Part shown: positions 1 to 64,000 of the stretch, piece by piece | Layout: each line of letters opens with the position of its first letter | How positions within the stretch are numbered: the stretch's first letter is position 1 | From: Candidatus Aenigmatarchaeota archaeon | GTDB taxonomy: Archaea; Aenigmatarchaeota; Aenigmatarchaeia; CG10238-14 | Assembly: GCA_044343545.1 (NCBI GenBank) | Contig: JAWBZR010000002.1 | Span: 3,522 to 67,521, forward strand | DNA length: 64,000 bases | Reading direction: 5' to 3' | Notes under the pieces: model-generated | What the model saw: the letters and a program-made list of their open reading frames with translations, nothing else | What the model was told of the DNA's origin: nothing | Databases searched by the model: none | Position numbers and translations under genes: made by a program

Positions 1-435
1 CTTTATTTTAATGTTTTCAATTTTATTTTGCAATTCAATTATTCTTTTTTCCAATGAAGACATTTCTTTTGATAATTGGTTTCTATTCATTTTCCTTACG
101 TCAACAAGTTTCTTTGCTTTTTTTATGTTTACTTGATTTTTTGAAATTAACATTGCGCCGAAAAGAAACAAAACTATATATATGGTAGTAGAAACTAAAC
201 TTCCAAGAGATAGTATTATGGATGAAAAAGATGTTACTATACCCGCGACATAAGCAGCAATAGCAATGATGGTAGCGGCAGCAAATGCAAATATTTTTGG
301 AAATCTTATAAATGAAAAAAATCCAAAAGTCAAAACAAGCAACACTATTTCTGGAACTATAACAGCGTTAACAAAATCTTGATTTTGTGCTGAAACAATT
401 TTAATGAGCAGCAAAGCAAGTAAAAACCACTTCAT
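1..435 (-). CDS. Membrane protein, partial (runs off window start). N-terminal hydrophobic helices, then a Lys/Glu-rich coiled-coil-like tail.
   Basis: ATG at 433-435 on minus. No in-frame stop down to position 1. Two to three predicted TM helices in the translation. Confidence 0.3.
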   Translation of the reverse strand, partial: MKWFLLALLLIKIVSAQNQDFVNAVIVPEIVLLVLTFGFFSFIRFPKIFAFAAATIIAIAAYVAGIVTSFSSIILSLGSLVSTTIYIVLFLFGAMLISKNQVNIKKAKKLVDVRKMNRNQLSKEMSSLEKRIIELQNKIENIKIK

Positions 436-465
436 AATTAAAATAAATAGCAATTTTAAAAGAAA

Positions 466-849
466 TTATTTTTTCATTTTATTTTTCTTTCTGTGTAAGA
501 TTATTTGTCTAAGAGTTAGCACACCCTTATATTCCCCTTTTTTATTTACAACAGGAACTGTGAGATAATCTTTTTCTAACATTACTTTAGCTATTTCTTC
601 TATATCATCATTTTCTTTTGCACAAAAAACAGGCGAAGTCATAATATCTTTTGCAAAAGTTTTCTTAGGATCTTTACCCTTAGCCAAAACCCTTGAAACC
701 ATATCTCTCATTGTTATAATTCCCAAAACTCTTTTGTTTTTCAGAACTATGATGGATTTTGATGATCCCATTTTTTTTGCAACTTTAAAAACATCATCTT
801 TTTCATTTACTGTCTTTGTTTTTTCCAATTTAACTTCTTTAACTTTCAT
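466..849 (-). CDS. CBS-domain pair protein
   Basis: 127 aa with two CBS-like repeats (IITMRDMVSRVL..., DIMTSPVFCAKENDDIEEIAKVMLEKDYLTVPVV). Confidence 0.65.
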   Translation of the reverse strand: MKVKEVKLEKTKTVNEKDDVFKVAKKMGSSKSIIVLKNKRVLGIITMRDMVSRVLAKGKDPKKTFAKDIMTSPVFCAKENDDIEEIAKVMLEKDYLTVPVVNKKGEYKGVLTLRQIILHRKKNKMKK

Positions 850-888
850 AATTAAAGTAATATTAATTTTTAAATTTAAATTAATTTT

Positions 889-1389
889 ATGGCTTTTGAA
901 AATGCGAGAAGGATAGGAAACAGGGTATGGGAAGACAGAGGTTATTTAAGAAATTTACTAATGGAATTGTTATTCAAAGATCCCATAAGAATATTTGAAG
1001 GTATATTTAAAGGGGAAATAGAAAGAAACCCGTATTTTAGGAATGAAATAGAAAGAGTTGTAAAATCACATCGATATCAGTTGGATAAAGCAAGAGCCAC
1101 GGATTTGTATGATTTTACTGTCAGCGCAGCCCAATTGGCGAGTTTGCTTGCTAGTTGTGGAGTAGATTTTCCCGTTGAAAGAATCGCAGAAATAGTAGAA
1201 GCTATACCAAAAATACCTTATATAGTTGGTTATGGAAGAAGATATGGTGCATGGTATGGTTTGGCCTTAGCTATATATGAATTGTTGACATTGTTAGATC
1301 CAACAAACATCTTGGATATGTTACCCACATACACAATGGCAGAATTTTATATGATATACAGAGAGCTAAAAAGAAAAGCAAAATCATAA
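889..1389 (+). CDS. Hypothetical protein
   Basis: 166-aa ORF of non-low-complexity composition with no recognisable motif. Convergent with gatE. Confidence 0.3.
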   Translation: MAFENARRIGNRVWEDRGYLRNLLMELLFKDPIRIFEGIFKGEIERNPYFRNEIERVVKSHRYQLDKARATDLYDFTVSAAQLASLLASCGVDFPVERIAEIVEAIPKIPYIVGYGRRYGAWYGLALAIYELLTLLDPTNILDMLPTYTMAEFYMIYRELKRKAKS

Positions 1390-2880
1390 CATTTCTTGAA
1401 TTTTTTTCTTTACTATTTTGTTTACAGTACTGCCGTCTATTTTCCCTCTCACTTCTGACATGACCAAACCCATTAATATCTTTTCGGCATTTCCTGCTTT
1501 CAACTTTTCTTTATTTTCCTTTATTTTCTTTTCAATCACTTCTTCCAACTCTTCGATGCTTATGCTTTGCAAACCAAGAAGTTTTATTAGCTTTTCAACA
1601 TCCTTTTCTTTTGTTATGTTTTCAAGTAAAGCAGGTATAGCCTCTTTAGCAATTTTGCCGTTTTTGCAAGCTAACAACACATTTATTATGTCTTCATCTT
1701 CTATTTCATCAACGGCAACACCTTTTCTTGAAAGATCTTTCAGCGTGTTCGTTAATGTCGAGGCAGCAATCATTTTGTCCACGCCCATCTCCACTGCTTT
1801 TTCAAAAATTTGCCATTTTTCATTAACAAGCTGATTAGCTATTTCAGTTGGTAAATTGTAAATGTTAACATACCTTTCCAATTTTTTATTTAAACTTTCA
1901 GGCAAATTTTTTCTAATATTTTCTATCAAGCGTTTATCGACTATTATAGAAGGTATGTCAGTTTCAAGATACAATCTCGCGGATGTTGAAAGGGGGCGTA
2001 AAAAGATTGTCGTGCAATCCTCCCTTGCTAACCTGACGCTATTTTCAATCTTTTCACCTCTTTTTAAAGCTTCTAATTGTCTCTCAGCTTCTTTAATGAC
2101 GACATCTTTTATCTGGCCTAACCGTTGAACGTGCTTTATTTCTGTCCTCGCACCACCTTTTATTGATACATTCACGTCTTGCCTAACTACACCCAAACCT
2201 AATTTCACTCTTCCAGTGGATTTCAATATTTTTCCTATATTTTCCGCCGTTTCTAATGCTTGTTCTGGTGTTGTTATATCAGCCTTAGTGCTTATTTCAA
2301 TTTCGGGCATTCCAAGTCTATCGAGCCTGAAGACATGCCTTTCAGCATCAACTATTCTTGCAGAATCTTCCTCTAGGGAAATGGAGGATATACCTACCTT
2401 ACCAAGAGACGTGTCAACGAAACCATTTAATCCGATTATCATCGTCCTTTGAAATCCAGAAACATTAGACCCATCTATGATGATTTTACGCATCACAAAA
2501 ATTTCATCAACTATTTTTGCATTAAAAAGCTCTGAAATCATAAAAGCCGTTTCTAAAGCTTCTTGATTAGGCAAGTGTGGAGGTTCTTCATCTAATTCTA
2601 CCAAACAATTCGCATCATCAAAAAACTCGTAAACAATCTTTTTTTCTTTCATAGCTTCTTTTATTGCTGCAACGTCAATTTCGCCAAACTCGCTAAAAGA
2701 CGGATGCAAATATCTCTCTATTATTCTGTCAGGCTTTCTGTTAACCAGCTTGTTTGGGCAATTACAAAATAACTTTTTTTTCGTTGCCAACTCCCAATGA
2801 ATTTCCAAACCAACTTTCAAACCAATTTTTTGCCAATCCATATTTGAAAAATTATCAATCTTAAAAATTAAAAGCTTCAA
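1384..2880 (-). CDS. gatE: Glutamyl-tRNA(Gln) amidotransferase subunit E (GatE), short form
   Basis: N-terminus MDWQKIGLKVGLEIHWEL...KLFCNCP...CLVELDEEPPHLPNQEAL is GatE-specific. C-terminal YqeY/GatB tail domain present. 498 aa versus about 620 typical. Confidence 0.8.
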   Translation of the reverse strand: MKLLIFKIDNFSNMDWQKIGLKVGLEIHWELATKKKLFCNCPNKLVNRKPDRIIERYLHPSFSEFGEIDVAAIKEAMKEKKIVYEFFDDANCLVELDEEPPHLPNQEALETAFMISELFNAKIVDEIFVMRKIIIDGSNVSGFQRTMIIGLNGFVDTSLGKVGISSISLEEDSARIVDAERHVFRLDRLGMPEIEISTKADITTPEQALETAENIGKILKSTGRVKLGLGVVRQDVNVSIKGGARTEIKHVQRLGQIKDVVIKEAERQLEALKRGEKIENSVRLAREDCTTIFLRPLSTSARLYLETDIPSIIVDKRLIENIRKNLPESLNKKLERYVNIYNLPTEIANQLVNEKWQIFEKAVEMGVDKMIAASTLTNTLKDLSRKGVAVDEIEDEDIINVLLACKNGKIAKEAIPALLENITKEKDVEKLIKLLGLQSISIEELEEVIEKKIKENKEKLKAGNAEKILMGLVMSEVRGKIDGSTVNKIVKKKIQEML

Positions 2881-3045
2881 TTATATCTTTAATTTAGTCC
2901 TTCTCCAATTTCTTCTCAACAAACCGGCCCTTCTATTTCTTGCTCTTTTCAAGCCAAATTTTTTTATATCCACCCATCTTGGTGCTTGTTTCACTTTACT
3001 AGCTTTTATTTGTCTCAACTTTCTACTCAACATCTTTCTGCCCAT
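2881..3045 (-). CDS. rpl39e: Ribosomal protein L39e (ORF not in supplied track)
   Basis: 54-aa translation MGRKMLSRKLRQIKASKVKQAPRWVDIKKFGLKRARNRRAGLLRRNWRRTKLKI. The HWRRTKLK-type C-terminus is the L39e signature. ATG at 3043-3045 and TAA at 2881-2883. Confidence 0.6.
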   Translation of the reverse strand: MGRKMLSRKLRQIKASKVKQAPRWVDIKKFGLKRARNRRAGLLRRNWRRTKLKI

Positions 3046-3050
3046 TAATA

Positions 3051-3818
3051 TCACAACATCTTCCTAATTTCCTTCGCTTTTTTAATGGCCAAATCAATCA
3101 TATCATCAACATTTTTAATACTTAAAGCTTTTATTCCACCTTTCTGCATAGAGCAAATGTAATTATCTTCTCTAATCCCTATGCTCAGCCATGCATCAGC
3201 CACTTCTTCCTCTTCTCTATTCAAATCTATAAGATATTTATCCATAATTTTTGATATAGTTACGGTTATTGGTGTGTGTAAAATAGGCAATTTTCCCGAA
3301 TATTCGCCTCTAAATATCTTATCATTCTCGTATTTTGGTATTTTAGTATTCATTAACGCAGCAACCGATGCGAGAGACGAGGCATCGAAAAGGTTGCCGT
3401 CATGATTTATTATGTGTATATCAATATAAACACCCCAAACTTTTTGTCCTTCTACTATGCACAACTTTTCCAAATCAATACATTTAGATTCTCTTATTCC
3501 TCTATCAACAACTCTTGCAAGCTCCGTTGCATCTTCAGATGGAGGGCCAGGTAAAAATTCCGGATGAGCTATGGGTGCAAATTCTGCATGAGTTTTTAAA
3601 ACACCTTCATTCGGCATGTCAGGAAAGGGCGTTTCTATTTCCATTTTTATGCCAGCAATAACGTCAGTCTTTCCTATTTTAACCCTTGCCGAGCCTTCAG
3701 CTTTTTCGATAACATCTCTTTCTATCTCTATTTTTCTAAACTCGTCTAATTTTCTTCCATCTATTCTTTCATTTTTTTCTATCAATTTTAGGATATATTG
3801 AGATCGAAGCATAATCAC
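3051..3818 (-). CDS. rrp42: Exosome complex component Rrp42 (non-catalytic RNase PH-like)
   Basis: 255-aa RNase PH fold. Last gene of the Rrp4-Rrp41-Rrp42 triplet. Overlaps the rrp41 stop. Confidence 0.8.
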   Translation of the reverse strand: MIMLRSQYILKLIEKNERIDGRKLDEFRKIEIERDVIEKAEGSARVKIGKTDVIAGIKMEIETPFPDMPNEGVLKTHAEFAPIAHPEFLPGPPSEDATELARVVDRGIRESKCIDLEKLCIVEGQKVWGVYIDIHIINHDGNLFDASSLASVAALMNTKIPKYENDKIFRGEYSGKLPILHTPITVTISKIMDKYLIDLNREEEEVADAWLSIGIREDNYICSMQKGGIKALSIKNVDDMIDLAIKKAKEIRKML

Positions 3819-4531
3819 TCACTATACTTGTCTTTTAATGTTTTTATTTGCATCTTATACACTTCTTCTCCAGCCTTGAAGATTTCATTAATCAGCTTTT
3901 TTATTTCATCTTTTGTCAATTCACCATCCATTTGCAACAAAGTAATTTCTTTTTTGGTTGCCGTGAATGCAAGAGGCATGTCAGCTTCAGAATTGTTATC
4001 TTCCAAGCCATTTAAATCTAAAATTAGAGTATCGTTAATCTTACCGCCAGATAAAGCGACGACAAGATCTTTCATTGGAACCCCCGCATCGGCAAGTGCA
4101 AGAGAAACAGCATTGACACTTGTAACTCTTGTAGAACCATCTGCTTGCAATATTTCGATGAATATGTCGATTGTAGTTTTTGGATAATTTTCCAAGAAAA
4201 GTACAGGCTCTATAGCTTGCCTTATTACTTTCGATATTTCTATTTCCCTTCTCGTGGGACCTGGTTTTACACGCTCATCAGTAGAAAAAGGCGCCATGTT
4301 GTATCTACATTGCACTACTGCTCTATCGCTTTCTTGCAAGTGTTTCGGCAGCAACAACCTCGGACCATAGACGGCAGCAACAGCAATTGTTTTTCCGAAT
4401 CTCACCATAGCAGATCCATTTGCGTTTGGGATGACACCGATTTTCATTTCCATTTCCCTCAATTCCAAGGGTTTCCTTCCATCCAATCTTCTTCCGTTTT
4501 TTATGAGCTCCACGTCCTTTAATTTTGTCAA
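3815..4531 (-). CDS. rrp41: Exosome complex exonuclease Rrp41 (catalytic RNase PH-like)
   Basis: DGRKPLELREMEMKIGVIPNANGSAMVRFGKT phosphate/RNA-binding motifs. 238 aa. Confidence 0.85.
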   Translation of the reverse strand: MTKLKDVELIKNGRRLDGRKPLELREMEMKIGVIPNANGSAMVRFGKTIAVAAVYGPRLLLPKHLQESDRAVVQCRYNMAPFSTDERVKPGPTRREIEISKVIRQAIEPVLFLENYPKTTIDIFIEILQADGSTRVTSVNAVSLALADAGVPMKDLVVALSGGKINDTLILDLNGLEDNNSEADMPLAFTATKKEITLLQMDGELTKDEIKKLINEIFKAGEEVYKMQIKTLKDKYSE

Positions 4532-4537
4532 ATCGAA

Positions 4538-5209
4538 TCACCCTAACATCTTAGTAATTTCTTCGGTCAAACCATAGATGTGAGATTTTTCATCAATTCT
4601 TTTTATTGCCATAATAGCTTTGTCAATGTTTTCACCAGAAACCCAAACAACACCATTCTGCCCAACTCTTATCATGGTTTTTGTTTTTTCCTTTATCAAA
4701 TTTATCATGCTGCCCTCCTTTCCTATGAGTCTTGGCACCTTGCTTGGCGTGATGGTAACCAGAACACCACCTTTTAATTTCTTAAAGGCAGGACCTTTCA
4801 TAGTTAACTGTATATCACCTCTTTTTGCAGATAGTATTTGCGCATATATAACATCACCTTCATCATAGTATCTATTCAACAAAACCCTTTTGAGATCTAT
4901 GAATTCATCCACACCTTCGGATAATGATAAGAAAGAAAGCCAGGGAGATCTTATATCTACGATCCAACCAACCTTCTCAACTTCTATAACTATTCCTATA
5001 ACATGATCTCCTGGTTTTGGGACATAAACCCCAGAGAGTGGAATAACGGAAATATAGTTTCCGCTAACGGACAATATTCCAAGATATTTTGAAACTATGT
5101 TTCCCTTTTCATCTATGTAAGTTCCTGAGCTAGCTAAATATTCCTTGCTACTTCCCAAAACTCTACCTGGCCATGCTATTTCTCTGACGCCGCTATTTTC
5201 TTTACTCAT
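4538..5209 (-). CDS. rrp4: Exosome RNA-binding subunit Rrp4 (S1 + KH domains)
   Basis: 223 aa with N-terminal, S1 and KH architecture. Sits between SBDS and rrp41. Confidence 0.8.
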   Translation of the reverse strand: MSKENSGVREIAWPGRVLGSSKEYLASSGTYIDEKGNIVSKYLGILSVSGNYISVIPLSGVYVPKPGDHVIGIVIEVEKVGWIVDIRSPWLSFLSLSEGVDEFIDLKRVLLNRYYDEGDVIYAQILSAKRGDIQLTMKGPAFKKLKGGVLVTITPSKVPRLIGKEGSMINLIKEKTKTMIRVGQNGVVWVSGENIDKAIMAIKRIDEKSHIYGLTEEITKMLG

Positions 5210-5919
5210 ACATCTTCCCTTCTCAATATATCTGATTTAAAGTTTCCATGAGTAGCATCTCCAATGAATTTCAACAAATCCATTTGAACACCTGCAGGTA
5301 TGTTTGCAATCACTTGCAATGACCCGTCACTTTGCCACTTTTCTTCAAACTCCGGAACGAATCTTCTTATCGAGGAATATACCTTTCCAGCATACTGGGA
5401 AGGTATAGTTACTTGTATCAAAACTCTTTGCATTTTTATTGGAAGCAAACTTTTAATAGCTTTTATTACTCTATCCACTTGCGCTTCGGCATCTAAAAAA
5501 GGATCAATTTGCACGCCAGCCTGCTCCATAGCATTTATCAATCTGTTTGGTGGATGTGGAAGGTTCGTTTGAGGATTTATAGCTCTTTTTGATATTAATT
5601 CTGCTATTTGCGATTTCTTTTCCTCTATCATTTTCCTTCTTTGCTCTGTTGTTATTTGCATTTCTCCTTCAATCAAAATTTTTTTTATTATTTCATCGAT
5701 TTTGGTTGTTCCAAAACCTTTTTGAAGCTCGTCCATGGAAACCAAATCGCCTTTTCTCGCATCTCTGAAAACATTTTTCACCGCCACTATGTCTTCAATC
5801 TCTCCAATTTTCGTTTTTTTAAATTCATCAGCTTTGTATGGGTCTACGAGAATTTCGAAATTCAATCCACTCTTTTTTAACCTACATATAACAGCCTCAT
5901 CCACGCTAACCATAATCAA
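5206..5919 (-). CDS. sdo1: Ribosome maturation protein SBDS/Sdo1
   Basis: N-terminal FYSH-domain pattern (RLKKSGLNFEILVDP...VFRDARKGDL...GFGTTKIDEII). Conserved superoperon position. Confidence 0.75.
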   Translation of the reverse strand: MIMVSVDEAVICRLKKSGLNFEILVDPYKADEFKKTKIGEIEDIVAVKNVFRDARKGDLVSMDELQKGFGTTKIDEIIKKILIEGEMQITTEQRRKMIEEKKSQIAELISKRAINPQTNLPHPPNRLINAMEQAGVQIDPFLDAEAQVDRVIKAIKSLLPIKMQRVLIQVTIPSQYAGKVYSSIRRFVPEFEEKWQSDGSLQVIANIPAGVQMDLLKFIGDATHGNFKSDILRREDV

Positions 5920-5923
5920 CCAT

Positions 5924-6634
5924 CTATAGTAATTTTTTTATTTCATCATCAGTCAAAGTTGTAAAACCTTTATCGTCTCTTATGATTGCAACTTCGACAG
6001 AATCAGAATCTTTCACTTTTTCAGATTTTTTGATAGCTTCGATTATAATCTTCAAAGCATTCTTTTCATCCATATCATTCTTATATTTTTCTTTGAAAAT
6101 TTTGTTGGCTATCGGGGCACCTCTGCCGATGGAATAAGCCAACCATTCAAACAACATCCCGGAAGGATCTGATTCTATCAAATGAGGACCTGAATGGTCA
6201 ACACCGCCTATTAAGAAAGACACGCCAAATGGACGCAAGCCTGCATAAAGTGTTGAAATTTGCATCCTATCTCCTAAAACTTTTGATAATGACCAAACAT
6301 CTATCGGCTCTTCATATGTGATTCTGTGAATTTGAGCTTTTACTCTTAATAAGTTGACCAAAACTCTTGCATCTGCTAATAAACCTGAAGCAACAGTTCC
6401 TATGTGGTCATCCAATTTAAAAAGTTTTTCAGTACTTTTCGTTACGGCCAAATCCATCTGTTGCTTTACTGTTGCCAAAATTACACCATTCTTGAATGTT
6501 ATTCCAAGAGATGTAGTCCCTTTTTTAACAGCTTCTTTAGCATATTCTACCTGAAACAATCTACCGTCAGGGCTAAACACAGCTATAGTTCTATCATAAC
6601 CCATATATTCTGGTAAAACTGCCGGCATGACCAT
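5924..6634 (-). CDS. psmA: Proteasome subunit alpha
   Basis: YDRTIAVFSPDGRLFQVEYAKEAVKKGTTSLGI alpha-subunit N-terminal signature. 236 aa. Confidence 0.9.
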   Translation of the reverse strand: MVMPAVLPEYMGYDRTIAVFSPDGRLFQVEYAKEAVKKGTTSLGITFKNGVILATVKQQMDLAVTKSTEKLFKLDDHIGTVASGLLADARVLVNLLRVKAQIHRITYEEPIDVWSLSKVLGDRMQISTLYAGLRPFGVSFLIGGVDHSGPHLIESDPSGMLFEWLAYSIGRGAPIANKIFKEKYKNDMDEKNALKIIIEAIKKSEKVKDSDSVEVAIIRDDKGFTTLTDDEIKKLL

Positions 6635-6729
6635 CCCACCTCAATAGTAATGCTTAACTAATTATATGTATTGCAATTTTAAATTGTTTTGAATTTTTAA
6701 ATATTTGCCTTGTCAAGCAAAAATTCAAT

Positions 6730-7092
6730 TCATTTTTTACATCCTTTTATCGTCCCAGATACTTTGAGAATCTTCATGCAAACTCTGACATCACCCAATC
6801 TTGTTATTAAACCAAGCGATGCTATCGTCGAAGCAACGGATAGATGGTTGCATCTAATTATGCAGGTCTGCTCATCTTTATTCCATCTATCTTTCAATAA
6901 CCATACAGATGTTTTCGCCACACCATGTTCTCCCAAAAAATCAAGCATCGTATTCCAAATGGCGCTTTCCAAGTCAGAATATTCTATGGGTTCTTCAGAT
7001 ATAACTTTGAACAATACATATCTATGCTTCTCTCTCAGTGTGGGCGGAAGCACCTTTAGTTTCATAATTCCCTCACGCCTGGCATTATCCAT
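6730..7092 (-). CDS. rnp2: RNase P protein component Pop5 (Rnp2)
   Basis: LPPTLREKHRYVLFKVISE...LKVSGTIKGCKK matches the archaeal Pop5 pattern. Confidence 0.75.
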   Translation of the reverse strand: MDNARREGIMKLKVLPPTLREKHRYVLFKVISEEPIEYSDLESAIWNTMLDFLGEHGVAKTSVWLLKDRWNKDEQTCIIRCNHLSVASTIASLGLITRLGDVRVCMKILKVSGTIKGCKK

Positions 7093-7772
7093 TTGGGTGA
7101 TTTTCTTTCATTAATTTGCTCGATCATTTTTTTTGGTACGACGCTTAAACTATTTTTAGCTTCCTTTAATTCCAAGCCAAGCAATACTCCCATGGAAATG
7201 AGTTGTTTGGGATCTCTTAGTTGCCAGTGCGAAATCGCTCCGGAACAAATAATAATTGGTGCATTATACTTTTTGCAAAGTTTTACATTCTGCATCATAT
7301 TTTTCAGTACGAGCGACCTCGTAGCTTTGGTGTTTATCAAAATATTTCTGAAATTAATTTCTATTGCTACATTATTCTTTGCAGCCTCTCTTGCAAGCAC
7401 GTGATTTAAACCAGAATCCTTTCTGTTGAATTCCGGATGCGTCAATATATCAACTTCTGGTGTTCGAACGGCAGCTCTATTCAGCTTCAAATCATGGCCT
7501 CTTACCAAAAGCATGTCGTATTCTCTTCGCAACTTCACCAATTTTTTTAACTCATTTATGTTTCGCGCTTCAAAACCAAGAAATATTTTTATCTTCACTT
7601 CCTTTTCGACTCTGTCTATTTCCCTTTGCAACTCATATATTTGCTCTTTATTTTTGAAGTATTCTGCAAAACAAATTCCAGAAAAACCCAACATCTTTGC
7701 TTGCGATGCTAATTCTTCTAACGTACTTTCACCTTCAGAAAAGGCAGAGTGAACGTGCATGTCAAAATACAT
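7062..7772 (-). CDS. rnp3: RNase P protein component Rpp30 (Rnp3), PHP/TIM-barrel-like
   Basis: MYFDMHVHS start. 236 aa. Conserved position upstream of pop5-psmA and overlaps pop5. Confidence 0.65.
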   Translation of the reverse strand: MYFDMHVHSAFSEGESTLEELASQAKMLGFSGICFAEYFKNKEQIYELQREIDRVEKEVKIKIFLGFEARNINELKKLVKLRREYDMLLVRGHDLKLNRAAVRTPEVDILTHPEFNRKDSGLNHVLAREAAKNNVAIEINFRNILINTKATRSLVLKNMMQNVKLCKKYNAPIIICSGAISHWQLRDPKQLISMGVLLGLELKEAKNSLSVVPKKMIEQINERKSPKWIMPGVREL

Positions 7773-7823
7773 ATAAGTAATATTGTCTTTGCAATCTTTA
7801 AATGATTGGTGAAAGTGGAAATT

Positions 7824-8342
7824 CTATCTTAATCCTCTTGCCCTTTTTCCAGAGGCCGTCAAGCCTCTAAATACTCTTCTTGTGTGTTGTGGTTCACAAA
7901 TCCAGTTTATTTTAGGGTCGCTTTTTATTGCAGGATGATGCTTATCGACGAGAATGACTTCATACCAAACATATTTACCATCTTGACCAACCCAATAAGA
8001 GTTTAGCACTTCGAGATTTGGATACTTTTTTGCTACTCTTTGCTCTGCTATTGTTTGCAAAGACAATTTTGGCGTAAATCTTTTTACACCTGCTTTTGAT
8101 GGTTTTCTTCCACCTCTCGTGTAATCCGGTCTATCTCTACCACCTCTTAGCAGCCTAACCCTTACAATAACAAAACCTTGCTTAGCTCTATAACCCAGCT
8201 CTCTTGCCCTGTCTGGTTTTGTAGGTTTTTCAATTCTTACAAATCTTTTTTCTCGCCTCCACTCTATCAATCTTTTTCTCATCAATTCTTTTACGGCTTT
8301 GCTCTTTCTCGTTTCTTTCAAATATTGATACAAACCTTTCAT
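7824..8342 (-). CDS. rpl15e: Ribosomal protein L15e
   Basis: Basic 172-aa protein with [13 protein letters not shown]...[20 protein letters not shown] matching L15e. Confidence 0.85.
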
Positions 8343-8393
8343 AAAAATGTCACAAAAACTATAATTAACGGAAAATTTAAATATTTTCGTTAG

Positions 8394-8684
8394 ATGAATT
8401 ACGAAGATGTTTGGCGTTTAATAAAAAAGATACCACGAGGAAAGGTGACGACATACAAAGAGATTGCTAGGATGTGTAACACGAGAGCATACAGGCTTAT
8501 CGGTATGGCATGCAAGAAAAATCCCTTCAAAGATGTTCCATATCATAGAGTTGTAAAAAGTAATGGCGAACTCGGTGGTTACGTTTTTGGTGTCGAGGAA
8601 AAGCGGAGACTTTTAGTCGAGGAGGGTATCGAAATAGTTAATGGTAAAATTAACTTGAAAAAACATTTATTTGCTTTTAATTGA
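8394..8684 (+). CDS. Methylated-DNA-protein-cysteine methyltransferase C-terminal (DNA-binding) domain protein with Tyr at the catalytic Cys position (alkyltransferase-like)
   Basis: VTTYKEIA...[21 protein letters not shown] aligns to the Ogt PCHRV motif. Codon TAT at 8541-8543. Confidence 0.7.
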
Positions 8685-8759
8685 CAAATCTTCTAACTCA
8701 TAGTAACAAAAACTTAAATACCTCAAAATTCGATTATTATCTTTATCGGGTGAAATGAA

Positions 8760-9068
8760 ATGAACACATGGGTCAAAATACTAATAGGTTTGTTGTTGCT
8801 TGGTTTGCCATTAGCCCTCTATGCATATGATTTAATGACAGCAGGTCCAGTAATAGAATTCAATATTTTGGGAAGAAAAATTCAGCTATCACCCTTAAGG
8901 TCACTTTTGATAGTTATCGAAGGTACAGTACCGCCATTTATAGCTTTGATAGGCCTGTTCATAGTCTGGCTTGAATTGGATGAGCTTAGAATAGAGAGAG
9001 AATTAAAAGCAGAAGAAGAAAAAGAAAAAGAAGAGGAAGAAAAACCAAAAAAGAAAAAAAGTAAATAG
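8760..9068 (+). CDS. Small membrane protein with two TM helices and a charged KEKEEEE...KKKK tail
   Basis: Hydrophobic segments plus a low-complexity acidic/basic C-terminus. Confidence 0.35.
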   Translation: MNTWVKILIGLLLLGLPLALYAYDLMTAGPVIEFNILGRKIQLSPLRSLLIVIEGTVPPFIALIGLFIVWLELDELRIERELKAEEEKEKEEEEKPKKKKSK

Positions 9069-9070
9069 AT

Positions 9071-10108
9071 ATGGGAGTACAAATATCTCCAATAATACCG
9101 AAGCAAGCAATAAACCTACAAGATCTCTCTGGCAAAAGAATAGCTATAGATGCTTTTAACATTATTTTTCAATTTCTTTCTATTATTAGACAAAAAGATA
9201 CTGGCGAGCCTTTAAGAGATAGCAAAGGAAGAGTTACTTCACACCTTTCAGGTCTTTTTTATAGGAATTTGAATTTTTTAGAGGCAGGTATAAAACCAAT
9301 ATATGTTTTTGATGGGGAACCGCCAAGAATGAAAAAAACAACAATAGAGTTTAGGGAAGCAAAAAGAGAAGAGGCCTTGAAAAAATGGGAAGAAGCCTTG
9401 AGGGAAGGGAGAAAAGAAGATATAATGGTTTATGCTCAAGCATCTTCGAGAATTACAGATGAAATGATAAAAGAAAGTAAAGAATTGTTGAGGGCTTTGG
9501 GCATACCCATAGTTCAAGCTCCTTCCGAAGGTGAAGCCCAAGCAAGTTATATGTGCATTAAAGGGGACGTGTTCGCCAGCTCGAGTCAAGATATGGACTC
9601 TTTGCTTTTTGGCTGCCCCAGACTTGTGAGAAATCTTTCAATAACTGGTAGAAGAAAGATGCCGAGAAAAGAAAAGTGGATCGAAATAAATCCGGAATTG
9701 ATAGAGCTTGAAACGGTTTTAAGAGAGTTGGGTATAACAAGAGAACAACTCATATTGGTAGGAATGCTTGTAGGAACCGATTATAATCCTGAAGGCATTC
9801 CTGGTTTCGGTCCTAAAAAAGCTTTGGATTTTGTCAAGGAAAAAAGAACGCTATCAGAAGTTCTAAAAAGCATAGAATGGATATCAGAAAATGATGCAGA
9901 AGAAATATTCAATTTTTTCATGAACCCAAAGGTTACAGATGATTATGAGATAAAATTTGGAGAAATAGATGTTGAAAAAGTGAAAAAAATTCTTGTAGAT
10001 GAGCATGAATTTTCCGAAGAAAGGGTTAACAGCAATCTGCAGAAATTTGTTGAGGCAAAGAGAAAAGGAATGCAGTATAACCTTTCATCTTGGTTCAAGA
10101 ATGAATGA
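9071..10108 (+). CDS. fen: Flap endonuclease 1 (FEN-1)
   Basis: N-terminal nuclease domain (RIAIDAFNIIFQFLS, VFDGEPP), intermediate domain, H3TH region (LVGTDYN) and a C-terminal PIP-like tail. Confidence 0.9.
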   Translation: MGVQISPIIPKQAINLQDLSGKRIAIDAFNIIFQFLSIIRQKDTGEPLRDSKGRVTSHLSGLFYRNLNFLEAGIKPIYVFDGEPPRMKKTTIEFREAKREEALKKWEEALREGRKEDIMVYAQASSRITDEMIKESKELLRALGIPIVQAPSEGEAQASYMCIKGDVFASSSQDMDSLLFGCPRLVRNLSITGRRKMPRKEKWIEINPELIELETVLRELGITREQLILVGMLVGTDYNPEGIPGFGPKKALDFVKEKRTLSEVLKSIEWISENDAEEIFNFFMNPKVTDDYEIKFGEIDVEKVKKILVDEHEFSEERVNSNLQKFVEAKRKGMQYNLSSWFKNE

Positions 10109-10793
10109 ATCTTTCCAAAAACCCCTTTAGTCCTTTTTGCTCATATTTTTTCGTTATTTCTTGCACAGTTTCCCAAGTTGTCCTTATGTTTTTCGGCATC
10201 TTTCCATTATTTTCCCTTGCCAGCTTTTCTAAAAATTCTATGGTCTTTGGGTCGTGACTATAACCCACGCCAAAATCAAAACCAAACTTTTTTTTGAGTT
10301 CCTCAATTTTTTTATCTCTTTCAACTTTTGCGATTATTGAAGCTGCAGACACGACAGGATACTTTTTGTCAGCATAATTTTCAAACACGAAGATCGATTT
10401 TTTAGCTTCTTCGTTGAGTTTTGACTTCAAGAAATCCTTGAATTTGTTGCTGTTGTAGCTCGGCGTATCTATTATAACCTTATCAGGCAGCAGCATGTTT
10501 ATCGCGTCAGCCATTTTTATTGCTTCTATTTGATTGAGGTTTAAGCCGCTTCTTCTCATGGAATCTATGTTGCATGCAGAAACTTGAAGGACGATGATGT
10601 TTTCTGCAATACTTTCTATTTCTTTCGCTAACTCTTCCCTTTTTTTTGGCGATAGTTCCTTTGAATCTCTAACTCCTATTTTTCTCAATTCACTTTCTTT
10701 GTCTTCCTCTACTATCAAGCCACAAATAACTAACGGTCCTATAACAGCACCTCTGCCAGCTTCATCCAATCCCATTACTTTGATCAAAATCAC
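10095..10793 (-). CDS. rnhB: Ribonuclease HII
   Basis: MGLDEAGRGAVIGPLVICG catalytic N-terminus. 232 aa. Confidence 0.9.
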   Translation of the reverse strand: MILIKVMGLDEAGRGAVIGPLVICGLIVEEDKESELRKIGVRDSKELSPKKREELAKEIESIAENIIVLQVSACNIDSMRRSGLNLNQIEAIKMADAINMLLPDKVIIDTPSYNSNKFKDFLKSKLNEEAKKSIFVFENYADKKYPVVSAASIIAKVERDKKIEELKKKFGFDFGVGYSHDPKTIEFLEKLARENNGKMPKNIRTTWETVQEITKKYEQKGLKGFLERFIHS

Positions 10794-10857
10794 CTTTTAT
10801 TATAAATTGTTTTTGCGTTATAAAGTTTCAAATTTTTGTGAAATTTAAGACTTTATA

Positions 10858-11313
10858 ATGCAAATTGAAAAAATTTTGGAAGAGTTGAAACATTCGAGAG
10901 AAATAGACGAAGTCTTGGCAAAATATAACTGGAAAGATTTTGAAAGCATGGTCGAATACATATTTATGCAACACGATTTTTCCGTGAAAAAGAATTTTAG
11001 ATTCAAAACAACCAAAAGATATGAAATAGATGTGTTGGCTGAGAAAGAAATCATATTTTGTGTCGAATGCAAAAGATGGGAGAGGGGTAGAAACAAGAGA
11101 GCTACGCTCTTGCTATCTTCCAATAAACATCTTGAGCGAGTGGAAGAGTTTAAGAAATTCGCGAATGTCAAAAAACATGTTATACCTATGATAATAACTT
11201 TAAGAGACGAAGGTTTTTATTTCGAAAACAAAACGTTTTTCATACCCATATGGTTTTTGAACGAGTTTTTGTTGAATGAAAGTTGGCATACTTCAGGTGA
11301 GCTTTTTAAATAG
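10858..11313 (+). CDS. Mrr-cat / PD-(D/E)xK restriction-endonuclease-fold protein
   Basis: FESMVEYIF...RYEIDVLAEKEIIFCVECKRWE fits the Mrr_cat D...E.K core. 151 aa. Confidence 0.5.
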   Translation: MQIEKILEELKHSREIDEVLAKYNWKDFESMVEYIFMQHDFSVKKNFRFKTTKRYEIDVLAEKEIIFCVECKRWERGRNKRATLLLSSNKHLERVEEFKKFANVKKHVIPMIITLRDEGFYFENKTFFIPIWFLNEFLLNESWHTSGELFK

Positions 11314-11345
11314 CAATATAAATATTTATAAAGTTTTATATACTG
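11310..11345 (+). promoter_or_regulatory. Putative archaeal promoter for tbp: AT-rich TATA-like elements (caatataaatatttataaagttttatata) followed by the Shine-Dalgarno sequence GGAGGTG at 11349-11355
   Basis: TATA-like octamers 20-45 nt upstream of the ATG at 11362. Strong SD 7 nt upstream of the start. Confidence 0.3.
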
Positions 11346-11361
11346 AAATGGAGGTGTAAAA

Positions 11362-11910
11362 ATGGCAAAGTTCGATATAAAAATAGAAAACATCGTTGCT
11401 TCGGCTTCTCTTGGCATCCGAGTTCCTTTAGAGAAGATGATAAAATATTTAGACGGCACGGAATACGAGCCAGAGCAATTTCCCGGTTTGGTTTATAGAA
11501 TAAAGGAGCCTAAAGCAGCAACGCTCATATTTTCTTCAGGTAAAATAGTCTGCACAGGAGCAAGAAGCATAGAGGATGTAAAAAGGGTGATTAAAAAAGT
11601 TATCGATGCAATAAAAAGTGCTGGTTTAGGCAACCCGACAAAGTATACTGTTCAAATAGAAAACATTGTCGCTTCCGCAAAGTTAAAGTCGTCTCTTAAT
11701 CTCGATAAAATAGCATTTGAGGTAGAAGAATCCGAGTATGAGCCAGAGCAATTTCCCGGCTTGGTTTTGAGAATGAAAAATCCAAAAGTAGCTTTTTTAC
11801 TTTTTTCCTCAGGTAAAATAGTTTGCACGGGGGCAAGAAAAATTAAAGACGTGGAAGCTGCCGTCGAAATGCTTTCGAATAAGCTAAAGAGTATAGGTGC
11901 AATTGAATAA
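11362..11910 (+). CDS. tbp: TATA-box binding protein
   Basis: Two direct repeats IENIVAS...EYEPEQFPGLV...SSGKIVCTGAR. 182 aa. Confidence 0.9.
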   Translation: MAKFDIKIENIVASASLGIRVPLEKMIKYLDGTEYEPEQFPGLVYRIKEPKAATLIFSSGKIVCTGARSIEDVKRVIKKVIDAIKSAGLGNPTKYTVQIENIVASAKLKSSLNLDKIAFEVEESEYEPEQFPGLVLRMKNPKVAFLLFSSGKIVCTGARKIKDVEAAVEMLSNKLKSIGAIE

Positions 11911-11971
11911 TTCAAACTACAAAAAAACATTCAACAAAACATAAGAATTTCAGTTGTAAACTTTATTCTAT

Positions 11972-13990
11972 ATGCGAGAGAGAGATATTTTAGATACTTT
12001 TATCGACTTTCTTAGAAATTATTATTATAGACAGTTAGCCGATGTTATAGCACGCGATGAAAAATCGCTTCAAGTGGATTTCAGCCTACTCGACAAATAT
12101 AGCCCGGAAATGGCCGACTTGTTATTGGAAAAGCCTGAAGAAATGTTAAAGTTATTCGAGGATGCGGTTGAGCAAATAGATTTGCCACAAAAGAAGAAGA
12201 TAAAAATAAGAATGTTCAATTTGCCTGAAAGTAGTAAAATAAGAATAAGAAACATCAGATCTGAACATCTAGGCAAATTGTTATGTGTTGACGGGATAGT
12301 TAAGAGAGCTTCTGAAATAAGACCGGAAATTGCTGAAATAGTTTTTCAATGCAGCGAATGTGGAGAAAAGATAACCGTTTTGCAGACAGAGAAGGAAAAA
12401 ACAATTGTTTATCCAAGCATGTGCGAAAATTGTAAATCAAAGAGAGGATTCAAAATTCTTGAACAAAAACTCTACGATGCAAGATGGATAGCAATAGAAG
12501 AGCCGTTTGAGATAACAACGGGTGAGAGACCGTCAGAAATAATGGTTTACTTGAAAGAAGACCTCACCACGCCAAAGATGCAATATAAAACAGACCCTGG
12601 AAATAGAATAAAAGTTATAGGCATATTAAAAGAAGTTCCTAAGAGAGCTGGAAAGGGAGGAAAATCAAGACAAATGGAGGTGTTAATAGAGGCAAACAAC
12701 ATCGAGTCAACCCAAACGGAGTGGGAAGACATAGTCATAACGCCAGAAGAAGAAAAAATGATAAAAGAGCTTTCCAGCGACCCAGACATTTATAATAAAC
12801 TCATAGCATCTTTAGCTCCGGGAATGTATGGTTTAGAAGTTGTTAAGCTTGCTATAATCTTGCAATTTTTCGGAGGCGTTCCAAAAGTATTAAAAGATGG
12901 AACAAGAATAAGAGGTGATATTCATATCCTCATAGTTGGTGACCCTGCTGTAGGGAAAAGCCAATTATTGAAACTTGCTTCTCAAATGATGCCGAGAGCA
13001 AAATACGTTTCTGGTAAGGGTGTGACGGGAGCTGGATTAACTGCTGCCGTTGTCCGTGACGAGCAGTTTCTTGGTGGTTGGGTGTTGGAAGCAGGCGCCC
13101 TTGTTTTGGCGAACAATTCTTTGATAAGTATAGACGAGTTTGATAAAATGGAAAAGAGTGATCAGATAGCAATGCACGAAGCAATGTCACTTCAACAAAT
13201 TTCTATAGCCAAAGCTTCAATTGTAGCCACTTTACCTGCGAAAACAGCTGTTTTAGCAGCAGCCAATCCGAAATATAGCAGGTTCGACCCTTACATACCC
13301 ATAGGAGAGCAAGTCGACATACCAGAAACTTTACTTAGCAGGTTCGATGTAAAATTTGCTTTAAAGGATATACCTAATCCGGAAATAGACGAAAAAATGG
13401 TGGATCATGCTTTGAAGGCAAGACATTTTAATGTGGAAGAAGCAGCACCGTTAATAGATCCAGAATTATTCAAAAAATACGTTGCTTATGTGAGAATGCA
13501 TTGTCACCCTGTTTTAACCGAAGAGGCAGCGAAGAAATTAAAGGAATTTTATTTGATGATGAGAAGTTCATCCGTTTCTGGCGAAAGGCAGGCCGTAGCT
13601 ATAACAATGAGACAATATGAATCATTGATAAGATTGGCCGAAGCGAGTGCTAAGGTTCAACTAAGGAATTTTGTTACAGAAGAGGATGCCGAGAGAGCGA
13701 TTGAGATAATGAAGTATTCTTTGAGACAATTTGGTTTTGACGAAAAAACTGGTACTTTTGACATAGATAAAGCTGAAGGTGGAATGAGTAGTGCCCAAAG
13801 AAGCAAAATAAAGATTTTGTTAGATGTTATAGCCGAGTTGGAGAAAGCTTTCGGGAAACTTATACCATTAGAAGATCTCAAAACTAAAGCTTTAGAAAAC
13901 GGTGTTGATGACGTTGAAATGATGATAAGGAAAATGAAAGAAGAAGGTGTAATTTTTGAGCCGAAGCACGGTTATATACAGAAAATTTAA
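11972..13990 (+). CDS. mcm: MCM replicative helicase
   Basis: C4 zinc finger (CSECGEK...CENC), Walker A GDPAVGKSQLL, Walker B IDEFDKM, arginine finger SRFD, and a C-terminal wHTH. Confidence 0.9.
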   Translation: MRERDILDTFIDFLRNYYYRQLADVIARDEKSLQVDFSLLDKYSPEMADLLLEKPEEMLKLFEDAVEQIDLPQKKKIKIRMFNLPESSKIRIRNIRSEHLGKLLCVDGIVKRASEIRPEIAEIVFQCSECGEKITVLQTEKEKTIVYPSMCENCKSKRGFKILEQKLYDARWIAIEEPFEITTGERPSEIMVYLKEDLTTPKMQYKTDPGNRIKVIGILKEVPKRAGKGGKSRQMEVLIEANNIESTQTEWEDIVITPEEEKMIKELSSDPDIYNKLIASLAPGMYGLEVVKLAIILQFFGGVPKVLKDGTRIRGDIHILIVGDPAVGKSQLLKLASQMMPRAKYVSGKGVTGAGLTAAVVRDEQFLGGWVLEAGALVLANNSLISIDEFDKMEKSDQIAMHEAMSLQQISIAKASIVATLPAKTAVLAAANPKYSRFDPYIPIGEQVDIPETLLSRFDVKFALKDIPNPEIDEKMVDHALKARHFNVEEAAPLIDPELFKKYVAYVRMHCHPVLTEEAAKKLKEFYLMMRSSSVSGERQAVAITMRQYESLIRLAEASAKVQLRNFVTEEDAERAIEIMKYSLRQFGFDEKTGTFDIDKAEGGMSSAQRSKIKILLDVIAELEKAFGKLIPLEDLKTKALENGVDDVEMMIRKMKEEGVIFEPKHGYIQKI

Positions 13991-13998
13991 ATCTTCTT

Positions 13999-14640
13999 GT
14001 GCCGATAAAGTTATTCATGAAAATTGGTTTGATAGATTGGATTCTTGACACTTTTAACCTGAGAAAGCCAATAAGGCTTGGAATATATGGCAGCGTTAAT
14101 GTTGGCAAAACTACTCTCGCAAATAGAATATCTCTCGATTGGACTGGCGAAGAAATAGGAAAAGTATCTGAAATACCACATGAAACAAGATTTGTGCAAA
14201 AAAAAGAAAGAATTGAAATAAAACATGGCGGTAAAAAGATTATAATAAACTTGTTAGATATGCCTGGTTTAGCAACAAAAATAGATTACAGAGATTTTTT
14301 GAAGTATGGAATGAAAAGAAAGGAAGCTAAGGAGAGAGCTAAGGAAGCAACTCAAGGAGTTATAGAAGCAATAAAATGGTTGAACAACGTCGATGCCGTT
14401 TTAGCTGTTATGGATGCTACAAAGGATCCTCTAACTCAAGTGAATGCAACGTTGCTCGGAAATTTGGAAGCGAAGAAAATTCCTGTGATTATAGTTATAA
14501 ATAAAATTGATTTGAAAAACGCAAAGCCGCAACATATAAAGGAAGTGTTTTCACAATATCCATCGGTGGAAGTTTCCGCTCTTACAGGAAAAAACATGGA
14601 AAAACTTTACGAAATGATTGCAAAATACGCGAGGAGATAA
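13999..14640 (+). CDS. Small P-loop GTPase (COG2229-like predicted archaeal GTPase)
   Basis: G1 GSVNVGKTT, G3 DMPG, G4 NKID. 213 aa. Confidence 0.6.
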   Translation: MPIKLFMKIGLIDWILDTFNLRKPIRLGIYGSVNVGKTTLANRISLDWTGEEIGKVSEIPHETRFVQKKERIEIKHGGKKIIINLLDMPGLATKIDYRDFLKYGMKRKEAKERAKEATQGVIEAIKWLNNVDAVLAVMDATKDPLTQVNATLLGNLEAKKIPVIIVINKIDLKNAKPQHIKEVFSQYPSVEVSALTGKNMEKLYEMIAKYARR

Positions 14641-14643
14641 CTG

Positions 14644-15057
14644 ATGAAAAAATTAAAGTTGGATTTCATTTCATCGTCCTTGCTAAGCAATCAAGATCCA
14701 GAAAAGAGAATAGATTTTATTCTAAAAAAAATAAAGGAAGGCTCGATAGTCGTGATAGATGGCGTGTTGAAACCGGAAGAAGAAATGAATTTGATAAGAG
14801 AAACGATGAGAAGAGTAGATGATGGTTTTCCGGGAATCGAGGTTTGCAGCATGAAGAAACCTTCAACTTTCTTTAATGTTTTAATAGACAAATTTATGGA
14901 TCAAAAAGAAAACATTCAAAAATTTTTTGGAACTTTAACTGGAAACACTTCTATTGCTACAAATCTAAGAACCGGCATAACTTTTATAGGTCCGGCTAAA
15001 TTAATTAAAAAGATAAAAAAGAATCCAGATTCATTTTCTATACTGGCAGAGGTTTAG
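14644..15057 (+). CDS. Conserved archaeal protein of unknown function, DUF2073-like. Follows the GTPase with a 3-nt gap.
   Basis: 137-aa ORF tightly packed between the GTPase and a Zn-ribbon gene. Family assignment from memory only. Confidence 0.4.
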   Translation: MKKLKLDFISSSLLSNQDPEKRIDFILKKIKEGSIVVIDGVLKPEEEMNLIRETMRRVDDGFPGIEVCSMKKPSTFFNVLIDKFMDQKENIQKFFGTLTGNTSIATNLRTGITFIGPAKLIKKIKKNPDSFSILAEV

Positions 15058-15060
15058 TTT

Positions 15061-15435
15061 ATGTCCCACAAATGTCTTCGCTGCGGAAAAGTGTATGATG
15101 ATAACGACCCACAAATAATTAATGGTTGCACTTGCGGCTCCATATTTTTCTTCTTTATCAAAGACAAGGTTGAATCCAAGAAATTAGAAGAGATAGAAAA
15201 AACCTTGAATTTGCAAAGAACAACTCTTGAGGCTGAGTTGGAAAAAGAATTCATTAAGGTTGCTACCGGTGAAAACAATTTCGGAATAGAGACGATAAAA
15301 AATCCGAAAGATGGTGTTTATGAAATAAACATCGATGCTCTTATGAAAAGGCAACCTTTGATAATATTAAGGCAAGGAAAAACTTATTTGATACATTTAC
15401 CTTCTGTTTTTGAAAAAGTGAGAGAGAGACATTAA
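15061..15435 (+). CDS. Zn-ribbon protein (COG3364/DUF2072-like)
   Basis: N-terminal CLRCGKVYDD...CTCGS Zn-ribbon, then a coiled-coil region. 124 aa. Confidence 0.45.
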   Translation: MSHKCLRCGKVYDDNDPQIINGCTCGSIFFFFIKDKVESKKLEEIEKTLNLQRTTLEAELEKEFIKVATGENNFGIETIKNPKDGVYEINIDALMKRQPLIILRQGKTYLIHLPSVFEKVRERH

Positions 15436-15454
15436 TGTTTATTTTCCAGCAACA

Positions 15455-15775
15455 TTATTTAATTTCTTGTGATATACCTTCACTTGTTGTCAAGTTTTTT
15501 ATTATACCAGCATTAACTGCTTGATAAATCTCTATCGTCTTGTTTTTTTGTTGGTTATAAAATATTTGTTTTTGATAGCAATAGCAATTATCATCTTTCA
15601 CAAAAGCAAATTCGAGCCCAGCGAATTCACAAAATTGCGTGCATATAGATTTGTCTGGTTTCTTGATCGAATGACTGCCAAGATAAAAACCTGCCAAGAA
15701 AACAGCTATTAAAATTAACAATCCGAGCAAGTCCCTCTTTCTTATTCTTATGTAATCGCTCTCTTGTGTAGGCAT
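15455..15775 (-). CDS. Small membrane-anchored Cys-rich protein
   Basis: N-terminal TM helix. CTQFCEF...DDNCYCY cysteine cluster. Confidence 0.35.
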   Translation of the reverse strand: MPTQESDYIRIRKRDLLGLLILIAVFLAGFYLGSHSIKKPDKSICTQFCEFAGLEFAFVKDDNCYCYQKQIFYNQQKNKTIEIYQAVNAGIIKNLTTSEGISQEIK

Positions 15776-15832
15776 ACAATTTATATCTTTTTCAACAATT
15801 TAAAACTTTTTTATTGAAAAAACAATTTATAT

Positions 15833-16285
15833 TTGATGAAAAAGTTTTTGATATTAACAATAATTTTTATATTGATTTTGTTGAATTCTTCTTTTTCTCA
15901 AGATATAGACGTAACTCTGTATTTAAATTCGAGTAGAATCGAGTTAGATAATGGAATAAATGTTCGAGGGATCGTGACAGAGAATGGTGAACCTCAACAA
16001 TCAACAGTGTATGTGAAGGTGGATGACAAGATTGTTTGCATTATTTTTACCAATTCTTCAGGCATTTACGAATGTTCTTTTAGTTTGAATAAAGTCGGAA
16101 AGTTTCAAATATTCGTCACTGCCATTACTTCATCTCATGCAAAGACGGTGAGCAAGGAAATATCTACATTCATTTCTTTTGGTGAAAAAATTAAAGAAGT
16201 TTATTGCAAGCAAAAAGCCGTGTTGATTCAAAATATCGATGGTTCTATAAAATTTTCTAAAATGAAAATTTGTATTGGCGAGTGA
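15833..16285 (+). CDS. Secreted protein. First gene of the surface/pilin-like locus.
   Basis: N-terminal signal-like MMKKFLILTIIFILILLNSSFSQ. Beta-rich Ig-like composition. Confidence 0.4.
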   Translation: MMKKFLILTIIFILILLNSSFSQDIDVTLYLNSSRIELDNGINVRGIVTENGEPQQSTVYVKVDDKIVCIIFTNSSGIYECSFSLNKVGKFQIFVTAITSSHAKTVSKEISTFISFGEKIKEVYCKQKAVLIQNIDGSIKFSKMKICIGE

Positions 16286-16291
16286 TGAAAG

Positions 16292-17506
16292 ATGAATTGG
16301 TTCGAGTTCGTTCTTTCAACTTTCATTTTTCTTTTATTTTCAACTTTCATCATTTTTTATTTCACAAATAGAGTTTCTTCGAGATTGGATGATATGAAAT
16401 TTTATGAGATGAAAGCTAAAGCAACAATAGTTGAAAGCATTTTACTTTTTCCTGAAGAGTCAGAAAAATTTGAGGAATTTGAAACTATTACTCAAAAAAC
16501 ATATTACAGAGTTTTGATGGTTGATGGAAAAGAGAATCAACGAAAAAAAGAAATAGTAAACTTCTTTATACACATTGACGAGAATTGTGAAAAAAATATA
16601 ACAAAAGATAGTATTTTAATTTTTGATGAAAATGCTACTCAAGTTCCTTTTGTTTTTTATGAAGAAAACTATTGCGGTAACGGAAAAATAAAAAATGCAA
16701 AAATAATTTTTTTTGATTCTTTCAATGCCACAAGAAATTATTTCATCTACTATTCATGTTTAAATTTTACTCGAGAAACAATTTTCAACTCCACTTTGGT
16801 TGGATTTTGGAATTTTGATGAAGAAGGTTTCATAGCTTTAGACAAAACAGAAAATAAAAATCACGGAGAAATCATCGATTTGGAAAGAGTCCCAGGAAAA
16901 TTTGGTATGGCATTGAATTTTTCAGGTCAAGGTTTTGTGAATGTAAGTAAAGGCAACAATCTATCCAATGAAAAAACATCAATAGAATTTTGGGTTTTCA
17001 TAACAAACTTTACCGAAGCAACCATTATTGAAAAATACGATTCATATGGAGTTAAGCTCGAAAATGATAAAATAAAAGGATATGTTGTTGGCTTACCTTC
17101 AAATTATCAACCTTCTTTTTCTATTGATCAGAACAAATGGCATCACATAGTTTTTACGTCCAATGGCACTTTACATAATCTTTACATTGATGGAAGCTTG
17201 CGCAATTCAACTGAATACGAAGCGAATATTCCTTTGAATGTCGGGCCATTAAGTATAGGTGCAACATATGATGGAAGCAAAAAATTTTATGGTTTGATAG
17301 ATGAAGTGAGAATATATTCTCATTTCATGGAGGAAGACGAGGTGGAAAGGGCGAATGATTCCAAACCTATCAACATAATGATATATCCGGAAACAGAGAG
17401 CAAAATTATTTCAATTAATAAAATTAAAGCTATGAAAAATTTTGATTCAAGTCAAATAGATCGAATTTTTGGTTTTCACAATTTCTATGTAGAGGTGGGA
17501 GAATGA
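16292..17506 (+). CDS. Membrane-anchored LamG / concanavalin-A-like lectin domain protein
   Basis: N-terminal TM. LamG signature ...GMALNFSGQGFVNV...WHHIVFTSNGTLHNLYIDGSL...GLIDEVRIYSHFMEEDEV. Confidence 0.55.
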   Translation: MNWFEFVLSTFIFLLFSTFIIFYFTNRVSSRLDDMKFYEMKAKATIVESILLFPEESEKFEEFETITQKTYYRVLMVDGKENQRKKEIVNFFIHIDENCEKNITKDSILIFDENATQVPFVFYEENYCGNGKIKNAKIIFFDSFNATRNYFIYYSCLNFTRETIFNSTLVGFWNFDEEGFIALDKTENKNHGEIIDLERVPGKFGMALNFSGQGFVNVSKGNNLSNEKTSIEFWVFITNFTEATIIEKYDSYGVKLENDKIKGYVVGLPSNYQPSFSIDQNKWHHIVFTSNGTLHNLYIDGSLRNSTEYEANIPLNVGPLSIGATYDGSKKFYGLIDEVRIYSHFMEEDEVERANDSKPINIMIYPETESKIISINKIKAMKNFDSSQIDRIFGFHNFYVEVGE

Positions 17507-17883
17507 AAGGAATAAACTTTATGATAGAGTTGGCAATTTCCATAATTTTAATTTTTTCCATTTTCTATTTATTCACAAAAAACGTGGAAAAAAAAGATTT
17601 TTTGTCAAAACAAAAATATGAGATTTTTCAAGCGCTTGAAATTTTAGATCAATCAAATAATCTTAGGCCTCATGCTTTGAGAAACGAGGCAAATATTATA
17701 AAAGAAAAATTATCGTATTTTTCGCCTACAAAAAATTATTCTGTTGTTATATTTAACAAAACTACCAATACAACAGAAATTCCAAATATCGAAAGTAGAA
17801 ATGTTGCTATAGTTGATTATTTGATTGCAGGTGATTTCGGTCTTTATGAGCCAAGAATAATAAAAGTTTTCATATGGGATTAA
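17503..17883 (+). CDS. Prepilin-like protein with class III signal peptide (MKG|INFMIELAISIILIF)
   Basis: KG cleavage-like motif followed by a hydrophobic helix. ATGA start/stop overlap with the upstream gene. Confidence 0.4.
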   Translation: MKGINFMIELAISIILIFSIFYLFTKNVEKKDFLSKQKYEIFQALEILDQSNNLRPHALRNEANIIKEKLSYFSPTKNYSVVIFNKTTNTTEIPNIESRNVAIVDYLIAGDFGLYEPRIIKVFIWD

Positions 17884-17884
17884 A

Positions 17885-18457
17885 ATGAAGGGTCAGGCCA
17901 TTTTAATGTCAGCAATGATTTTGATAATGGTTTTTACCATAATAGAATTAGACATTTTTAATTTTTTGCAAAATCCAACATTAGATAAAGACTACAATTT
18001 ACACTATTTTGAAAAATTAAAAAAAGAAATAACTCTAGCTTTAACAAACGAAAATTCTGTTGAAAACTTTTTAGATTTTTTACTATTAATAAAACAAGAT
18101 GCTGCTTTGAAAAATTACAATTTTTCTCTTTTTAGTGTCATAGCAACAAACGATACAAACAAACTTAATGTAAGCGTTTTGAATTATCTTGACACTAATA
18201 TCAATGTCACATTGAAAATCAACACGACGCCTCATCAAATACAAAATATTCTATTAATGAAGGGAGAATGTTATAATTTTACGTTTGATATAGAAAGCGA
18301 TAGTGATTACGAACTTGAAATAAATTACACTGAAAACATAACCATACCTATAATTTTTAGAGAAAAAAATAACATTTTTGCTTTCATAGATGTATTTCTT
18401 CAGAATGAAAATATAAGATACATAGATAAATTTCGAAAGTCATATTATTTCTCATGA
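17885..18457 (+). CDS. Prepilin-like protein with class III signal peptide (MKG|QAILMSAMILIMVF)
   Basis: Canonical archaeal pilin N-terminus (KGQ + hydrophobic stretch). 190 aa, Asn/Thr-rich, so possibly N-glycosylated. Confidence 0.45.
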   Translation: MKGQAILMSAMILIMVFTIIELDIFNFLQNPTLDKDYNLHYFEKLKKEITLALTNENSVENFLDFLLLIKQDAALKNYNFSLFSVIATNDTNKLNVSVLNYLDTNINVTLKINTTPHQIQNILLMKGECYNFTFDIESDSDYELEINYTENITIPIIFREKNNIFAFIDVFLQNENIRYIDKFRKSYYFS

Positions 18458-18927
18458 AAGGATTGAATGAATTTGTGGCCATCGCTATTATACTATCTAT
18501 CGCTATATCCGGTATAGTAATTTCGATGGAATTTATAAAACCCATGATTGAAAAATCTCGAGACAATTTTATTGTGAATGAAGCTATAAGCAATATTTTG
18601 AAGATAAGAGATACTTTATATGAAATTGTTAACGAGGGTGAGGGCTCTAGAAGACTCATAAACATAGTAGTCTCTGATGGAACATATACTTTCGATGAAA
18701 ATGCAGATGCAATAAACTTCACATACCAAATGAAGGGAAATTTGGTTTTTTTGGGAGAAAAGCGTGGTATTCAAATTAGAACTGTTGATCGGCAACTAAT
18801 TATGTCACTCAATTTTAGCAACATAGATTTTATCAATGAATTTTACATATATAAAGGAAGTAAAACGATAATGTTAAGTTATGAAGATTTCGAGAATGGC
18901 AAGGCCAAAATATCCATTTCAGATTAA
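18454..18927 (+). CDS. Prepilin-like protein with class III signal peptide (MKG|LNEFVAIAIILSIAISGIV)
   Basis: Same architecture. ATGA overlap with the upstream gene. Confidence 0.45.
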   Translation: MKGLNEFVAIAIILSIAISGIVISMEFIKPMIEKSRDNFIVNEAISNILKIRDTLYEIVNEGEGSRRLINIVVSDGTYTFDENADAINFTYQMKGNLVFLGEKRGIQIRTVDRQLIMSLNFSNIDFINEFYIYKGSKTIMLSYEDFENGKAKISISD

Positions 18928-18986
18928 ATTTATGAGCGGTTAAACCAAAAAATATTAAATAAAGAATTTTACGAATAATATATTGT

Positions 18987-19124
18987 ATGGCAATTTGGAA
19001 AAACATCAAGTGTCCTCGATGTGGTAAGCCAAATGAAAGAGAAGTTTTGAATAAAAGAAACGGTTCTTGCATTTTTTGCGGCTTTAGAATCGCTTCAAAT
19101 CTAAACAATTTTATGAAAAAATGA
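18987..19124 (+). CDS. Small Zn-ribbon protein (45 aa). Below the track cutoff.
   Basis: MAIWKNIKCPRCGKPNEREVLNKRNGSCIFCGFRI: CPRC...CIFC. Confidence 0.3.
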   Translation: MAIWKNIKCPRCGKPNEREVLNKRNGSCIFCGFRIASNLNNFMKK

Positions 19125-19331
19125 AACTTTTAAGCAAAAATGCTACTGTTTTCGCTTTGATTTTTTTCGCAATCCAAGCATATCCATTCATTCTTTTTCT
19201 TTCTCAAACATTTATGACAACCGATTTTCCCGCATCTATCACACTCTCTCATCTCTATGGTTTCGCTGTTGCAATTCAAGCATTTTAGAGTCATCGAATT
19301 AAATATTTGGAAAATTACAAATTAATAAAGT

Positions 19332-20738
19332 ATGGGCGAATCAAAGGAATTTGGTTATTCAGACATAGTAAGGAGAAACATAGAAAATACTGCAAGAGAA
19401 GGCAATGTAAATTCAATAAAGGTTGGCATAGGAGAATCCTATTTTGATGCATTTGCGATAAGGGTGATAAACGCGACACCTTTTCAAGTAGGCATACTTT
19501 CTTCCATTCCACAACTATTCGGTCATATTTCAAACATATTTTCTCATAAAGCTATAGAAAGATTTAGAAGTCGAAAAAAAGTGATTTTGATTTGTGTTTT
19601 AATCAATGCCTTATGCTTTATACCAATATTTTTAAGCGCTTTCATAAAGGGATACGAATTCATCTTCTTGCTCGCTTCGATAACGTTGTATTTTACTTCA
19701 GAGTTATTCCTTCTTCCAGCTTGGGTCAGCTTGATGGGAGATATCATACCAGATCAAATAAAGGGAATATATTTTGGTGAAAGAAACAAATCAATGAAAT
19801 TGTTCGCATTTGTTTCCATGATAATTGGTGGGTTTATTTTGCAAGTAATTTCCGGTTTAAGTTTGTTGCTTTCTTTTGGCATAATTTTTTTCATCGCTCT
19901 TTTGGCAAGATTAATTTCATTCTATTTGTTTTTAAAAATTTATGAGCCGGAATATGTTTTTGATGAATCATTCAAGTTTGGTTTCATCGATTTCGTAAAA
20001 AACTTGAAAAAAACAAATTTTGGCATGTTCGTCATTTTTATGGTCACATTCACCTTTTCTTATAGATTAGCCGCACCATATTTTTCTGTTTACATGCTTA
20101 ACTATCTAAAATTTGATTATTGGAAATTTACTCTCATCAATGCGTCAAGCGTGCTTGCAACAATTGTTAGTATGCCCATATGGGGAAAATATATAGACGA
20201 GTATGGCAATAAAAAGATAATGACATTGACAGCTTTTTGCATCCCACTAATCCCGTTTTTATGGATGCTTTCTAGCAACATCATTTATTTGTTCTTGGTG
20301 GAGTTATTTTCTGGTTTTGTTTGGGCTGGCTTCAACTTGTCGACATTTAATTTTGTATTTTTTTCAACATCGCCAGAAAAAAGACACATAGCTCAATCAT
20401 ACTATAACGTTCTTTTAGGAATTTCTATGTTTATGGGTAGCATGACGGGAGGTTTGCTGATAGAAAAAGTCAAACTTTTTGAAATACCAATATTCAATGT
20501 CTTTGCTGTTTCTACTGCAATGAGATTTTTGACAGCATTCTTGTTTTTGAGAAAAATTGAAGAACCAAAAGAAAAGAAAGAAATAAGCTATTCAAAATTA
20601 CTATTTAGCGCTTCCATCGTGGAAGTGTGGAAATCTTTGCAGAGCACCTTTACTTTCAAAAAGAAAAGAAAAAAATCCTTTTTTGAAAGACTTGCCGAAG
20701 AATTGGAAGAAATTACAAATGCAGGAGGCAGGATTTGA
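19332..20738 (+). CDS. Multi-pass membrane transporter (MFS-like)
   Basis: About 12 hydrophobic segments. 468 aa. The 3' end overlaps tRNA-Leu on the opposite strand. Confidence 0.5.
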   Translation: MGESKEFGYSDIVRRNIENTAREGNVNSIKVGIGESYFDAFAIRVINATPFQVGILSSIPQLFGHISNIFSHKAIERFRSRKKVILICVLINALCFIPIFLSAFIKGYEFIFLLASITLYFTSELFLLPAWVSLMGDIIPDQIKGIYFGERNKSMKLFAFVSMIIGGFILQVISGLSLLLSFGIIFFIALLARLISFYLFLKIYEPEYVFDESFKFGFIDFVKNLKKTNFGMFVIFMVTFTFSYRLAAPYFSVYMLNYLKFDYWKFTLINASSVLATIVSMPIWGKYIDEYGNKKIMTLTAFCIPLIPFLWMLSSNIIYLFLVELFSGFVWAGFNLSTFNFVFFSTSPEKRHIAQSYYNVLLGISMFMGSMTGGLLIEKVKLFEIPIFNVFAVSTAMRFLTAFLFLRKIEEPKEKKEISYSKLLFSASIVEVWKSLQSTFTFKKKRKKSFFERLAEELEEITNAGGRI

Positions 20739-20805
20739 ACCTGCGTATCCACTAAGGAACCAGCTCCTAAGGCTGGCGCCATTGACCAGGCTAGGCGACT
20801 CCTGC
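20720..20805 (-). tRNA. tRNA-Leu (anticodon UAG), long variable arm, no encoded CCA
   Basis: Reverse complement folds as GCAGGAG/CTCCTGC acceptor. Anticodon loop CTTAGGA. T-loop GGTTCAAATCC. 15-nt variable arm. Confidence 0.85.
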
Positions 20806-20848
20806 CTTATTAATAAAAATTATCAATCCTTAATAATTTTATGTTTTT

Positions 20849-21748
20849 TTAAGAAGCCAATTTTATCTTGTTCTTCTTAAACTGTTTCATAATTTCTTTG
20901 AGTAATTCTGATACTATTTCTTCTTTTCTTGAGATATCCACAGTTCTTATCCAAACTTCCAAAGTTATCTTAGTGGCAGTGCAAGATTTTACTAATACCT
21001 TTGGCATAAAAGGTGTCAAATCCATTCCAGATTCTACTATCTTTGAAAACTTCTCAGCCAGGTATTCTATTCTCGCTATTTTTCCTTTTTCTATGATGTC
21101 ATCTAAAATGTTTCTTTTTTTGGGTATGTTAGGAAGCACGTAGGGATGACTTCTGCATACGTCTATTATTATTTTTTCTGCCTTTTCAAGATTGGTATCT
21201 GCACTTAAATCCAAATTGAAAGATATTTTGACAAAATTACCTTTTGTATAGTTTATGATGTTGGTCGTAACCAATACGGAGTTTGGGACATAAACAATAG
21301 AACCATCATACCTTCTGAGAACGGTTCTAAATAAAGTCATATCTTTTACTCTTGATATTCCAGGTTGAGGAAAACCGCCAACTTCAACCCAATCCCCTAT
21401 TTTTAATGGCCTTTCGACTGATATTATTATTCCAGCGATGATATTTTGAAAAGTTTGTTGCGTAGACAAACCTATTATTATTGTGGCTATGCCAGCCGCA
21501 GTCCAAACAGTGCTCAAATTAATACCCAAAATTTTGTTTAATATGAAATAAAAACCCAAAAAATAAAATAAATAGTTCGCGAGTCTAGATACTGTTTTTG
21601 AAAGATTCTTATTGATTTTTTCATCTAAAAATCTTCTCATGAAAAAATAAATCGCATTTCCTATAACAATAACCATTAAAGAAAGAATTATTGAAATTAT
21701 AACCGTTTCAGTTGTTACTGTACCCAATTCGAAGCCGTTCATAAACAC
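20849..21748 (-). CDS. Small-conductance mechanosensitive channel (MscS family)
   Basis: TM3-beta domain pattern ...IIAGIIISVERPLKIGDWVEVGG...G.IVYVPNS. 299 aa. Confidence 0.75.
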   Translation of the reverse strand: MFMNGFELGTVTTETVIISIILSLMVIVIGNAIYFFMRRFLDEKINKNLSKTVSRLANYLFYFLGFYFILNKILGINLSTVWTAAGIATIIIGLSTQQTFQNIIAGIIISVERPLKIGDWVEVGGFPQPGISRVKDMTLFRTVLRRYDGSIVYVPNSVLVTTNIINYTKGNFVKISFNLDLSADTNLEKAEKIIIDVCRSHPYVLPNIPKKRNILDDIIEKGKIARIEYLAEKFSKIVESGMDLTPFMPKVLVKSCTATKITLEVWIRTVDISRKEEIVSELLKEIMKQFKKNKIKLAS

Positions 21749-21858
21749 TTATTATTATTGTTTAGGCCTATTTTAAATAATTTCGTTCTGTTAGGATCAA
21801 TTTCGCAGAAAAATTATGTCGTGTTAAATCAAAATAAATGAAAATCTAGAAGGTGGTT

Positions 21859-23481
21859 TTATTTTTGAATTTTATCGCTTAATTTTTTTATCTTTTCATC
21901 CAACTTCTTTTCAGCTTCCAATCTTTCTAAAGGATAGTCTTTAAAATCGACAAACTTTGTCGCGTACTCCGCTAGTAAGGGATGAACGTCCCTTACTTTT
22001 GATGCAATGGCTTGAGCTATCTTCCTGTAATATTCATGACCTTGAGGGGAGCTTCTCAACTCAGTTAAGTGAGAAATTTCACGCAAATTCAGTTTAAAAT
22101 ACCATCTTACTTTGAAACCCAATGGAACTATGTATTGTGCTTGTAAAGGCATTTTCTTTCTCACTTTCTCAAAAAAATTCTTCGCAGCCTCCATTGCTTT
22201 CACATATTTTGATTCCAATTTCGCTTCTGTAATGTCTTTTGGTACATCAAAACCATAATCAGTGGTGATGAGTTGTCTTTCTTGTGTAAGCATTCTATGT
22301 CTTTGCAAGTCCTTGTACGCGCCTAAAGGAGCCAAAATATCAAAAGTATAATAAGTGTTTTCAAAAGCTCTTCCTATTTTTTGTTGCCTAACTTTTCTTC
22401 TCGATGCATATTCAAAAACAATTTTTTTCTTTTCTTCTAAACTCATATTTTTCACAATTTTTCTCAATTCTTTCAAGCTCATGTCGGTGAAAGGATATAG
22501 CATCGATGCTATAACCTTTTCTTCCGCATCTTGATCATAATCAACAAGCTCAACATAACTTCCATCGTGCTCTTTAGCTTCGAATTTCTTACCTATTTTT
22601 TCCATTGCTTCTCTTGTTTGCTTAAAATATTCTTGCATAGCCTTTCCATGTTCCATTTTGGCTCTTTTCACGAAAGAAGGTATAACCTTATCCAATTCTT
22701 CTTGCATCATCAAAGCCAAATTTCTTACTTCGAAAAGCGGAGAAGCATACATCTTGTTCAGTAGATGCTCAAAAGCTCTTCCATTTCCAAACAGGCCAAC
22801 ATTTGTGAGAGTGGACGCCGGTAAAAGTTGTCTTAGAGTGTCGCATACTTTCGCTCTTATTGTTGCCTGATATGCTCTATCAGAAACATCTTTTGGTTGT
22901 GGATATTTTTTTTGCATGAAATCCGACATTTTTGGTATTAATTCGGAATATGTATCGAACAAGAAATCCATCGTTTCTTCGTACATTTCTCCAAATTCAG
23001 AGCTCATCAATTCGGGATCTCTATAATACTTGTACTTTCCATCTTCCTTTTGGTCGAAAAACACGTATCTCGTGGATTTTTCAAGCGGAGATATGCCTAT
23101 TCTATTATCTTCTAGCATCTTTGCCGCTATTAATTGTGAAACATCTTCGCATGCTACATGAACACCTGCCAATTCAGCTACGGAATCATCACCAAAACCT
23201 ATCAAAACTCTCTCATAAAATTCTTCAGCTTTTTGTGTGGCAATAAACTTTTCAAAATGTTTTCTTTCGTCCATTGAAACAATTTCTTTGAAATTCATTT
23301 CAGGATTTAAAATGAATTCTTCAAGCAAAACTCTTCTTAAACTCTTTGGCGATCTACTATATCTTGCAAACAAAGCACCCTTGACAACTTCCGGCAAGTT
23401 TATTAACACGAATACCGGCTTGTCCAAGTTTGTTAAAAAAGGTTGCAATATTTTTCTTTCTTCTTCGGTAAAATTTTCCAT
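21859..23481 (-). CDS. thyX: ThyX-like (flavin-dependent thymidylate synthase family) protein, unusually long at 540 aa
   Basis: N-terminal ...ALFARYSRS..., mid RHR motif (LQRHRMLTQERQ), C-terminal LREISHLTELRSSPQGHEYYRKIAQAI resembling the ThyX C-terminus. Adjacent to glyA. Confidence 0.6.
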   Translation of the reverse strand: MENFTEEERKILQPFLTNLDKPVFVLINLPEVVKGALFARYSRSPKSLRRVLLEEFILNPEMNFKEIVSMDERKHFEKFIATQKAEEFYERVLIGFGDDSVAELAGVHVACEDVSQLIAAKMLEDNRIGISPLEKSTRYVFFDQKEDGKYKYYRDPELMSSEFGEMYEETMDFLFDTYSELIPKMSDFMQKKYPQPKDVSDRAYQATIRAKVCDTLRQLLPASTLTNVGLFGNGRAFEHLLNKMYASPLFEVRNLALMMQEELDKVIPSFVKRAKMEHGKAMQEYFKQTREAMEKIGKKFEAKEHDGSYVELVDYDQDAEEKVIASMLYPFTDMSLKELRKIVKNMSLEEKKKIVFEYASRRKVRQQKIGRAFENTYYTFDILAPLGAYKDLQRHRMLTQERQLITTDYGFDVPKDITEAKLESKYVKAMEAAKNFFEKVRKKMPLQAQYIVPLGFKVRWYFKLNLREISHLTELRSSPQGHEYYRKIAQAIASKVRDVHPLLAEYATKFVDFKDYPLERLEAEKKLDEKIKKLSDKIQK

Positions 23482-24801
23482 CTATATCATCACATCCTCA
23501 TATATTGGAAAATTTTCGCAAAGATCTATAACTTCTTTTCTTATTTCTTTTATTGCTTCGTTCCTTTCAATTTCTTTTCTGAATTTATTTATTAACAAAT
23601 CCTTATTTTCTTTTGAAAATTCATATTTCATCGCGAGCCGAATCACTTTAATCATGTAATCTGCTATTCTTTCCATTTCAGATTCCTTCATACCTCTTGT
23701 AGTTAATGCAGGCGTTCCACACCTTATGCCACTAGGATAAAAGGGAGATGCATCGTTTGGTATAGTATTTTTGTTGACGATTATTCCAGCTTTATCCAAT
23801 GCTTCTTGAGCGTACATGCCTTTACCATAGCCGAAAGGAGTAAGGTCTATTAAAAGTAAATGTGTATCTGTTCCGCCAGAAACGAGTTTTATATCCATTT
23901 TTATAAACTCTTCAGCCAACTTTTTACAGTTTTTAACTATTTGTTTCGCATATTCTTTGAATTCAGGTTGAGATGCTTCATGCAATGCAACTGCTATAGC
24001 AGCAGTAACATTGTCATGAGGTCCGCCTTGAAGTCCAGGAAAAACAGCTTTATCTATTTTTTCAGGCAAGCTTTCATCTTTTTCTAAACCTTTTCTTGTA
24101 ACCATTATCATCGCTCCCCTCGGTCCTCTAAGAGTTTTGTGAGTAGTTGTTGTTATAACATGTGCATATTTTGATGGGCTAGGATGAACCTTACCAACTA
24201 TTAAACCTGCTATGTGTGAAATATCTGCAACTAAATAAGCATCAACATCATCGGCAATTTCAGCGAATCTCTTGAAATCGATGATTCTTGGATAAGCCGT
24301 GAAACCACACCATATTAATTTAGGTTTGTATTTTTTTGCAAGTTTCTCCATTTCATCAAAATCTATGTAACCATTTTCATTTAAATGATAGTGGACTGAA
24401 TTAAACAACATACCTGAAAAACTTGTTTTCCATCCATGAGTTAAGTGGCCACCATGAGTCATGTCCAAACCCATTATTGTGTCGCCTGGTTTGCAAAGAG
24501 CCAAATACACTGCGAAGTTTGCCGGGCTACCAGAATAAGGTTGAACATTCACATGCTCTACCTTGAAAAGTTTTTTCGCTCTTTTTATGGCCAACCTTTC
24601 TATTTCATCGATGTATTGGTTTCCGCCATAATATCTTTTTCCAGGATAACCTTCTGAATATTTGTTTGTTAAAACAGAACCCAAAGCTTTCAGGACATTG
24701 ACGCTCGCATAATTTTCTGATGGTATCATCACAAGTGATTTTTGTTGCCTTTCTAAATCTTTGCGAATTAAATTAAAAATTTCTTCGTCGATAAAAGGCA
24801 T
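23482..24801 (-). CDS. glyA: Serine hydroxymethyltransferase
   Basis: PLP lysine motif TTTTHKTLRGPRGAMI. 439 aa. Confidence 0.9.
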   Translation of the reverse strand: MPFIDEEIFNLIRKDLERQQKSLVMIPSENYASVNVLKALGSVLTNKYSEGYPGKRYYGGNQYIDEIERLAIKRAKKLFKVEHVNVQPYSGSPANFAVYLALCKPGDTIMGLDMTHGGHLTHGWKTSFSGMLFNSVHYHLNENGYIDFDEMEKLAKKYKPKLIWCGFTAYPRIIDFKRFAEIADDVDAYLVADISHIAGLIVGKVHPSPSKYAHVITTTTHKTLRGPRGAMIMVTRKGLEKDESLPEKIDKAVFPGLQGGPHDNVTAAIAVALHEASQPEFKEYAKQIVKNCKKLAEEFIKMDIKLVSGGTDTHLLLIDLTPFGYGKGMYAQEALDKAGIIVNKNTIPNDASPFYPSGIRCGTPALTTRGMKESEMERIADYMIKVIRLAMKYEFSKENKDLLINKFRKEIERNEAIKEIRKEVIDLCENFPIYEDVMI

Positions 24802-24855
24802 AAATTTATTTTCAAATAATTCATTTAAAAAAATTTTAATATTTTAATAACAAAA

Positions 24856-25191
24856 ATGGATTTAAAGGGATTCTTTAAATTAGAAAAAAATAAAATAATA
24901 TTAACTTTAGTTATCCTTTTAATTTTTCCGTTACCATACTGGAATGGAATTCTTTGTGAAAGATGCGAAAAAGAACCTTGTCCCAAATGCCCTGATACTA
25001 ATTTTGGCCCAGCCTTGTTAGGTTGGTGGTTTACGTGGAAAGGTAGTTTCTATGGCCATTCAAAAATAATAGGAAACTATCATCTTGCACTAAATGTTTT
25101 AGAAAAAATACTACTTCAATTATTAATAATAGGTCTGCCAGTATCATACTTAATATCTTGTTTCATTTTTTGGTTTTTCAAAAATAGATAA
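24856..25191 (+). CDS. Small membrane protein with a CERCEKEPCPKCPD motif
   Basis: Two hydrophobic segments flanking a 4-Cys cluster. Confidence 0.3.
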   Translation: MDLKGFFKLEKNKIILTLVILLIFPLPYWNGILCERCEKEPCPKCPDTNFGPALLGWWFTWKGSFYGHSKIIGNYHLALNVLEKILLQLLIIGLPVSYLISCFIFWFFKNR

Positions 25192-25239
25192 GGATGTCAA
25201 TTAAATTTTTGTGTCTAATGTTGAAGAAATATTGCTTTT

Positions 25240-25311
25240 TGGACCAGGCGGGATTTGAACCCGCAGCCTCTGCCTTGCGAAGGCAGCGATCTACCATTGA
25301 TCTACTGGCCC
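25240..25311 (-). tRNA. tRNA-Ala (anticodon CGC)
   Basis: Acceptor GGGCCAG/CTGGTCC with the G3:U70 alanine identity pair. Anticodon loop TTCGCAA. T-loop TTCAAAT. Confidence 0.85.
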
Positions 25312-25324
25312 GCTTGAAAGTATT

Positions 25325-25345
25325 AAAATTTTTTATTAGAAATAA
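25325..25345 (+). promoter_or_regulatory. Putative TATA box (ttttatta) about 26 nt upstream of the tRNA-Ile 5' end
   Basis: Position and composition consistent with an archaeal TATA at -26/-27. Confidence 0.3.
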
Positions 25346-25360
25346 AATATAGATTTTGAA

Positions 25361-25435
25361 GGGCCACTAGCTTAGCCTGGTTGGAGCGCCTGACTGATAA
25401 TCAGGAGGTCGCCAGTTCAAATCTGGCGTGGCCCA
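25361..25435 (+). tRNA. tRNA-Ile (anticodon GAU)
   Basis: GGGCCAC/GTGGCCC acceptor. Anticodon loop CTGATAA. T-loop GTTCAAATC. Confidence 0.85.
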
Positions 25436-25436
25436 T

Positions 25437-25946
25437 TCATTTTAAGCAAAATTTTTTAATCAAGCAATTTTTGAATCTGGTTATTTCATTTCTAAACGTC
25501 GAATTCTTTTTGTAAAGCGTAAAAAGTAAGAACAAGCCTACTAGATCTAAAATAAATAATTCCAAAGTATATGAAAGTTTGAATGGCGTTTGAGGAAAAT
25601 CATAATTCATGAACGGGTAAAACCAAGGAACAAAATAGGGCAAGTCTTCTACCAAATGCATTATTATGCCGAAAGACACTGACAAAGCAATCAATTTTTT
25701 TCTTGTCATTTCGAGAGTCATTAAACCGAGCAAAATGGCTGCGAATAGAGTGTGACCTATATATCTGCCAGAGGGAAAAATTCCAATTATGTATAGTGGT
25801 TTGTCTATAATATCTGGCAATTGCGAAGCGAAAAGAGCTGTTAAAGGCGAGAGATGTAGCAAGGAAGCGAAAAAAGCCGTTATTCCCAGGTGAGCTAATA
25901 TAAACATAACAATAAAATTTCCCAAGTCTTTATTTAAACTTAACAA
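25437..25946 (-). CDS. Membrane-bound metal-dependent hydrolase-like protein (YdjM/DUF457-like)
   Basis: His-containing multi-TM pattern (ILAHLGITAFFASLLH...YIGHTLFAA...IMHLVED). Confidence 0.45.
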   Translation of the reverse strand: MLSLNKDLGNFIVMFILAHLGITAFFASLLHLSPLTALFASQLPDIIDKPLYIIGIFPSGRYIGHTLFAAILLGLMTLEMTRKKLIALSVSFGIIMHLVEDLPYFVPWFYPFMNYDFPQTPFKLSYTLELFILDLVGLFLLFTLYKKNSTFRNEITRFKNCLIKKFCLK

Positions 25947-26431
25947 ACTTTTCTTGTTAAATTTTCATTTACGAATATAGGAACTTTCATTCTAACAGCT
26001 ATAGCTATTGCATCACTCGGTCTAATGTCAACAGTCAAAAATTTTAAACCTTTTTGAAATGTCATTTCTGCAAAATACGTACCTTCTTCCATCTTGATTA
26101 TTTTCACATTTATTGGCTTTATTTCGTAATTCTCTAATATACTTTTTATTATGTCATGAGTGGTTGGTCTAAAATATGTTATATTTTTTTCTCCTATTTG
26201 AATCGATTCTGCTTGTTGTTGAGTAGTATAAAACTCAAATTCATTGCATTTATTTGAAAGCTTAACGATTGCAAATTCATTTTGAACCAAAATTTCTTTA
26301 ACTTCCAACTTGACAAAACCATCTGTTGATGTAACTTGCTTTAGGATGTATTGATATTGAAAGTAAAGAAGGATTACTGCTATAAGAAAAGATACAACAA
26401 ATAATTTTATCATTTTAGATTTTTTCAACAT
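25940..26431 (-). CDS. Bifunctional nuclease family (DUF151/BFN) protein with N-terminal TM anchor
   Basis: ...FLTVDIRPSDAIAIAVRMKVPIFVNENL matches the DUF151 core. Confidence 0.55.
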   Translation of the reverse strand: MLKKSKMIKLFVVSFLIAVILLYFQYQYILKQVTSTDGFVKLEVKEILVQNEFAIVKLSNKCNEFEFYTTQQQAESIQIGEKNITYFRPTTHDIIKSILENYEIKPINVKIIKMEEGTYFAEMTFQKGLKFLTVDIRPSDAIAIAVRMKVPIFVNENLTRKVC

Positions 26432-26574
26432 TATAATACTATTAATGATGTTTGAGTTAATATTTTTGGCTCAAAGTGGTTTGCATCTGAAAATTTCACC
26501 CAAAAATAATTGGTTGAAAGACGCAACATTTTGAATAGAGCATAGAATATAATTTTATTTTACAAAATTATCAT

Positions 26575-27624
26575 TTGATGAAAATTGCAAAGATGCAAGA
26601 ACGATTGAATAACAGTTTAGTCAAGTGCACCGCATGTTCGCATTATTGTATAATAGCTCCAAATAATACAGGTTTGTGCGGTATAAGAAAAAATATTAAA
26701 GGCAAGCTTTACTTGCTCGTTTACGGTAAGGCAGCCGCTGTTAACATTGATCCCATAGAAAAAAAGCCTCTCTATCATTTCTTGCCTGGGAGCAAGATAT
26801 TTTCTTTTGGAACTTTGGGTTGTGATTTTGGATGTTTGTTTTGTCAAAACTATGACATTTCTCAGTTTCCAAGAGAGATAAGATTAAACGATGATAGAGA
26901 CGAGTTACTAAAAGATGCTATAGAAAAATGCGATAATCTTTCGCCGAAACAAATAGTTGACTATTGTTTAAAACATAATTTGCCTTCAATAGCATATACT
27001 TATAATGAGCCAGCAGTATTTTTCGAGTACGCATATGATACGGCAAAAATGGCAAAGAAGTTTGGTATAAAAAACGTTTTTGTCACCAATGGTTACGAGT
27101 CGAAAGAATCTTTTGATAAAATAAAAAAATACTTGGACGCAGCTAATGTAGACTTGAAATCATTTTCAGAAGAATTTTATTCGAACATTTGCAAGGCAAA
27201 ATTAGAACCTGTTCTGAGGACAATAGAAAGGATGCACGATGCTGGTATATGGATAGAAATTACGACTCTTGTAATTCCTGGAAAGAATGATTCTGAAAAG
27301 GAATTGAAAAACATAGCAGAATTTATAGCATCTATTAGCAAACACATACCTTGGCATGTCACGGCTTTTCATCCAGATTATAAAATGCTTGATGCACCCC
27401 CCACATCTTTATCTACCTTGATTAAAGCTTACAAAATAGGAAAGAGTTCAGGCTTAAAGTACGTATATATAGGTAATGTAAGAGCAGGAGATTATGAAAA
27501 CACTTTTTGTCCCGTTTGCGAAAATGTTTGTATTTCTAGAATCGGCTTTTTCAATATAAAAAACAATTTAATAAAAGGCAGTTGCCCAAAATGTGGTTAC
27601 AAGCTTGAGGGTGTTTGGGAATGA
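26575..27624 (+). CDS. amrS: AmmeMemoRadiSam system radical SAM enzyme (AmrS)
   Basis: Radical SAM CDFGCLFC (Cx3Cx2C) plus N-terminal Cys cluster CTACSHYC. 349 aa. Followed by Memo and AMMECR1 genes. Confidence 0.75.
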   Translation: MMKIAKMQERLNNSLVKCTACSHYCIIAPNNTGLCGIRKNIKGKLYLLVYGKAAAVNIDPIEKKPLYHFLPGSKIFSFGTLGCDFGCLFCQNYDISQFPREIRLNDDRDELLKDAIEKCDNLSPKQIVDYCLKHNLPSIAYTYNEPAVFFEYAYDTAKMAKKFGIKNVFVTNGYESKESFDKIKKYLDAANVDLKSFSEEFYSNICKAKLEPVLRTIERMHDAGIWIEITTLVIPGKNDSEKELKNIAEFIASISKHIPWHVTAFHPDYKMLDAPPTSLSTLIKAYKIGKSSGLKYVYIGNVRAGDYENTFCPVCENVCISRIGFFNIKNNLIKGSCPKCGYKLEGVWE

Positions 27625-28376
27625 TAAGAAAAGCGGTGGTAGCGGGAAGCTTTTATCCTAAAGACAAGGAAAAACTTGAAAAAATGATAGACCATTTTTT
27701 GTCGAATGTTGATGTCGAAGAGTTAAATGCAAAAGGTTTTGTCGTGCCTCATGCAGGCTATGTTTATTCTGGCCAAGTTGCTGCTTATGCCTATAAGATT
27801 ATAAAATCCTTAGGTTGTAAAAGAGTTATATTGTTAGGCCCTTCCCATTTTATTCCTTTTATTGGTTCATCTATTTCAACTGCAGATTTTTGGGAAACGC
27901 CTTTAGGTAAAGTAAAGGTAGAAAAAATTGTCACAAACTTTTTAGATTTTCCCGCAGCACATGCATATGAACATTCTATTGAGGTTCAACTACCTTTCTT
28001 GCAAAGGGTTCTAAAAGATTTTTCTATCGTTCCGATAAGTATAGGAGACGATGATTACAGGGATGTGGCTAATGAAATAGAAAGATTTGTAAATGAAGAA
28101 ACCATCATAATTGCTAGTTCTGACTTGAGTCACTATTATGATTATGAAACTGCCAAGAAGATCGATCAAAAAGCAAACGAAGCCATCCCAAAATTAGATA
28201 TAAAGGCCGCGGAAAATATAGAAGCTTGCGGAAAAATAGGTATACTTGCACTTATGTCTCTAGCAAAGAAAAAAGGCTGGAAAGGTATGAAACTTTTTTA
28301 TGCAAATTCTGGTGACGTGACCGGAGATAAATCAAGGGTCGTTGGTTATGGATGCTACGCGTTTTACGAAATATAA
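27615..28376 (+). CDS. amrB: MEMO1-family protein (AmmeMemoRadiSam system protein B)
   Basis: AVVAGSFYPKD...VVPHAGYVYSGQVAAYAY Memo signature. Confidence 0.75.
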   Translation: MGMIRKAVVAGSFYPKDKEKLEKMIDHFLSNVDVEELNAKGFVVPHAGYVYSGQVAAYAYKIIKSLGCKRVILLGPSHFIPFIGSSISTADFWETPLGKVKVEKIVTNFLDFPAAHAYEHSIEVQLPFLQRVLKDFSIVPISIGDDDYRDVANEIERFVNEETIIIASSDLSHYYDYETAKKIDQKANEAIPKLDIKAAENIEACGKIGILALMSLAKKKGWKGMKLFYANSGDVTGDKSRVVGYGCYAFYEI

Positions 28377-28923
28377 AGAATTTCTTTTAAGTTTGGCAAG
28401 GAAAAGCATAGAATATTTCTTGGAAAAAAGAGAGCTCATGCACGTGAACGAAGAAGAATTAGATAATGAGTTGAAAGAAAAAAGGCCAGTTTTTGTCACG
28501 TTAGAGAAGCACGGTATGTTGAGGGGATGCATAGGAAACTTGCAGCCAACAGAACCTCTTTATGCAGGCGTTATAAAAAATGCTGTGGCCGCAGCCTTTT
28601 ATGATGTAAGATTTTACCCTTTGAGTAGAGATGAATTGGATGAAGTTACGATAGAAATATCGATTTTAAGTGAGCCTAAAAAGATCGAATATAAGACAGT
28701 CAAAGAGCTATTAAGGAAGATAAGACGCTTCAAAGACGGCTTGATAATAAGATGTGGTCATAGGACTGCAACATTCTTGCCTCAAGTTTGGGAAAAACTT
28801 CCCGAAAAAGAGCTATTTTTGAGCGAGCTTTGCTTGAAAGCTGGGTTGAAAGCGGACGAATGGAAAAAAGGTAGTTTGGAAGTTTTCAAATACAATGTGA
28901 TTTGCTTCAAAGAAAAAGGTTAA
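28342..28923 (+). CDS. amrA: AMMECR1-domain protein (AmmeMemoRadiSam system protein A)
   Basis: ...[19 protein letters not shown]... LRGCIG motif. Confidence 0.8.
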
Positions 28924-29240
28924 TCCTTAAAACTTATTTGTATTTGAATGTTTTGTGGTATTTGAACTCTTAATACCTGCCTCAATGCTCTATCATCTGC
29001 TTGCAAATCTATCATCCTTTTATGAATTCTCATTTCCCACCTGTCAAATGTCGCATTTCCATGTCCAGTTCCATCGCCACAAGGAGTTTTCATAGTAACC
29101 ACTCTTAATTTTTTTGTTGGCAAAGGTATGGGGCCTCTCCAATTTACGCCGAATTTTTTGGCTATATCTATTATCTCGTTGCATATGCTATCCAATTGTT
29201 TGGGATCTCTACCTGAAAGTTTTATTCTAGCTATTTGCAT
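28920..29240 (-). CDS. rps10: Ribosomal protein S10
   Basis: [17 protein letters not shown]...[10 protein letters not shown]...[11 protein letters not shown]. Confidence 0.85.
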
Positions 29241-29579
29241 CGCACCATCACTTTGAATTATAAACCAAACTTATATTTAAATAATTTTGTGTTTAGAATA
29301 AAGCTATAAAAGGAGGAGATATGGGGTTAATTTTATGGGTTTCAAACTAATTTATATTATTTTTTGATTCAGAAGGATTGGTAGGAAAGCAAAAATATTT
29401 GCAATCTTTTTTATCTCATAATACCATAGTTTTTTGGCATTTTTATAAAATCTAAGAGTTTACATTAGTGTGAGAAAAATTTAATGCGGGCATCCAGGTA
29501 GATCAGCTATTATATATCTACATTAGGCAAACCTGGATGTTTTTGGAAAAAATATACTGTTCCAACTGATTGGCCTTTT

Positions 29580-29723
29580 TTACAATAAAAGATTATTATT
29601 GCCTATCACAACTTGACAACCACCATCAACTTTGCTTAATAATTTTTCTGGTATTTCGTTTTTGTAAATACAAACAAATGGACAATATTCTCTTCCATTA
29701 TACTCTATAACTGCATAAAACAT
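29580..29723 (-). CDS. Possible small ORF (47 aa) in the tuf-rpsJ spacer: MFYAVIEYNGREYCPFVCIYKNEIPEKLLSKVDGGCQVVIGNNNLLL
   Basis: ATG at 29721-29723 and TAA at 29580-29582. Only 3 Cys. No homology recognised. Confidence 0.2.
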   Translation of the reverse strand: MFYAVIEYNGREYCPFVCIYKNEIPEKLLSKVDGGCQVVIGNNNLLL

Positions 29724-29745
29724 TAAATTAAAAAGAAATAAGGAT

Positions 29746-31026
29746 TTATTTCTTTAAAGGAACAACATCTAAAACAATTCCTGCCGCGACTGTTTGACCC
29801 ATGTCTCTAATAGCGAATCTTGCCAATTGTGGGAAATCTGATTGTTTTTCAACAACCATCGGTTTTGTTGGCACCACTCTTACTCTTGCAGCGTCACCCG
29901 TTTTTATGAAATCTGGATGTTCCTGAACAACGGCACCCGTTTTTGGATCTATTTTTGCAATTATTTCCTCAATCTTGCAAGCTATGCTGGCTGTACCTAA
30001 ATGGAAGACGGGGGTGTAGCCCGCTGTGATGACTGTTGGATGGTTTAAAACAATAATTTGCGCTATGAATTCTTTTGCGACTGTTGGCGGATTGCTTACA
30101 TGACCGCAAACATCTCCTCTTTTAACATCATTCTTGCTAATGCCTCTTACATTGAAACCAATATTATCTCCTGGCCTTGCTTCCGGTTGTTGTTTGTGAA
30201 ACATTTCTATGGATTTTACTTCACCCGTAGCTCCAGAGGGCATAAAAATAACTTTGTCATTCACTTTCAAAATACCTGTTTCCACCCTACCAACAGGTAC
30301 AGTTCCTACACCAGTGATGCTGTAAACATCTTGTATCGGTATTCTTAAAGGCTTGTCGATTGGTTGCTCGGGTGGTTTTACTGTTGCATCCATTGCTTCA
30401 ACTAGTGTAGGTCCTTTATACCAAGGCATTTTATCCGTCTTGTTCACAACATTATCTCCTTGATAAGCTGAAACCGGGACAAACGGAATTTCATCCACTT
30501 TATAACCAACACTTTGCAAAAGTTTCTTTACTTCAGCTACAATTTCTTGATATCTCTTTTCGTCATAATTTACAGTATCCATTTTGTTAACAGCTACAAT
30601 GACTTGATTAACACCCAAAACTTTTATCAAGTAAGTGTGCTCTCTTGTCTGCTCTTGCACGCCTTCTCCTTGTTTGGCAGAAACAACAAGAATTGCAGCG
30701 TCAGCCTGAGATGCACCGGTAATCATGTTTTTAACGAAATCTCTATGACCCGGAGCATCGATGATAGTATAATAATATTTTTTACTTTCAAACGGCGTGT
30801 GCATGATATCAATGGTAACACCTCTCTCTCTTTCCTCTTTTAGTCTATCCATAAGAAAGGCAAATTCAAATGTTTCTTTTTTCAATTCCTTAGCCAACTC
30901 TTTCAATTTTCTTAATTGATCCTCTCTTATAGCACCTGAATCGTATAAAAGTCTACCTATCAATGTAGATTTTCCCGCATCAACGTGTCCTGCAGTCATG
31001 ATGTTAATTTTTGGCAAATCGGCCAT
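29746..31026 (-). CDS. tuf: Translation elongation factor 1-alpha
   Basis: [21 protein letters not shown] GTPase motifs. 426 aa. Confidence 0.95.
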
Positions 31027-31073
31027 GGCTACACCTCCTACATTTATTATATCTTAAAGCTTTTAAATATATT

Positions 31074-33272
31074 TCATTCAAATTTTGGAATTTCAAGTGG
31101 CAAACCTTTTCTTTGCCTGATTTTCTTTATTGTTTGCTCTTGCAAATCTTTAGGAATTCTTTCGAAAACAACATCAATTAAACTGTAAAATCCTTTCCCT
31201 CCCGTCGCAGATTTCAAGGCAGAGTTGAAGCCGAACATTTCAGAAACAGGCATCTTACATTTTATTATTGTTACACCCCTTTCTTCATCCATTTCCAAAA
31301 TTTGACCCCTTCTGTTTTGTATCTCTTTTATAGCACCACCCATCGTTTCTGTAGGTGTATCAATTCTTATTATTTGCTTTGGCTCAAGTAAAACAGGTTC
31401 AGCCTTCATCATAGCAGCCATGATAGCATGACTAAAAGCGGGTAATATTTGTCCAGGTCCTCTATGGATGGCATCTTCGTGTAGTTCGGCATTTATCAAG
31501 CTCACTTTTATTCCTGTACATGGCTCTCTTGCTTGAGGGCCATCATCCATGACATTTCTAAAAGCTTCCTTGAGCATTTCTTCTACTTCATTCAAATATT
31601 GAATACCTTTTGTTTCGTCAACAAGAATGCTTTTGTTATATATTAACCAAATATTTTTAACTTCGGCATGAGAGAGTCCGGCATCAATTAACTTTTTTTG
31701 AACATCCAAATGCTTTTTCTTAAAATCTACTTCAGGAGGTATGTCACCATTGTTTATCAATTCCTCTATTTTTGGATTTATTGGCTCAACTGTGATATAA
31801 AATTTATTGTGTTTGTTCGGCGATTTTCCCTCGACTATTGGTGATTTTGATGTTACAGTCTCTCTGTATACAACTATTGGCGGTGTCGTCGTGAATTCTA
31901 TTCCAGCTTCCTTTAACTTTCTTTCAACCTTTGCATCCAAGTGCAACTCGCCCAAGCCAGAAACCAAATATTCGCCCGTTTCCTCATCTATTTTAACTTT
32001 AATAGTCGTGTCCTCTCTTTCCAGCTTTTTGAGAAATGCTGCTAATTTTGCCAAATCACCAGGATTTTTCGGTTCTATAGCTTTTGTAACCACAGGTTCA
32101 AATATGTGAGTGATTTGCTCAAATGGCTCAATGATATGGTTAGGTCTGCAAATTGTTTCTCCTGAAAATGCTTCACCCAAGCCAACTATGCCGACTATGT
32201 TACCTGCAACGACTTCGTCTACTTGCAACCTATGCGGACCTTTGTATATAGAAACCTGTTGAATCCTTTGAGTTTTTTTCTGTCCAACCAAATAAACTTC
32301 ATCACCAACTTTTAAAGTACCAGAAAATATCCTTGCCGTGGCAACGTAACCGGCATGAGGGTCCGGCATCAGTTTTGTGACTACAGCAGCTAGCACACCG
32401 TTCGGGTTTACGTTTAACATATCTTTGCCAGCTTCACTCTCAATATCACCTTTCCATATTTTCGGTATTCTATACTTTTGCGCCTCGATAGGAGAAGGCA
32501 AATGAGTAATTATCATGTCCAAAACCACTTTATGTAAAGGAGCCATTTTCGCCAACTCATCTTCTTTTTCATTCAACGTATACTCTATTATTTGTTTGAA
32601 GGTAATTCCGTATTTTTTCATGAAGGGAACAGAAATACCCCACTTTTTCAGAGCAGAGCCAAAAGCAACTGAGCCATTTTCTACGTTTACTAACCACTTG
32701 CTTTTAAATTCATCCTCTGCATATTTTTGTATCAAATAATTAACTTCTTGAATTATTTTCGTGAATCTTTCCATCATTTGCTCCGGAGTAAGTTTTAACT
32801 CCTTTATCAACCTATCAGTTTTATTGATGAATAAAACTGGTTTTACTCTTTCTCTCAAAGATTGCCTAATAACGGTTTCTGTTTGTGGCATCACGCTTTC
32901 TACCGCATCAACAAGCACTATGGCACCATCAACCGCTCTCATAGCTCTTGTAACATCGCCTCCGAAATCTACATGACCTGGAGTGTCTATCAGGTTGATA
33001 AGATAATCTTGGTTGTTGTATTCGTGAATCATGCTTGCATTTGCAGCCCAAATCGTTATTCCTCTTTCTTGCTCTTGTGGATCAAAATCCATAAATAACT
33101 GTCTTCCTGCAAGTTTTTCCGATATCATGCCAGCTCCTGCTAACAAGTTATCAGAAAATGTTGTTTTTCCATGATCTATGTGAGCACATGTCCCGATATT
33201 TCTTATATTTTGAGGTTTTTTCATAACTTCTAATATTCTTTCTACCATATCTTTTTCTGCCAAGACATTCAC
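31074..33272 (-). CDS. fusA: Translation elongation factor 2
   Basis: AHIDHGKTT, DTPGHVDF, NKTD. 732 aa. Confidence 0.95.
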   Translation of the reverse strand: MNVLAEKDMVERILEVMKKPQNIRNIGTCAHIDHGKTTFSDNLLAGAGMISEKLAGRQLFMDFDPQEQERGITIWAANASMIHEYNNQDYLINLIDTPGHVDFGGDVTRAMRAVDGAIVLVDAVESVMPQTETVIRQSLRERVKPVLFINKTDRLIKELKLTPEQMMERFTKIIQEVNYLIQKYAEDEFKSKWLVNVENGSVAFGSALKKWGISVPFMKKYGITFKQIIEYTLNEKEDELAKMAPLHKVVLDMIITHLPSPIEAQKYRIPKIWKGDIESEAGKDMLNVNPNGVLAAVVTKLMPDPHAGYVATARIFSGTLKVGDEVYLVGQKKTQRIQQVSIYKGPHRLQVDEVVAGNIVGIVGLGEAFSGETICRPNHIIEPFEQITHIFEPVVTKAIEPKNPGDLAKLAAFLKKLEREDTTIKVKIDEETGEYLVSGLGELHLDAKVERKLKEAGIEFTTTPPIVVYRETVTSKSPIVEGKSPNKHNKFYITVEPINPKIEELINNGDIPPEVDFKKKHLDVQKKLIDAGLSHAEVKNIWLIYNKSILVDETKGIQYLNEVEEMLKEAFRNVMDDGPQAREPCTGIKVSLINAELHEDAIHRGPGQILPAFSHAIMAAMMKAEPVLLEPKQIIRIDTPTETMGGAIKEIQNRRGQILEMDEERGVTIIKCKMPVSEMFGFNSALKSATGGKGFYSLIDVVFERIPKDLQEQTIKKIRQRKGLPLEIPKFE

Positions 33273-33871
33273 CTGGAGGCATCAGCTTCCTTTTCAATTC
33301 TTTCCTTTTCCTTTATTGCTTCGGATTTAGAAGCATCATTTTTGTAAGCATAGTAAATTTCATCAGCCAATTCTTCAGCCATGCTTCTTTTCTTTCCAAA
33401 AGCTTTCTTATAAGCAGCGCGAACCATCATTGTTAAAGCCAAATCAACCCTCCTTTGAGGCGAGGTCACAACCGCTTTTCTAACCATTATACCTCCGGCT
33501 TGATAAGAGGCTAATTCTTCTCGAAGCGCGGCGTTTTCTATTGCTGTCACGAAAACCTTGATTGGATTTTCGTTTGTTCTTTTTTCCAAAATTTCAAATG
33601 TTTTTTTAATTATCTTGTATACGGTTTGCGTTTTTCCAGTATTTCTTCCAGACGTCAAAAGATGCTTTTTTCCTTTATGTCCAGGAACCATCAATTTATT
33701 TGCAAGCCTTTCTACTATGTTCATTTGTGATTTATAAAATTGCTTTTTTGAAAATCTACCTCCACTTCTTGGAATAACAGAAGGTTTCAAGCAAATATAC
33801 ATTTTTAATCCAGGATCTTTTACTTCTATTCCTTCAAACGACCATTTGTTGAAGAGTTTTAATTCTGCCAT
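33269..33871 (-). CDS. rps7: Ribosomal protein S7
   Basis: Conserved S7 core. Position between S12 and EF-2. Confidence 0.9.
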   Translation of the reverse strand: MAELKLFNKWSFEGIEVKDPGLKMYICLKPSVIPRSGGRFSKKQFYKSQMNIVERLANKLMVPGHKGKKHLLTSGRNTGKTQTVYKIIKKTFEILEKRTNENPIKVFVTAIENAALREELASYQAGGIMVRKAVVTSPQRRVDLALTMMVRAAYKKAFGKKRSMAEELADEIYYAYKNDASKSEAIKEKERIEKEADASR

Positions 33872-33876
33872 AAAAA

Positions 33877-34302
33877 CTACCTTGATGGTTTTTGTTTTTT
33901 ACCTTTCAATATTTCTTTTAAAGATACACCGTTAACCTTGACGACTTGATATTTTAAACCCCATTGAGACCCAACAGGCCCACCTTGAGAACCGCCAACA
34001 CCCTCCAACAAAACTTCGTCATGTTCGTTGATGTGATCTATAGCATGATTACCAGGAACAAAAGCGGTAACTTGAATGTTGTTTTTTATTAATTGCACTC
34101 TCACAGCCTTTATCAAACCAGAAGACGGTTGTTTTTGCTCTACAGTTCTTTTAGCCAAAACTATTCCTCTGGCTTGAGGTGCACCCTCGAATGGCTTTTT
34201 CTTGTAAAGTTGCAACTGCCTCCTCATGTATCTTACATCCTTCCATCTAAACTTTTGCCTATTCGAGCGCAACTTTCTAGCTGCAAATTCGCCTCTTGCC
34301 AT
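33877..34302 (-). CDS. rps12: Ribosomal protein S12
   Basis: Basic 141-aa protein with ...[23 protein letters not shown]... pattern. Confidence 0.9.
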
Positions 34303-34303
34303 C

Positions 34304-34720
34304 CTACTTCAACCTCACATCATCTATATCATGTAATCGTTTAAGTATTTCTTTTAATATTTTAAACTTTTGCTTGTTTCTTCCAAAAACTTTGTTTTTA
34401 TCTCTTTTATTTATTTTTATTTCCGCGATATTTTTACCATCCTCTTCTATTATTGTCGCTTCTACGTCAGCCGCGATGATATTCTTTATAAAATCATTAA
34501 TATCCGAAGAATATTCGAACACTTTCACGTGTTTGCCTAATAACTTTTCAACATATTTTATCAAAGATCCACCTTTGCCTATGGCTAGTCCTGCTTTGCC
34601 TTCTTCAACAATATAATAAACAGTATTGTCGTTTTCGAAGCAATCCACAACCCTAACATTGGTTATGTTTTCAAACAAATTCAAGAATCTTATAGTACTT
34701 GTGTTTAACTCCCTCTTCAT
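34304..34720 (-). CDS. nusA: Transcription elongation factor NusA homolog (archaeal two-KH form)
   Basis: KH-domain GKGG-type motif ([22 protein letters not shown]). 138 aa. Confidence 0.8.
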
Positions 34721-34992
34721 TTTTTATCGCTCTCTTTGATTGCTAGTATGCTTACTGAAAAAGGCTTTCCGCAGACAAGACCCAAGTTAACGTTATCCCC
34801 TTCAAACTCCTTTACTTCTACTTTGGCAATTTTTGCGTTGTGAAGGATTTCTTGTTTTTTATCTTCAGGTAAGTTATTTGCAATTACAACCATATCTATT
34901 TTACCACTCTTTAAATTTTTCATAACTCTATTATAACCTAAAATGACTTGTTTGCTTTTTACCTTGTCTTGGATGAGTTTTACTAAATTCAT
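34717..34992 (-). CDS. rpl30e: Ribosomal protein L30e
   Basis: 91 aa. Conserved position between rpoA'' and nusA. Confidence 0.8.
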
Positions 34993-36116
34993 TCTTCACC
35001 AACCTTGCCTATTAATTCGAACATACCAGTGCCTACCGGTACTTGTTGGTTGATCATGACATTATCAAATATTCCTTCAAATTCGTCCACTTCATTTCTT
35101 ACCGAAGCTCTAACAAGATGCTTTATCGTTTCTTCGAAACCTGCTCTTGAAAGAACCGCTGATTGCGTACCAGCAACACCATATCTTCCTACAGGCCTCA
35201 CTTCTCCAGTAAAACACATTATATCCGCAACCAATGTGATATGCCTTTCATCAACATTCAACCCCTGCTGTTTCAAGGTATTGTTTATTTCCCTTATGAG
35301 AATAGTTCTTGCAGCTTCTATACCTAAAATCTTTTCAACTTCGTGAAAATTGTTTGAGTATGTTCTTGTGAAATCCACTTCTTCAAGCTGAAATATTTTT
35401 TCTAAGTTTGATCCAAGTGTTTTTACAACCCAATCGTTTCCTTCTTTTACAACAACAGCATTTTTCACATTTTCCACACCACTTACATACGAGGCGAGAA
35501 CCTTTCTTTTCAATTTTTCAAGTTCTTTTATCGATATGTCTTGCTTGGGCTCTATGGTGATGGAGTTAGTGTGCGGTTTGACTTGATATCCTTTCAAAAG
35601 TTTTTGCAACCTTTCCACTATTTCATCCATTTCCTCTTTTGTAATCTTGCCAAAGTTTATTTTTATTTTTTTGTTGGTAAGGTCAGTTGTAACTTCAGTT
35701 GCAAAGTATTTTACCTTTTTTTCTTTGATTTTTTTCGAAAATTCCTCAGCCGCTTCTTTTGTATTGTGTTTTGGTTTTAGATATATAGTCATCATCGGAG
35801 TAGTAGGTTCTTTCCTCGCATCGAATATTTCTATTAATCTTGGCAAACCTAAAGTGACTTGAATGCCGGCCGAAGCTGCAAAGTGATATGTACGCATTGT
35901 CATTTGCGTCGCAGGTTCGGAAATCGATTGAGCCACAAGGATTCCTATAGCTTCTCCAGGTTGGAACATATTTTTGTAATATTCTCTCTTTACTTCTTCT
36001 ATCAATTTTATTTGCTGCTCTTCATTAAGCTTTCTTTGAGTGATGACCCTTTCCACTTCTTCCTTGAGATTGGCAGGAAAATCATCCAAATAATCTTCTA
36101 GCAATTTTTTCGACAT
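34989..36116 (-). CDS. rpoA2: DNA-directed RNA polymerase subunit A''
   Basis: 375 aa with ...[31 protein letters not shown]... trigger-loop region. Confidence 0.9.
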
Positions 36117-39100
36117 TTATATCACCCTTTTGTATTCTAGACGGGTCTAACCCGTCTTCAGCGGGAACAAATTGGATAATTTTTTTCATCGAATCTCTTA
36201 CAGTTCCATCATATTCTACCTTTAAATCTTTTAATGCACCTATCAATCTTCTTTCCAAGTAACCACTGTGTCTTGTCTTTAAAGATTTATCCATAAGACC
36301 TTCTCTGCTATTCATTGCATCGAAGAAAAATTCAAAAGGCGTTAATCCTGTTTTATAACCATGTCTAACAAAACCTTTGGATTCCAAACTTATATCATTT
36401 CTTTCAAAATGAGTGAATGTTCTCTTATAATAACCTATTCTTATTCTTTCTCCTCTCAAAGTTTCTTGACCTAAACAAGCGATGCATTGAACCATGTTAA
36501 CAAGACTGCCTCTTGCTCCGCTTTTGGCCATTATATATACAGAATTTTCTTGAATGTTTTTCGCAACTAAGTTTGTGATTTCATTAAGCGTGTCCGCTAA
36601 TTTTATTTTTATCAAAGTTTCCAGGGTTTCTCTCGGCGTCTTACCGACAACTCCTTTTATGTTACCTTTTTTGAATTCCTTAATCAATTCATTGACTTCA
36701 TCCTTTACTTTGTCAAGTTGATTGTTAATTTTTTCAATAATTTTTGGAGATACATCATAATCTGATATGGCTATGCTAAATCCATACCTTGTTAAAAATT
36801 CGAGCGAAAGTTTAGTGATATTGAATAAAAACTTCTTAGCATACTCACCTCCATAAACTTTTTCTATTTCATCAAGTATTTTGCCTTTGAAAGCACCAAC
36901 ACCACTTTCATCAATAAAACCTTCAAGCTCACCATTTTTTATGACAATTTTTGTATCGCCTTTAGTATATTCAAAGTTGAAATCTTTTGGCAAGAACAAG
37001 CTGAATATTTCTTGACCCGTAAATTCCTTCTTTTCCGGTACCTCTATTTCAAGATCACATGCTTTTACAAGCGATATCACATCCTTTCTTGGTAATTTCA
37101 TCTTTGTCGTCAAAATATAAAGCCCGGTTATATGATCATTTATAGCACCTATTATTACACTGCTAAACCTCGGACTTCTAAACTGTGTGGATACACGAGT
37201 GAGCAAGTTTGTTTCAACTTGAGCCTCTTTTGTTTGAGGTATGTGCAAATTCATTTCGTCTCCGTCAAAATCAGCATTATATGGTGGAGCAACCGTTAAA
37301 TTAAGTCTAAAAGTATTCCACGGCATAACTCTAACTCTATGTCCCATCATACTCATTCTATGCAAAGACGGCTGCCTGTTAAAGATGGACCAATCACCAT
37401 CTTCTATTTGTTTTTCAACAATATAGCCAGGTTCCAACTCTTTTATTATATCAGCCTTATTTTGCTCGGTAACTTTTTTTCTCCTTCCATCAGGTCTATT
37501 CACATAGTTTATTGTCGGCCATTCAGGATATCTTTCTATCATTTGTTTTATTTTTTCGATGTTTCTCTCGTTAACAACAACAGGTATTGTTAATTCTTTC
37601 GCTATTGATAGTGGAACGCCAACTTCATCTATATCCAAGAACGGGTCAGGACTTATGACAGTCCTTGCAGAATAGTTAACTCTTTTACCTATGAGGTTAC
37701 CTCTAAACCTACCTTCTTTCGTCTTCAATCTTTGTGCGAGTGTCTTTAATATTCTTCCAGATCTATGCCTTGCTGGAGGCACGCCACTAATTTCATTATT
37801 CATATAAGTTGCAACATGGTATTGCAACAATTCCCACAAATCTTGAATAATAAAGTCAGGAGCACCCAAGTCAATATTTTCTCTCAATCTCTTGTTTATT
37901 CTCACAATATCAACAAGTTTATGAGTTAGGTCATCTTCAGATCTTTCACCCGTTTCCAAGGTTATGGAAGGTCTCACCGTGACTGGTGGTATTGGTAAGA
38001 TAGTGAGCACGAAAACTTCTGGTCTCACACCTTTTATGCCAAGATATTGCAATTCTGAATCAGGTATTTTTTCCAATCTTTCTCTTATTTGCACAGGCGT
38101 TAAAACATCTTCATCTTCTTGATAAGTCGTTGGTTTAATATACTTTATTTTCTTTTGTTTTTCGTTGCAATAAGGACATGTAGATTTTACTAACGTTTTT
38201 AGCTTCTTTAATGATTTTTTCTTTTTGAGTTTTTCAGCATCTTCTGGTGTAATTAAAACCTTTCCACATTTTCTGCAAGTATATCTCAATATATTGTAAA
38301 TAAGTTTTGCATAGTTTACGTGGATTACGGGCTTTGTTAACTCTAAATGACCAAAATGACCTCTACATTCACCAACCGTGCCACCACACGTTCTACATCT
38401 TAAACCAGGATCTATAACGCCTAATCTAGGATCCATTAAACCTCCTTCTATCGGGTAACCTTCTTGATCATAAAGTTCTGTTTTGCTAATCTTGGATGCG
38501 GACATCTTCCTTATCATTTCAGGTGTCAATACGCTGAATGTTATTTTATCAATTATATTGAGATCTTCGTTGATTGTAAGTTTCGGATATATAACCATAC
38601 TTTTTAGCTCGTCCAATAGCAACTTGAAGGCGTAAGACATATCGACATCTATGATTTTTGAGCCTCCACACATGGGGCAGAATTTTTTGTTTTTCACCCT
38701 ATCGTTTATCGCTTCTATTCCACATTCTTTGCATATTGGTATTGAAATCTTGTCAGAATCGAACCTTTCTTTAAGCAAAAGGGAGGCGCCATGCGCAATT
38801 AAGCAGTCTTTTTCCATTTCCCCTAATCTCAATCCACCCATTTTTGATTTTCCTTCTGTTGGTTGTTTCGTCAACAATGCTACAGGACCTTTAGATCTAG
38901 CGTACATTTTATTTGAAACCAGGTGGTCAAGTTTTTGATAAAATATACTTCCTATGAGTATCTTGTTCATCAATTTTTGTCCGGTTCTACCGTCGAACAT
39001 AACTTCTTTACCATCATCGTCATAACCAAACTTCTTTAGCATTTCCCTTATTTGCTTTTCTTCTGGAGGATGAAATGGAGGGCTATATATCGGTTCGCCA

Positions 39101-40365
39101 GAAAGAGCGGCAACTTTAGCAGAAATAATTTCTAGAAGTTGACCAATAGTCATTCTTGATGGAATGCCGTGAGGATTAAACACCAAGTCAGGTACTATGC
39201 CTTCTTCGGTGAATGGCAAATCTTCTTCACCTATTATCAATCCAACTACGCCTTTTTGTCCGTGTCTACTCGCAAATTTGTCTCCCACTTCGGGAATCTT
39301 TAAATCTCTTATAACTACCTTCACAAGTTTGTTACCTTCAGAACTTTCTGTGATGAATACCCTATCAACTATCGCATTTTCGGAATGTTTCAATCTTACG
39401 GAAGTTTCTCTTATGTTCTCAAGGCTTGTTGTGAATTGATCTAATCCGCCTAAAAATCTCAAAGGTGAAGTTTTTCCTATCAAAACATCATCTTTCTTCA
39501 CATTAGTTTCCGGATTAACTATGCCATCTTCTGGTAAATGTTTATAAGCATCTTCACCTGCATATCCCCTTATTCCTGGTTGCGGTATTCCTATTACATC
39601 TTCTTGTCCACCTAAATATCTCTTTTCTTCAGCTTCATAAACCCTAAACATGTATGACCAGAACAAACCTCTTTCTATTGAGGATTTGTTTAGCACAATG
39701 GCATCTTCCATGTTGTATCCTAAAAACGACATGACAGCAATGGTAACGTTACATCCACCAGGATGCTCTTTATCGTTGATAATTTCGTTCATATGTGTCT
39801 TTACCAGCGGAACTTGAGGGTAAATCATTATGTTTGATTTCGTGTCAACTCTTAGAGGATAGTTTGAAGCATATATTCCTATGGATTGTCCTATCATCTT
39901 ACCTCCGAAATTAACCCTATCACCTCTGTTAAATTCTGCAAAAGGAACAAGAGAAGTTGCTATGCCAAATATGATAGTGGGATCTAGCTCCAAATGCGTG
40001 TGTTTGGGTGTAAGATCTTTTGGTGTTAACGCAACAAGAGCATTTTCTTCTTCTGTCGCATCCAAGTATTCTATAACACCTTGTTTTATTAGGTCACTCC
40101 ACTTAATTTTTCCTGCTTCCAAGGCTTTTATATGCTCTTCCGTTAATTTAGGTTTTCCCTTTTCTACAACTATTAATGGCCTTCTCGCCCTTCCAGGTTC
40201 AGTAGAAATCATGACTATATCAAAATGATCCAAGTAAGAGACGTTAAGCTGATTCGAAAGCAAACCTTTCCTTCTCTTTTCTCTCAACATTTCTACAAAT
40301 TTTTTTGCATCCTTTACCTTACCGACATATTTTCCGTCCAAAAACACATCAACCATTTTTCTCAA
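36082..40365 (-). CDS. rpoB1-rpoA1: DNA-directed RNA polymerase subunit B' (C-terminal half of split RpoB) fused in frame to subunit A' (1427-aa single ORF)
   Basis: Residues 1-600 carry RpoB C-terminal motifs ([15 protein letters not shown], zinc ribbon CKECG...CPMCG). Residues 603-1427 carry RpoA' motifs (clamp Zn CRTCGG...[22 protein letters not shown]). No stop or start codon at the junction ...[30 protein letters not shown]... at about 38540-38575. Confidence 0.85.
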
Positions 40366-41863
40366 CCTCTTTCAACACAGTATCCTCTATTATTTTGAAC
40401 TCTTTTTCAGTCACTCCAGAAGTAACTTGGGTCATTATCGCTAGATACTTTCTCAACCCAATCGTTGCACCTTCTGGTGTTTGTGACGGGTCAATCTTGC
40501 CCCATTGTGTTGGATGCAAAATTCTTGCTTCGAAATGTTCTTGAGTGGATGTAAGGGGTGACAATACATTTCTCATGTGTGAAAGTGTCTTTACAAAACT
40601 ACCTCTTTCCAACCTTTGTGACACGCCAGTCCTACCACCAACCCAAGAGCCTATTGCTATCGCTGAATTTACTTGGTTCGTTAAAACACTCGATTCGACG
40701 ATGGATTGCAAGGGCGGAAACCTCCCTCTTTTAGTAAGTTTTTGATAATTGTATGTTATTCTCGTTATAAGACCCCATTTACCAAGGAGTATCGACCTAA
40801 ACAATATTTCCAGCAGATCTCCGGACAATCTCAATCTTTTGTTAGAATAATGATCCAAATCATCTTTTGGTGTTTTTTTGAGATGATATTTTATAATCCT
40901 TTCACACGCTTTTATCAAGTAGAAAGCTTTTGTTAAACGATCCTTTTTTTCTTGACCTAAATGAGGAAGCAAATATTTGTCTAGTAACTTGTTGACCCTA
41001 TCTTGTCTATATTCTTTTTGAACAATTTTCAAGAAATCAGCAATCTCTTCCATAGCCTCCTTGCTTGTAGCTGCTTGTGTCTCAAACAAGTTTGGATAAA
41101 ACTCTTGCTGAACTTCAGGATCTTCGGATAAGCTCATAATTATGTCTCTATCCGTTTCTAAACCCAAAGCACGAATTAATATTATTATCGGCATTTTGTT
41201 AACATTCGCAAAACTTATTCTTATTATGCCGTCACCTTTCCTTTCTATTATGTGTCTTTGTATATATCCATCTTTTTCAGAATGAATTCTTGCCGTTTCC
41301 GTCACGTTGGGCGTGGATGACTTTTCTACTATTATTTTGTTTGGTGCTATTTCTTCTATTAACACAAGCACTCTTTCCGTTCCGTTTATGATAAAATAAC
41401 CGCCAGGGTCATCAGGGTCTTCGCCTGCCTTTATCAATTCGTCTCTATCCATTTTGGATAAAGGACAAATTTTTGATTTTAACATGATGGGAAGATCACC
41501 AAAGTTAACCATTACCGGTTCGCTTTCTATGTCGTTTAGGGTTGGTGTCATTTCAAGATACATTGGCGCAGAATACGTGAGGTTTCTTATCCTCGCTTCC
41601 AATGGCAATATAGGTCTTTCCGAGCCATCAGCTTCTTTTATCCAAGGGCCCCATCTATCATTTCCCAAAGGCTTGCCTATCTTAAATTTTCCTAATTTTA
41701 TTCTAAAATCTCCCAAGTCAGGAACTTCTGGTCTTATTTCTTTTATTTGTTTTATTATTGCAGGAATCCTGTTTTCAATGAAATCATTGTATGAATCTAT
41801 TTGAAATTTAACCAAACCTTCTTCCTTGACGAATGATTTTAACATCGTCATATATTCTTTCAT
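40349..41863 (-). CDS. rpoB2: DNA-directed RNA polymerase subunit B'' (N-terminal half of split RpoB)
   Basis: 504 aa with RpoB N-terminal lobe/protrusion patterns. Overlaps the rpoB' start by 17 nt. Confidence 0.9.
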   Translation of the reverse strand: MKEYMTMLKSFVKEEGLVKFQIDSYNDFIENRIPAIIKQIKEIRPEVPDLGDFRIKLGKFKIGKPLGNDRWGPWIKEADGSERPILPLEARIRNLTYSAPMYLEMTPTLNDIESEPVMVNFGDLPIMLKSKICPLSKMDRDELIKAGEDPDDPGGYFIINGTERVLVLIEEIAPNKIIVEKSSTPNVTETARIHSEKDGYIQRHIIERKGDGIIRISFANVNKMPIIILIRALGLETDRDIIMSLSEDPEVQQEFYPNLFETQAATSKEAMEEIADFLKIVQKEYRQDRVNKLLDKYLLPHLGQEKKDRLTKAFYLIKACERIIKYHLKKTPKDDLDHYSNKRLRLSGDLLEILFRSILLGKWGLITRITYNYQKLTKRGRFPPLQSIVESSVLTNQVNSAIAIGSWVGGRTGVSQRLERGSFVKTLSHMRNVLSPLTSTQEHFEARILHPTQWGKIDPSQTPEGATIGLRKYLAIMTQVTSGVTEKEFKIIEDTVLKEVEKNG

Positions 41864-41865
41864 TC

Positions 41866-42120
41866 CTATTCCTCCACAACGATTCTATAATACACAACTT
41901 CTTTTGCAATGCTACTCTTTCTTATTATTTTTATTAAATCTCCGGGTTTCGCTCCTAGCGCCTTCACGACAGGGTCAGTTGATTTTATTTGGGGAAGTTG
42001 ATTCAATTTTGTTATCTTATATTTTTCCAAGATTTTTTGCTTTTCTTCTTCAGAAACAATGTAATGTTTTGGCACCAATTCATGCTCTAAGATGTTAATA
42101 TTGGTTTCTTCTTTCAACAC
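41866..42120 (-). CDS. rpoH: DNA-directed RNA polymerase subunit H
   Basis: 84 aa. [19 protein letters not shown]...[11 protein letters not shown]. First gene of the rpo cluster. Confidence 0.8.
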
Positions 42121-42121
42121 A

Positions 42122-42225
42122 TCACCCTTTACGCTCTGGCCGGGATTTGAACCCGGGTCACGGGAGTTCTGCTTATTATTGACAGTCCCGTATGATTAGC
42201 CTCAAGGATGATTGGGCCAGCTACA
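42122..42225 (-). tRNA. tRNA-Asp (anticodon GUC) with two introns: a canonical 13-nt intron at 37/38 and a 16-nt insertion in the D-arm
   Basis: Reverse complement: GCTCTGG TA GTGTAGCTGGCC[CAATCATCCTTGAGGC]TAATCAT ACGGGA CTGTCA[ATAATAAGCAGAA]C TCCCG TGAC CCGGGTTCAAATCCCGG CCAGAGC G. The spliced form closely matches archaeal tRNA-Asp as recalled for Methanocaldococcus. Confidence 0.75.
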
Positions 42226-42332
42226 CTACCAGAGCAATTAAGATTTTTTTTATTAAAAGAATTTATAAAAATTTTTGCTGGGTTGGCAGTATAGCTATTT
42301 TTGATCAATAACACATCACCGTGAGTGAATGA

Positions 42333-42448
<116 letters not shown>

Positions 42449-42833
42449 TTTACTATTTTATACCAACAAATATTTAAAAATATAATTTTCGTCTACTCGA
42501 TAAAAAATTAAAAATTTTCGGCATTTTAAACATATGATTCCTGTAGTTGCGTGGGATATAGAGAGAACATTGATAACAACAAGCTATGAAAATGATTTTG
42601 CTGCTTTTTTAGCTCTTTTTTTAGGAAACGTAATTACGTTCAAGATAACCAATTTATGTAGATTAAATAGGCCTTACAAAACTTCACCTATACATATGTG
42701 TGATAAAGAGGGTGACGAAGCGGTAAGTTACGTAGGAGTTTCAGCAATCATAGTTGGAAATAAAGAAAATTTTATGGCACAAATATTCAAGTGTTGATAA
42801 TTTTTGTGATGGTAGAGTTATAGGGGTTTTATA

Positions 42834-42948
42834 ATCCCCCCGGCCGGATTTGAACCAGCAACCCTTCGGTTTCTGACGAGCATACGCCGGTGACGAATGC
42901 TTTTAGCAAACGTCTACAGCCGAATGCTCTACCGTTGAGCTACGGGGG
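42834..42948 (-). tRNA. tRNA-Tyr (anticodon GUA) with an intron of about 43 nt at the canonical position
   Basis: Reverse complement: CCCCCCG TA GCTC AACGGTA GAGC A TTCGG CTGTAG[A CGTTTGCTAAAAGCATTCGTCACCGGCGTATGCTCGTCAGAA]A CCGAA GGGTT GCTGG TTCAAAT CCGGC CGGGGGG A. The C1:G72 pair is the archaeal Tyr identity element. Confidence 0.8.
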
Positions 42949-43000
42949 GTCATAATTACAATAATCAATTTAATTAAAATATTTTAACCATATAATTTTT

Positions 43001-44398
43001 CTATTTCACTCTTTTGGAGAAGGTGACGATTTTTTCAGCAATCTTGTTTATGACACTCTTCCCTGATTTATAACTAAAGTAAGCTTTTGGCAACCTTACC
43101 TTTCCATCAATATTCATCGTTGGCTTTATTCTGTACGACAAAACTCTATCTTCTTTCGGTTTAAGTTTGTCTATTCTCCATATTAAATTTGTACCCTTTG
43201 GCGTGACTTTGATTTCAGGTTTCAACGTGTCGAATTCTTTGACAACGATGAATACAGGAGGAACAATATCTTTAACAACAACGTTGTCTATTTCTCTTAA
43301 AGAATTATTTTTTATGTGCAGTGTCACGAGATTTTCTTTTTCCAAATCTAATTTTTCAGAATATTTTTTCATCAATGTTGGTTTGTGTAAGAGGGAAAGA
43401 ATAAATGTCATGAAAAGTAGGAACAAAAATATAACAAAAGCAGCGCTACCAAATCTCAAAGAATATTGTAAGTTTACAGATTGATTGGGCTTGACATCAC
43501 TAAAACTCCACGTATAAGTTATTCTATTTTCTTTTTCTTCGCTTTTTTCTGGCTCAATTTCAGGATAAAAAAAGTATTTGGAAAATTTCGGCATGGTTTC
43601 CGTGATAATTATATTTTGAGGATAATTTCCCTTGTTCGTTACATTTATTGTGAATGTCACTTCCAACAAAGTTTTATGTATCTTTTTTTCTTTTTCTATC
43701 TCGCTATATTTTTTTATCGTGAAAAAACTTGATTTAGAATGAATAGGATTTCCAAATTCATCATACATAAAAACTTGAACTTTGTATAAGCCAGGTTCAT
43801 ATGTATTTTTTATTTCAAACGGTATCGACAAGGTTTTTGTTGTCAAAGGTTGCAGAATCAACTCTTCATCCAAAACCGCTATTTGCTCTTCATCCTTTAA
43901 TATTTTAGTTTTAACCATCACGTGTTTGCCCTGCGTTTTGTCCAAGTTAACTAACATTGGTTTTATGATTAGTGTTTCTTTCGGCGAAAAAACATCTTGA
44001 TTTAACGTCAAGTCAGAAAAATACGTTCCCGTTCTTCTTCTTATATTCAATATTATGTCCAAGCTTGCTATTTTGGTTGTTTGTGTTGATTTTGCTTTGA
44101 TACTAAAAACTACATTTCCCACATCTGCATCTATCGGCGGCTCTATGACAAATTTTATAATTTCTTCTTCGTTCGGATCTAAACTTACAAAATATTTTTC
44201 TAAACTTATCCAGCTACTGGGCCAAATTCCTATGTAAAAAGTATCTCTTTGTCCATCATCGTTGATTATTTTGAACTTGACTGTTGTTTTTTCTAAAGTA
44301 TAAACAGTTTCTGGATAATCCACCATTTCTATTCTTAATGACGATGCAAAGGGGAATAGTAAAAGCAAAAAAACAAGGACGAATTTCACCAGTTTCAT
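43001..44398 (-). CDS. Secreted/surface protein with N-terminal signal peptide and C-proximal TM anchor
   Basis: MKLVKFVLVFLLLLFPFASS signal, beta-rich body, hydrophobic stretch FVIFLFLLFMTFILSLL. 465 aa. Confidence 0.4.
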   Translation of the reverse strand: MKLVKFVLVFLLLLFPFASSLRIEMVDYPETVYTLEKTTVKFKIINDDGQRDTFYIGIWPSSWISLEKYFVSLDPNEEEIIKFVIEPPIDADVGNVVFSIKAKSTQTTKIASLDIILNIRRRTGTYFSDLTLNQDVFSPKETLIIKPMLVNLDKTQGKHVMVKTKILKDEEQIAVLDEELILQPLTTKTLSIPFEIKNTYEPGLYKVQVFMYDEFGNPIHSKSSFFTIKKYSEIEKEKKIHKTLLEVTFTINVTNKGNYPQNIIITETMPKFSKYFFYPEIEPEKSEEKENRITYTWSFSDVKPNQSVNLQYSLRFGSAAFVIFLFLLFMTFILSLLHKPTLMKKYSEKLDLEKENLVTLHIKNNSLREIDNVVVKDIVPPVFIVVKEFDTLKPEIKVTPKGTNLIWRIDKLKPKEDRVLSYRIKPTMNIDGKVRLPKAYFSYKSGKSVINKIAEKIVTFSKRVK

Positions 44399-44442
44399 AA
44401 TTATTAATTATTTTTTTTTTATTTTAATATTAAGTTTTTTCG

Positions 44443-45171
44443 TCATTGTTGCTGCTTTTTACCTAAATTTCTCATCCAATTGTAAAACTTTACGAATATG
44501 CTTTCTTTCCCTTCCTTTTTATCTTCCTTTTTCTCTTCCCTTACCTTTTCTTGAATTTTCACATCTTTCAAACTTTCAAAAACACTCTTTTTTATCACAA
44601 ATCTATCCTTTCCTGTTTCCTTGAAAAACCACGGTAATTCTCTTCCATATTCTTCCGACCAGCTTATATTTTCGAATGGTATAACGTCAGTTTTGTAATA
44701 TTGTTCGTATGGTAAAGGAAAACCTATAGCCAAAACACCGACTGGCCTTAATTTGTCGGGTATTTTTAGAATTCTTTTTATTGCTTCTTCCTCGAAAGCA
44801 TGAACCCATGATGCACCCAATCCTAACGAATGTGCGGCTAAAAGCATGTTTTGAATAGCAGCGCCAGTATCTTGTATTGCATATAAATTTCTTCCTCTTT
44901 CACCAAATTTCAATGAAACTTTTTCCAAGTTTGCACAAACGATTATTAATAGTGGAGCCTCTTCTACGTGTCTTTGACCCAAACAGGCGATAGAAATTTC
45001 TGACTTGGCTTTCTTGTCTTTAACAACTATAAATTCCCAAGGTTGTATATCGCCTGCAGAAGCAGCCAATGTGCCCGCGTGAAGTATCTGTGCTATTAAT
45101 TCTTCAGGAACATCTCTCTTGTCATAAACTTTTACATTTACTCGTGTTTCCATCGCTTCGAAAACATCCAT
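44443..45171 (-). CDS. Nitroreductase-family flavoprotein with a Lys/Glu-rich C-terminal tail
   Basis: ...AGTLAASAGDIQPWEFIVV... and ...AIQNMLLAAHSLGLGASWV... nitroreductase patterns. Confidence 0.65.
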   Translation of the reverse strand: MDVFEAMETRVNVKVYDKRDVPEELIAQILHAGTLAASAGDIQPWEFIVVKDKKAKSEISIACLGQRHVEEAPLLIIVCANLEKVSLKFGERGRNLYAIQDTGAAIQNMLLAAHSLGLGASWVHAFEEEAIKRILKIPDKLRPVGVLAIGFPLPYEQYYKTDVIPFENISWSEEYGRELPWFFKETGKDRFVIKKSVFESLKDVKIQEKVREEKKEDKKEGKESIFVKFYNWMRNLGKKQQQ

Positions 45172-45210
45172 TATTAAATCATTGGTTAACGTGAATAATA
45201 AATTTTTACA

Positions 45211-46935
45211 TTGAGGATATTATTTTTGATGAAATATTCTGAAATAGTAAAAACCTATGATTTGTTGGAGAAAACATCTTCAAAGATTTCAAAAACAGAA
45301 ATTTTGACAGAGCTTTTAAAGAATACACCATCAAGAGAAATGGAGATGGTAGTTTTATTGATTCAAGGTATGGTTTTCCCAAAATATACAGGATATGATT
45401 TGGGCGTAGCGCAGCAATTGATGATAAAGGCTATCTCGAGGGCAACGGGTTTTAGTGTGGAAGACGTAGAAAAGATGTTTAAAGAAAAAGGAGATTTGGG
45501 TGTTACTGCAGAAAATTGTGTGAGAGAAAAAAAGCAAGTTTCGCTTTTGAAAAAAGAGCTAGACGTGGAGACAGTTTTCAAAAATTTACAAAAATTGGCA
45601 TTTTTAACAGGAGAGGGTGCTCAGGAAAAAAAACTCAATTTAATTGCAGAGTTGCTTTCATTCGCAAAACCAGAAGAAGCAAAATACATAGTGAGAACAA
45701 TATTGGGAGATTTAAGGGTGGGCGTGGCTGAAGGAATAATAAGAGATACCATTGCCAAAGCCTTTTTGCCTGAGGGAGACGAAAGTTTACAAGCTTTGGA
45801 GCGTGCCATAAATATCTATCCTAACTTCGGCGAGGTTGCTTTGATAGCAAAAGAAAAAGGTTTGAGTGGTTTGAAAGAAATAAAAGTAAAAATAGGACAA
45901 CCAATTCAAGTGATGCTTGGTGAAAAAGCTGAAAGTATAAAGGATGTTGTCGAAGAATTCGGCAAAGTAGCAGCTGAATACAAGTACGATGGCATGAGAG
46001 CACAAATACACAAAGATGAAAACAATATATGGATATTCACGAGAAGACTTGAAGACGTCACAAAGCAATTTCCGGATTTGGTTGAATTGTGCAGAAAGCA
46101 TTTGAAAGCAAAAAGATGTATAGTCGAAGGAGAAGTCGTCGCTGTGGATAAGAATAAATCACCTTTGCCATTTCAAGTGCTATCACAAAGGATTCAAAGA
46201 AAATATGAAATAGAAAAAATGGTAAAAGAGATTCCCATTCAAATAAACTTGTTCGATGTTGTTTTTGTTGATGGTGTCTCATTGTTCGAAAGTAGCTTGG
46301 TTGAAAGAAGAAAAGTGCTTGAAGAAATCGTGGAAGAAAAAAAGGATGAGTTTATGTTGGCAAAGCAAATAGTTACAGATGACGTAAATTTGCTGGAAAA
46401 ATTTTATAAAGAAGCTTTAGATGCAAAACAAGAAGGAATATTTTTGAAGGTTTTGACTTCGAAATATGTTTTTGGAAGACATGTTGGTGGATGGTATAAA
46501 ATAAAGCCAACGCTTGAAACTTTGGACTTGGTAATAACAGGAGCAACGTGGGGTACTGGCAAGAGGGCTGGTTGGTTAGGTTCTTTCATATTGGCTTGCA
46601 GGGATGAAAAGACAGGTAAATTCTTAGAGTGCGGAATGCTCGGTACTGGAGTGAAAGAAAAAAAATCTACTGAAACTGATATAACATTTGAAGAATTGAC
46701 AAATTTACTAAAACCTTTAATAATTTCTGAAGAAGGAAATAGCGTGAGATTCAAACCGAAAGTTGTAATATCTGTGGATTATCAAGAAATTCAAATATCA
46801 CCAAATTATGAGTCGGGTTTTGCTTTGAGATTTCCGCGATTTGTTGCTTTGCGCGTAGATAAAGGACCTGAAGATGCTGATACTGTTGAAAGAATAAAAT
46901 ATCTTTACGAGCTACAAAAAAAGACTAAAAAATAG
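45211..46935 (+). CDS. lig: ATP-dependent DNA ligase
   Basis: Adenylation motif I EYKYDGMRAQIH (KxDG), OB-fold domain, and a C-terminal conserved motif. 574 aa. Confidence 0.9.
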   Translation: MRILFLMKYSEIVKTYDLLEKTSSKISKTEILTELLKNTPSREMEMVVLLIQGMVFPKYTGYDLGVAQQLMIKAISRATGFSVEDVEKMFKEKGDLGVTAENCVREKKQVSLLKKELDVETVFKNLQKLAFLTGEGAQEKKLNLIAELLSFAKPEEAKYIVRTILGDLRVGVAEGIIRDTIAKAFLPEGDESLQALERAINIYPNFGEVALIAKEKGLSGLKEIKVKIGQPIQVMLGEKAESIKDVVEEFGKVAAEYKYDGMRAQIHKDENNIWIFTRRLEDVTKQFPDLVELCRKHLKAKRCIVEGEVVAVDKNKSPLPFQVLSQRIQRKYEIEKMVKEIPIQINLFDVVFVDGVSLFESSLVERRKVLEEIVEEKKDEFMLAKQIVTDDVNLLEKFYKEALDAKQEGIFLKVLTSKYVFGRHVGGWYKIKPTLETLDLVITGATWGTGKRAGWLGSFILACRDEKTGKFLECGMLGTGVKEKKSTETDITFEELTNLLKPLIISEEGNSVRFKPKVVISVDYQEIQISPNYESGFALRFPRFVALRVDKGPEDADTVERIKYLYELQKKTKK

Positions 46936-47016
46936 AAACAAAATTTATCTCGAATTTTTAAGAAAATATTAATTTTTAAATATTCATAGTTGTAACTATT
47001 AAAAGAAGGGATTTTA

Positions 47017-47835
47017 ATGTTAGGGTCACCACAGCTTATGGATACCTTAAAGGGTATAGGTTTAAATTTATATGAAAGAAAGTTGTGGGTTGCCTTGCTC
47101 GCAAAAGGAGTGGCCACGGCGGGAGAATTGTCGGCAATGACAAATGTTCCAAGATCAAGAACATACGATGTTCTTCAAACGCTTGCAGAAAAAGGTTTTG
47201 TTGTTGTGCAAAGCTCCAAGCCATTAAAATATGTCGCGATTCCTCCTCTTGAAGCATTGGAAAGGGTAAAAAATAAGATGAAGATGGACTATGAAGCAAA
47301 AATAGAAAGGATAGAAAGATTGAAAAATTCTCCCTTGCTGGAAGAATTAGAAAACATACACAAGCAAGGGTTGGAATTAATTTCGCCTGAGGATATAAGC
47401 GGATCTTTAAAAGGCAAATATACTGTATTGCAACAGATAGATAGCATGTTCAAGTCAGCATCTCGCTCCATACATATAGTAACAACTCCTGCGGGCTTGA
47501 ACGAGCTTTACGAAAATCATTATAACATGCTAAAAAATCTAAAACAAAAGGGTGTCGAAATCAAGGTTGCTGCGAGAATTGATGATACATGTAAGGAAGC
47601 TTTAACTGCTTTGTCAAGCATTGCTGAAATAAGGAAAATTGTAGACGAGAAATTACCGATTTTTGGCAAGTTTTACATTGTCGACAATCAACAAACAATG
47701 ATGAGCTTAACTCATCCTGATTCGGCTGATATTCATCACATGATGTTTTGGACGAAGTCAGAGCACACATCAAGAGATATTCTAACACCCATTTTCAATT
47801 TGGTTTGGGAACATTCAGTTCCAATAAAAAGTTAA
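47017..47835 (+). CDS. TrmB-family transcriptional regulator
   Basis: N-terminal wHTH LGLNLYERKLWVALLAKGVATAGELSAMTNVPRSRTYDVLQTLAEKGFV. 272 aa with a C-terminal effector-like domain. Confidence 0.6.
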   Translation: MLGSPQLMDTLKGIGLNLYERKLWVALLAKGVATAGELSAMTNVPRSRTYDVLQTLAEKGFVVVQSSKPLKYVAIPPLEALERVKNKMKMDYEAKIERIERLKNSPLLEELENIHKQGLELISPEDISGSLKGKYTVLQQIDSMFKSASRSIHIVTTPAGLNELYENHYNMLKNLKQKGVEIKVAARIDDTCKEALTALSSIAEIRKIVDEKLPIFGKFYIVDNQQTMMSLTHPDSADIHHMMFWTKSEHTSRDILTPIFNLVWEHSVPIKS

Positions 47836-47840
47836 AAAGC

Positions 47841-49709
47841 CTATCCTATGAAAACAGGTCTTTTTGAAAGCATCATAGGTAATGTTAATTCTTTAAATGG
47901 TTTTCCTTTTGTCGCTTCTTTTATTTCGCTTATCAAGCTTTCAAGGCTCATTTTTTCTTCAAAACTTTTAACACCTCTCTTTCTCACATTAAATATTCCG
48001 CTCTCTCTTTCTTTCTTGCCTATGACAAGAATGTATGGAACCCATTCAATTTCCGCATCTCTTATTTTCTTTTCTATTCTTTCGTTTCTATCATCTATAT
48101 CCACTCTTATGCTATTTTCTTCAAATTTTTTGGCAAGTTCTTTACAATATTCTATATAATCATCGTTTATAGGACACAATCTTACTTGAGTTGGACAAAG
48201 CCATAAAGGCAAGCGTGGATTTTCTCCCTTTTGAGAAGCGATATAAGCCTTTTCAAGCATTGCATATAAACATCTTTCTAAACTTCCGGATGGAGAACAG
48301 TGTAAGATGTACGGATGTTTCTTCTTTCCATCTTCATCAACGTATTCTATTCCAAATCTTTTAGCATTTTCATGATCTATTTGAACTGTCGTGAGAGCAG
48401 ATGCTTTGTTCATGGAATCTATGAAGTTGAATTCAAATTTTGGATCAAAATATGCGTATCTAAAATTCCACATTTCTATAAGCACTGGTTTATTCACAAG
48501 CTTTACTAATGAAATTATGAAATCTTTGTTTTCTTTCCAAAAATCTTTTGTAAATCTAATGGCAACTTCAAAATCGTCTATGGAAAATTCTATATCTTTC
48601 AATGTTTCGATTCCCAACTTGAATTGATTGTAAAATTCTTGTTTGGCTGTGTCTAAATCTTTGCAGAGTGTATGCATATCAGGCATAGTGAATGCTCTTA
48701 ATCTTCTCAAACCAACAAGCTCTCCTGATTTTTCAAGTCTAAAAGAATATCTCGTTAGCTCGAAAAATTTAAGTGGCAAATCTTTGTGAGAGATATTAGA
48801 TGCTGCTAATGTCAAGAATTGTCCGAAGCAAGCTGCAAATCTGAGGAAAAACTTTCTTTTCGCAGATTCAAGTGTATATTGTCTCGCAGGAAATCTATTT
48901 AGATATTCTTTCAATGCAGGATGCTCATAATCATACATTATTGGTGTTTCTACTTCCATAGCACCATACTTTATTACTTTTTGTGTAATCCACATTTCCA
49001 TGAGACTTTTTATTAATCTTCCTTTGGGTAAAAATCTGAAATTTCCAGGGTCAGAACCTGGCTCGTAATCTACAAGTTCCAAAGATTTCATTATCTTTAC
49101 ATGAGGCGGTATGATAGAAACACCTCTAACTTTGGCATACTCATATTCAAAGAATTTTTTTAGATTTTCATGATCTTTATAATCAAATTCTTTTGCATCT
49201 ATCAGTTCGCCTTTTGGTGTCAATATATACCATTCAGATTTCACCTTTTCCTCCTGCTGTAAAGCTTGTGAAATTTCTTCTTTAACTTCTTTAACTTCCT
49301 CCGCTGTAAAAACTTTTAGTTGCTCTGCTAAGGGATGTGCCTTTATTTTTAATTGAAATTGCTTGTTCCATCCAAAAGGTGCTCTGTAAACTTCCAGACC
49401 CTCTTTCTTTGCAAAATCTTCCATTTTTCTTATTATTTCAAGAGCCTCTGAAGGTTTAGCTAAATTTGAACTTAGATGCGCATAAGGGTATATCAAAATT
49501 TTGTTCACTTTTATTGTTTTTAAAGATTCGTTTATTTGCTTTATCGCATGCTTAGCTAAAGATTCATTATCACCTTCTTCTACGGCAACAAAAAGAACTA
49601 CAACATCTTCAATTCTCACTAATTTTTTTTCTATCTTTTCTGCGATAGCTATTTCTCTTTCTATAGGCAAGTATTCTATGAAATCTACGTGTTGTTGCAA
49701 TATTCTCAT
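47841..49709 (-). CDS. thrS: Threonyl-tRNA synthetase (archaeal type with N-terminal editing domain)
   Basis: Class II core (…HCSPSGSLERCLYAMLE…) and archaeal-specific N-terminal domain. 622 aa. Confidence 0.9.
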   Translation of the reverse strand: MRILQQHVDFIEYLPIEREIAIAEKIEKKLVRIEDVVVLFVAVEEGDNESLAKHAIKQINESLKTIKVNKILIYPYAHLSSNLAKPSEALEIIRKMEDFAKKEGLEVYRAPFGWNKQFQLKIKAHPLAEQLKVFTAEEVKEVKEEISQALQQEEKVKSEWYILTPKGELIDAKEFDYKDHENLKKFFEYEYAKVRGVSIIPPHVKIMKSLELVDYEPGSDPGNFRFLPKGRLIKSLMEMWITQKVIKYGAMEVETPIMYDYEHPALKEYLNRFPARQYTLESAKRKFFLRFAACFGQFLTLAASNISHKDLPLKFFELTRYSFRLEKSGELVGLRRLRAFTMPDMHTLCKDLDTAKQEFYNQFKLGIETLKDIEFSIDDFEVAIRFTKDFWKENKDFIISLVKLVNKPVLIEMWNFRYAYFDPKFEFNFIDSMNKASALTTVQIDHENAKRFGIEYVDEDGKKKHPYILHCSPSGSLERCLYAMLEKAYIASQKGENPRLPLWLCPTQVRLCPINDDYIEYCKELAKKFEENSIRVDIDDRNERIEKKIRDAEIEWVPYILVIGKKERESGIFNVRKRGVKSFEEKMSLESLISEIKEATKGKPFKELTLPMMLSKRPVFIG

Positions 49710-50029
49710 AAACTCCCCTCATTATTTTTTATTTCAATAGATTTAAATTTCATACTAAATGCCATTTTTTGCAAAAACATCTTTTCTAAAAAATTTTGTC
49801 TCCCAAGACCCTTTTTTGAAATAACAACTTTTACGCCAAAATCTTTTATCCATTCATGTTTCGAATAAAGCTTTTCAGGTAAACTAATTAATCTTAACTG
49901 GGGGCATTTGTTTAGAATTTCTTTTAATAGTTTTTTACTTGCAAATTTTCTTAAATGAACTATTCGAGTTTCTTTGTTAAGTTTTGAAATATCAGAATAG
50001 CTAGAAATAGAGACTTGTTTGGCATTCAC
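49706..50029 (-). CDS. Hypothetical protein immediately upstream of and overlapping thrS
   Basis: 107-aa ORF with a 4-nt overlap with the thrS start. Confidence 0.3.
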   Translation of the reverse strand: MNAKQVSISSYSDISKLNKETRIVHLRKFASKKLLKEILNKCPQLRLISLPEKLYSKHEWIKDFGVKVVISKKGLGRQNFLEKMFLQKMAFSMKFKSIEIKNNEGSL

Positions 50030-50114
50030 CTTGTCCGTTTATCACCCATACTCTCCACTAATAATTTTTTCAGTTGAATATTTTTAAGTTTTTTGTAATG
50101 CCGTTTTTTATGCT

Positions 50115-50576
50115 TTATATGAAAAAGCTAAACCAATACCATGATAGAGTTGCTATACCACCCACTGTGATGATGAGCGAGCTCATTAGTTTTCTAAAAT
50201 CAATTTCTTTTATGGAAATTTCGACGCCTGCTGAATAAAGAGAAAGCCACACCCACCAATAAATGAGAAAATTAACTACGCTATTCACGAAACCATATTT
50301 CGAGGCAAAAAAGATAGATGATATTATTGAAACAAAAAAGCCTGATATCATAACCATTGAATGATTTTCCACGTTTTCTTCTGTCGTGAGTATTCCTTCA
50401 ATGAGCGAAATTTCTGTTAATAGCGCGAAGAAAGAATAAATGTAATTTTGAGGGGACCATAAAAATATCATCAAGGCCAAGACTAGCGGCAAAAACAAAA
50501 ATACAAAACCAGTTATTTGTATGAATAATTCGCGCCAATTTATTTTATGAAACATATTAAACAGAATTGGTGCCAA
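50115..50576 (-). CDS. Integral membrane protein (4-5 TM)
   Basis: Hydrophobic, Trp/Phe-rich 153-aa ORF. Confidence 0.35.
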   Translation of the reverse strand: MAPILFNMFHKINWRELFIQITGFVFLFLPLVLALMIFLWSPQNYIYSFFALLTEISLIEGILTTEENVENHSMVMISGFFVSIISSIFFASKYGFVNSVVNFLIYWWVWLSLYSAGVEISIKEIDFRKLMSSLIITVGGIATLSWYWFSFFI

Positions 50577-50643
50577 TAATTATAAAATTATGTTTTTTGT
50601 GTGAAGAAAATATTTATAGCAAAAAAATGAAATTAATGAATTT

Positions 50644-50958
50644 ATGAACGTACAATTTGTAGGTTTTGACAAGTTTTCTTCCGAAATAAAAGATGATGTA
50701 AAAAAACAGTGTGATAGGCTTTTAGATAAATGCAAGAGGATTTTTGATGAAAAACATATAAAAACTCTAAAACTTTCGGTAGATAAGCTGAGAAAAAGAG
50801 GAGATCATACATTATTTGAGGTTAAGTGTTATCTTGAAGCGGGGAACAACTTGTTTTATGCTTCACATAGTGATTGGAATATATTGGATGCAGTAGAAAG
50901 GGTAGTTGAAGATATTTTGAAGCAAGTTATAAAGAAAAAGGAGATGCACGAAAGATGA
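50644..50958 (+). CDS. Ribosome hibernation factor-like protein (HPF/RaiA/YfiA, S30AE family)
   Basis: Aligns position by position with bacterial HPF: MNVQFVGFDKF.SEIKDDVKKQCDRLLDK.KRIFDEK.IKTLKLSV...TLFEVKCYLEAGNNLFYASHSDWNILDAVERVVEDILKQVIKKKE versus MQLNITGNNVEITEALREFV..KFAKLEQYFDRI..VYVVLKVEK...[40 protein letters not shown]. Confidence 0.5.
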   Translation: MNVQFVGFDKFSSEIKDDVKKQCDRLLDKCKRIFDEKHIKTLKLSVDKLRKRGDHTLFEVKCYLEAGNNLFYASHSDWNILDAVERVVEDILKQVIKKKEMHER

Positions 50959-50995
50959 ATTTTTAAAATTTCACAAAAATCTTATATTTATTAAT

Positions 50996-51086
50996 AGCCC
51001 CGTCGTCTAGATGGCTTTGCCAGGATAACGGTCAAGGATAGCGGGCTTTGGACCCGTTGACAGCGGTTCGAATCCGCTCGGGGCTA
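50996..51086 (+). tRNA. tRNA-Gln (anticodon UUG) with an insertion (intron) of about 19 nt in the D-arm
   Basis: AGCCCCG TC GTCT AGATGGCTTTGCCAGGATAACGGTCAA GGAT A GCGGG CTTTGGA CCCGT TGAC AGCGG TTCGAAT CCGCT CGGGGCT A. The A1:U72 pair and 3' half match archaeal tRNA-Gln. The 5' half is 19 nt too long. Confidence 0.7.
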
Positions 51087-51121
51087 TAAAATCAAATAGA
51101 TTAATATTTACTCTATTTTTT

Positions 51122-51754
51122 ATGCAATTAAGGCAAGTGTATGATGAAATTGCAGATAGTTGGAGTAATTTTAGAACAAAACCCAAAAAATCCATACCTT
51201 TTGATAGAATAAGAGGTTTTGTGCTGGATGTTGGCTGTGGCAATGCAAGAAACATGATACCTTTGCTTAAGAAAGGAGTAAAATGCGTTGGAATAGATTT
51301 TTCAAAAAATATGATAAAAAACGCTTTGAAGTTGTGTGAAAAGCATGAAGTAGAAGCAGATTTTGTATTAGCAGACATGCTTCATCTTCCTTTCAAGAAA
51401 AAAGTGTTTGACGTGTGTTTATGCATATCAACCCTTCATCATTTGGATGATAGGTTGAAAAGAATAAAAGCTTTAAAGGAAATCAAGAGGGTTTGCAAGA
51501 AAGACATCTACATATTGGTGTGGTACAGATGGCAAATCTTTCACATAAAACATTTATTAAAAAATTTCATGCATTTCGGAGACGTATATGTAGAATGGAG
51601 AAAAAGAAACAAGATATTATATCGATACTATCATCTTTATACGAAGCACGAGCTAGAAAGAGATTTAAGTTTGGCTAGGTTAAAATTAATAGAAATTAAA
51701 ATAACTAAAGAAAATAAAAAAAAGGATTTGTTTGCATATTGCACGGTGGTTTAG
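51122..51754 (+). CDS. Class I SAM-dependent methyltransferase
   Basis: Motif I VLDVGCGNARN, motif post-I GIDFS, DMLHLPF. 210 aa. Confidence 0.6.
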   Translation: MQLRQVYDEIADSWSNFRTKPKKSIPFDRIRGFVLDVGCGNARNMIPLLKKGVKCVGIDFSKNMIKNALKLCEKHEVEADFVLADMLHLPFKKKVFDVCLCISTLHHLDDRLKRIKALKEIKRVCKKDIYILVWYRWQIFHIKHLLKNFMHFGDVYVEWRKRNKILYRYYHLYTKHELERDLSLARLKLIEIKITKENKKKDLFAYCTVV

Positions 51755-52669
51755 GTGAAGTCATGTAGCAATTGTAAAAACAAAGCCATTTACTTTAGAA
51801 TGAATGAAGGTAGATATTATTGCAAAAAATGTTTTTCTAAAAACATTGAAGATAGAGTGAAAAGAGTCATAAGAAATTTCAATTTAGTTGATAATGGAGA
51901 TAATATAGCTGTAGCCCTTTCTGGAGGAAAAGATTCGTCAAACACTCTCTATATTCTTAAAAAAATATTTGAAAAAAATCCTAAAATCAGAATTTTTGCC
52001 ATAATTGTTGATGAAGGTTTTCATTTTAGAAAAGAAGCTATAAAAAAATCTAAAAAACTTTGCGAAGAGATTGGTGTAGAGTATTACATATTTTATTTCA
52101 AGAAAGAGGTTGGGAAAACTATGGATAGTATTGGTAGAAAATTTAAAGATAAAAACATGTGCAGTTATTGCGGTGTTCTTAGAAGGTACTTGATTAATAA
52201 AAAGGCAAGAGAATTAAAGGCAAATAAAATAGCTTTAGGACATAACTTGGATGATGAGGTACAAAGCATAATAATGAATATTTTCAAGGGAGATTTTCTT
52301 CGAATGGCAAGGTTTGATTTTATGCCAAAAATAAGAGAAAATACAAAATTTGTACCACGGATAAAACCGCTTGCTATGATACCGGAGAAGGAGTCTGCTA
52401 TTTATGCTATAACCAACAATTTGCCCATTTCCCTTTCTCATTGCCCATATGCAGCTCACAATCACTTGAGAATGGAAGTAAAGTATTTTTTGAATAAACT
52501 TGAGTTCGAATCTCCAGGAATAAAATATTCTATATTCAACAGTGGAAGAAAGCTTGCTAAAATATTGAAGGAAAATATGAAGATAGGGGAGATAAATAAC
52601 TGCAAGATTTGTGGAGAACCTAGCTCAGAAAGTGTGTGTCAAGCATGCAAGATTATTGAGAAATTATAG
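51755..52669 (+). CDS. ncsA: PP-loop ATPase of the NcsA/Ncs6/TtuA family (tRNA thiolation) with N- and C-terminal Zn-ribbons
   Basis: PP-loop ALSGGKDSS, CSNC...CKKC N-terminal and CKIC...CQAC C-terminal Zn fingers. 304 aa. Confidence 0.7.
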   Translation: MKSCSNCKNKAIYFRMNEGRYYCKKCFSKNIEDRVKRVIRNFNLVDNGDNIAVALSGGKDSSNTLYILKKIFEKNPKIRIFAIIVDEGFHFRKEAIKKSKKLCEEIGVEYYIFYFKKEVGKTMDSIGRKFKDKNMCSYCGVLRRYLINKKARELKANKIALGHNLDDEVQSIIMNIFKGDFLRMARFDFMPKIRENTKFVPRIKPLAMIPEKESAIYAITNNLPISLSHCPYAAHNHLRMEVKYFLNKLEFESPGIKYSIFNSGRKLAKILKENMKIGEINNCKICGEPSSESVCQACKIIEKL

Positions 52670-52759
52670 AATCATCATATAAATCCTTCAAGAGGCTTGA
52701 AAAGATCCTGTTTGACAAATTAAAATCTTTATTATACTCAAGCATTTTTGCCAAGAAAA

Positions 52760-52930
52760 TCACCCTTTTTTATAATTATTTTCAATTTCCGCTATCTTTT
52801 CTTGCAAAAAAGCTATCCTATCTTGCCAATATTTGACCTGCCTCAAGTTTTTTGCTTTGAATAGTTGAGCCTTTGCATTAAACAATTCTTCTCTATAAAA
52901 CCTCAATCTAAGCAGGTCTCGTTTGTTCAT
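52760..52930 (-). CDS. Possible small coiled-coil protein (56 aa)
   Basis: MNKRDLLRLRFYREELFNAKAQLFKAKNLRQVKYWQDRIAFLQEKIAEIENNYKKG. No homology recognised. Confidence 0.2.
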   Translation of the reverse strand: MNKRDLLRLRFYREELFNAKAQLFKAKNLRQVKYWQDRIAFLQEKIAEIENNYKKG

Positions 52931-53032
52931 TTCAAATCACTATATTACTTTTTAGTGGTTCTTATATATAAATGTTACTACTATAAAATAGAAATATTAT
53001 TTTATAGATATTGAAGTAGATAAATTTCAATT

Positions 53033-54607
53033 ATGATTACAGAGAGAGAGTTTGCCAAAATTTTTCTGAAAGAGTTTAGAGCAAGGAAGCCGAAAACAAA
53101 AGAAGAAGTGATCAAGCTTAAAAGAGAATTGGCGGCAAAGTTTGGCATAGAAGAACCGACAAATCCAGATATACTGAAGTATGCAAGCGATGCATTTATA
53201 GAAAAGTACAGATCTCTTTTTGAAATAAAACCGACGAGAACCATATCCGGCGTGGCTACTATTACGGTTGCTTGTAAGCCAGCTTATTGTGGCGGTAACT
53301 GCAGTTATCGTCCTCCTTTAAGCAAGTTTGTGCCCAAGAGCTATTCTGCAAATGAACCAGCTATACAGAGAGCTATAAGAAACAAGTTTGACCCTTATAG
53401 ACAGGTGAGAGATAGATTGAGCCAATATAAAATAATGGGTCATCCCACGGACAAGATAGAAATCATAGTTTTGGGCGGAACCTTTTTGGCAACAGAAAAG
53501 GAATATCAGCATAAATTTATTAAGGGAATTTTTGACGGATTAAACGGAAAGAGAGCTTCCACTTTGGAAGAAGCAAAAAGGATCAACGAAACAGCAAGAC
53601 ATAGATGTGTAGGTTTAACGATAGAGACAAGGCCAGACTATTGTTTCGAGGAGCATGTCGATGCTTTATTGGAGTATGGCTGCACGAGAATAGAGTTGGG
53701 AATGCAATCGATATATAATGACGTCTTGGATAGAGTTAATAGAGGTCATCATGTTGAAGAAACTATAAGAGCTATACAAATTGCAAAGGATTCTGCTTTT
53801 AAGATCATATCTCATGTGATGCCATTCTTGCCTGGCTCAAGTGTTGAGAGGGATATAGATATGTTTAGGGAAATTTTTAGAAGTGAAGATTTGCAAGTAG
53901 ACGAATTCAAGATATATCCTTGCGTTGTTGTTGAAGGAACAAAACTCTACGAGGAATGGAAGCAAGGAAAATATACTCCACCAACTTTGGAAGAAGCAGT
54001 CAAAGTTATTGTTGAAATGAAAAAAATGGCACCTCCTTGGGTGAGGTTCAGGAGAATTTTTAGAGATATTCCGGCAAACGAAATTGTTGCTGGTGTGAAG
54101 AAAAGTAACTTAAGAGAAATAGCGATAGAAAGGTTAAAGAAAGAGGGTTTGTGGTGTAGGTGCACCCGTTGTAGAGAGCCAGGGCATGCAAAGAAAATTT
54201 ACTGGAGAGAAGTAGATAAAAGTCATATAAAGCTTGTCAGGAGAGATTATAGAGCATCGGGCGGAGATGAAATATTTCTTTCGTTTGAAGATGTCAAGAA
54301 TGATGTGCTTGTAGCTTTACTACGGCTAAGAATACCATATAAGCCGCATAGAAGAGAAATAGATGATAAGACAGCGTTGATAAGAGAGATTCATACCTAT
54401 GGAAAAATGGTGCCTATAGATAAAGATGATTCGAATAGCTGGCAACATAAAGGTTTTGGCTCATTGTTGCTTGAAGAAGCAGAAAGAATTGCTAAGGAAG
54501 ATTTTGACAAGAAAAAAATGATAGCTATATCGGGAGTTGGAGTAAAGAGTTGGTTTATGAAGCATGGATATAAGTATGAAGGACCTTATATGAGCAAATT
54601 TATTTAA
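53033..54607 (+). CDS. elp3: Elp3 homolog (radical SAM + GNAT, tRNA U34 carboxymethylation)
   Basis: ...KPTRTISGVATITVACKPAYCGGNCSY..., radical SAM core, C-terminal GNAT (QHKGFGSLLLEEAERIA). 524 aa. Confidence 0.85.
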   Translation: MITEREFAKIFLKEFRARKPKTKEEVIKLKRELAAKFGIEEPTNPDILKYASDAFIEKYRSLFEIKPTRTISGVATITVACKPAYCGGNCSYRPPLSKFVPKSYSANEPAIQRAIRNKFDPYRQVRDRLSQYKIMGHPTDKIEIIVLGGTFLATEKEYQHKFIKGIFDGLNGKRASTLEEAKRINETARHRCVGLTIETRPDYCFEEHVDALLEYGCTRIELGMQSIYNDVLDRVNRGHHVEETIRAIQIAKDSAFKIISHVMPFLPGSSVERDIDMFREIFRSEDLQVDEFKIYPCVVVEGTKLYEEWKQGKYTPPTLEEAVKVIVEMKKMAPPWVRFRRIFRDIPANEIVAGVKKSNLREIAIERLKKEGLWCRCTRCREPGHAKKIYWREVDKSHIKLVRRDYRASGGDEIFLSFEDVKNDVLVALLRLRIPYKPHRREIDDKTALIREIHTYGKMVPIDKDDSNSWQHKGFGSLLLEEAERIAKEDFDKKKMIAISGVGVKSWFMKHGYKYEGPYMSKFI

Positions 54608-55400
54608 GATATGGGGGGTGGGGTATACGATGAGTTGATCGTGTGAGATATTCTAAATTATAAGTTTCATAGGCATATAACCAAAAATGAGTACCTTTTT
54701 TTGTTTGATTTAATAGCATATTCCTTGTTTTTCTAAGACGATCTAAAGGTATTCCATATTCCAAAACTGCCTCTCTCAATGCTTCTCTAGATACATAAGC
54801 TAACTTCTCAGGATCTTCTCCTCTGTCATTTATCACCTTTGCTACCCTTTCAGCCCTTTCTTTCGTTGCTGCATATGGATGCAACATAGTTATGTAGTAT
54901 ACTCCTAGGTGTGGAGCAGGTACGCGTAGACCATTTGAAACTATTACATCAAATCTTTCCTCAAAATCAATATCAATTACGTCTACCCTTCCTTCAAAAA
55001 CACAAAGTGGTACACGACCTAAATATGTTCCAGCATCATATAGACAAAAATCACCATTATATACATGAAATGAAGGGTTTCTTTCTAGCTTTCTTATTCT
55101 ATTAACACCTAAAATAACACCTTCATATCTATTTGTTCTTTCAAGGAAAGTTCCATTATTGCTAACAACGATTCTTTGAACCTCTCCAACACAACCACAA
55201 GCAACGACAATATCCAAATCATTTGGTTCATAATTTAAATTTTTAGACAAATAAAGTAAAAGAAATGATCCTACAATTCTCACTCTATCATATCCTAATT
55301 CATTTAATAAAAATTTAACCGCCTTTTCACCAACATCCTTTCTCATAAAATAGTGATTTAAAAAATAGTTTTTTAAAAATTTATGTTTTCGTTTTGCCAA
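54600..55400 (-). CDS. Nucleotidyltransferase-fold protein (GS...DxD), function unknown. Likely true start at Met19 (about 55346).
   Basis: IVGSFLLLYLSKNLNYEPNDLDIVV NTase motif. Arg-rich and locally GC-elevated unlike its neighbours. 266 aa. Confidence 0.45.
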   Translation of the reverse strand: MAKRKHKFLKNYFLNHYFMRKDVGEKAVKFLLNELGYDRVRIVGSFLLLYLSKNLNYEPNDLDIVVACGCVGEVQRIVVSNNGTFLERTNRYEGVILGVNRIRKLERNPSFHVYNGDFCLYDAGTYLGRVPLCVFEGRVDVIDIDFEERFDVIVSNGLRVPAPHLGVYYITMLHPYAATKERAERVAKVINDRGEDPEKLAYVSREALREAVLEYGIPLDRLRKTRNMLLNQTKKGTHFWLYAYETYNLEYLTRSTHRIPHPPYLK

Positions 55401-55410
55401 AATTTATTTT

Positions 55411-56832
55411 ATGAAATATGACAAAATTCTAAAAGAGGTTTTAAAAAAAATCACGCCTAAATCAAAAGAAGAAAAAAAAATCAAGTCACTGAGTAAAAAA
55501 ATACTTGAAACAGCAAATCATCTTTCATTTTTCTACGGAGCTAAGGCTATTTTAGCCGGTTCATTAACAAGAAATACATGGTTGCCAAATAAAAATGAAA
55601 TAGATGTTTTTATCCTCTTCCCGAAAAATTTGAGCATAAAACATTTAGAGGAAAATGGTTTGGAAGTTGGCAAAAAAATAGTAGAAGAATTAGGTGGCAA
55701 GTGGACAATAGAATATGCGCAACACCCTTACATAAGAGGAACAATAAATGGCATAAACATCGACATCGTTCCTTGTTACAAATTAGAAAAAGGAGAAAAA
55801 ATAATATCTGCTGTTGATAGAACGCAATTTCATGTAGAATACTTGGAAAATAAGATATCTAAAAAATTAAGTAGCGAGGTTAGACTGTTAAAACAATTTT
55901 TGAAAGCTAATGGCTTGTATGGCGCTGATGCAAAAACAAATGGCTTTTCCGGATATTTATGCGAGTTGTTGATAATTCATTACAAGAATTTTTTGAATTT
56001 TCTTGAAGCAGCAAAAAATTGGAGAGTAAAAGAAATAATAGACATAGAAAATCAATGGAAAAAAGAAGAGTACAATCATTTGAAGAAAAAGTTTAAGGAT
56101 GAAGTTTTGATAGTGATAGATCCTGTAGACAAGGAAAGAAACGTTGCTTCGGCGGTTAGCGCTTATAACTTTTTCAAACTGAAAAAATTAGCAAGAGAAT
56201 TTTTGGAAAATCCAAGTGAAAGTTTCTTTTTTGAAAAAGAAATTAAACCTCTTTCTAAAAAAGAATTTGATGAGGTTTTAAAAGAGAGAGGAACTGAAAT
56301 AATAGGTATATTTTTCGAGCCACCAAAGATAGTTCCAGATATATTATGGCCACAATTAAGAAAAGCAACCAAAAGATTAGAAAGCATAATTGAAGAGTAC
56401 GAGTTTTCTGTTTTGAAAAGCGATTGTTGGACTGATGAAAAAAAGATTGCAGTCATTTTATTAGAAATGCAAGTAAGCAATTTACCTAGAATTGATAAAA
56501 TAATTGGCCCATGGGTTTTTGATGAAAAAAACGCGAAAAATTTTGCTGAGAAACACAAAGCTGATGCAATAGCAGGACCATACATAGAAGATAATTGTTG
56601 GGTGGTTGAGGTTAAGAGAAAATGGACATCTGCTAAACTTAAATTAATAGATTCTATAAGTAAAGATAAGGAAATTCTCAAAGCAAAAGGAATACCAAAT
56701 TTTATTGCCGAGCAATTATCAAAAGATTTCAATGTAGTTTCAAACGATGAAATAAAAAATTATTTCAAAAACAAAGAGTTTGCAATATTCATGAGAAAAT
56801 ATTTTGAAAAGGAAAATCTTGCTTTATTTTAG
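55411..56832 (+). CDS. cca: CCA-adding enzyme (archaeal class I tRNA nucleotidyltransferase)
   Basis: GSLTRNTWLPNKNEIDVFILFP class-I NTase head. 473 aa. Confidence 0.7.
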   Translation: MKYDKILKEVLKKITPKSKEEKKIKSLSKKILETANHLSFFYGAKAILAGSLTRNTWLPNKNEIDVFILFPKNLSIKHLEENGLEVGKKIVEELGGKWTIEYAQHPYIRGTINGINIDIVPCYKLEKGEKIISAVDRTQFHVEYLENKISKKLSSEVRLLKQFLKANGLYGADAKTNGFSGYLCELLIIHYKNFLNFLEAAKNWRVKEIIDIENQWKKEEYNHLKKKFKDEVLIVIDPVDKERNVASAVSAYNFFKLKKLAREFLENPSESFFFEKEIKPLSKKEFDEVLKERGTEIIGIFFEPPKIVPDILWPQLRKATKRLESIIEEYEFSVLKSDCWTDEKKIAVILLEMQVSNLPRIDKIIGPWVFDEKNAKNFAEKHKADAIAGPYIEDNCWVVEVKRKWTSAKLKLIDSISKDKEILKAKGIPNFIAEQLSKDFNVVSNDEIKNYFKNKEFAIFMRKYFEKENLALF

Positions 56833-57568
56833 CTATCAGGTCTTGAATTTTTTGTAATATCTGGTAAAACAGTCCAGTTCTTCTAAATAAATGTTCATAC
56901 TTTCCTTCTTCAAAACCTAAACGGCTGCTTATTTCTTTATCTGTGGCCACAACAACTTTGATCAAATCCTCATAAGAAAAATCTATACTTTCGAAATAAA
57001 CATCATCGCATTTTCTTATAGTTTTCTTAACAACGTTGCAAGGAAAGCTAAAACTACATTTTTGGGATATTTTCCAACCTTTTTTCCCAACAAAACTATC
57101 TATTTTATCTTCAAATGGTTTATGACAAGAAAAATAATCTTCTCCTGTTATCTGATGTGTTGGCGTCAACGCATCTGAAAAATAATGAATCGCCATACCA
57201 ATACTGTAATCATCCATTTTTATCGTTTCATTGAATTTTTCAAGAGCAGGACAATAAAAATAATCTCCATCAAAGCATTCAGAGATATCAGCAAAATAGT
57301 GCAAACTTCCTGGAGCTTTTATGGTTGTGTCAATTTTTTTGCATTGCTTTGCATAATAACAGCTATGTTGTCTTTGGTCCTTAACTATTGTGTCCGGCGC
57401 GATGCAGCCTTCTAAAAATAATGTTTTATTTTTTATCACTTCTCTCAAAGCTTCGTTTCCACTATAAATTTGATTGCAAATCCAAACATGAGTTTCACGG
57501 CCCCACGCATTAACTATGGGAAGCATGAATGATAATAAAATCAAAAATTTAAGGTAATATTTCATCAT
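56789..57568 (-). CDS. Secreted Cys-rich protein, possibly a zinc-dependent phospholipase C / S1-P1 nuclease-like hydrolase
   Basis: Signal peptide, then a mature N-terminus AWGRETHVW resembling the W-x-x-x-H metal-binding start of the PLC/P1 nuclease fold. 259 aa. Confidence 0.35.
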   Translation of the reverse strand: MMKYYLKFLILLSFMLPIVNAWGRETHVWICNQIYSGNEALREVIKNKTLFLEGCIAPDTIVKDQRQHSCYYAKQCKKIDTTIKAPGSLHYFADISECFDGDYFYCPALEKFNETIKMDDYSIGMAIHYFSDALTPTHQITGEDYFSCHKPFEDKIDSFVGKKGWKISQKCSFSFPCNVVKKTIRKCDDVYFESIDFSYEDLIKVVVATDKEISSRLGFEEGKYEHLFRRTGLFYQILQKIQDLIAKIKQDFPFQNIFS

Positions 57569-58425
57569 AAGTCCTCATCGTCCATCCTCGGACAAGCCAT
57601 ATTTATTGTTAAATCAAATTTCATTCCAATGATTTTTTCTTTTGATATAGCATCAAAAGCAAGGATATGAACTTTTTTACCCATTTTTTCTAGTTGATGT
57701 TTCAGTGCAAATGCTTCATTTATTCTATTTTGCCCTTTTTTCCAAGATACTAAAATGCCAATGACTTTTGCATTTTTAATCTCTTCATTTTTCCATAACT
57801 TTTTTTTGATGTATTTCATTTTTTCCTTTTCGAAGTCTATTATTTCACCTCTTTCCAAATCTAAAGAAAAAACAGGTTTATTTGAAAGAAGGGCAACTCC
57901 AAGAGGATGAAATTTTCCCGTACCAACGTAAAGAAGGCAAGACGTTTCGAGTTTTAGTGCGGCATCAACTCTGCAGCCCAACACTTGGCCATCATGTTTT
58001 TCTGTTTTTGCAACCTCAACTTTTTTACCCCTACTTTTCAACCATTTTTCAACTTCTTTCATGACAGGTACATATTGCAAGGTTGTAAATAAACCTACAC
58101 TTTCATAATCCTTTATTTTTTGAAATTCTTTTTCAATTATAGGTATTGGATCAACTTTCAAGAAATAATCTACGTAAACGACCGGTATCTCAGAGCTTAC
58201 ACCAAAATCTGAATGACCTATATGCAATATCGCATCACAACCTAATCTTTTCGCTTCAACATCTCTTACATCGCAAGCTCCAAATGTCGGTTCACAACAC
58301 AATACAGTTTCAAATCCATTATTTTGCATCTCTTCATCTATTTTTTGAATTTTTGTTTTCAATCCTTCCGGGTATTGAATGAATATTCTTTTTGCTTTCA
58401 AATTCTTCAATTCTTCAAACATCAA
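57565..58425 (-). CDS. dph2: Diphthamide biosynthesis enzyme Dph2 (2-(3-amino-3-carboxypropyl)histidine synthase), short form
   Basis: ...IQYPEGLK...FGACDVRD...LGCDAILHIGHSDFG. 286 aa. Confidence 0.75.
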   Translation of the reverse strand: MMFEELKNLKAKRIFIQYPEGLKTKIQKIDEEMQNNGFETVLCCEPTFGACDVRDVEAKRLGCDAILHIGHSDFGVSSEIPVVYVDYFLKVDPIPIIEKEFQKIKDYESVGLFTTLQYVPVMKEVEKWLKSRGKKVEVAKTEKHDGQVLGCRVDAALKLETSCLLYVGTGKFHPLGVALLSNKPVFSLDLERGEIIDFEKEKMKYIKKKLWKNEEIKNAKVIGILVSWKKGQNRINEAFALKHQLEKMGKKVHILAFDAISKEKIIGMKFDLTINMACPRMDDEDL

Positions 58426-58457
58426 AAATTAAGATTTTCGGAATTAATTTAAATGTT

Positions 58458-58686
58458 ATGGTTAAATTGTCTTGGAGAGTTAAGAGAAAAGGTTATTGGC
58501 TCTATAAGGATGGTAAAGTTAAAAAAGATGTTGAAACTGAAAAGAGAACATATTTTCTTGTGTATAGCGACAAGGAGCATTCCGTGATATTTGATAAGAC
58601 AAGAAATCAATTCTTGTGCGATTGCGAATACTTTTCTCTAAAACTCACAGAATGTTCACACATTTATGCCGTAAAATTATTCTTGG

Positions 58687-58709
<23 letters not shown>
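58458..58709 (+). CDS. SWIM-type zinc-finger protein (the track ORF starts at 58392; start at Met 58458 preferred)
   Basis: CDCEYFSLKLTECSHIYAV is a CxC...CxH SWIM motif. Confidence 0.4.
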
Positions 58710-58959
<250 letters not shown>

Positions 58960-59016
58960 ATTTTGTTTGGCTTAGTTTATAAACTATTATTAAAATTTTC
59001 TTTTTAATTTTTAATT

Positions 59017-59844
59017 ATGCCTGTAAATGCACCGGCAGAATATTATGCTGCTGAAGAAAAATATAGAAATGCCAAAACGAAAGAAGAAAAAATAAAATAT
59101 TTGGAAGAAATGATAGCACTCTTACCAAAGCATCATGGATCTGAAAAACTTTTGATGGAGTTGAAAAAAAGATTGTCAAAACTCAAAATGCAAAAGGAAT
59201 CTAAACCTGGTAGAACAACTTTTTCTTTAAAAAAGGAAGGCGCCGCTCAAGTTTGTTTAGTTGGTTTAGCAAATTCTGGTAAAAGCACTTTGTTAAAACT
59301 TTTGACAGGCGTTGACGTTAAAATAAGCGAATATCCTTACACGACTACAAAACCTGAAGTCGGCATGATGAGTTACGAAGATGTTTGGATACAAGTAGTC
59401 GAGATACCATCAACTTTTGAACCTATGTGGATGGGTATAGTTAAAAATTGTGATTTAATAATAAAAGTAATAGACGGTAATGAAAATTTGGATGAGCAAC
59501 GAAGAGAAATAAGAAAAATATTTGAGGAGAATAAAATCAGCGTGCCTTCTATAAAAGTTGTCATGAAGAGAAGCATTGATCTGGAAAAGATAAAAAGAGA
59601 GATATGGTCGAAGTTGAATCTTATAAGAATTTATACGAAAGAACAAGGTAAAGAACCTGAGAAAAAACCCATCATATTTAAGGGGAAAGCGACAGTAAGA
59701 GATGTAGCAAAAGAAATACATAAAGATTTTCTGAAACACTTTAGATTTGCCAAGGTATGGGGGAAATCGGTAAAGTTTCAAGGTGCTCAAGTAGGTTTGG
59801 ATCATGAATTGGCTGATAAGGACATAGTTCAAATATTTGCTTGA
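59017..59844 (+). CDS. DRG/Obg-family GTP-binding protein with C-terminal TGS domain (short form)
   Basis: G1 GLANSGKST, G2 YPYTTTKPEVG. C-terminal TGS-like KPIIFKGKATVRDVAKEIHKDF...VKFQGAQVGLDHELADKDIVQIF. Confidence 0.6.
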   Translation: MPVNAPAEYYAAEEKYRNAKTKEEKIKYLEEMIALLPKHHGSEKLLMELKKRLSKLKMQKESKPGRTTFSLKKEGAAQVCLVGLANSGKSTLLKLLTGVDVKISEYPYTTTKPEVGMMSYEDVWIQVVEIPSTFEPMWMGIVKNCDLIIKVIDGNENLDEQRREIRKIFEENKISVPSIKVVMKRSIDLEKIKREIWSKLNLIRIYTKEQGKEPEKKPIIFKGKATVRDVAKEIHKDFLKHFRFAKVWGKSVKFQGAQVGLDHELADKDIVQIFA

Positions 59845-59883
59845 GATGCTTAAATAAATCTTTTTTCTTTCAAATTATTATTT

Positions 59884-60294
59884 ATGGTGTTTGAAGTAGA
59901 AATGTATGCGATAGTAGAAAATAATGGAAAAATTTTGGCTTTGTTAAAAAAATCGACTGATGGGTTTTCAGAAGACAAGTGGTGTTTGCCAGGAGGAAAA
60001 ATGAATTTTGGTGAAGATGCAATAGATTGCTTGAAAAGAGTTGTTAAAGAGACATGTAACTTGGATATAGACATATTAACACCGATAGATGTCTCAGTCA
60101 ACGTGGACGAAAACAATAATAAGCAAACCGTTGCCATAACCTATATTTGCGAGTTCAAGTCTGGTCAAGCAAAACCATCAAAAGAATATAAAGAATGCAA
60201 GTGGTATGAACCGAAAAAACTATCAGAGATAGAAGAATTGGATTGGGTAACAGAGAAAGCATTATATCCTTACATAGATTTCATTTCAGTTTAA
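59884..60294 (+). CDS. Nudix hydrolase-like protein (degenerate Nudix box)
   Basis: GGKMNFGEDAIDCLKRVVKETCNL approximates GX5EX7REUXEEXGU. 136 aa. Confidence 0.45.
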   Translation: MVFEVEMYAIVENNGKILALLKKSTDGFSEDKWCLPGGKMNFGEDAIDCLKRVVKETCNLDIDILTPIDVSVNVDENNNKQTVAITYICEFKSGQAKPSKEYKECKWYEPKKLSEIEELDWVTEKALYPYIDFISV

Positions 60295-61316
60295 TCCACA
60301 AAAACTACTGGTAATTTCGGTAAATTGCAAAAATCTGTTGTGAAGCAATATGCACCTGCATTTAGAAACACTATTTTATCTCCAACCTTTGGATTTTTCA
60401 ATTTTACATCGTACCTAAATATGTCCATAGAGCAGGGAGTGCATCCTTTTATTACATAAGTGTCGCCTTCTTCCAATTCATTTTCCACGAGTAATTTTAT
60501 TGGAACGATTATTGTATCCAACGCTCCATTGTAAACAGAAGCATCAACGATTATGTTATTGTCATAAATAGCTAAAATTTCTGTTTCTAGTTTCGTAGGA
60601 GGCGCGGCAAGAAATCTACCTGGCTCTATAATTGTCTTTATCTCATATTCCTTTAACCAGTCTCTCAATTCTTCAATTTTTTTGAATATGAAATCGATGT
60701 TTCTGGCTGAAGTGTTCTTATAATCAACTGGCAAGCCGCCACCAATATTAACAGCATCTATACTTTTTAATGTTTCTTCTTTCAACATTTGAGATAATTC
60801 GTCTTTCAAGTTCCATTCGCTCGTGTTTTGAGTTTTTCTGTGAAAATGAACGCCCAATAATTTTATCGCTTCATTGTCGCGGAGTTTTGGTATCCATTCA
60901 TTTATCTGTCTTGAGTACATGCCGAAAACAAAATACTTTCCTGTATGAATAGTGTATTCTTTCATTTTCATTCTTAAAAGAAGGTTTATTTTAACTTGAT
61001 TTTCTTTCAAAAAGCTTAATAATGTGTTAAGATCAGCTTCATTATCTACGATAAAATTTTCTATCCCCATTTCTATTAATTCGTTTATTTTATTTTTGTC
61101 CCATGCTTGCGCAACGAACCATACTCTTTTTTTATCTTTCACATAACTCAAAGATTCCATCATATGTATCGTAAAAAAAGAGTCCGTCTTTTCTTCCAAT
61201 ATCCATGCTATTTCTGGAAATGTCTTCAAACTATACGAAACTTCAAGGTTTAAAGATTTCAACTTATTATATTGCTCGAGCAATTTCGAAATGCTCACAA
61301 TAAATCTCGATTTCAT
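60291..61316 (-). CDS. PLP-dependent decarboxylase of the Orn/Lys/Arg/DAP (alanine-racemase fold) family, short form
   Basis: PLP-Lys region SYSLKTFPE (compare YAVKANP). GVHFH, NIGGGLPVDY, EPGR and GAY motifs. 341 aa. Confidence 0.55.
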   Translation of the reverse strand: MKSRFIVSISKLLEQYNKLKSLNLEVSYSLKTFPEIAWILEEKTDSFFTIHMMESLSYVKDKKRVWFVAQAWDKNKINELIEMGIENFIVDNEADLNTLLSFLKENQVKINLLLRMKMKEYTIHTGKYFVFGMYSRQINEWIPKLRDNEAIKLLGVHFHRKTQNTSEWNLKDELSQMLKEETLKSIDAVNIGGGLPVDYKNTSARNIDFIFKKIEELRDWLKEYEIKTIIEPGRFLAAPPTKLETEILAIYDNNIIVDASVYNGALDTIIVPIKLLVENELEEGDTYVIKGCTPCSMDIFRYDVKLKNPKVGDKIVFLNAGAYCFTTDFCNLPKLPVVFVD

Positions 61317-62260
61317 ATTAATCCCTCATCGCTCAAAATATCTAAGGCGGCAAACATCGCTAAAGGAAAAGTTACGCTAACATCTCCTATCACGGTAACA
61401 GCATCGGCAGAATCCTTTATTTTTCCCCAACTTTTTGCTTCCCTCGTTGTAGCTCCACTCAAACTACCCGAATATTCGTGTGCCGTCGTCATGTATACAG
61501 CATAATCCGCACCTCCATTTATTAGAGTACCTAAAATGGCGTGATGTTTTGACACTCCTCCACCTAAAGCTATTATTGCTTTTTTGTCGTCATGAGTTGA
61601 GCTAAAAATTAAATTGGCAAAATCTTGGACAACATCTATTATAAAATCTTTGTGGTCTTGTTGAAACATGAACAAATGAAAGCCAAGAGAACCATCAGTT
61701 ATTGCTGGACAAAATATTGGTACATTATTTCTTGCTGCTTGATATAAAATCGATTTCTCATCGTTTAACATAAATCCTATTTCTCTTAGAAACTCAGAAA
61801 CACAATATCTCTTCTTTTTTTCATAAAGTTTTGGCAGTATTTCTTGCATGAAAGCTTCAAACCTTTCATAACTTTCATTTCTTATTAAAAGATTTCCAAC
61901 TCTATTGATACCTTTTTCATGCAAACCAACATCATCTGCAGCGTAATTGCCGATGAAGAAATCTTCTCCTATAGCTTTCATTATATCTTCTTCTACACTT
62001 CCAACAGTTGTGATTATCACGTTTGCCATTTTCAACTTTATCAATTGAGCGAAAAATCCTCTTAGACCAGAAGTTACCATATTGGAAGTAAATGTCAAAT
62101 AAATTTTTGCACCTTCTCTTTTCATTTTCGTGAAGCATTCTACAGCTTTACCTAGCTCAACACCTTGAAAACCGCAACTACCTAAACTTTTAACCAAATC
62201 CAATACTCGTGTGTGCTTATGCCATTCTATGTCTTTAACTTTTACCATAAATATCACCAA
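61313..62260 (-). CDS. dys: Deoxyhypusine synthase
   Basis: ...YLTFTSNMVTSGLRG...IITTVGSVEEDIMKA...ALGGGVSKHHAI... DHS patterns. 315 aa. Confidence 0.85.
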   Translation of the reverse strand: MVIFMVKVKDIEWHKHTRVLDLVKSLGSCGFQGVELGKAVECFTKMKREGAKIYLTFTSNMVTSGLRGFFAQLIKLKMANVIITTVGSVEEDIMKAIGEDFFIGNYAADDVGLHEKGINRVGNLLIRNESYERFEAFMQEILPKLYEKKKRYCVSEFLREIGFMLNDEKSILYQAARNNVPIFCPAITDGSLGFHLFMFQQDHKDFIIDVVQDFANLIFSSTHDDKKAIIALGGGVSKHHAILGTLINGGADYAVYMTTAHEYSGSLSGATTREAKSWGKIKDSADAVTVIGDVSVTFPLAMFAALDILSDEGLI

Positions 62261-62359
62261 TAAATGAATTTGATTAAATCAACTTATAGAAATAGCCTAT
62301 GGAGTTGTTCTTTTTTTCATTAAGAATATATTTTAAAAGAAAAAATTTATAAATTTTTT

Positions 62360-63208
62360 ATGAATCATTTTCTTTTCACAGAATTAGGAATAATTTTGAT
62401 GTATTTTATCTGCCTAATATACGTTATCAAAAAAGACAAGTCTATGCTTCCTTTTTTGCTTTCAACAACTTTTTATGCTTTATTTTTTGAAAACATGAAC
62501 ATTCTCATATCTTCTGGAAAAGAAGGGAGTTATTATTACAACAAAAATTTTTTCATCAACATTTTTCATTTACCTTTGTTCGTGGCTCTTGCGTGGAGCA
62601 TAATAATGTATACTAGCTTTAAAATAGCAAAATCTGTTGGAGTATCAAAGAAATCTTTACCAATGGCAGCTGCTTTATTAGTGTTGCTCATAGATTTATC
62701 TATAGATGTTGTTGCCATAAGACTTGGCTATTGGTTCTGGGTAGGATACGAATTTAAAGACGGATACTTTGGTGTTCCAGCAAGCAATTTTATAGGTTGG
62801 CTATTGGTTTCTTTTTCATTTTTTTATTTAGAGCAAAATATTAAAATGAAATCTTGGTTGAAATATTTATTTTTACCATTCCTTTCATATTTTACATTTT
62901 TGTTGTTGTTTATTCCTATAACTTTGATTGAAGAAATATTTGTTTTAAACAAAGGCCAACAATTTTTAATTTTCATGTTTCTTTTAATTATTTTCTTTGT
63001 ATCCATAAAAAAGGATTCAAATAAAACAGCTTTTAACATTTTTATTTACTCACTTAGAATGCCTTTCTATTTTTTCGGTTTATATTTTATATTAAGCAAA
63101 CACATGTATGAAGAAAATATTTTATTACTTTTTTTATCAATATTTTTTTTAATCGTCGAGCTAGCTTTAATGTTCGGTGAAATTAAATGTATACACAAGA
63201 AAAAGTAA
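62360..63208 (+). CDS. Integral membrane protein (about 8 TM)
   Basis: Hydrophobic 282-aa ORF. No motif recognised. Confidence 0.35.
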   Translation: MNHFLFTELGIILMYFICLIYVIKKDKSMLPFLLSTTFYALFFENMNILISSGKEGSYYYNKNFFINIFHLPLFVALAWSIIMYTSFKIAKSVGVSKKSLPMAAALLVLLIDLSIDVVAIRLGYWFWVGYEFKDGYFGVPASNFIGWLLVSFSFFYLEQNIKMKSWLKYLFLPFLSYFTFLLLFIPITLIEEIFVLNKGQQFLIFMFLLIIFFVSIKKDSNKTAFNIFIYSLRMPFYFFGLYFILSKHMYEENILLLFLSIFFLIVELALMFGEIKCIHKKK

Positions 63209-64000
63209 TGAAAGAAATTTGCGAAATGTTAAGCAAAGTTGATTTTTTGAAGAGTGAGGACATAAAAAATTTCATTGAAAAACCACCAAAAGAAGATTAT
63301 GGTGATTACGCGTGCAACATAGCATTTTCTTTAGCCAAAAAATTGAGAAAATCGCCAACAGAGATAGCGAAGGAAATAGCAAACCATTTGAAAGCCAAAA
63401 ATTTTGTAGAAAAAGTGGAATCAAGAGATGGTTATGTCAACTTTTTCTTGGATTATAAAAAAATTGCAAAGAAAGTTTTGGAAGAGGTTATGAGTATGAA
63501 AGAAAAATACGGTAGCTCTAATATTGGAAAGGGAAAAAGAGTTATGGTAGAATTTTCCCAACCGAATCCCGTTCATCCCATGCATATAGGTCATGCAAGA
63601 ACAACATTTTTAGGCGATGCTATTTCGAATATACTCGCTTTTAACAATTATCACGTCATAAGAGCTAATTACATGAATGATGTCGGTCTGCAAGTTGCTA
63701 AGTTGGTAACGGCTTATGAGTTGTGGGGCAATAATGAAAAACCTAAAGGCAAGGAAGATGTTTGGTTATGGAATTACTATGTCAGGTTTCATGAAGAAGA
63801 GAAAAAAAATAAAGAGTTGGAAGAGAAAGCAAGAGAAATGCTGAGAAAGTTTGAATTGTCGAGAGACAGAAAAGTTATTAAATTGTGGAGAAAGGTTGTA
63901 AACTGGTGCGTAAAAGGTTTTAAAAAAACTTATAGAGACATTTATGTAGATTTTGATATCTATTTTTACGAGAGTGATTTTAGAGATGAAGGAAAAAAAC
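63208..64000 (+). CDS. argS: Arginyl-tRNA synthetase, N-terminal part (runs off window end)
   Basis: Class I HIGH motif PVHPMHIGHARTT. N-terminal Add-1 domain. TAATG overlap with the upstream stop. Confidence 0.85.
   Translation, partial: MKEICEMLSKVDFLKSEDIKNFIEKPPKEDYGDYACNIAFSLAKKLRKSPTEIAKEIANHLKAKNFVEKVESRDGYVNFFLDYKKIAKKVLEEVMSMKEKYGSSNIGKGKRVMVEFSQPNPVHPMHIGHARTTFLGDAISNILAFNNYHVIRANYMNDVGLQVAKLVTAYELWGNNEKPKGKEDVWLWNYYVRFHEEEKKNKELEEKAREMLRKFELSRDRKVIKLWRKVVNWCVKGFKKTYRDIYVDFDIYFYESDFRDEGKK

Follow-up and report, generated by a model that had tools for sequence, protein, structure and literature searches.

How DPANN archaea recognise and hold on to the host cells to which they are thought to live attached is poorly known. 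Archaeal type IV pili of clade 1, or system 1, combine an ATPase and a pair of TadC genes with adhesins and no fewer than five minor pilins (PMC4858521; bioRxiv 10.64898/2026.04.22.720090). In Methanococcus maripaludis, the minor-pilin operon lies apart from the ATPase and platform locus, and the pilins carry a Gln at +1 and a Glu at +5, the +1 Gln being a hallmark of Epd-type pilins (PMC3875500). LamG surface proteins are abundant in DPANN archaea, and some adjoin pili loci of the Methanococci/Thermococci type, for which a role in host contact has been proposed (PMC5498576). The link between LamG proteins and DPANN pilus loci is therefore already in the literature. Additionally, pilin genes have often been reported as "missing" from DPANN genomes (e.g. 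PMC9563170).

Here we analyse a locus of five genes, g1 to g5, in a 64-kb window (the whole stretch of DNA examined) from a tiny archaeon of the Aenigmatarchaeota, a group with no cultured representative among the data examined. All five open reading frames were borne out at their coordinates; they are co-oriented and closely packed. The features are as follows, a slash marking the proposed cleavage point:

15776..15835, no strand: conserved divergent intergenic/promoter region upstream of g1
15836..16285, + strand: g1, secreted protein with a Sec-type signal peptide and four Cys
16292..17506, + strand: g2, leaderless pilin-like scaffold with an inserted LamG lectin domain, candidate adhesin
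17503..17883, + strand: g3, 126-aa prepilin-like protein, MKG/INFMIE..., invariant Glu at +6
17885..18457, + strand: g4, 190-aa prepilin-like protein, invariant K-G/Q, leader of variable length
18454..18927, + strand: g5, 157-aa prepilin-like protein, [MV]KG/LNEF..., pilin "lollipop" fold

Our main reading, to which we give a probability of about 0.72, is that g2-g5 are the minor-pilin and lectin-adhesin set of an Epd-like ("system 1") type IV pilus, a system of known type, with the machinery on another contig, and that they form a low-copy tip complex showing the LamG domain. The four pilin-like proteins would be produced together and inserted into the membrane through their N-terminal hydrophobic helices, and g3-g5 would be trimmed after the conserved K-G by a class III signal peptidase. 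Their partner would be an Epd-like pilus encoded elsewhere, with an ATPase, a platform split over two genes, two candidates for the major pilin and a further pilin-like gene. By analogy with bacterial minor-pilin sets, the complex would prime the filament and end up at its tip, where the LamG head of g2 may be displayed to bind glycans or glycoproteins on a surface or host cell. The locus offers concrete candidates for host contact in the Aenigmatarchaeota, namely four conserved pilin-like proteins, one of them lectin-headed, and the location of the matching pilus machine is also indicated. The four protein families are new to curated databases as pilus components, and recognising them would improve the annotation of pilins in DPANN genomes.

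Layout and divergence of the locus

The first-pass annotation of this DNA had described ATGA overlaps and a 1-nt spacer, and its coordinates agree with the sequence: the g2/g3 and g4/g5 junctions are ATGA overlaps (17503-17506 and 18454-18457), and g3 and g4 are separated by 1 nt at 17884. A gap of 6 nt lies between g1 and g2. Such overlaps and short gaps are suggestive of g2-g5 being made at a fixed stoichiometry. The order g1-g5 is kept in five other genomes or contigs, and such synteny across genomes speaks against the earlier view of the locus as an island. Hypervariability, for which a comparison had been proposed, is absent from the gene content, which is fixed, and present only in the sense of fast sequence evolution, with 37-57% identity in g1-g5 versus 74-97% for the flanking genes. 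Two flanking genes had also been counted with the island. The Cys-rich membrane protein is confined to the window's clade, and the 45-aa Zn-ribbon is conserved at a housekeeping level, so that both are synteny neighbours only.

Fast divergence relative to the flanks, a conserved Cys pair in g2 and an enrichment in sequons together make up an extracellular signature. The sequon richness remarked upon earlier exceeds what composition would give, as judged by shuffling: the locus has 28 sequons in 1,026 aa (2.7 per 100) versus ~0.4 per 100 in cytoplasmic neighbours, with 12 in g2 (4.3 +/- 1.9 expected) and 8 in g4 (2.5 +/- 1.3 expected).

The first gene needs to be set apart. While g1 does encode a secreted protein, as had been noted, it lies outside the ancestral module, since its signal peptide is of the usual Sec type and no counterpart exists in L009, a locus of a related member of the Aenigmatarchaeota (GCA_030018415.1) in which the module adjoins pilus machinery. 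There, the position of g1 is taken by a 191-aa class III protein, the counterpart of which was, by position and N-terminus, likely retained at the ATPase locus in the window's organism. The ATG at 15836, which is also the choice of the gene caller (L001), is a likelier start for g1 than the TTG at 15833. The protein has a signal peptide (MKKFLILTIIFILILLNSSFS, then QD), a single N-terminal hydrophobic segment and four Cys. Its length differs among genomes, from 149 to at least 734 aa; orthologues are 37-40% identical, and identity to the C-terminus of the protein of at least 734 aa (L006/L007) is 27%. The domain search gave a weak Filamin/Ig-like match alone (E=0.048). Although the g1 protein itself is no more than ~38% identical, the region upstream of it keeps 82% mean identity in five genomes, and an invariant CTTTTTTATT ~25 nt upstream of the ATG may be the TATA-like element of a leaderless g1 mRNA. 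The gene would encode a Sec-secreted protein co-transcribed with g2-g5, to which we assign no role.

A LamG domain on a pilin-like scaffold

The structure predicted for g2 (pLDDT 71.6) consists of a helix of 47 residues (3-49) followed by beta-domains, and contains a helix, a beta-sandwich, a LamG domain and nothing else. Read from the N-terminus, the protein is built of the helix with Glu5, the first beta-sandwich, the inserted LamG and a conserved C-terminal tail; residue 5 is Glu or Asp among orthologues. The LamG jelly-roll is recognised both by sequence profile and by fold, in agreement with the LamG/concanavalin A-like assignment made at first. The accompanying label of a membrane protein is less apt, as the 47-residue helix and the existence of leader-bearing relatives argue against a plain membrane protein. 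A class III leader precedes the same N-terminal motif in 5 of the 43 representatives of the g2 family; g2 itself has none and starts where the processed form of these relatives would begin, with Glu5. In addition to lacking the class III leader, g2 has no positively charged residue ahead of the helix, which leaves both its topology and its incorporation into a filament in doubt. Related lineages retain the scaffold with the head swapped or absent. In architecture, g2 is a pilin-like scaffold in which LamG is an exchangeable insert, and this leaderless scaffold with its exchangeable head makes a small, testable point on how pilus adhesins diversify.

Several other identities for parts of g2 were considered. 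DUF2341, the proposed domain of the PilY-like adhesins of clade 1, was dropped for the domain preceding LamG because Pfam lends it no support: residues 41-203 of g2 and the orthologues in L009 and L010 give no match at E<=5, and a match is found in one of 43 g2 relatives (E=0.0024). An NCBIfam TafC match was disregarded, as it scores 27.9 bits against a cutoff of 410 and covers the LamG region only. A PilY1/PilC beta-propeller has no Pfam match in g2 and is absent from the g2 model. A DNA-pattern scan of reference genomes with g2 alone returned no loci.

Within the window's clade, LamG is conserved better than any other part of g2, with 54-58% identity versus 40-45% for domain 1, and hypervariability of the LamG head within this clade is ruled out. 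Such conservation would suit a conserved ligand of the cell itself no less than one on a host, and it bears on a reading that we regard as unlikely, in which g2-g5 are linked to a pilus, but as factors of its base, assembly or passage through the envelope, with LamG binding the cell's own glycosylated envelope (S-layer) and opening or anchoring the exit of the filament. Being without a cleavable leader, g2 could indeed remain anchored in the membrane. In the model of Makarova et al. [quoted passage not shown] However, a head that is swapped or missing on a scaffold that is kept fits adaptable external binding better, and bacterial four-pilin sets with one large member sit at the tip. A tip-borne minor-pilin and adhesin set remains our preferred reading of g2-g5, in which the formation of the complex and its tip location are argued from the bacterial analogy, and the adhesin role of g2 and its ligand are putative. 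A bolder version of it is, in our view, less likely than not: g2 would represent a new "leaderless" class of modular pilins that enter the pilus independently of the peptidase and carry a cassette head (LamG, another beta-domain or none) in a conserved scaffold, and together with g3-g5 would make up the first tip complex to be defined for an archaeal type IV pilus, the grip of a DPANN symbiont on its host.

Class III-type N-termini and the pilus machinery

Every open reading frame of at least 60 aa in the window was scanned, with each possible start counted, for the motif M-x(0-10)-[KR][GA] followed by 20 hydrophobic residues. Four frames fit, namely g3, g4 and g5, which follow one another, and a shadow ORF on the strand opposite an RNase PH gene. 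The MKG-plus-hydrophobic N-termini first recognised in g3-g5, the only genuine frames of the window to fit, are thus not due to chance. A short leader ending in [KR]-[GAS] and followed by ~20 hydrophobic residues is present in g3, g4, g5 and all of their orthologues, and the K-G (or K-A) is conserved with leaders of variable length across six to eight orthologous loci. In g3, M1, K2, G3 and E9 are invariant in eight orthologues. Leaders of g4 read MKG, MEVKG, MGLKG, MKNKG or MSKG with K-G-Q invariant, and those of distant g5 orthologues read MRSKG/ or MRTKA/. Both g3 and g5 have an Asn at +2, which we take to be atypical of the FlaFind motif.

The pilin-like helix plus beta-sandwich that the first reading had called for is present in g5, the model of which (pLDDT 93.3) shows a protruding helix of 56 residues (6-61) and a beta-sandwich. 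Profile comparison relates g5 to DUF7289, its sole family link. Curated pilin families (Pilin_N PF07790, Class_IIIsignal/DUF361, archaellin) have no match in g3-g5 at E<=1; g3 has no match in Pfam, NCBIfam or PDB, and PDB sequence searches with g3, g4 and g5 profiles gave nothing meaningful. Outside the N-terminal segment, none of the three is a paralogue of another (hhalign probabilities of 4-17%). A pattern scan of reference genomes with g5 (5-sequence alignment) found one new locus, L013, and a scan of metagenomes found no contig beyond the one already found.

Assembly ATPase and platform genes, noted as lacking nearby, are absent by Pfam scans from the whole 64-kb window, where ~40 further open reading frames are housekeeping only. 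They occur in L009, which runs from a T2SSE ATPase (PilB3_C) through two T2SSF genes, two pilins and the 191-aa class III protein directly to g2-g3-g4-g5. The first pilin starts MKG/ISPVIASVLLIAFT and has a sub-threshold Pilin_N score of 23.1 bits, and the second starts MSKG/LSIIVGAV. In L010, a pilin gene lies directly 3' of g5. A contig from the same sequencing run as the window (SRR21619491) carries an ATPase (P0172), two T2SSF genes, two pilins and a 139-aa MKA/ protein, and the accessions of this machinery locus (MFH8080582/MFH8092685) belong to the same series as those of g5 (MFH8080407/MFH8092450). The window's organism thus very probably carries its ATPase, platform and pilin locus on another contig. 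In a relative, the g2-g5 module and the ATPase are ~500 kb apart on one contig of 780 kb (GCA_017880035.1). The ATPase of the window's organism has the Pfam domains T2SSE and PilB3_C and is closest in PDB matches to Archaeoglobus fulgidus GspE2 (afGspE2, 2oap), followed by FlaI. Two platform genes follow the ATPase in L009, L015 and L016 (T2SSF of 291 aa, E 1e-16, and 274 aa, E 1e-18, in the last). Candidate major pilins near the machinery reach 19.9-23.1 bits for Pilin_N, below the cutoff of 25.2; the two pilins of L016 are 145 and 142 aa long.

The search for homologues of pilB, pilC and pibD, proposed at the outset, thus yielded the ATPase and platform on the same-run contig and no peptidase in the loci inspected. 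No Peptidase_A24 gene occurs in the window, L009, L015 or L016, and an unannotated 266-aa frame at 54600-55400 was ruled out as a prepilin peptidase, being devoid of hydrophobic segments. As no peptidase gene was located, we infer the cleavage of g3-g5 by a PibD/FlaK-type enzyme from their N-termini.

Could g2-g5 instead be ordinary single-pass, signal-anchored surface proteins, unprocessed and belonging to no filament, with MKG as the positively charged N-tail of type II anchors? The surrounding housekeeping genes, the leaderless g2, the unlocated peptidase and the want of pilin matches in Pfam and NCBIfam would agree with this. It is nevertheless very improbable, for K-[GA] is kept although leader length varies, the protruding helix of g5 is typical of pilins, g5 is homologous to DUF7289, g4 shares the invariant +1 Gln of Epd pilins, and the ATPase, platform and pilins adjoin the module in L009, as does a pilin in L010.

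In Sulfolobus, transporters work together with class III sugar-binding proteins; MFS transporters, to our knowledge, work without binding proteins, which counts against a transporter partner here. A bindosome-like or pseudopilus capture of substrates, in which class III-anchored binding proteins pass sugars to an MFS transporter encoded ~400 nt downstream in the window's clade, could draw on the resemblance of LamG to carbohydrate-binding modules and on discussed TFF machineries for substrate binding (bioRxiv 10.64898/2026.04.22.720090), but it is hardly credible, as none of the proteins proved homologous to a solute-binding protein family and the functional link is rejected by the other clade, where endonuclease V follows the module and the MFS neighbour is absent. 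In its core, the first-pass proposal of minor pilins and an adhesin serving a pilus encoded elsewhere stands, on comparative genomics and structure prediction; its details on g1, g2, the flanks and the island need correcting.

Comparison with known systems

In bacteria, the sets FimU-PilVWX with PilY1 and GspH-I-J-K likewise comprise four different pilin-like proteins encoded side by side in a fixed order, unrelated past the N-terminal segment, with one member far larger and carrying the binding function. There is no sequence homology between these bacterial sets and the archaeal one, and the adhesin of the present set shares the pilin-like build and bears a LamG head, whereas PilY1 is a beta-propeller. 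The PilC of Streptococcus sanguinis, a bacterial protein with a lectin module (PDB 7oa7), bears a canonical class III leader; in contrast, g2 is leaderless and its lectin is inserted between the first beta-domain and the conserved C-terminal tail. Candidatus Mancarchaeum acidiphilum Mia14 also has LamG jelly-roll proteins linked to type IV pili loci, a likeness by description: Mia14 belongs to the Micrarchaeota, and its report does not analyse pilin-like N-termini or a three-gene set (PMC5498576).

The Epd or system 1 pili of M. maripaludis, the Thermococcales and some DPANN archaea differ in certain respects. Here, there is no sequence match to DUF361/Class_IIIsignal or DUF2341, leaders run to 3-5 residues (5-13 in M. 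maripaludis), the examined loci contain neither EppA nor MinD/FleN genes, and the candidate major pilins are ~140 aa long with a globular domain rather than ~70-aa Flp-like proteins. Of the +1 Gln/+5 Glu motif, g4 has the +1 Gln, g2 has Glu/Asp at residue 5 and g3 has Glu at +6; both residues are absent from g5 and from the candidate major pilins, and DUF361 is unmatched. The likenesses lie in the ATPase with a platform split in two T2SSF/TadC genes, in an operon of distinct class III minor pilins with an adhesin-like protein bearing a binding domain, in the position of this operon away from the ATPase and platform, and, in part, in the +1 Gln (g4) and the acidic residue near +5 (g2). With the ATPase assigned by Pfam and PDB matches, the layout of g2-g5 and their distant machinery matches the Epd-type ("system 1") archaeal pilus.

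Gene content and surroundings of the locus

The locus, found in a Candidatus Aenigmatarchaeota (DPANN) metagenome-assembled genome, has archaeal housekeeping genes as its neighbours (MCM, TBP, FEN1, proteasome, RNase P proteins, exosome, EF-1alpha/EF-2 and RNA polymerase). The g2 and g5 products match NCBI entries labelled Candidatus Aenigmatarchaeota at 100% identity. The origin-associated trio OapA/B/C lies immediately upstream; the set of MCM, OapA (a GTPase), OapB and OapC spans 11972-15435 (+), and a replication origin may lie near it. All five ORFs placed at 15833-18927 by the first-pass annotation are present, with g1 taken here from the ATG at 15836.

Genes of the locus
g1: 15836-16285, + strand, secreted protein; ATG start, with a TTG one codon upstream at 15833
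g2: 16292-17506, + strand, LamG-bearing protein
g3: 17503-17883, + strand, prepilin-like protein
g4: 17885-18457, + strand, prepilin-like protein
g5: 18454-18927, + strand, prepilin-like protein

The junctions also match the original description, with ATGA overlaps at g2/g3 and g4/g5 and a 1-nt spacer at g3/g4; 6 nt separate g1 from g2. Each protein has a single hydrophobic segment, N-terminal in all five. The same order is repeated in five further Aenigmatarchaeota contigs (L002, L003, L004/L005, L013) at the same site, where an MFS transporter borders it on one side and MCM-OapABC plus a Cys-rich membrane protein of 106 aa on the opposite side. Contigs L006-L008 and L009 form a more distant group, in which endonuclease V comes after the module instead. 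Tight or overlapping junctions are preserved in all of these contigs. The locus is real, conserved and correctly spotted.

Where the flanking proteins of two genomes are 74-97% identical, g1-g5 share only 37-57% identity, so that a fixed gene content and order is combined with fast-evolving sequences, as expected of exposed proteins. LamG is the best-conserved portion of g2 (54-58%) and is thus not hypervariable. The richness in N-x-S/T sequons is borne out, at 2.7 per 100 residues in g1-g5 versus about 0.4 in cytoplasmic neighbours, and exceeds the expectation from own composition in g2 (12 versus 4.3 +/- 1.9) and g4 (8 versus 2.5 +/- 1.3).

The g1 protein carries a typical Sec signal (hydrophobic core, ...SFS/QD; slashes mark predicted processing sites) and four Cys, and a domain search returned only a weak Ig/filamin hint. 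Across genomes it measures between 149 and at least 734 aa; a homologue occurs in L006/L007 and none in L009, where a class III protein takes that position. Probably co-transcribed with the module, g1 nevertheless falls outside its ancestral core. The 106-aa protein (15455-15775, -), between OapC and g1, crosses the membrane once, has a small extracellular domain with four Cys (weak hint of WSC, E=0.0045) and is confined to the window's clade (61-70% conserved). The 45-aa Zn-ribbon (MAIWKNIKCPRCGKPN...; 18987-19124, +) shows a housekeeping-level 72-89% identity across both clades. It always lies downstream of the module (in L009 behind endonuclease V), of which it marks the ancestral downstream border. 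No evidence was found that either gene is a module member, and their proposed inclusion in the same island is not supported.

The divergent intergenic region between the 106-aa gene and g1 (15776-15835) is 82% identical over five genomes, far above g1 itself. The motif ACAATTTA[TA]A occurs in it three times, and an invariant CTTTTTTATT lies about 25 nt ahead of the g1 ATG; the region could hold a shared regulatory site and give a leaderless transcript.

Several features elsewhere in the window were also recorded. At 19121-19294, the gene caller for the Logan copy chose a 55-aa plus-strand ORF (19121-19288), probably a strand mis-call; the overlapping minus-strand 54-aa protein (19130-19294), with paired CxxC motifs, is conserved in relatives (43-68%, tblastn) and is the ORF called in L003 and L004. 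A 115-nt Rfam tRNA match at 42835-42949 (-), not reported by ARAGORN and adjoining the 5S rRNA (42334-42448), is probably an intron-containing archaeal tRNA, and a borderline tRNA match lies at 51013-51086. A 465-aa DUF11-domain protein (43001-44398, -) has a signal at its N-terminus and a hydrophobic stretch around residues 310-328; it is a candidate protein of the cell envelope, with no relation to the pilin module.

Prepilin-like N-termini and the g2 scaffold

A scan of the 64-kb window took in all ORFs of 60 aa or more, from all possible starts, and looked for M-x(0-10)-[KR][GA] followed by 20 hydrophobic residues. Only four ORFs match: g3, g4, g5 and a shadow ORF antisense to an RNase PH gene; the MKG-plus-hydrophobic starts claimed for the three proteins are not due to chance. 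The hallmark of a class III (prepilin) signal is a constant basic residue plus Gly/Ala, a leader of changing length and a hydrophobic stretch thereafter. In g3, MKG and a Glu six residues past the Gly are invariant; in g4, an invariant K-G-Q stands behind a changing leader (MKG, MEVKG, MGLKG, MKNKG, MSKG); g5 begins with [MV]KG in the window's clade and with MRSKG or MRTKA in the other. A Gln at +1 is the hallmark of the Methanococcus maripaludis Epd pilins (PMC3875500). None of the three proteins matched curated pilin families, and profile comparison found them mutually unrelated outside the N-terminal segment, as bacterial minor pilins likewise are. By its profile, g5 is homologous (hhalign 97%, E 2e-11) to the first 96 residues of a protein from the DUF7289 family, itself with a KG/hydrophobic start, and modelling gives g5 a pilin fold.

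The LamG jelly-roll claimed for g2 is confirmed by Pfam (82.7 bits versus a threshold of 27.6) and by the structure prediction. This model, built from an alignment of five sequences only (overall pLDDT 71.6), predicts a helix (3-49), a first beta-sandwich (67-155), a low-confidence linker and the LamG domain (193-345, pLDDT >90), that is, a helix, beta-domain and lectin architecture. An exhaustive HMMER search with residues 1-193 gave about 42 cluster representatives, nearly all of which align from their own first residue. LamG is present in 27 of 43 family representatives; the others have another beta-rich insert (L009 7665-8960, no Pfam match) or none (L010 92-805, P0227, P0232), with the first domain and a conserved C-terminal tail retained throughout. 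The scaffold is thus conserved and LamG an exchangeable cassette within it, the binding head being swapped between lineages. A guess that the first domain is DUF2341, the domain carried by the putative PilY-like clade 1 adhesins (PMC4858521), was unsupported by Pfam.

Most members of the family begin with M-x-x-x-[D/E]-hydrophobic, without a leader. Five carry a class III leader before the same motif (MKG/FSSMD, MKG/LAQID, MQKRG/FSSFD, MKA/FNQID, ...QKG/LNQID), which makes the acidic residue +5 of the predicted mature protein, a position conserved in bacterial and Epd-type pilins (PMC3875500). The window's g2 (MNWFE..., Glu at residue 5) thus starts where its processed relatives would start, and we read it as a pilin-like protein that gave up its leader. 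This leaderless, cassette-bearing g2 is the sole aspect going somewhat beyond earlier descriptions.

Linkage to pilus machinery

A g5 homologue was found within a pilus locus on the 610-kb Aenigmatarchaeota contig L009.

Gene order in L009
Gene 1: T2SSE-family ATPase with PilB3_C
Genes 2-3: T2SSF, T2SSF
Next two genes: small, divergent proteins starting MKG/ISPVIASVLLIAFT and MSKG/LSIIVGAVILIAAT
Next gene: 191-aa class III protein, directly before g2-g3-g4-g5

The MKG/ISPVIASVLLIAFT protein scores 23.1 bits against Pfam Pilin_N, below the cutoff of 25.2. L010 has a pilin gene from this family immediately after g5. These gene orders place the module in a type IV pilus locus in relatives.

The window itself has no ATPase, platform or A24 peptidase gene, so the reported absence of assembly genes nearby holds across all 64 kb. 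The pilus system postulated elsewhere very probably corresponds to L016, which holds an ATPase (P0172), two T2SSF genes, two pilins (MKG/ISAFLSAILVIAAT, MSKA/LSPIVASVILIATT) and a 139-aa MKA/ protein, then ribosomal proteins, and no g2-g5 paralogues. P0172, nearest to A. fulgidus GspE2 (E 1e-124) with FlaI next, occurs in GCA_044343435.1 and on a contig from SRR21619491, the sequencing run that also gave the window's copy. In two submissions, its accessions (MFH8080582, MFH8092685) are 175-235 numbers from those of g5 (MFH8080407, MFH8092450). On these grounds L016 very probably belongs to the same genome, and the organism very probably possesses the pilus machinery. In the relative carrying L004, a single 780-kb contig bears both module and ATPase locus, with about 500 kb between them. 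The downstream border is common to both clades and the upstream border differs, so a rearrangement in the window's lineage split g2-g5 from the machinery and put g1 ahead of them.

In that relative, the ATPase/platform/pilin locus (L015) is followed by large secreted proteins of 567, 908 and 317 aa (15236-20613), the 908-aa one with Fn3_assoc and CHB_HEX_C domains and Thr-rich repeats. These are missing at the same position in L016, so surface-protein cargo beside the pilus locus differs by lineage.

Proposed role and comparison with known systems

The genes g2-g5 represent probable minor-pilin and adhesin families, not annotated before, that belong to an Epd-like pilus in Aenigmatarchaeota. 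The core of the first-pass proposal, a minor-pilin or adhesin set serving a pilus encoded elsewhere, stands; its details change, as g1 is outside the core, g2 is pilin-like and the flanking genes are not members. In the proposed mechanism, a class III peptidase whose gene lies elsewhere would cut g3-g5 behind Gly3, and g2-g5, produced in matched amounts, would join via their N-terminal helices as a low-copy complex. This complex would prime filament assembly by the ATPase and split platform, and be borne at the filament tip ahead of the 142/145-aa major pilins, where the LamG head may recognise a glycan or glycoprotein carried by a host cell or a surface. The principal alternative also assigns g2-g5 to the pilus system, and places them at the base or in envelope passage. 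Less likely are a bindosome-like uptake role and plain membrane anchoring. The locus is a candidate host-attachment device, and it is useful for DPANN genome annotation.

In its layout, the system matches the archaeal pilus called Epd-type or "system 1". Pili of that type combine an ATPase and a platform encoded by two genes with many distinct minor pilins and an adhesin-like component, and they are known in methanogens, Thermococcales and some DPANN (PMC4858521; bioRxiv 10.64898/2026.04.22.720090). The split platform supports putative system 1 membership; Pfam searches found neither DUF361 nor DUF2341 in the module proteins of the window. A detached minor-pilin operon is common to this organism and M. 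maripaludis, where it is separate from the ATPase/platform locus (PMC3875500). An expansion of LamG-like proteins in DPANN, with a link to such type IV pili loci in some cases, had already been noted for the Micrarchaeote Mia14 (PMC5498576). Functionally, the module comes closest to bacterial four-gene minor-pilin sets and to PilC of S. sanguinis, a modular pilin that bears a lectin.

What the first reader, a model, noticed from the sequence alone, without database searches (positions are those of the whole stretch)
26575..28923. Complete AmmeMemoRadiSam triad (radical SAM AmrS, Memo-like AmrB, AMMECR1 AmrA)
The three genes are consecutive and overlapping (27615-27624 and 28342-28376). AmrS carries a CDFGCLFC radical-SAM cluster plus an additional N-terminal Cys motif (CTACSHYC). 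The second gene has the Memo PHAGY..SG signature. The third carries the AMMECR1 LRGCIG motif. The association is recognised in TIGRFAMs but the substrate and product of this presumed modification system remain unknown. A compact archaeal example next to the S10/EF-Tu operon is a good candidate for functional work.
Basis: partly seen in the sequence, partly recalled or inferred. Interest (0 to 1): 0.5.

Follow-up and report, generated by a model that had tools for sequence, protein, structure and literature searches.

The report
Known AmmeMemoRadiSam operon in DPANN archaeon
The three overlapping genes are a textbook copy of the widespread but biochemically unsolved AmmeMemoRadiSam enzyme trio, already named as such in public annotation, so the locus is real but ordinary.

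Summary
Observation confirmed. Window 26578-28923 (+) holds three translationally coupled genes. All three pass NCBI's curated models by wide margins: AmrS TIGR04337 354 bits (cut-off 220), AmrB TIGR04336 254 (26), AmrA TIGR04335 212 (99). The PFL-activase model scores only 61 against a cut-off of 232. Every family-defining residue is present. The identical AmrS protein is already in NCBI as [quoted passage not shown].

The gene association was published in 2007 and the function is still untested.

- Only about 10 of 85 amrS loci carry the compact triad.
- Elsewhere amrS abuts endonuclease III, archease-RtcB, SAM methyltransferases, or (once) queA-tgt-queH.
- All three domains occur fused in one polypeptide in Bacteroidales, and as a 730-aa version on two phage-like contigs.

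Together these favour one self-contained enzyme unit acting on a nucleic-acid base, probably RNA (inferred, about 0.4).

No substrate peptide is conserved nearby. A glycyl-radical-like RVVGY in AmrB is probably structural. Adjacency to the S10 cluster is lineage synteny with convergent transcription.

Verdict: already known, low interest.

The parts
26578..27624 (+). amrS: AmmeMemoRadiSam system radical SAM enzyme, 348 aa
   Evidence: TIGR04337 353.6 bits against cut-off 220; Pfam Radical_SAM 81 bits. The identical protein is in NCBI under this name. AF2 model pLDDT 97.2; closest solved fold is PFL-AE.
26626..26679 (+). AmrS N-terminal Cys4 motif C17-x2-C20-x3-C24-x9-C34
   Evidence: All four Cys are invariant in 73 family members. 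The motif lies in a beta-rich extension that PFL-AE lacks. Metal or cluster identity is not determined.
26821..26844 (+). AmrS radical-SAM [4Fe-4S] motif C82-x3-C86-x2-C89 (CDFGCLFC)
   Evidence: Translation; invariant in the alignments.
27508..27594 (+). AmrS C-terminal CxxC...CxxC zinc-ribbon-like motif (C311, C314, C336, C339)
   Evidence: C311 and C314 are invariant; C336 and C339 are conserved in at least 90% of 73 sequences. The motif is missing from the 730-aa phage-type fusions but present in most ~830-aa Bacteroidales fusions.
27607..27613 (+). Shine-Dalgarno-like GAGGGTG, 7 nt upstream of the amrB ATG and inside the amrS 3' end
   Evidence: Read from the sequence. Function is inferred.
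27621..28376 (+). amrB: Memo-like AmmeMemoRadiSam system protein B, 251 aa; its ATG overlaps the amrS TGA (ATGA)
   Evidence: TIGR04336 253.9 bits against cut-off 26; Pfam Memo 192 bits. An AmrB profile aligns end to end with human MEMO1, E = 3e-42. H44, H76, E117/H118, D168, H171 and C203 are invariant. AF2 pLDDT 96.5.
28334..28339 (+). Shine-Dalgarno-like AAGGGT, 8 nt upstream of the amrA ATG
   Evidence: Read from the sequence. Function is inferred.
28348..28923 (+). amrA: AMMECR1-family AmmeMemoRadiSam system protein A, 191 aa; overlaps amrB by 29 nt
   Evidence: TIGR04335 212 bits against cut-off 99; Pfam AMMECR1 173.7 bits. Homologous to the archaeal structures 1ZQ7, 1WSC and 1VAJ, all deposited as 'hypothetical protein'. 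LRGCIG (nt 28519-28536) and D86-x-R88-F89 (nt 28603-28614) are invariant.
26548..26561 (+). A/T-rich TATA-like box (ATAATTTTATTTTA) about 20-30 nt upstream of the amrS ATG; suggests a leaderless first gene
   Evidence: Sequence only. Inference, not tested.

Best explanation
SHOWN: window 26578-28923 is a canonical amrS-amrB-amrA (AmmeMemoRadiSam) operon of a Candidatus Aenigmatarchaeota (DPANN) genome. The three genes are translationally coupled, and all catalytic or ligand residues are intact.

SHOWN: the three proteins form one functional unit. The same three domains occur fused in single polypeptides.

INFERRED mechanism:
- AmrS, a PFL-activase-fold radical SAM enzyme with two extra Cys4 modules, cleaves SAM to a 5'-deoxyadenosyl radical and activates a C-H bond of the substrate.
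- AmrA (AMMECR1, double RAGNYA fold) holds the substrate in its cleft. It uses the invariant Cys of RGCIG, together with the D-x-R-F motif, as nucleophile or carrier.
- AmrB (Memo, LigB-type fold with a complete His/His/Asp/His/Cys metal site) carries out a metal-dependent redox or ring-modifying step.
- The most likely substrate is a base in a nucleic acid or nucleotide, probably RNA (tRNA or rRNA). That would make the trio a housekeeping base-modification or repair module.

My confidence is about 0.97 for the identity of the locus and about 0.4 for the mechanism.
For: Identity:
- HMM scores are far above the curated cut-offs, with matching Pfam domains.
- The exact protein is already named in NCBI.
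- Sister genomes keep the operon.

Intact enzymes: invariant residues are present in AmrS, AmrB and AmrA.

One unit:
- ATGA and 29-nt overlaps couple the genes.
- More than 50 protein clusters carry Memo+AMMECR1+Radical_SAM in one chain, and AmrB-AmrA double fusions are numerous.

Nucleic-acid link (inference from context):
- In 85 amrS loci, an HhH-GPD glycosylase lies on the same strand directly against amrS in 6 loci from 4 phyla. Four of these pass the endonuclease III equivalog cut-off.
- Archease follows amrS in 5 loci, and RtcB follows in 4 of them.
- queA-tgt-queH precede the triad in a Saccharibacteria locus.
- An Ogt-like gene overlaps the amrS start in a Dojkabacteria locus.
- SAM methyltransferases abut amrS in at least 13 loci.
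- A complete 730-aa fusion sits on two phage-like contigs next to a DNA methyltransferase and an endolysin-like gene. A 735-kb phage encodes AmrA.
- The system is retained in genome-reduced DPANN and CPR lineages.

Literature: Balaji & Aravind 2007 (PMC2034487) predicted an RNA base modification from the fold and the catalytic Cys. Burroughs & Aravind 2014 (PMC4075521) link archaeal AMMECR1 to NFACT and a Mut7-C RNase.
Against: - No substrate, product or activity has been measured for any member.
- The neighbourhood links are minority patterns: 4-11 of 85 loci each, with the loci not phylogenetically independent and chosen as the 80 best matches.
- They mix DNA-repair and RNA-repair genes, and nadA also recurs. 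The substrate class is therefore not pinned down.
- In this window the flanking genes are convergent or divergent and give no functional hint: YdjM, a BFN nuclease-domain protein, and rps10.
- The closest characterised relatives of AmrS act on proteins, not nucleic acids.
- Eukaryotes keep Memo and AMMECR1 without AmrS, so the radical step is not obligatory for whatever those two do.
Confidence: 0.4

Rival explanations
1. Protein-directed chemistry. AmrS acts like its relatives the glycyl-radical-enzyme activases and installs a radical or a post-translational modification on AmrB or AmrA. Candidate sites are Gly242 of the invariant VVGY near the AmrB C-terminus and Cys61 of AmrA. The modified protein would be the real catalyst.
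For: - The best characterised sequence and structure relatives of AmrS are PFL-AE and other GRE activases.
- AmrB carries RVVGY, which resembles the GRE fingerprint RVxG[FWY].
- VVGY is invariant in 15 AmrB proteins and in 119 fusion proteins, with R preceding it in about 70%.
- Human MEMO1, from a lineage without AmrS, has Ser at the Gly position.
- Fusion of all three domains is compatible with an intramolecular target.
Against: - GRE-activase HMMs score 4- to 12-fold below their cut-offs.
- The Arg is not conserved, even in the closest relative, which has QVVGY.
- In the pLDDT 96.5 model, residues 240-249 form the last core beta-strand, not a hairpin tip as in GREs.
- Where GRE activases carry their N-terminal glycine-rich loop (recalled from memory), AmrS has the invariant DPIEKKP.
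- The MEMO1 comparison is a single sequence.
Confidence: 0.15
2. Small-molecule or lipid chemistry. The trio modifies an isoprenoid lipid, cofactor or other metabolite.
For: - The Memo fold belongs to the LigB-type aromatic ring-opening dioxygenases, which act on small molecules (PMC7694686).
- nadA recurs near amrS in 4 loci, once overlapping it.
- Many radical SAM structural neighbours (HydE, BioB, LipA, viperin) act on small molecules.
Against: - The system is prominent in DPANN and CPR organisms. These are generally held to lack de novo lipid and most cofactor synthesis (general knowledge, not tested here).
- The system is carried by phage-like contigs.
- No lipid or cofactor pathway gene recurs next to amrS apart from nadA.
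- The AmrA fold family is mostly nucleic-acid or nucleotide binding (PMC2034487).
Confidence: 0.2
3. The radical SAM gene is an ordinary pyruvate formate-lyase (or other glycyl radical enzyme) activase that merely sits next to Memo and AMMECR1 genes.
For: JGI labels many homologues 'pyruvate formate lyase activating enzyme'. PFL-AE is the closest solved fold.
Against: - TIGR02493 scores 61.4 against 231.75, TIGR02494 51.7 against 174.35 and NrdG 29.8 against 131.15, whereas TIGR04337 scores 353.6 against 220.
- The three domains occur fused in one chain.
- The operon is conserved in sister genomes.
- No PFL-like gene is present in the 64-kb window.
Confidence: 0.01

Closest known systems
AmmeMemoRadiSam system (NCBIfam/TIGRFAMs TIGR04337 AmrS, TIGR04336 AmrB, TIGR04335 AmrA). 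The gene association was first described by Balaji & Aravind 2007.
   Same: All three components are present, above the curated cut-offs and with every invariant residue. They are adjacent and translationally coupled. The proteins already carry this name in NCBI.
   Different: Nothing of substance differs. The compact S-B-A operon is a minority arrangement, seen in about 10 of 85 surveyed amrS loci. Here it lies convergent to rps10, a synteny restricted to Aenigmatarchaeota.
Pyruvate formate-lyase activating enzyme (PflA; PDB 3C8F, 3CB8, 8FO0)
   Same: Same partial TIM-barrel radical SAM core and CX3CX2C cluster. It is the best structural match (TM 0.80 over the PFL-AE length, E = 6e-14).
   Different: Only 16-17% identity, and the HMM score is 4-fold below cut-off. 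AmrS has about 100 extra residues (N- and C-terminal Cys4 modules) and an invariant DPIEKKP segment. No glycyl radical enzyme partner is present.
Human MEMO1 (PDB 3BCZ, 7KQ8) and eukaryotic or archaeal AMMECR1 (PDB 1VAJ, 1WSC, 1ZQ7)
   Same: AmrB aligns end to end with MEMO1 and keeps its His/His/Asp/His/Cys site. AmrA is an ordinary AMMECR1 with RGCIG and DxRF.
   Different: Eukaryotes have no AmrS. MEMO1 has Ser where prokaryotic AmrB has the invariant Gly242. The eukaryotic proteins are studied as signalling or metal-binding factors, and the archaeal structures are deposited as hypothetical proteins.
ArcS-RaSEA archaeosine synthase complex (radical SAM enzyme bound to an RNA-recognising partner; PMC11298593)
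   Same: This is a working analogy only: an archaeal radical SAM enzyme that functions solely in complex with a partner protein to remodel a tRNA base.
   Different: Homology was not tested here. No NCBIfam model of that name appeared among the AmrS hits. The partners (ArcS against Memo/AMMECR1) are unrelated.

Membership tests
AmmeMemoRadiSam system | Radical SAM component scores above the TIGR04337 cut-off | tested here: met
   353.6 bits against 220, E = 9e-106, full-length match.
AmmeMemoRadiSam system | CX3CX2C radical SAM cluster motif plus the family-invariant N-terminal Cys4 and C-terminal CxxC...CxxC | tested here: met
   C82/C86/C89, C17/C20/C24/C34 and C311/C314/C336/C339 are all present. 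They are invariant or at least 90% conserved in 73 members.
AmmeMemoRadiSam system | Memo-like protein B above the TIGR04336 cut-off, with intact metal-site residues | tested here: met
   253.9 bits against 26; Pfam Memo 192 against 27. H44, H76, D168, H171 and C203 align to the MEMO1 motifs.
AmmeMemoRadiSam system | AMMECR1-family protein A above the TIGR04335 cut-off, with the RGChG and DxRa motifs | tested here: met
   212 bits against 99. LRGCIG and DVRF are present and invariant in 13 homologues.
AmmeMemoRadiSam system | The three genes co-occur in one genome, usually linked | tested here: met
   The genes are consecutive and overlapping. The same operon is present in four sister assemblies, and single-chain fusions exist elsewhere.
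AmmeMemoRadiSam system | A defined biochemical reaction | not testable with these tools
   None is known for any member.
Glycyl-radical-enzyme activases (PflA/NrdG/PFLE_PFLC) | Score above the curated HMM cut-off | tested here: not met
   TIGR02493 61.4 against 231.75; TIGR02494 51.7 against 174.35; TIGR02495 29.8 against 131.15; YjjW 63.9 against 250.2.
Glycyl-radical-enzyme activases (PflA/NrdG/PFLE_PFLC) | A cognate glycyl radical enzyme with an RVxG[FWY] loop | tested here: inconclusive
   No PFL- or NrdD-like gene is present in the window. AmrB has RVVGY, but the Arg is variable and the motif lies in a core beta-strand. The rest of the genome was not seen.

The most novel reading that the evidence does not exclude
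AmmeMemoRadiSam is a self-contained, radical-SAM-driven nucleic-acid base modification or repair module, most likely acting on tRNA or rRNA. It is portable enough to work as a single 730-aa phage-borne polypeptide. It is repeatedly placed in operons with endonuclease III, archease-RtcB and queuosine genes, and it is retained by ultra-small DPANN and CPR cells because it services their translation apparatus. Solving it would also give the first biochemical function for human AMMECR1 and MEMO1.
Probability: 0.3. Interest if true: 0.7.

Novelty: already known. Interest (0 to 1): 0.2.

Why it matters
The locus itself adds nothing new. It is one more correctly annotated copy of a system found in hundreds of anaerobic bacteria and archaea.

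The underlying question does matter. AMMECR1 ranks among the most widespread uncharacterised archaeal proteins, present in 429 of 524 genomes (PMC6393860). Both AMMECR1 and MEMO1 have human disease links without an agreed enzymatic function.

- the three domains occur fused in one chain, including on phage-like contigs;
- amrS repeatedly neighbours nth, archease-rtcB, tRNA-queuosine genes and methyltransferases;
- the system is retained in DPANN and CPR lineages.

They also suggest better experimental starting points than this MAG, namely the single-chain Bacteroidales or phage fusions.

Tried and rejected
1. PFL or GRE activase identity: rejected on HMM scores.

2. Conserved small substrate peptide next to the operon: none found.
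- The 111-aa Cys-rich ORF 24856-25191 has no Pfam hit and is not syntenic in relatives, where a PolB gene sits instead.
- No extra gene family recurs across the triad loci.

3. S10/EF-1alpha adjacency as a functional link: rejected.
- Transcription is convergent.
- Relatives have an EamA gene in between.
- The adjacency is absent outside Aenigmatarchaeota.

4. AmrB as a glycyl radical protein via RVVGY: considered and downgraded. The Arg is variable and the motif lies in a core beta-strand.

5. Divergent AmrA or AmrB missed in the "solo amrS" loci: re-checked with HMMs and the counts are the same, 14 and 12 of 85.

6. The 194-aa gene after amrS in Woesearchaeota locus L006 as a cryptic AMMECR1: no Pfam hit.

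7. Literature on a solved function: ten searches found none. Burroughs et al. 2019 (JBC) is not held, so its content is cited from memory only.

8. Solved structure of an AmrS-family member: none. Only PFL-AE appears, at E = 1e-9.

9. Coordinates of the AF2 models are not exposed, so Cys-Cys distances in the two Cys4 modules could not be measured.
Full report
OBSERVATION. Three same-strand ORFs occupy window 26575-28923 exactly as described.

Translation confirms every quoted motif:
- AmrS CTACSHYC...C (aa 17-34) and CDFGCLFC (aa 82-89);
- AmrB PHAGY (aa 43-47);
- AmrA LRGCIG (aa 58-63).

The probable starts are ATG 26578, ATG 27621 and ATG 28348, which are also the starts used by the public gene calls (348, 251 and 191 aa).

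With these starts, amrS and amrB overlap in ATGA (27621-27624) and amrB and amrA overlap by 29 nt (28348-28376). Shine-Dalgarno-like GAGGGTG and AAGGGT lie 7-8 nt upstream of the two internal starts. An A/T-rich TATA-like box lies about 20-30 nt upstream of the amrS ATG. This fits an archaeal operon with a leaderless first gene and coupled downstream genes, which is an inference.

WHAT IT IS. NCBIfam gives the following scores:
- TIGR04337 (AmmeMemoSam_rS): 353.6 bits against a cut-off of 220;
- TIGR04336 (protein B): 253.9 bits against 26;
- TIGR04335 (protein A): 212 bits against 99.

Pfam gives Radical_SAM, Memo and AMMECR1.

The identical AmrS sequence is already in NCBI as [quoted passage not shown] (P0001). 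The window matches NCBI assembly GCA_044343435.1 and Logan run SRR21619491. The source is therefore a DPANN archaeon.

Four sister Aenigmatarchaeota assemblies (AmrS 72-83% identical) keep amrS-amrB-amrA in the same place, next to rps10.

ANATOMY.

AmrS:
- The radical SAM triad C82/C86/C89, an N-terminal Cys4 (C17/C20/C24/C34), C205, and C311/C314 of a C-terminal CxxC...CxxC are invariant in 73 homologues. C336/C339 are conserved in at least 90%.
- The "additional Cys motif" is therefore a family hallmark, not a local oddity.
- No family member has a solved structure.
- An AF2 model (pLDDT 97.2) matches PFL-AE best (TM 0.80 of the PFL-AE length, 16-17% identity).
- That match covers only the core. 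The beta-rich stretches at about residues 1-60 and 300-348, which carry the Cys4 motifs, are extra.

AmrB:
- A profile of 15 AmrB proteins aligns end to end with human MEMO1 (E = 3e-42).
- H44, H76, E117/H118, D168, H171 and C203 are invariant. They fall in the PHAGY, GPSH, SSDxxH and CG motifs shared with MEMO1.

AmrA:
- It matches the archaeal AMMECR1 structures 1ZQ7, 1WSC and 1VAJ, all deposited as hypothetical proteins.
- It keeps the RGCIG Cys and the D-x-R-F motif that Balaji & Aravind proposed as the active site (PMC2034487).

All three proteins therefore look catalytically competent.

CONTEXT IN THE WINDOW.
- The operon ends in a TTAA that holds the stop codons of both amrA and the convergent rps10 (28920-28923).
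- Downstream lies the conserved cluster rps10 - EF-1alpha - EF-2 - S7 - S12 - NusA - L7Ae - RNA polymerase.
- Upstream, divergently transcribed, are a BFN nuclease-domain gene and a YdjM-like gene.
- In relatives a small EamA gene separates amrA from rps10. Outside Aenigmatarchaeota the adjacency disappears.
- The adjacency is therefore lineage synteny, not evidence of function.
- No small conserved ORF that could be a substrate peptide accompanies the operon.

CONTEXT ELSEWHERE. A scan of one genome per species found more than 600 amrS loci, of which the best 80 were kept. These were pooled with five loci from the protein look-ups. By BLAST and by HMM:
- amrB lies near amrS in 14 of 85 loci;
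- amrA lies near amrS in 12 of 85 loci;
- the compact triad occurs in about 10 loci, mostly DPANN archaea, CPR bacteria and a Fibrobacterales MAG.

Most bacterial amrS genes stand without amrA or amrB within 6 kb. Their recurrent same-strand neighbours are listed below.
- HhH-GPD glycosylase: directly abuts amrS in 6 loci from 4 phyla, and lies 925 bp away in a Woesearchaeota locus. Four of these pass the endonuclease III equivalog cut-off.
- Archease: follows amrS in 5 loci, with RtcB after it in 4.
- Class I SAM methyltransferase: directly upstream in 11 Desulfobacterota loci, and next to amrS or the triad in two archaeal loci.
- Ogt-like gene: overlaps the amrS start in a Dojkabacteria locus.
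- queA-tgt-queH: directly precede the triad in a Saccharibacteria locus.
- nadA: recurs in 4 loci.

Of the 8 HhH-GPD genes found within 6 kb of amrS, 6 are immediate same-strand neighbours. That is far more than random placement inside the flanks would give. The loci are not phylogenetically independent, so I treat all of this as suggestive only.

FUSIONS AND PHAGES. Five IMG/VR contigs encode AmrS relatives.
- On two of them (L091, L092; 27-28% GC) a single 730-733-aa protein carries Memo + AMMECR1 + Radical_SAM.
- Their neighbours hit PHROG endolysin, DNA methyltransferase and phage-only families.
- A 735-kb "uncultured phage" record encodes a stand-alone AmrA.
- A database search with the fusion found more than 50 clusters of triple fusions (730-852 aa). 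Many come from Bacteroidales MAGs and are already labelled AmmeMemoRadiSam. There are also many ~500-aa AmrB-AmrA fusions.
- Most long fusions keep the AmrS C-terminal zinc ribbon. The 730-aa type lacks it.

This is Rosetta-stone evidence that the three proteins act as one unit and need no dedicated partner encoded alongside.

HOW IT MOST LIKELY WORKS.

Shown:
- three intact enzymes;
- coupled expression;
- function as one unit.

Inferred:
- AmrS generates a 5'-deoxyadenosyl radical and activates a C-H bond.
- AmrA binds the substrate in its cleft and uses Cys61 as nucleophile or carrier.
- AmrB performs a metal-dependent redox or ring-modifying step.

I favour a nucleic-acid base, probably in RNA, as the substrate (about 0.4). 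The reasons are:
- the RAGNYA fold of AmrA and earlier predictions (PMC2034487, PMC4075521);
- the DNA- and RNA-repair, queuosine and methyltransferase neighbours;
- carriage by phages;
- retention in genome-reduced DPANN and CPR lineages.

RIVALS.

(a) Protein-directed radical or post-translational chemistry (0.15).
- For: AmrS's nearest characterised relatives activate proteins. AmrB carries an invariant VVGY, usually preceded by Arg, which resembles the glycyl-radical fingerprint. Human MEMO1, from a lineage without AmrS, has Ser at that Gly.
- Against: the Arg is not conserved even in the closest relative, the motif sits in the last core beta-strand of a pLDDT 96.5 model, and the activase HMMs fail.

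(b) Small-molecule or isoprenoid chemistry (0.2). This is compatible with the LigB-type fold and the nadA links. It sits poorly with the DPANN, CPR and phage distribution.

(c) Plain PFL activase (0.01). Refuted.

KNOWN OR NEW.
- The AMMECR1 / radical SAM / Memo-type dioxygenase neighbourhood was published in 2007 (PMC2034487).
- TIGRFAMs named the system, and PGAP already labels this very protein.
- A 2019 review lists AMMECR1 among top-priority uncharacterised archaeal families, present in 429 of 524 genomes (PMC6393860).
- A 2026 preprint still calls it uncharacterised.

The locus is therefore already known as a kind and as an instance. Its function remains open, but this copy, from an uncultivated MAG, does not make the question more testable than cultivated carriers or the single-chain fusions would.

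VERDICT. Observation confirmed. Interpretation supported. Novelty: already known. Interest 0.2.

The most useful by-products are the neighbourhood and fusion evidence bearing on the substrate class, and an unrelated RNA polymerase B-A' gene fusion elsewhere in the window, recorded under things noticed in passing.

Noticed in passing
window 36082-40365 (-), with 40349-41863 (-) and 34989-36116 (-): A single 1424/1427-aa ORF joins the C-terminal half of RNA polymerase subunit B (Pfam Rpb2_4 to Rpb2_7) to subunit A' (Rpb1_1 to Rpb1_5). It is preceded by a separate 504-aa N-terminal B fragment and followed by A''. More than 100 protein clusters share this architecture (53-88% identity, almost all from Aenigmatarchaeota MAGs), and ~1911-aa versions carry full-length B fused to A'. 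The fusion is therefore a lineage trait, not an assembly error. Records label it only as "subunit A'". A literature search found no description of it.
   Followed up: partly
L091 4621-6813 (+) and L092 4654-6855 (+), IMG/VR contigs: A single 730-733-aa polypeptide carries Memo + AMMECR1 + radical SAM (AmrB-AmrA-AmrS) on two low-GC phage-like contigs. It lies next to genes hitting PHROG endolysin and DNA methyltransferase families. Related ~830-aa triple fusions are common in Bacteroidales MAGs.
   Followed up: partly
L023, L041, L046, L052, L051, L084, L006; L030, L032, L048; L011 (coordinates): In loci that lack amrA and amrB, amrS is repeatedly in an operon-like arrangement with endonuclease III or HhH-GPD glycosylases and with archease-RtcB. 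In a Saccharibacteria genome, queA-tgt-queH directly precede the triad. A Methyltransf_11 gene precedes amrS in 11 Desulfobacterota loci.
   Followed up: partly
window 28338-28349 (AmrB aa 240-243): VVGY near the AmrB C-terminus is invariant in 15 stand-alone and 119 fused AmrB sequences. It is usually preceded by Arg, giving a glycyl-radical-like RVVGY. Human MEMO1 has Ser at the Gly position. The AF2 model places the motif in the last core beta-strand.
   Followed up: yes
window 29241-29745 (-), between rps10 and EF-1alpha: This 505-nt gap contains a 47-aa ORF (29580-29723). It is homologous to the first part of a 72-aa ORF at the same position in relative L005. The remainder of the homologue continues in another reading frame, so the window copy is frameshifted (pseudogene, sequencing error or recoding). 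Relative L002 has an unrelated 76-aa membrane ORF there.
   Followed up: partly
window 28920-28923: The convergent genes amrA and rps10 share a palindromic TTAA that contains both stop codons, so their 3' ends overlap by 4 nt. Relatives have a 140-aa EamA gene between the two.
   Followed up: no
L094 5827-6519 and 9032-9766 (548-kb IMG/VR contig): An AmrS-like gene is split into two pieces about 2.5 kb apart. The second piece resumes after '...GFIVHNC', which looks like an intein C-terminal junction. The intervening sequence was not analysed.
   Followed up: no
window 42835-42949 (-) and 42334-42448 (-): Rfam reports a full-model tRNA match spanning 115 nt that ARAGORN does not report, which suggests an intron-containing tRNA. 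It lies next to a stand-alone 5S rRNA gene.
   Followed up: no

What the first reader, a model, noticed from the sequence alone, without database searches (positions are those of the whole stretch)
36082..40365. RNA polymerase subunits B' and A' are encoded as a single in-frame 1427-aa fusion
In every archaeal rpo operon I know, rpoB (or its B' half) and rpoA' are separate genes, usually with abutting or overlapping stop and start codons. Here the RpoB' C-terminus (...[28 protein letters not shown]) runs straight into the conserved RpoA' N-terminus ([18 protein letters not shown]...). There is no stop codon and no Met or other start codon at the junction, around 38540-38575. Both halves keep all catalytic motifs ([24 protein letters not shown], Zn clamps), so this is not a decaying pseudogene. 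Because rpoB remains split (B'' is separate), the polymerase would carry a B'-A' polypeptide linking the two largest subunits covalently. In the alternative frame the junction reads ATA TAA TTG ATA, i.e. a TAA stop followed by a TTG codon. A single-nucleotide indel in the assembly could therefore restore separate genes, so this needs verification.
Basis: partly seen in the sequence, partly recalled or inferred. Interest (0 to 1): 0.75.

Follow-up and report, generated by a model that had tools for sequence, protein, structure and literature searches.

The report
Natural archaeal RNA polymerase B'–A' fusion
In this Aenigmatarchaeota genome the genes for two core RNA polymerase subunits (B' and A') are truly joined into one gene, the same join recurs in many related uncultured archaea, and it is an apparently undescribed archaeal counterpart of the fused polymerase genes known from Helicobacter.

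Summary
One minus-strand ORF (36082-40356 from the likely ATG, 1424 aa, 161 kDa) carries Rpb2 domains 4-7 followed, six residues later, by Rpb1 domains 1-5. There is no stop, no ATG/GTG/TTG and no Shine-Dalgarno motif at the junction (38536-38583). It is not an assembly error. An independent Logan assembly of SRR21619491 has identical junction DNA. NCBI holds the same protein under two accessions. All seven closest GTDB species and three JGI metagenome contigs share the fused frame despite many synonymous changes. Overall, 39 of 80 related GTDB loci (including a closed chromosome) and 66 of 80 JGI loci are fused, nearly all of them Aenigmatarchaeota. On a bootstrapped tree the fused state is scattered (about 13 changes) and arose by two routes: a small indel plus stop loss, or a simple stop-to-sense change. 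The old start codon then decayed. The engineered P. furiosus clamp (PDB 3QQC), in which B is joined to A' by two glycines, aligns without gaps across the junction, so the termini are adjacent. The most likely product is a single B'-A' chain assembling with separate B'' and A''. I found no report of this in archaea. The Helicobacter/Wolbachia rpoB-rpoC fusion is the precedent.

The parts
41866..42120 (-). rpoH (Rpo5), first gene of the rpo operon
   Evidence: Pfam RNA_pol_Rpb5_C, E = 1e-31. A GGTGAT Shine-Dalgarno motif precedes the GTG start.
40349..41863 (-). rpoB'' (N-terminal half of split subunit B), a separate gene of 504 aa
   Evidence: Pfam Rpb2 domains 1-3. Its stop at 40349-40351 overlaps the B'-A' ATG at 40356 by 8 nt.
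36082..40356 (-). Fused rpoB'-rpoA' gene, 1424 aa, 161 kDa (the alternative TTG start at 40365 gives 1427 aa)
   Evidence: Continuous ORF. Rpb2 domains 4-7 plus Rpb1 domains 1-5. Exact match to NCBI MFH8080429.1/MFH8092428.1 and to a Logan contig.
38563..40356 (-). B' moiety (aa 1-598), ending ...[10 protein letters not shown]
   Evidence: Rpb2 domains 4-7 and the [12 protein letters not shown] motif. The end point follows from alignment with relatives whose B' ends ...K(E/D)(E/D)*.
38536..38583 (-). Junction peptide [16 protein letters not shown] (aa 592-607). L599-N600 occupy the former stop and spacer. ATA (I601, 38554-38556) aligns with the A' ATG of separate-gene relatives.
   Evidence: No stop, no ATG/GTG/TTG and no GGTG/GAGG motif here. 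Codon alignment with L069-L071 (stop + 1 nt + ATG ATA GAT AAA) is.
36082..38556 (-). A' moiety (aa 601-1424), beginning [19 protein letters not shown]
   Evidence: Rpb1 domains 1-5 (the N-terminal part of domain 5), [14 protein letters not shown] and GHFGH motifs.
34989..36116 (-). rpoA'' (separate gene, 375 aa), which overlaps the end of the fusion ORF by 35 nt
   Evidence: Pfam Rpb1 domain 5, positions 66-264. GGGTGAT lies 4 nt before the ATG.

Best explanation
This is a genuine, evolutionarily maintained fusion of rpoB' and rpoA' in an Aenigmatarchaeota (DPANN) genome. Ribosomes that start at the B' start codon read straight into A' and make one polypeptide of about 161 kDa. It carries the C-terminal half of the second-largest RNA polymerase subunit and the N-terminal two thirds of the largest. 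This chain assembles with the separately encoded B'' and A'' and the small subunits into a normal RNA polymerase. The fusion is tolerated because the C-terminal strand of B and the N-terminal strand of A' lie side by side in the clamp, so two extra residues make a hairpin turn. It arose because the two genes abut: stop, 0-2 nt, then start. A 1-2 nt indel plus loss of the stop codon joins them; where stop and ATG were already in frame, a single stop-to-sense substitution is enough. The now useless A' start codon and Shine-Dalgarno motif then decayed. The shown steps are the ORF, its conservation, its recurrence, the mutational routes and the adjacency of the termini. The inferred steps are that the protein stays uncleaved in the enzyme, and that the benefit, if any, is fixed 1:1 stoichiometry or easier clamp assembly rather than neutral drift.
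For: The ORF and domain order are shown. An independent Logan assembly has identical junction DNA and an identical protein, and NCBI holds two accessions for the same protein. All seven nearest GTDB species (L002-L008, 78-89% identity over the junction query) and three JGI contigs (L082-L084) keep the fused frame despite many synonymous and conservative changes in and around the junction. In total 39 of 80 GTDB loci, including the closed chromosome CP066684.1 (L058), and 66 of 80 JGI loci are fused. The window and 17 of the 39 fused GTDB loci have no ATG/GTG/TTG in the junction. Other genes of the operon have GGTGAT or GGAGG before their starts, but the junction has none. Sister species show the precursor states: TGA-A-ATG and TGA-AT-ATG in other frames, and TAA ATG in frame. 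PDB 3QQC_A, an engineered clamp (B 1053-1115, 'GG', A' 3-318) that folded, bound Spt4/5 and crystallised, aligns without a gap through the junction (PMC3094117 read). The AF2 model gives pLDDT 77-84 for the junction as two adjacent strands.
Against: There is no protein-level evidence, since these are uncultured organisms. No raw read pile-ups were available. The two NCBI records and the Logan contig may derive from the same sample. The AF2 model is poor overall (mean pLDDT 62, TM about 0.25 to 3QQC), so the structural argument rests on the 3QQC precedent. Post-translational cleavage, or weak initiation at ATA/ATT, cannot be excluded from sequence. Only a 64-kb window was seen, so a second, unfused rpoA' or rpoB' copy elsewhere in the genome was not ruled out.
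Confidence: 0.85

Rival explanations
1. Assembly or sequencing artefact: a 1-nt indel in the contig removed the B' stop and merged two normal genes.
For: Close relatives with separate genes have stop and start only 1-2 nt apart in different frames, so an indel could mimic a fusion. MAG contigs can carry indels.
Against: An independent assembler gives the same junction DNA. There is no long homopolymer at the site. In the window both the stop and the start codon are absent, not merely out of frame, and the shifted frame stops again after three codons. The fused frame is conserved in ten other members of the clade and in about 100 other loci from unrelated projects, including a closed chromosome.
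Confidence: 0.02
2. The gene is fused but the proteins are separate. A' would also, or only, be made on its own, either by internal initiation at a non-canonical codon (ATA/ATT) or a downstream TTG/ATG, or by proteolytic cleavage of the linker after translation.
For: Some fused relatives keep an in-frame ATG or TTG in the junction (L005-L008, L002, L004 and others), so internal initiation is conceivable in those species. Nothing in the sequence can exclude cleavage.
Against: The window has no ATG/GTG/TTG and no SD-like motif in the junction, whereas the other operon genes have clear SD motifs. The next in-frame starts (TTG at L611, ATG at M615 within SVLTPEM) would delete the conserved N-terminal strand. 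Even with internal initiation, B' translation cannot terminate, so the fused chain must still be produced. The linker is only about two residues in a predicted tight hairpin, which makes it a poor protease substrate.
Confidence: 0.1
3. Decaying pseudogene or redundant copy: the fused ORF is a non-functional remnant and the working rpoB'/rpoA' genes lie elsewhere.
For: Only 64 kb of the genome was examined.
Against: All Pfam domains are full length with very strong scores, and the catalytic and Zn motifs are intact. The gene sits in the canonical rpoH-B''-B'-A'-A''-L30e-NusA-S12-S7-EF2 operon. Sequence is strongly conserved across species (78-96% identity in the flanking pieces). DPANN genomes are small and single-copy for RNAP genes (general knowledge).
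Confidence: 0.02

Closest known systems
Fused rpoB-rpoC (beta::beta') of Helicobacteraceae and Wolbachia (Zakharova et al. 1999, J Bacteriol 181:3857; Lane & Darst 2010; both cited in PMC7483510)
   Same: The second-largest subunit's C-terminus is joined in frame to the largest subunit's N-terminus. The genes are adjacent, co-oriented and abutting or overlapping. The fusion is lineage-wide and the enzyme is presumably fully functional.
   Different: It occurs in a different domain of life and has an independent origin. Here only the B' half is fused, because B is split, so the subunit boundaries become B'' | B'-A' | A''. The fused state shows about 13 changes within one phylum, rather than being fixed once in a family. 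The linker is only about two residues.
Engineered P. furiosus RNAP clamp 'rClamp' (PDB 3QQC; Martinez-Rucobo et al. 2011, PMC3094117)
   Same: The B C-terminus is joined to the A' N-terminus through a two-residue linker, and the junction has the same length as in the window (gapless alignment). This shows that such a chain folds correctly and binds Spt4/5.
   Different: It is an artificial construct that contains only clamp fragments (B 1053-1115, A' 3-318, A'' 334-371). It is not a natural gene or a complete subunit.
Rpb2::Rpb1-like single-chain polymerases of yeast cytoplasmic killer plasmids (pGKL2 Orf6) and the C. glutamicum beta::beta'-like protein (PMC2919709)
   Same: The order of the moieties is the same: second-largest subunit, then largest.
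   Different: Those proteins are drastically reduced and highly divergent non-canonical enzymes. The protein here is a full-length, canonical archaeal core subunit pair.
Canonical archaeal rpoB'/rpoA' as separate, translationally coupled genes (for example the separate-gene Aenigmatarchaeota L068-L081)
   Same: Same operon, same domains, and 73-75% identity over the junction query.
   Different: Those have a stop codon, a 0-2 nt spacer or a short overlap, an ATG and an upstream GAGG. The window has none of these.

Membership tests
Archaeal RNAP subunit B' (Rpo2 C-terminal half) | Rpb2 domains 4-7 in order | tested here: met
   Pfam PF04566, PF04567, PF00562 and PF04560 at aa 7-597, with E values down to 2e-127.
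Archaeal RNAP subunit B' (Rpo2 C-terminal half) | Catalytic-centre motif GDKF.SRHGQKG and the C-terminal CxxC...CxxC zinc motif of the clamp | tested here: met
   [12 protein letters not shown] at aa 358. ICKECG...FCPMCGG lies before SYAFKLL.
Archaeal RNAP subunit A' (Rpo1N) | Rpb1 domains 1-4 plus the start of domain 5, with the remainder in a separate A'' | tested here: met
   PF04997, PF00623, PF04983 and PF05000, plus PF04998 positions 1-66, at aa 604-1405. The A'' ORF carries PF04998 positions 66-264.
Archaeal RNAP subunit A' (Rpo1N) | Mg-binding NADFDGD motif and the N-terminal zinc motifs | tested here: met
   NADFDGDE at aa 1027, CRTCGG at aa 654, GHFGH at aa 666.
Natural fusion of the two largest RNAP subunits (beta::beta' type) | One ORF, with no stop, from the second-largest subunit's C-terminus into the largest subunit's N-terminus | tested here: met
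Natural fusion of the two largest RNAP subunits (beta::beta' type) | The fused frame is conserved in related genomes (not a one-off) | tested here: met
   Ten further clade members are fused. So are 39 of 80 GTDB loci and 66 of 80 JGI loci.
Natural fusion of the two largest RNAP subunits (beta::beta' type) | A single tethered polypeptide is present in the purified enzyme | not testable with these tools
   This needs proteomics or purification from an enrichment culture.
Natural fusion of the two largest RNAP subunits (beta::beta' type) | Common descent with the Helicobacter/Wolbachia fusion | tested here: not met
   The protein is archaeal (best PDB matches are archaeal and Pol II subunits). 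Separate-gene sisters within the phylum show that the fusions arose locally. It works like the bacterial fusion but is not a member of that lineage.
Assembly frameshift artefact | Confined to one assembly and absent from relatives, with stop and start codons still present out of frame | tested here: not met

The most novel reading that the evidence does not exclude
Aenigmatarchaeota have repeatedly and independently tethered the two catalytic RNA polymerase subunits. The result is either a B'-A' chain of about 161 kDa or, where B is unsplit, a B-A' chain of about 1900 aa. This would be the first natural covalent B-A' linkage described in Archaea. It would be expressed as a single chain, with recurrent fixation reflecting selection (guaranteed stoichiometry or chaperone-independent clamp assembly in reduced episymbiont genomes) rather than drift.
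Probability: 0.45. Interest if true: 0.65.

Novelty: new variant of a known kind. Interest (0 to 1): 0.55.

Why it matters
Archaeal RNA polymerase is known for having its large subunits split, not joined. A natural chimera that crosses the B/A boundary, leaving B'' | B'-A' | A'', shows that subunit boundaries in the core enzyme are more plastic than textbook schemes suggest. It also gives an archaeal parallel to the Helicobacter beta::beta' tether. Because the fusion arose many times within one phylum, with the precursor states still visible in sister species, it is a clean natural experiment on how abutting, translationally coupled genes fuse and how start signals then decay. In practice it is a discrete character for Aenigmatarchaeota systematics. 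It is also a caveat for annotation and marker-gene pipelines, since these proteins are currently labelled only 'subunit A'' or 'subunit B, partial'. Finally, it offers a natural single-chain clamp for structural work. It does not imply a new transcription mechanism.

Tried and rejected
1. An exact-match scan of JGI metagenome contigs with the 39-nt junction found nothing. The protein-guided scan that replaced it was productive.

2. The 50%-identity representative search was meant to count fused clusters. It was uninformative because one representative (P0122) stands for the whole split-B fused group, and the unsplit-B fused proteins did not appear as their own representatives. It did reveal two divergent single-chain Rpb2::Rpb1 proteins (P0132, P0196).

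3. AlphaFold2 modelling of aa 538-940 with a shallow alignment gave a poor model (pLDDT 62). The Foldseek matches had TM of only about 0.25. I used only the local confidence at the junction, and cautiously.

4. My first regex-based junction classifier missed most loci. I replaced it with tblastn anchoring.

6. Seven literature searches found no description of an archaeal B-A' fusion. Two candidate papers (a bioRxiv preprint of 2026 on DPANN insertions, and PMC13257274 on archaeal RNAP evolution) were checked and do not mention it.

7. I considered programmed frameshifting to the out-of-frame TAA. I rejected it because that TAA is a by-product of the conserved Asp-Lys codons (GAT AAA), and A' would still lack a start.
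Full report
**Observation**

The feature lies on the minus strand. The ORF listing reports one ORF at 36082..40365 (1427 aa from a TTG). The ATG at 40356 is the more plausible start: GAGG lies 10 nt upstream, and the start overlaps the rpoB'' stop by 8 nt. That start gives 1424 aa and 161.4 kDa.

The translation runs ...[46 protein letters not shown]... without a stop. Pfam places Rpb2 domains 4-7 at aa 7-597. Only six residues later come Rpb1 domains 1-5 at aa 604-1405, all with very strong scores. The catalytic motifs [12 protein letters not shown] and NADFDGDE and the zinc motifs are intact.

The neighbours form the canonical operon, all on the minus strand: rpoH, rpoB'' (separate, 504 aa), the fusion, rpoA'' (separate, 375 aa), L30e, NusA, S12, S7 and EF-2.

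**Is it an artefact?**

The evidence says no.

- The exact 1424-aa protein is in NCBI under two accessions, annotated 'MAG: DNA-directed RNA polymerase subunit A' [Candidatus Aenigmatarchaeota archaeon]'.
- The same protein is on a contig that the Logan project assembled independently from run SRR21619491. Its junction DNA is identical to the window.
- The site has no long homopolymer.
One indel could therefore not regenerate two normal genes. Both a proper stop and a proper start are missing, not merely shifted.

**Relatives**

A scan of one genome per GTDB species with the 300-aa junction segment returned 80 loci, almost all labelled Aenigmatarchaeota. I anchored each locus with tblastn on the B' C-terminal and A' N-terminal pieces and read the B' frame to its first stop.

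- 39 of the 80 loci read through into A' without a stop. The other 41 have separate genes.
- The seven nearest species (L002-L008, 78-89% identity) are all fused, with the same junction length and a related linker (...DE[ED][LM]x[IT]IDK...).
- Fused loci come from many projects and assemblers. They include the closed chromosome CP066684.1 (L058).
- A second scan, of JGI metagenome contigs, gave 66 fused loci out of 80. Three of them are further members of the window's clade (L082-L084).
- Both tools rank single-segment matches higher, so these fractions overstate the true frequency. They do show that the fused state is common and reproducible.
- Outgroup loci labelled Parvarchaeota, Pacearchaeota, Nanohalarchaeota, Micrarchaeota and Methanobacterium are all separate.

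**How it arose**

Codon-level comparison with separate-gene sisters shows the precursor states.

- In L069-L071, B' ends ...K-E-(D/E)-stop. One nucleotide follows, then ATG ATA GAT AAA (M-I-D-K) in the next frame, with GAGG at Shine-Dalgarno distance.
- The window reads GAA GAT CTC AAT ATA ATT GAT AAA (E-D-L-N-I-I-D-K). The stop has become a sense codon, two nucleotides have been gained, and the codon aligned with the old start is ATA.
- L010 (fused) differs from its sisters L075/L068 (TGA-AT-ATG) by TGA>ACG, a 1-nt insertion and ATG>ACG.
- In a clade with unsplit rpoB, separate species have G-stop-M in one frame (GGT TAA ATG ATA). Their fused relatives read GGT AGA AAA ATA, which is a plain stop-to-sense change followed by loss of the ATG.
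- The window and 17 of the 39 fused GTDB loci have no ATG, GTG or TTG anywhere in the junction.
- The window also lacks the GGTGAT/GGAGG motif that precedes the other genes of its operon.

**Recurrence**

I built a neighbour-joining tree of about 1320 aligned B'+A' positions for 73 loci. The fused state falls into 13 separate all-fused groups, and Fitch parsimony needs at least 13 changes. Key nestings have 100/100 bootstrap support:

- fused L010 inside a group with separate L075+L068;
- fused L050+L017 with separate L076;
- fused L058+L055 as sister to separate L032/L056/L029.

The tree is distance-based and built from the protein itself, so the exact number is approximate. Two further observations independently support several origins: the junction sequences are distinct, and there are two mutational routes. 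Where the sisters keep the common ...KEE-stop/ATG arrangement, fusion is more plausible than re-fission, because fission would have to recreate a stop, a start and an SD motif. That direction is an inference.

**Structural plausibility**

The best PDB sequence match to the junction segment is 3QQC chain A. It aligns without a gap through the junction (KLNLSEGGKVIGSIEF against [16 protein letters not shown]). According to the paper, this is an engineered P. furiosus clamp in which B residues 1053-1115, A' residues 3-318 and an A'' fragment were fused by short linkers. It was soluble, bound Spt4/5 stoichiometrically and crystallised (PMC3094117). Its sequence (P0034) shows that the B-to-A' linker is just 'GG'.

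Natural archaeal B chains end 1-3 residues after the aligned region, and A' chains begin 4-6 residues before it. The termini are therefore adjacent, and the window's junction is no longer than the two free ends combined.

An AlphaFold2 model of aa 538-940 is poor overall (mean pLDDT 62). It does predict the junction with pLDDT 77-84 as two adjacent strands joined by a short turn. Foldseek ranks 3QQC_A first, but with a low TM-score, so I give the model little weight.

**Most likely mechanism**

Translation from the B' start yields a single B'-A' polypeptide. This chain assembles with B'', A'' and the small subunits into an otherwise ordinary RNA polymerase, with the tether sitting as a tight turn in the clamp. 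The gene-level facts are shown. The single-chain state of the protein and any selective advantage are inferred.

The main surviving rival is that a separate A' is also produced, by non-canonical internal initiation or by cleavage. Even then, B' translation has no stop, so the fused chain must still be made.

**Comparison with known systems and novelty**

The closest functional analogue is the rpoB-rpoC (beta::beta') fusion of Helicobacteraceae and Wolbachia (Zakharova et al. 1999 and Lane & Darst 2010, as cited in PMC7483510). Rpb2::Rpb1-like single chains also exist in yeast killer plasmids (PMC2919709). The window's protein works like these but is not related to them by descent, and it differs in three ways:

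- B remains split, so the chimera spans a subunit boundary while two other boundaries persist.
- The linker is minimal.
- The fusion is recurrent within one phylum.

Seven full-text searches, and a check of the two most relevant recent papers, found no mention of an archaeal B-A' fusion. Subscription-only literature was not covered. I therefore rate it a new variant of a known kind: real, neat and apparently undescribed, but not mechanistically radical.

Noticed in passing
L028, L030, L034, L035, L038, L051, L054, L057 (GTDB loci), positions about 1-6800 in each: In some Aenigmatarchaeota rpoB is unsplit (about 1080-1100 aa) and is itself fused to A'. This predicts a single B-A' polypeptide of about 1900 aa, a closer analogue of Helicobacter beta::beta'.
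   Followed up: partly
L042 (labelled Nanohalarchaeota), L065, L067 (labelled Pacearchaeota): The A' reading frame continues for more than 1128 aa to the end of the locus. This suggests an unsplit A (A'-A'' in one gene) in these DPANN lineages.
   Followed up: no
window 42334-42448 (-): A 5S rRNA gene (87 bits) lies directly upstream of the rpoH operon. A 61-codon ORF with a GGTGAT-GTG start (42129-42314) lies between them.
   Followed up: no
window 42835-42949 (-): An Rfam tRNA hit spans 115 nt, which probably means an intron-containing tRNA. ARAGORN did not report it. A marginal tRNA hit also lies at 51013-51086 (+).
   Followed up: no
P0132 (2214 aa) and P0196 (1665 aa, truncated) from the representative library: These are divergent single-chain proteins (37% identity to the query) with complete Rpb2 domains followed by Rpb1 domains. 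P0132 also includes the A''-equivalent domain 5. Their origin is unknown: possibly viral, plasmid or eukaryote-associated.
   Followed up: partly
L009 (JAEOTG010000167.1, labelled Heimdallarchaeota) and L079 (DAIDAX010000005.1, labelled bacterium): Both contigs carry Aenigmatarchaeota-type rpo genes. L009 pairs with L015 at 100/100 bootstrap. They are probably mis-binned or mislabelled contigs.
   Followed up: partly
window 36082-36116 (-): The fusion ORF ends 35 nt after the rpoA'' ATG. The A' C-terminus (...[12 protein letters not shown]) is therefore read from the same DNA as the first 11 codons of A'' in another frame.
   Followed up: no
L023 (CAYRSM010000021.1): The B' reading frame is interrupted by an in-frame stop about 296 aa upstream of its C-terminus. 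This is either an additional split of B' or a sequencing error.
   Followed up: no
P0001 (332 aa, ENA, 94-kb contig): This is another B-A' read-through, with a much longer linker of about 30 aa (…FPRIIAERQRNRGYHPPKTRLCNMVEINKVLDKLKF…) in a more distant archaeon. The C-terminal part looks frameshifted, so its reliability is unclear.
   Followed up: no

Follow-up and report, generated by a model that had tools for sequence, protein, structure and literature searches.

The tRNA-Asp(GUC) gene located between the 5S rRNA gene and rpoH in a 64,000-nt stretch of archaeal DNA (the 64-kb window, meaning the whole stretch that was analyzed) is composed of three exons and two introns. Judging from its sequence and that of its orthologues, this is very probably a functional tRNA gene of Aenigmatarchaeota (DPANN), with two short introns that would be removed by the archaeal protein splicing endonuclease. 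It represents a known kind of gene interruption in a lineage that lacks a description in the literature searched, as a full-text search turned up no publication on tRNA introns in Aenigmatarchaeota. A sequence-only reading of the window had proposed a 104-nt tRNA-Asp(GUC) gene of a DPANN-type archaeon with one canonical intron and one non-canonical intron in the D-arm, and these claims were borne out. The minus-strand sequence (GCUCUGGUAGUGUAGCUGGCCCAAUCAUCCUUGAGGCUAAUCAUACGGGACUGUCAAUAAUAAGCAGAACUCCCGUGACCCGGGUUCAAAUCCCGGCCAGAGCG) is 104 nt long, the spliced product is called Asp(gtc) by ARAGORN, and the two-intron structure is supported by bulge-helix-bulge (BHB)–like motifs, by a cloverleaf that is restored upon excision and by intron-less orthologues at the same syntenic position. 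However, the gene does not lie at 42122-42225 as that reading had it, which is shifted by 10 nt from its place on the minus strand (Table 1) and runs into the start of rpoH.

The interrupted tRNA-Asp gene and its locus

The origin of the DNA was examined using the proteins encoded around the tRNA gene. RpoB'' matches, at 100% identity, an NCBI protein that bears the label MAG Candidatus Aenigmatarchaeota archaeon, as do its next relatives. The neighboring genes are archaeal, and the window also encodes EF-2, EF-1alpha, MCM, TBP, an archaeal-type ThrRS and a CCA-adding enzyme. The 5S rRNA gene is the direct upstream neighbor of tRNA-Asp at a distance of 98 nt, while the start codon of rpoH lies 11 nt past the tRNA 3' end and is followed by a split rpoB''. 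A TATA-like element upstream of the tRNA-Asp 5' end is its putative archaeal promoter. Exon 1 holds the acceptor 5' strand, the D-stem 5' strand GUGU and the D-loop (AGCUGGCCCA) up to A21. Exon 2 provides the D-stem 3' strand UCAU, A26, the anticodon-stem 5' strand and the anticodon loop to A37, including the anticodon GUC, and exon 3 begins with C38 and continues through the anticodon-stem 3' strand, variable loop, T-arm and acceptor 3' strand to G73. The discriminator is G and no CCA is encoded.

Table 1. Features of the tRNA-Asp locus and related genes in the window, with the evidence for each
Feature	Position	Strand	Evidence or remarks
tRNA-Asp(GUC) gene	42132..42235	-	sequence; T-arm and acceptor scan; ARAGORN on spliced product
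Exon 1, pre-tRNA 1-23	42213..42235	-	orthologue-guided splice-junction search; MAFFT
Predicted D-loop intron, 17 nt, ATCATCCTTGAGGCTAA, site 21/22	42196..42212	-	register test; MAFFT
Exon 2, pre-tRNA 41-56	42180..42195	-	junction search; ARAGORN on spliced product
Canonical intron, 13 nt, ATAATAAGCAGAA, site 37/38	42167..42179	-	MFE fold; register test
Exon 3, pre-tRNA 70-104	42132..42166	-	identity with L003-L005
TATA-like element TTTATAAATT (putative promoter)	42260..42269	-	direct reading; 25-34 nt upstream of tRNA-Asp 5' end
5S rRNA gene	42334..42448	-	Rfam RF00001, 87.3 bits
rpoH (RNA polymerase subunit H)	41866..42120	-	Pfam RNA_pol_Rpb5_C, E = 1e-31
tRNA-Tyr(GUA), 43-nt canonical intron 42871-42913	42835..42949	-	Rfam tRNA, 56.7 bits
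tRNA-Gln(UUG), 18-nt D-loop intron at 15/16	50996..51086	+	intron 51011-51028, ATGGCTTTGCCAGGATAA
CCA-adding enzyme	55411..56832	+	Pfam tRNA_NucTransf2, CAA_C, NTP_transf_2

The genomic form of the gene escapes standard tRNA detection. ARAGORN reports three other tRNAs in the window and makes no call for tRNA-Asp, and the Rfam tRNA model gave no match to it, whether the gathering threshold or E <= 10 was applied. In its intron mode, ARAGORN mis-called the gene as tRNA-Leu. A scan for a T-arm together with a 7-bp acceptor stem identified six tRNA genes in the window (Leu, Ala, Ile, Asp, Tyr and Gln), three of which are interrupted, two of these in the D-loop. The interruption of tRNA-Gln and tRNA-Tyr, also suggested by the sequence-only reading, was confirmed by Rfam, the T-arm scan and a BHB register test. 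The tRNA-Gln(UUG) intron shows a full BHB with a central helix GUCU/GGAU, an inner helix UGGC/GCCA and bulges AG|A and AA|C, and a weak Rfam match at 51013-51086 proved to be this gene in a misaligned form. For tRNA-Tyr(GUA), the Rfam alignment contains a 46-nt insertion in the anticodon loop, and the BHB register is p=36, q=79. Group I and group II self-splicing was also considered and rejected for tRNA-Asp, as the catalytic RNA core of such introns spans a few hundred nucleotides and the inserts measure only 13 and 17 nt; Rfam intron families gave no match in 41500-43500, even at E <= 10.

Excision of both introns gives a product of 74 nt, rather than the 75-nt mature species named by the sequence-only reading, which ARAGORN identifies as tRNA-Asp(gtc) with a normal cloverleaf. 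All cloverleaf stems are intact, the D-loop is 10 nt long, and the product agrees column by column with the intron-less orthologues. Recognition by AspRS depends on an identity set made up of the anticodon GUC, G73, C38 and G10 (paired with U25). Each of these nucleotides is found in the spliced sequence, including the G10-U25 pair.

Splice motifs of the two introns

The 13-nt insert at 37/38 is exactly as the sequence-only reading described it. When the window gene was aligned by MAFFT with close relatives and with three orthologues that lack introns, this insert fell after CUGUCA in the anticodon loop, and the orthologue-guided junction search placed it at p=56/q=69 with all four central-helix positions paired. 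The central helix is formed by C32-U35 with the intron segment GCAG (C32-G, U33-A, G34-C and U35-G). The 3' site lies in a bulge, AA|C38, closed by the anticodon stem with an outer helix of 7 bp, while the 5' site CA|A is located in a 9-nt terminal loop (h' = 1), corresponding to the hBH or bulge-helix-loop form. Shuffled introns were equal or better in 0.9% of cases, and the MFE fold reproduces both the helix and the bulge.

In the same alignment the D-loop insert is 17 nt, located between GGCCY and A(U/G)CAU, and the junction search returned p=23/q=40 with a 4/4 central helix. This helix pairs G18-U, G19-C, C20-G and C20a-G using the intron 3' segment GGCU. An inner intron hairpin of 3 bp (UCA/UGA, loop UCCU) closes the bulge with the 5' site, CA|A. 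Three nucleotides connect the central helix to the D stem, and the 3' site AA|U22 is among them, opposite five unpaired nucleotides (U13-U17), giving an outer helix of h = 0 and no clean bulge. The 17-nt register alone combines a 4/4 central helix with a 3-bp inner helix, and only 0.08% of shuffled introns were equal or better (p about 0.0008). The predicted D-loop intron is accordingly given as 17 nt at site 21/22, a choice based on the motif and the orthologue alignment and not on the tRNA finder.

The fold check suggested along with the sequence-only reading thus had a divided outcome, with a 4/4 central helix at both introns and the strict hBHBh' form (in which each strand has a 3-nt bulge closed by an outer helix) at neither. 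The D-loop intron is of a relaxed, HBh'-like form and the canonical intron of a relaxed hBH/BHL form. Where the EndA of an organism has broad specificity, such relaxed forms count as members of the class (PMC3239211). For the 104-nt precursor, the BHB-cloverleaf has an energy of -36.0 kcal/mol versus -40.0 kcal/mol for the MFE structure, which is 4 kcal/mol better and forms a continuous hairpin with a 1-nt bulge in place of the 3-nt bulge, leaving the D stem unformed. We read this preference as a limit of thermodynamic folding and not as evidence against the BHB model.

Orthologous genes and alternative readings

In order to collect orthologues, an RpoB'' scan of species-representative genomes was performed and yielded 80 Aenigmatarchaeota loci. 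As in the window, rpoB'' is preceded at a distance of about 270 nt by a tRNA-Asp(GUC) gene in 56 of the 80, and the conserved tRNA-Asp-rpoH-rpoB'' synteny therefore provided a set of 57 genes (56 related loci and the window gene). The orthologous genes vary from 72 to 127 nt in length. Thirteen of the 57 are intron-less (72-73 nt), and ARAGORN called tRNA-Asp(gtc) in 11 of the 11 that were submitted to it, whereas interrupted orthologues were missed or mis-called, one of them (L023) as tRNA-Met. The other 44 genes carry one to three introns each, with three in some (L052 and L061), at nine sites and with bulge-helix-bulge geometry common to the junctions. Sites 21/22 and 37/38 are each used in 13 genes, so that 12 orthologues share the D-loop site of the window gene, followed by 24/25 (11 genes), 45/46 (7), 15/16 (5), 29/30 (4), 43/44 (2), and 27/28 and 38/39 (1 each).

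Junctions were located by aligning each gene to an intron-less orthologue and allowing jumps only at sites of fitting geometry, in which the last six exon bases comprise four helix and two bulge positions, and the last six intron bases likewise. The automatic junctions for L003-L005 and L018 removed G18-G19 or split one intron in two, owing to a C.A mismatch and AT-rich sequence, and were rejected; those for these four genes were set by hand. Throughout the set, the intron 3' end complements the preceding exon: GUCU/GGAY at 15/16, GGCC/GGCU at 21/22, CUAU/GUAG at 24/25 and CUGU/GCAG at 37/38. Pairing occurs at 97% of the central-helix positions in a set of 51 distinct junctions and drops to 28-46% upon sliding the partner strand by 1-3 nt, the 97% being somewhat circular because registers were chosen partly by pairing. 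A complete 4/4 helix is present in 45 of the 51, and L003-L005 have the C.A mismatch in theirs. At site 21/22 the pairing is 98% versus 12-58% when slid. The exon strand at this site is the conserved G18G19C20 segment, and covariation was limited to one compensatory change (C-G to U-A via U-G), which is not significant (297 of 500 shuffles as high). Additionally, all 51 junctions have A as the penultimate intron base and 47 of 51 have A as the first one, neither base having been used for register choice. This signature argues for a shared cleavage mechanism.

The closest relatives of the window gene (L003-L005) are independent MAGs whose RpoB'' is only 84-89% identical to that of the window. 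Nevertheless, exon 2 (16/16) and exon 3 (35/35) are identical to those of the window gene, and exon 1 shows two base differences and one indel. Both introns vary freely in their loops and retain their pairing segments; the loops of the canonical intron have diverged among these four genes (AUAAUAA, ACUAUAG, UCAUAUG and UCGCUUG), with the pairing segment GCAGAA kept. The window sequence was also found in a Logan assembly. Conserved exons, drifting intron loops, the independence of the MAGs and the Logan assembly together argue against both a pseudogene and an assembly artefact.

An alternative to the 17-nt intron is a 16-nt one, either CAATCATCCTTGAGGC, placed at about 42189-42206 by the sequence-only reading, or any 16-nt register in the AATCAT repeat, which would yield a 75-nt tRNA with an 11-nt D-loop. 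Excision of 16 nt would leave GGCCCAAUCAUA or GGCCUAAUCAUA, and excision of 17 nt GGCCCA|UCAUA. The direct AATCAT repeat is present as that reading had noted (pre-tRNA 23-28 and 39-44) and offers seven 16-nt registers with an identical product, and L003-L005 have a 16-nt D-loop intron and an 11-nt D-loop. ARAGORN calls Asp(gtc) for both 16-nt products and for the 17-nt version alike, and is non-discriminating on this point. However, the 16-nt registers form no 4-bp central helix, reaching 2-3 of 4 pairs with the best (3/4) containing an internal G.G mismatch, and 13-35% of intron shuffles match them; MAFFT against the intron-less orthologues also gives 17 nt for the window gene. L003-L005 have the same junction sequences as the window gene (YA|AUCAU ... 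AA|UCAU); what differs in length is the interior of the intron and the part of the D-loop preceding G18. The repeat exists because the intron starts with AUCAU and the downstream exon with UCAU; it is not the splice junction and only lends plausibility to a 16-nt deletion. We therefore consider a 16-nt intron unlikely and, on the basis of MAFFT and the register test, retain from the sequence-only reading the presence of a non-canonical intron, with its length and position revised to those in Table 1.

The gene could also be a decaying or silent copy, with a functional uninterrupted tRNA-Asp elsewhere in the genome. A second copy is possible, as the sequence covered is the window, and standard tRNA finders give no call for this one. 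Yet the near-complete exon identity in relatives with clearly diverged RpoB'' and intron loops, the place beside rpoH kept across the phylum, the intron-less versions that are ordinary tRNA-Asp genes, and the intact stems and Asp identity nucleotides after excision (GUC, C38, G73, G10) make such a copy very unlikely. Retention of the 17 extra nucleotides in the mature tRNA as an enlarged D-loop hairpin, without any intron, appears extremely unlikely. It would sequester G18-G19, which are universally conserved and needed for the D-loop/T-loop interaction, and orthologues vary here, as some have 13-32 nt inserted at this position, some are interrupted elsewhere, at eight further sites in all, and some not at all, even though the MFE fold takes the insert as a stable hairpin and the 3' splice site lies outside a clean bulge.

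Predicted splicing and related systems

In the proposed pathway for the two-intron tRNA-Asp, the anticodon stem would be extended by the 4-bp helix, presenting the 3' site (AA|C38) within a 3-nt bulge and the 5' site (CA|A) within the 9-nt loop. Similarly, pairing of G18 G19 C20 C20a with the intron GGCU would present the other 5' site, CA|A, within a 3-nt bulge that the 3-bp intron hairpin closes. EndA would most likely cut the sites of both introns, and cleavage two nucleotides into each bulge would release 17 and 13 nt and leave the 74-nt tRNA. An RtcB-type ligase would then join the three exons and the CCA-adding enzyme of the window would add CCA, which is needed because the tRNA genes here encode none. 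As the D-loop intron sequesters G18-G19, the D-loop/T-loop elbow would be blocked until its removal, and splicing would be obligatory.

Since both motifs are relaxed (HBh'-like and hBH), a broad-specificity endonuclease would be expected in the Aenigmatarchaeota lineage, and its presence in this organism can reasonably be inferred. The alpha4 and alpha'2 endonucleases require the strict motif, while relaxed motifs at non-canonical sites are cut by the (alpha-beta)2 and epsilon2 enzymes (PMC3239211, PMC5829648, PMC12397907); in other DPANN lineages, disrupted tRNA genes are associated with alpha4 enzymes carrying an L3 loop (PMC3239211, PMC5829648, PMC12397907). A Pfam search of 50 ORFs identified neither EndA nor RtcB in the 64-kb window, and EndA was likewise not found there by tblastn with M. 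jannaschii EndA (a query verified against PDB 1A79) or by an EndA HMM on all six-frame ORFs, nor in the 10 kb past the right-hand end of the window. In a protein-database search, the M. jannaschii query retrieved Methanococcales proteins and alpha4-sized proteins of Nanoarchaeota/Woesearchaeota, and none labelled Aenigmatarchaeota. The matches of an EndA profile search were swamped by two-domain alpha'2 enzymes of methanogens, which makes this design a poor one for Aenigmatarchaeota EndA, and six EndA-bearing contigs had no accession in common with the Aenigmatarchaeota MAGs.

The number of insertion sites in a single syntenic orthologue and the uniform A signature at its junctions go somewhat beyond expectation. 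We tentatively suggest, as a possibility that we hold to be rather doubtful, that the rpoH-adjacent tRNA-Asp has repeatedly gained and lost endonuclease-type introns within one phylum, with the A signature reflecting base-specific recognition by a lineage-specific endonuclease of Aenigmatarchaeota or the footprint of an insertion mechanism (e.g., reverse splicing by endonuclease and ligase). If the signature does have either meaning, the locus would provide a natural series for testing intron movement. The orthologue set, in which one syntenic gene has zero to three introns distributed over nine sites, in any case offers compact data on the gain and loss of protein-spliced introns. For annotation, the only tRNA-Asp gene seen in the region is invisible to ARAGORN and to the Rfam tRNA model, and annotations of Aenigmatarchaeota MAGs, together with estimates of tRNA complement and completeness, would consequently under-count such interrupted tRNAs unless intron-aware, BHB-based searches are used. 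The gene also adds another DPANN phylum to the known range of multi-intron and non-canonical-intron tRNA genes and predicts that the Aenigmatarchaeota splicing endonuclease accepts relaxed motifs.

Non-canonical and multiple introns are well described in Thermoproteales, Nanoarchaeum and ARMAN-2, and several further DPANN lineages are also known to have disrupted tRNA genes (PMC4090602, PMC3239211, PMC5829648). Kaneta et al. (2018) pointed out that incomplete tRNA sets indicate undetected disrupted genes (PMC5829648), and the tRNA-Asp of the window is such a gene. That study dealt with DPANN archaea having an alpha4-type EndA with an L3 loop, and its genomes came from Pacearchaeota, Woesearchaeota, Nanohaloarchaea and Mancarchaeum, Aenigmarchaeota not being among them (PMC5829648). 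The tRNA genes of Thermoproteales and other Crenarchaeota likewise harbor multiple introns, situated in the D-arm, the anticodon stem and the variable region, with relaxed HBh' and hBH forms, and their introns are similarly short with a 4-bp helix flanked by the splice sites, as in Pyrobaculum tRNA-Pro with introns at 25/26, 37/38 and 56/57 (PMC4090602, PMC3239211). Crenarchaeal splicing relies on an (alpha-beta)2 EndA with a crenarchaea-specific loop, whereas the present gene belongs to DPANN Aenigmatarchaeota and lies in AT-rich intergenic DNA. Site 21/22 is absent from a review's open-ended list of positions (20/21, 22/23, 25/26, 29/30, 30/31, 45/46, 53/54, 56/57, 59/60 'etc.') yet is adjacent to listed ones. 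Finally, a comparable case within DPANN is Candidatus Micrarchaeum acidiphilum ARMAN-2, which has an epsilon2 EndA and more than half of its tRNA genes interrupted (PMC3239211, PMC12397907). As in the window gene, these introns occupy non-canonical sites, include hBH (bulge-helix-loop) forms down to 13 nt and lie in genes missed by standard finders (PMC3239211, PMC12397907); however, ARMAN-2 belongs to another phylum, and the examples described for it are located in the T-loop (53/54, 59/60).

Base signature at the splice junctions

The splice-site signature of the introns in the tRNA-Asp orthologues is asymmetric. Across the 51 distinct tRNA-Asp intron junctions from the window and the related Aenigmatarchaeota loci L003-L079, all 51 have A as the next-to-last base of the intron, 47 have an intron that begins with A, and 49 have a purine at the second position of the 5' bulge. 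This signature could reflect base stacking within the bulge pocket of the endonuclease. The tRNA-Gln and tRNA-Tyr introns of the window obey the same base rule. The 18-nt D-loop intron of tRNA-Gln(UUG) lies at site 15/16 within a complete bulge-helix-bulge motif; ARAGORN makes no call for this window gene, and Rfam mis-aligns it, with a match at 51013-51086 scoring 29.4 bits.

Features of the window and mis-called genes in related loci
Feature	Locus	Position	Strand	Remark
ThyX (Thy1) homologue, 540 aa	window	21859-23481	-	Pfam domain matched in two stretches
rpoB'-rpoA' single ORF, 1427 aa	window	36082-40365	-	Pfam: Rpb2 domains 4-7, then Rpb1 domains 1-4
rpoH start codon GTG	window	42120	-	11 nt past tRNA-Asp 3' end
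TATA-like TTTATAAATT	window	42260-42269	-	25-34 nt upstream of tRNA-Asp
tRNA-Tyr(GUA), canonical intron	window	42835-42949	-	counterpart upstream in most loci, e.g. L003-L064
tRNA-Gln(UUG) gene	window	50996-51086	+	intron 51011-51028
Interrupted gene mis-called by ARAGORN	L023	2656-2742
Interrupted gene mis-called by ARAGORN	L052	1044-1129
Interrupted gene mis-called by ARAGORN	L058	2026-2114

RNA polymerase genes and ThyX

A TATA-like element precedes the tRNA-Asp gene, and a ribosome-binding-like GGGTGAT lies between the 3' end of the tRNA and the rpoH start (window 42120-42132, - strand). The tRNA-Asp gene may be co-transcribed with the RNA polymerase operon. The arrangement of rpoB' and rpoA', which form a single ORF in the window, was considered in the related loci (L003-L081, gathered by an RpoB'' scan of species-representative genomes) from the length of the ORF located 3' of rpoB''. 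In roughly 30 loci this ORF is about 1000 aa or longer and reaches the end of the locus, which suggests an rpoB'-rpoA' fusion, while in roughly 35 to 40 it ends at about 600 aa, which suggests separate genes. In L077-L080, rpoB is unsplit (1115 aa). Elsewhere in the window, the ThyX homologue is about double the usual length of this protein and may therefore be a tandem-domain form.

Gene calling and tRNA-Tyr introns

Interrupted tRNA genes are also mis-called by ARAGORN in related loci, a hazard when Aenigmatarchaeota genomes are annotated automatically. The tRNA-Asp gene of L023, whose D-loop holds a 13-nt intron, comes out as tRNA-Met(cat), and pieces of interrupted tRNA-Tyr genes are returned as tRNA-Leu or tRNA-Asn. 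As separate observations, L073 and L074 carry tRNA-Leu-like genes of 131-135 nt whose anticodon region is enlarged by an insert of about 45 nt, and L078 carries on its + strand a tRNA-like candidate of about 236 nt, with a T-arm at about 1165 and an insert of about 160 nt.

Wherever tRNA-Tyr(GUA) was seen in an Aenigmatarchaeota locus, its canonical intron was essentially always present, measuring about 38 to 43 nt and enclosing a conserved hairpin. An extra D-loop intron was found in several loci (L010, L016, L028, L035, L047, L048, L050 and L052), and further inserts in L030, L037 and L039. Intron-dependent formation of pseudouridine-35 is known from other systems, and a universal tRNA-Tyr intron would be reminiscent of it.
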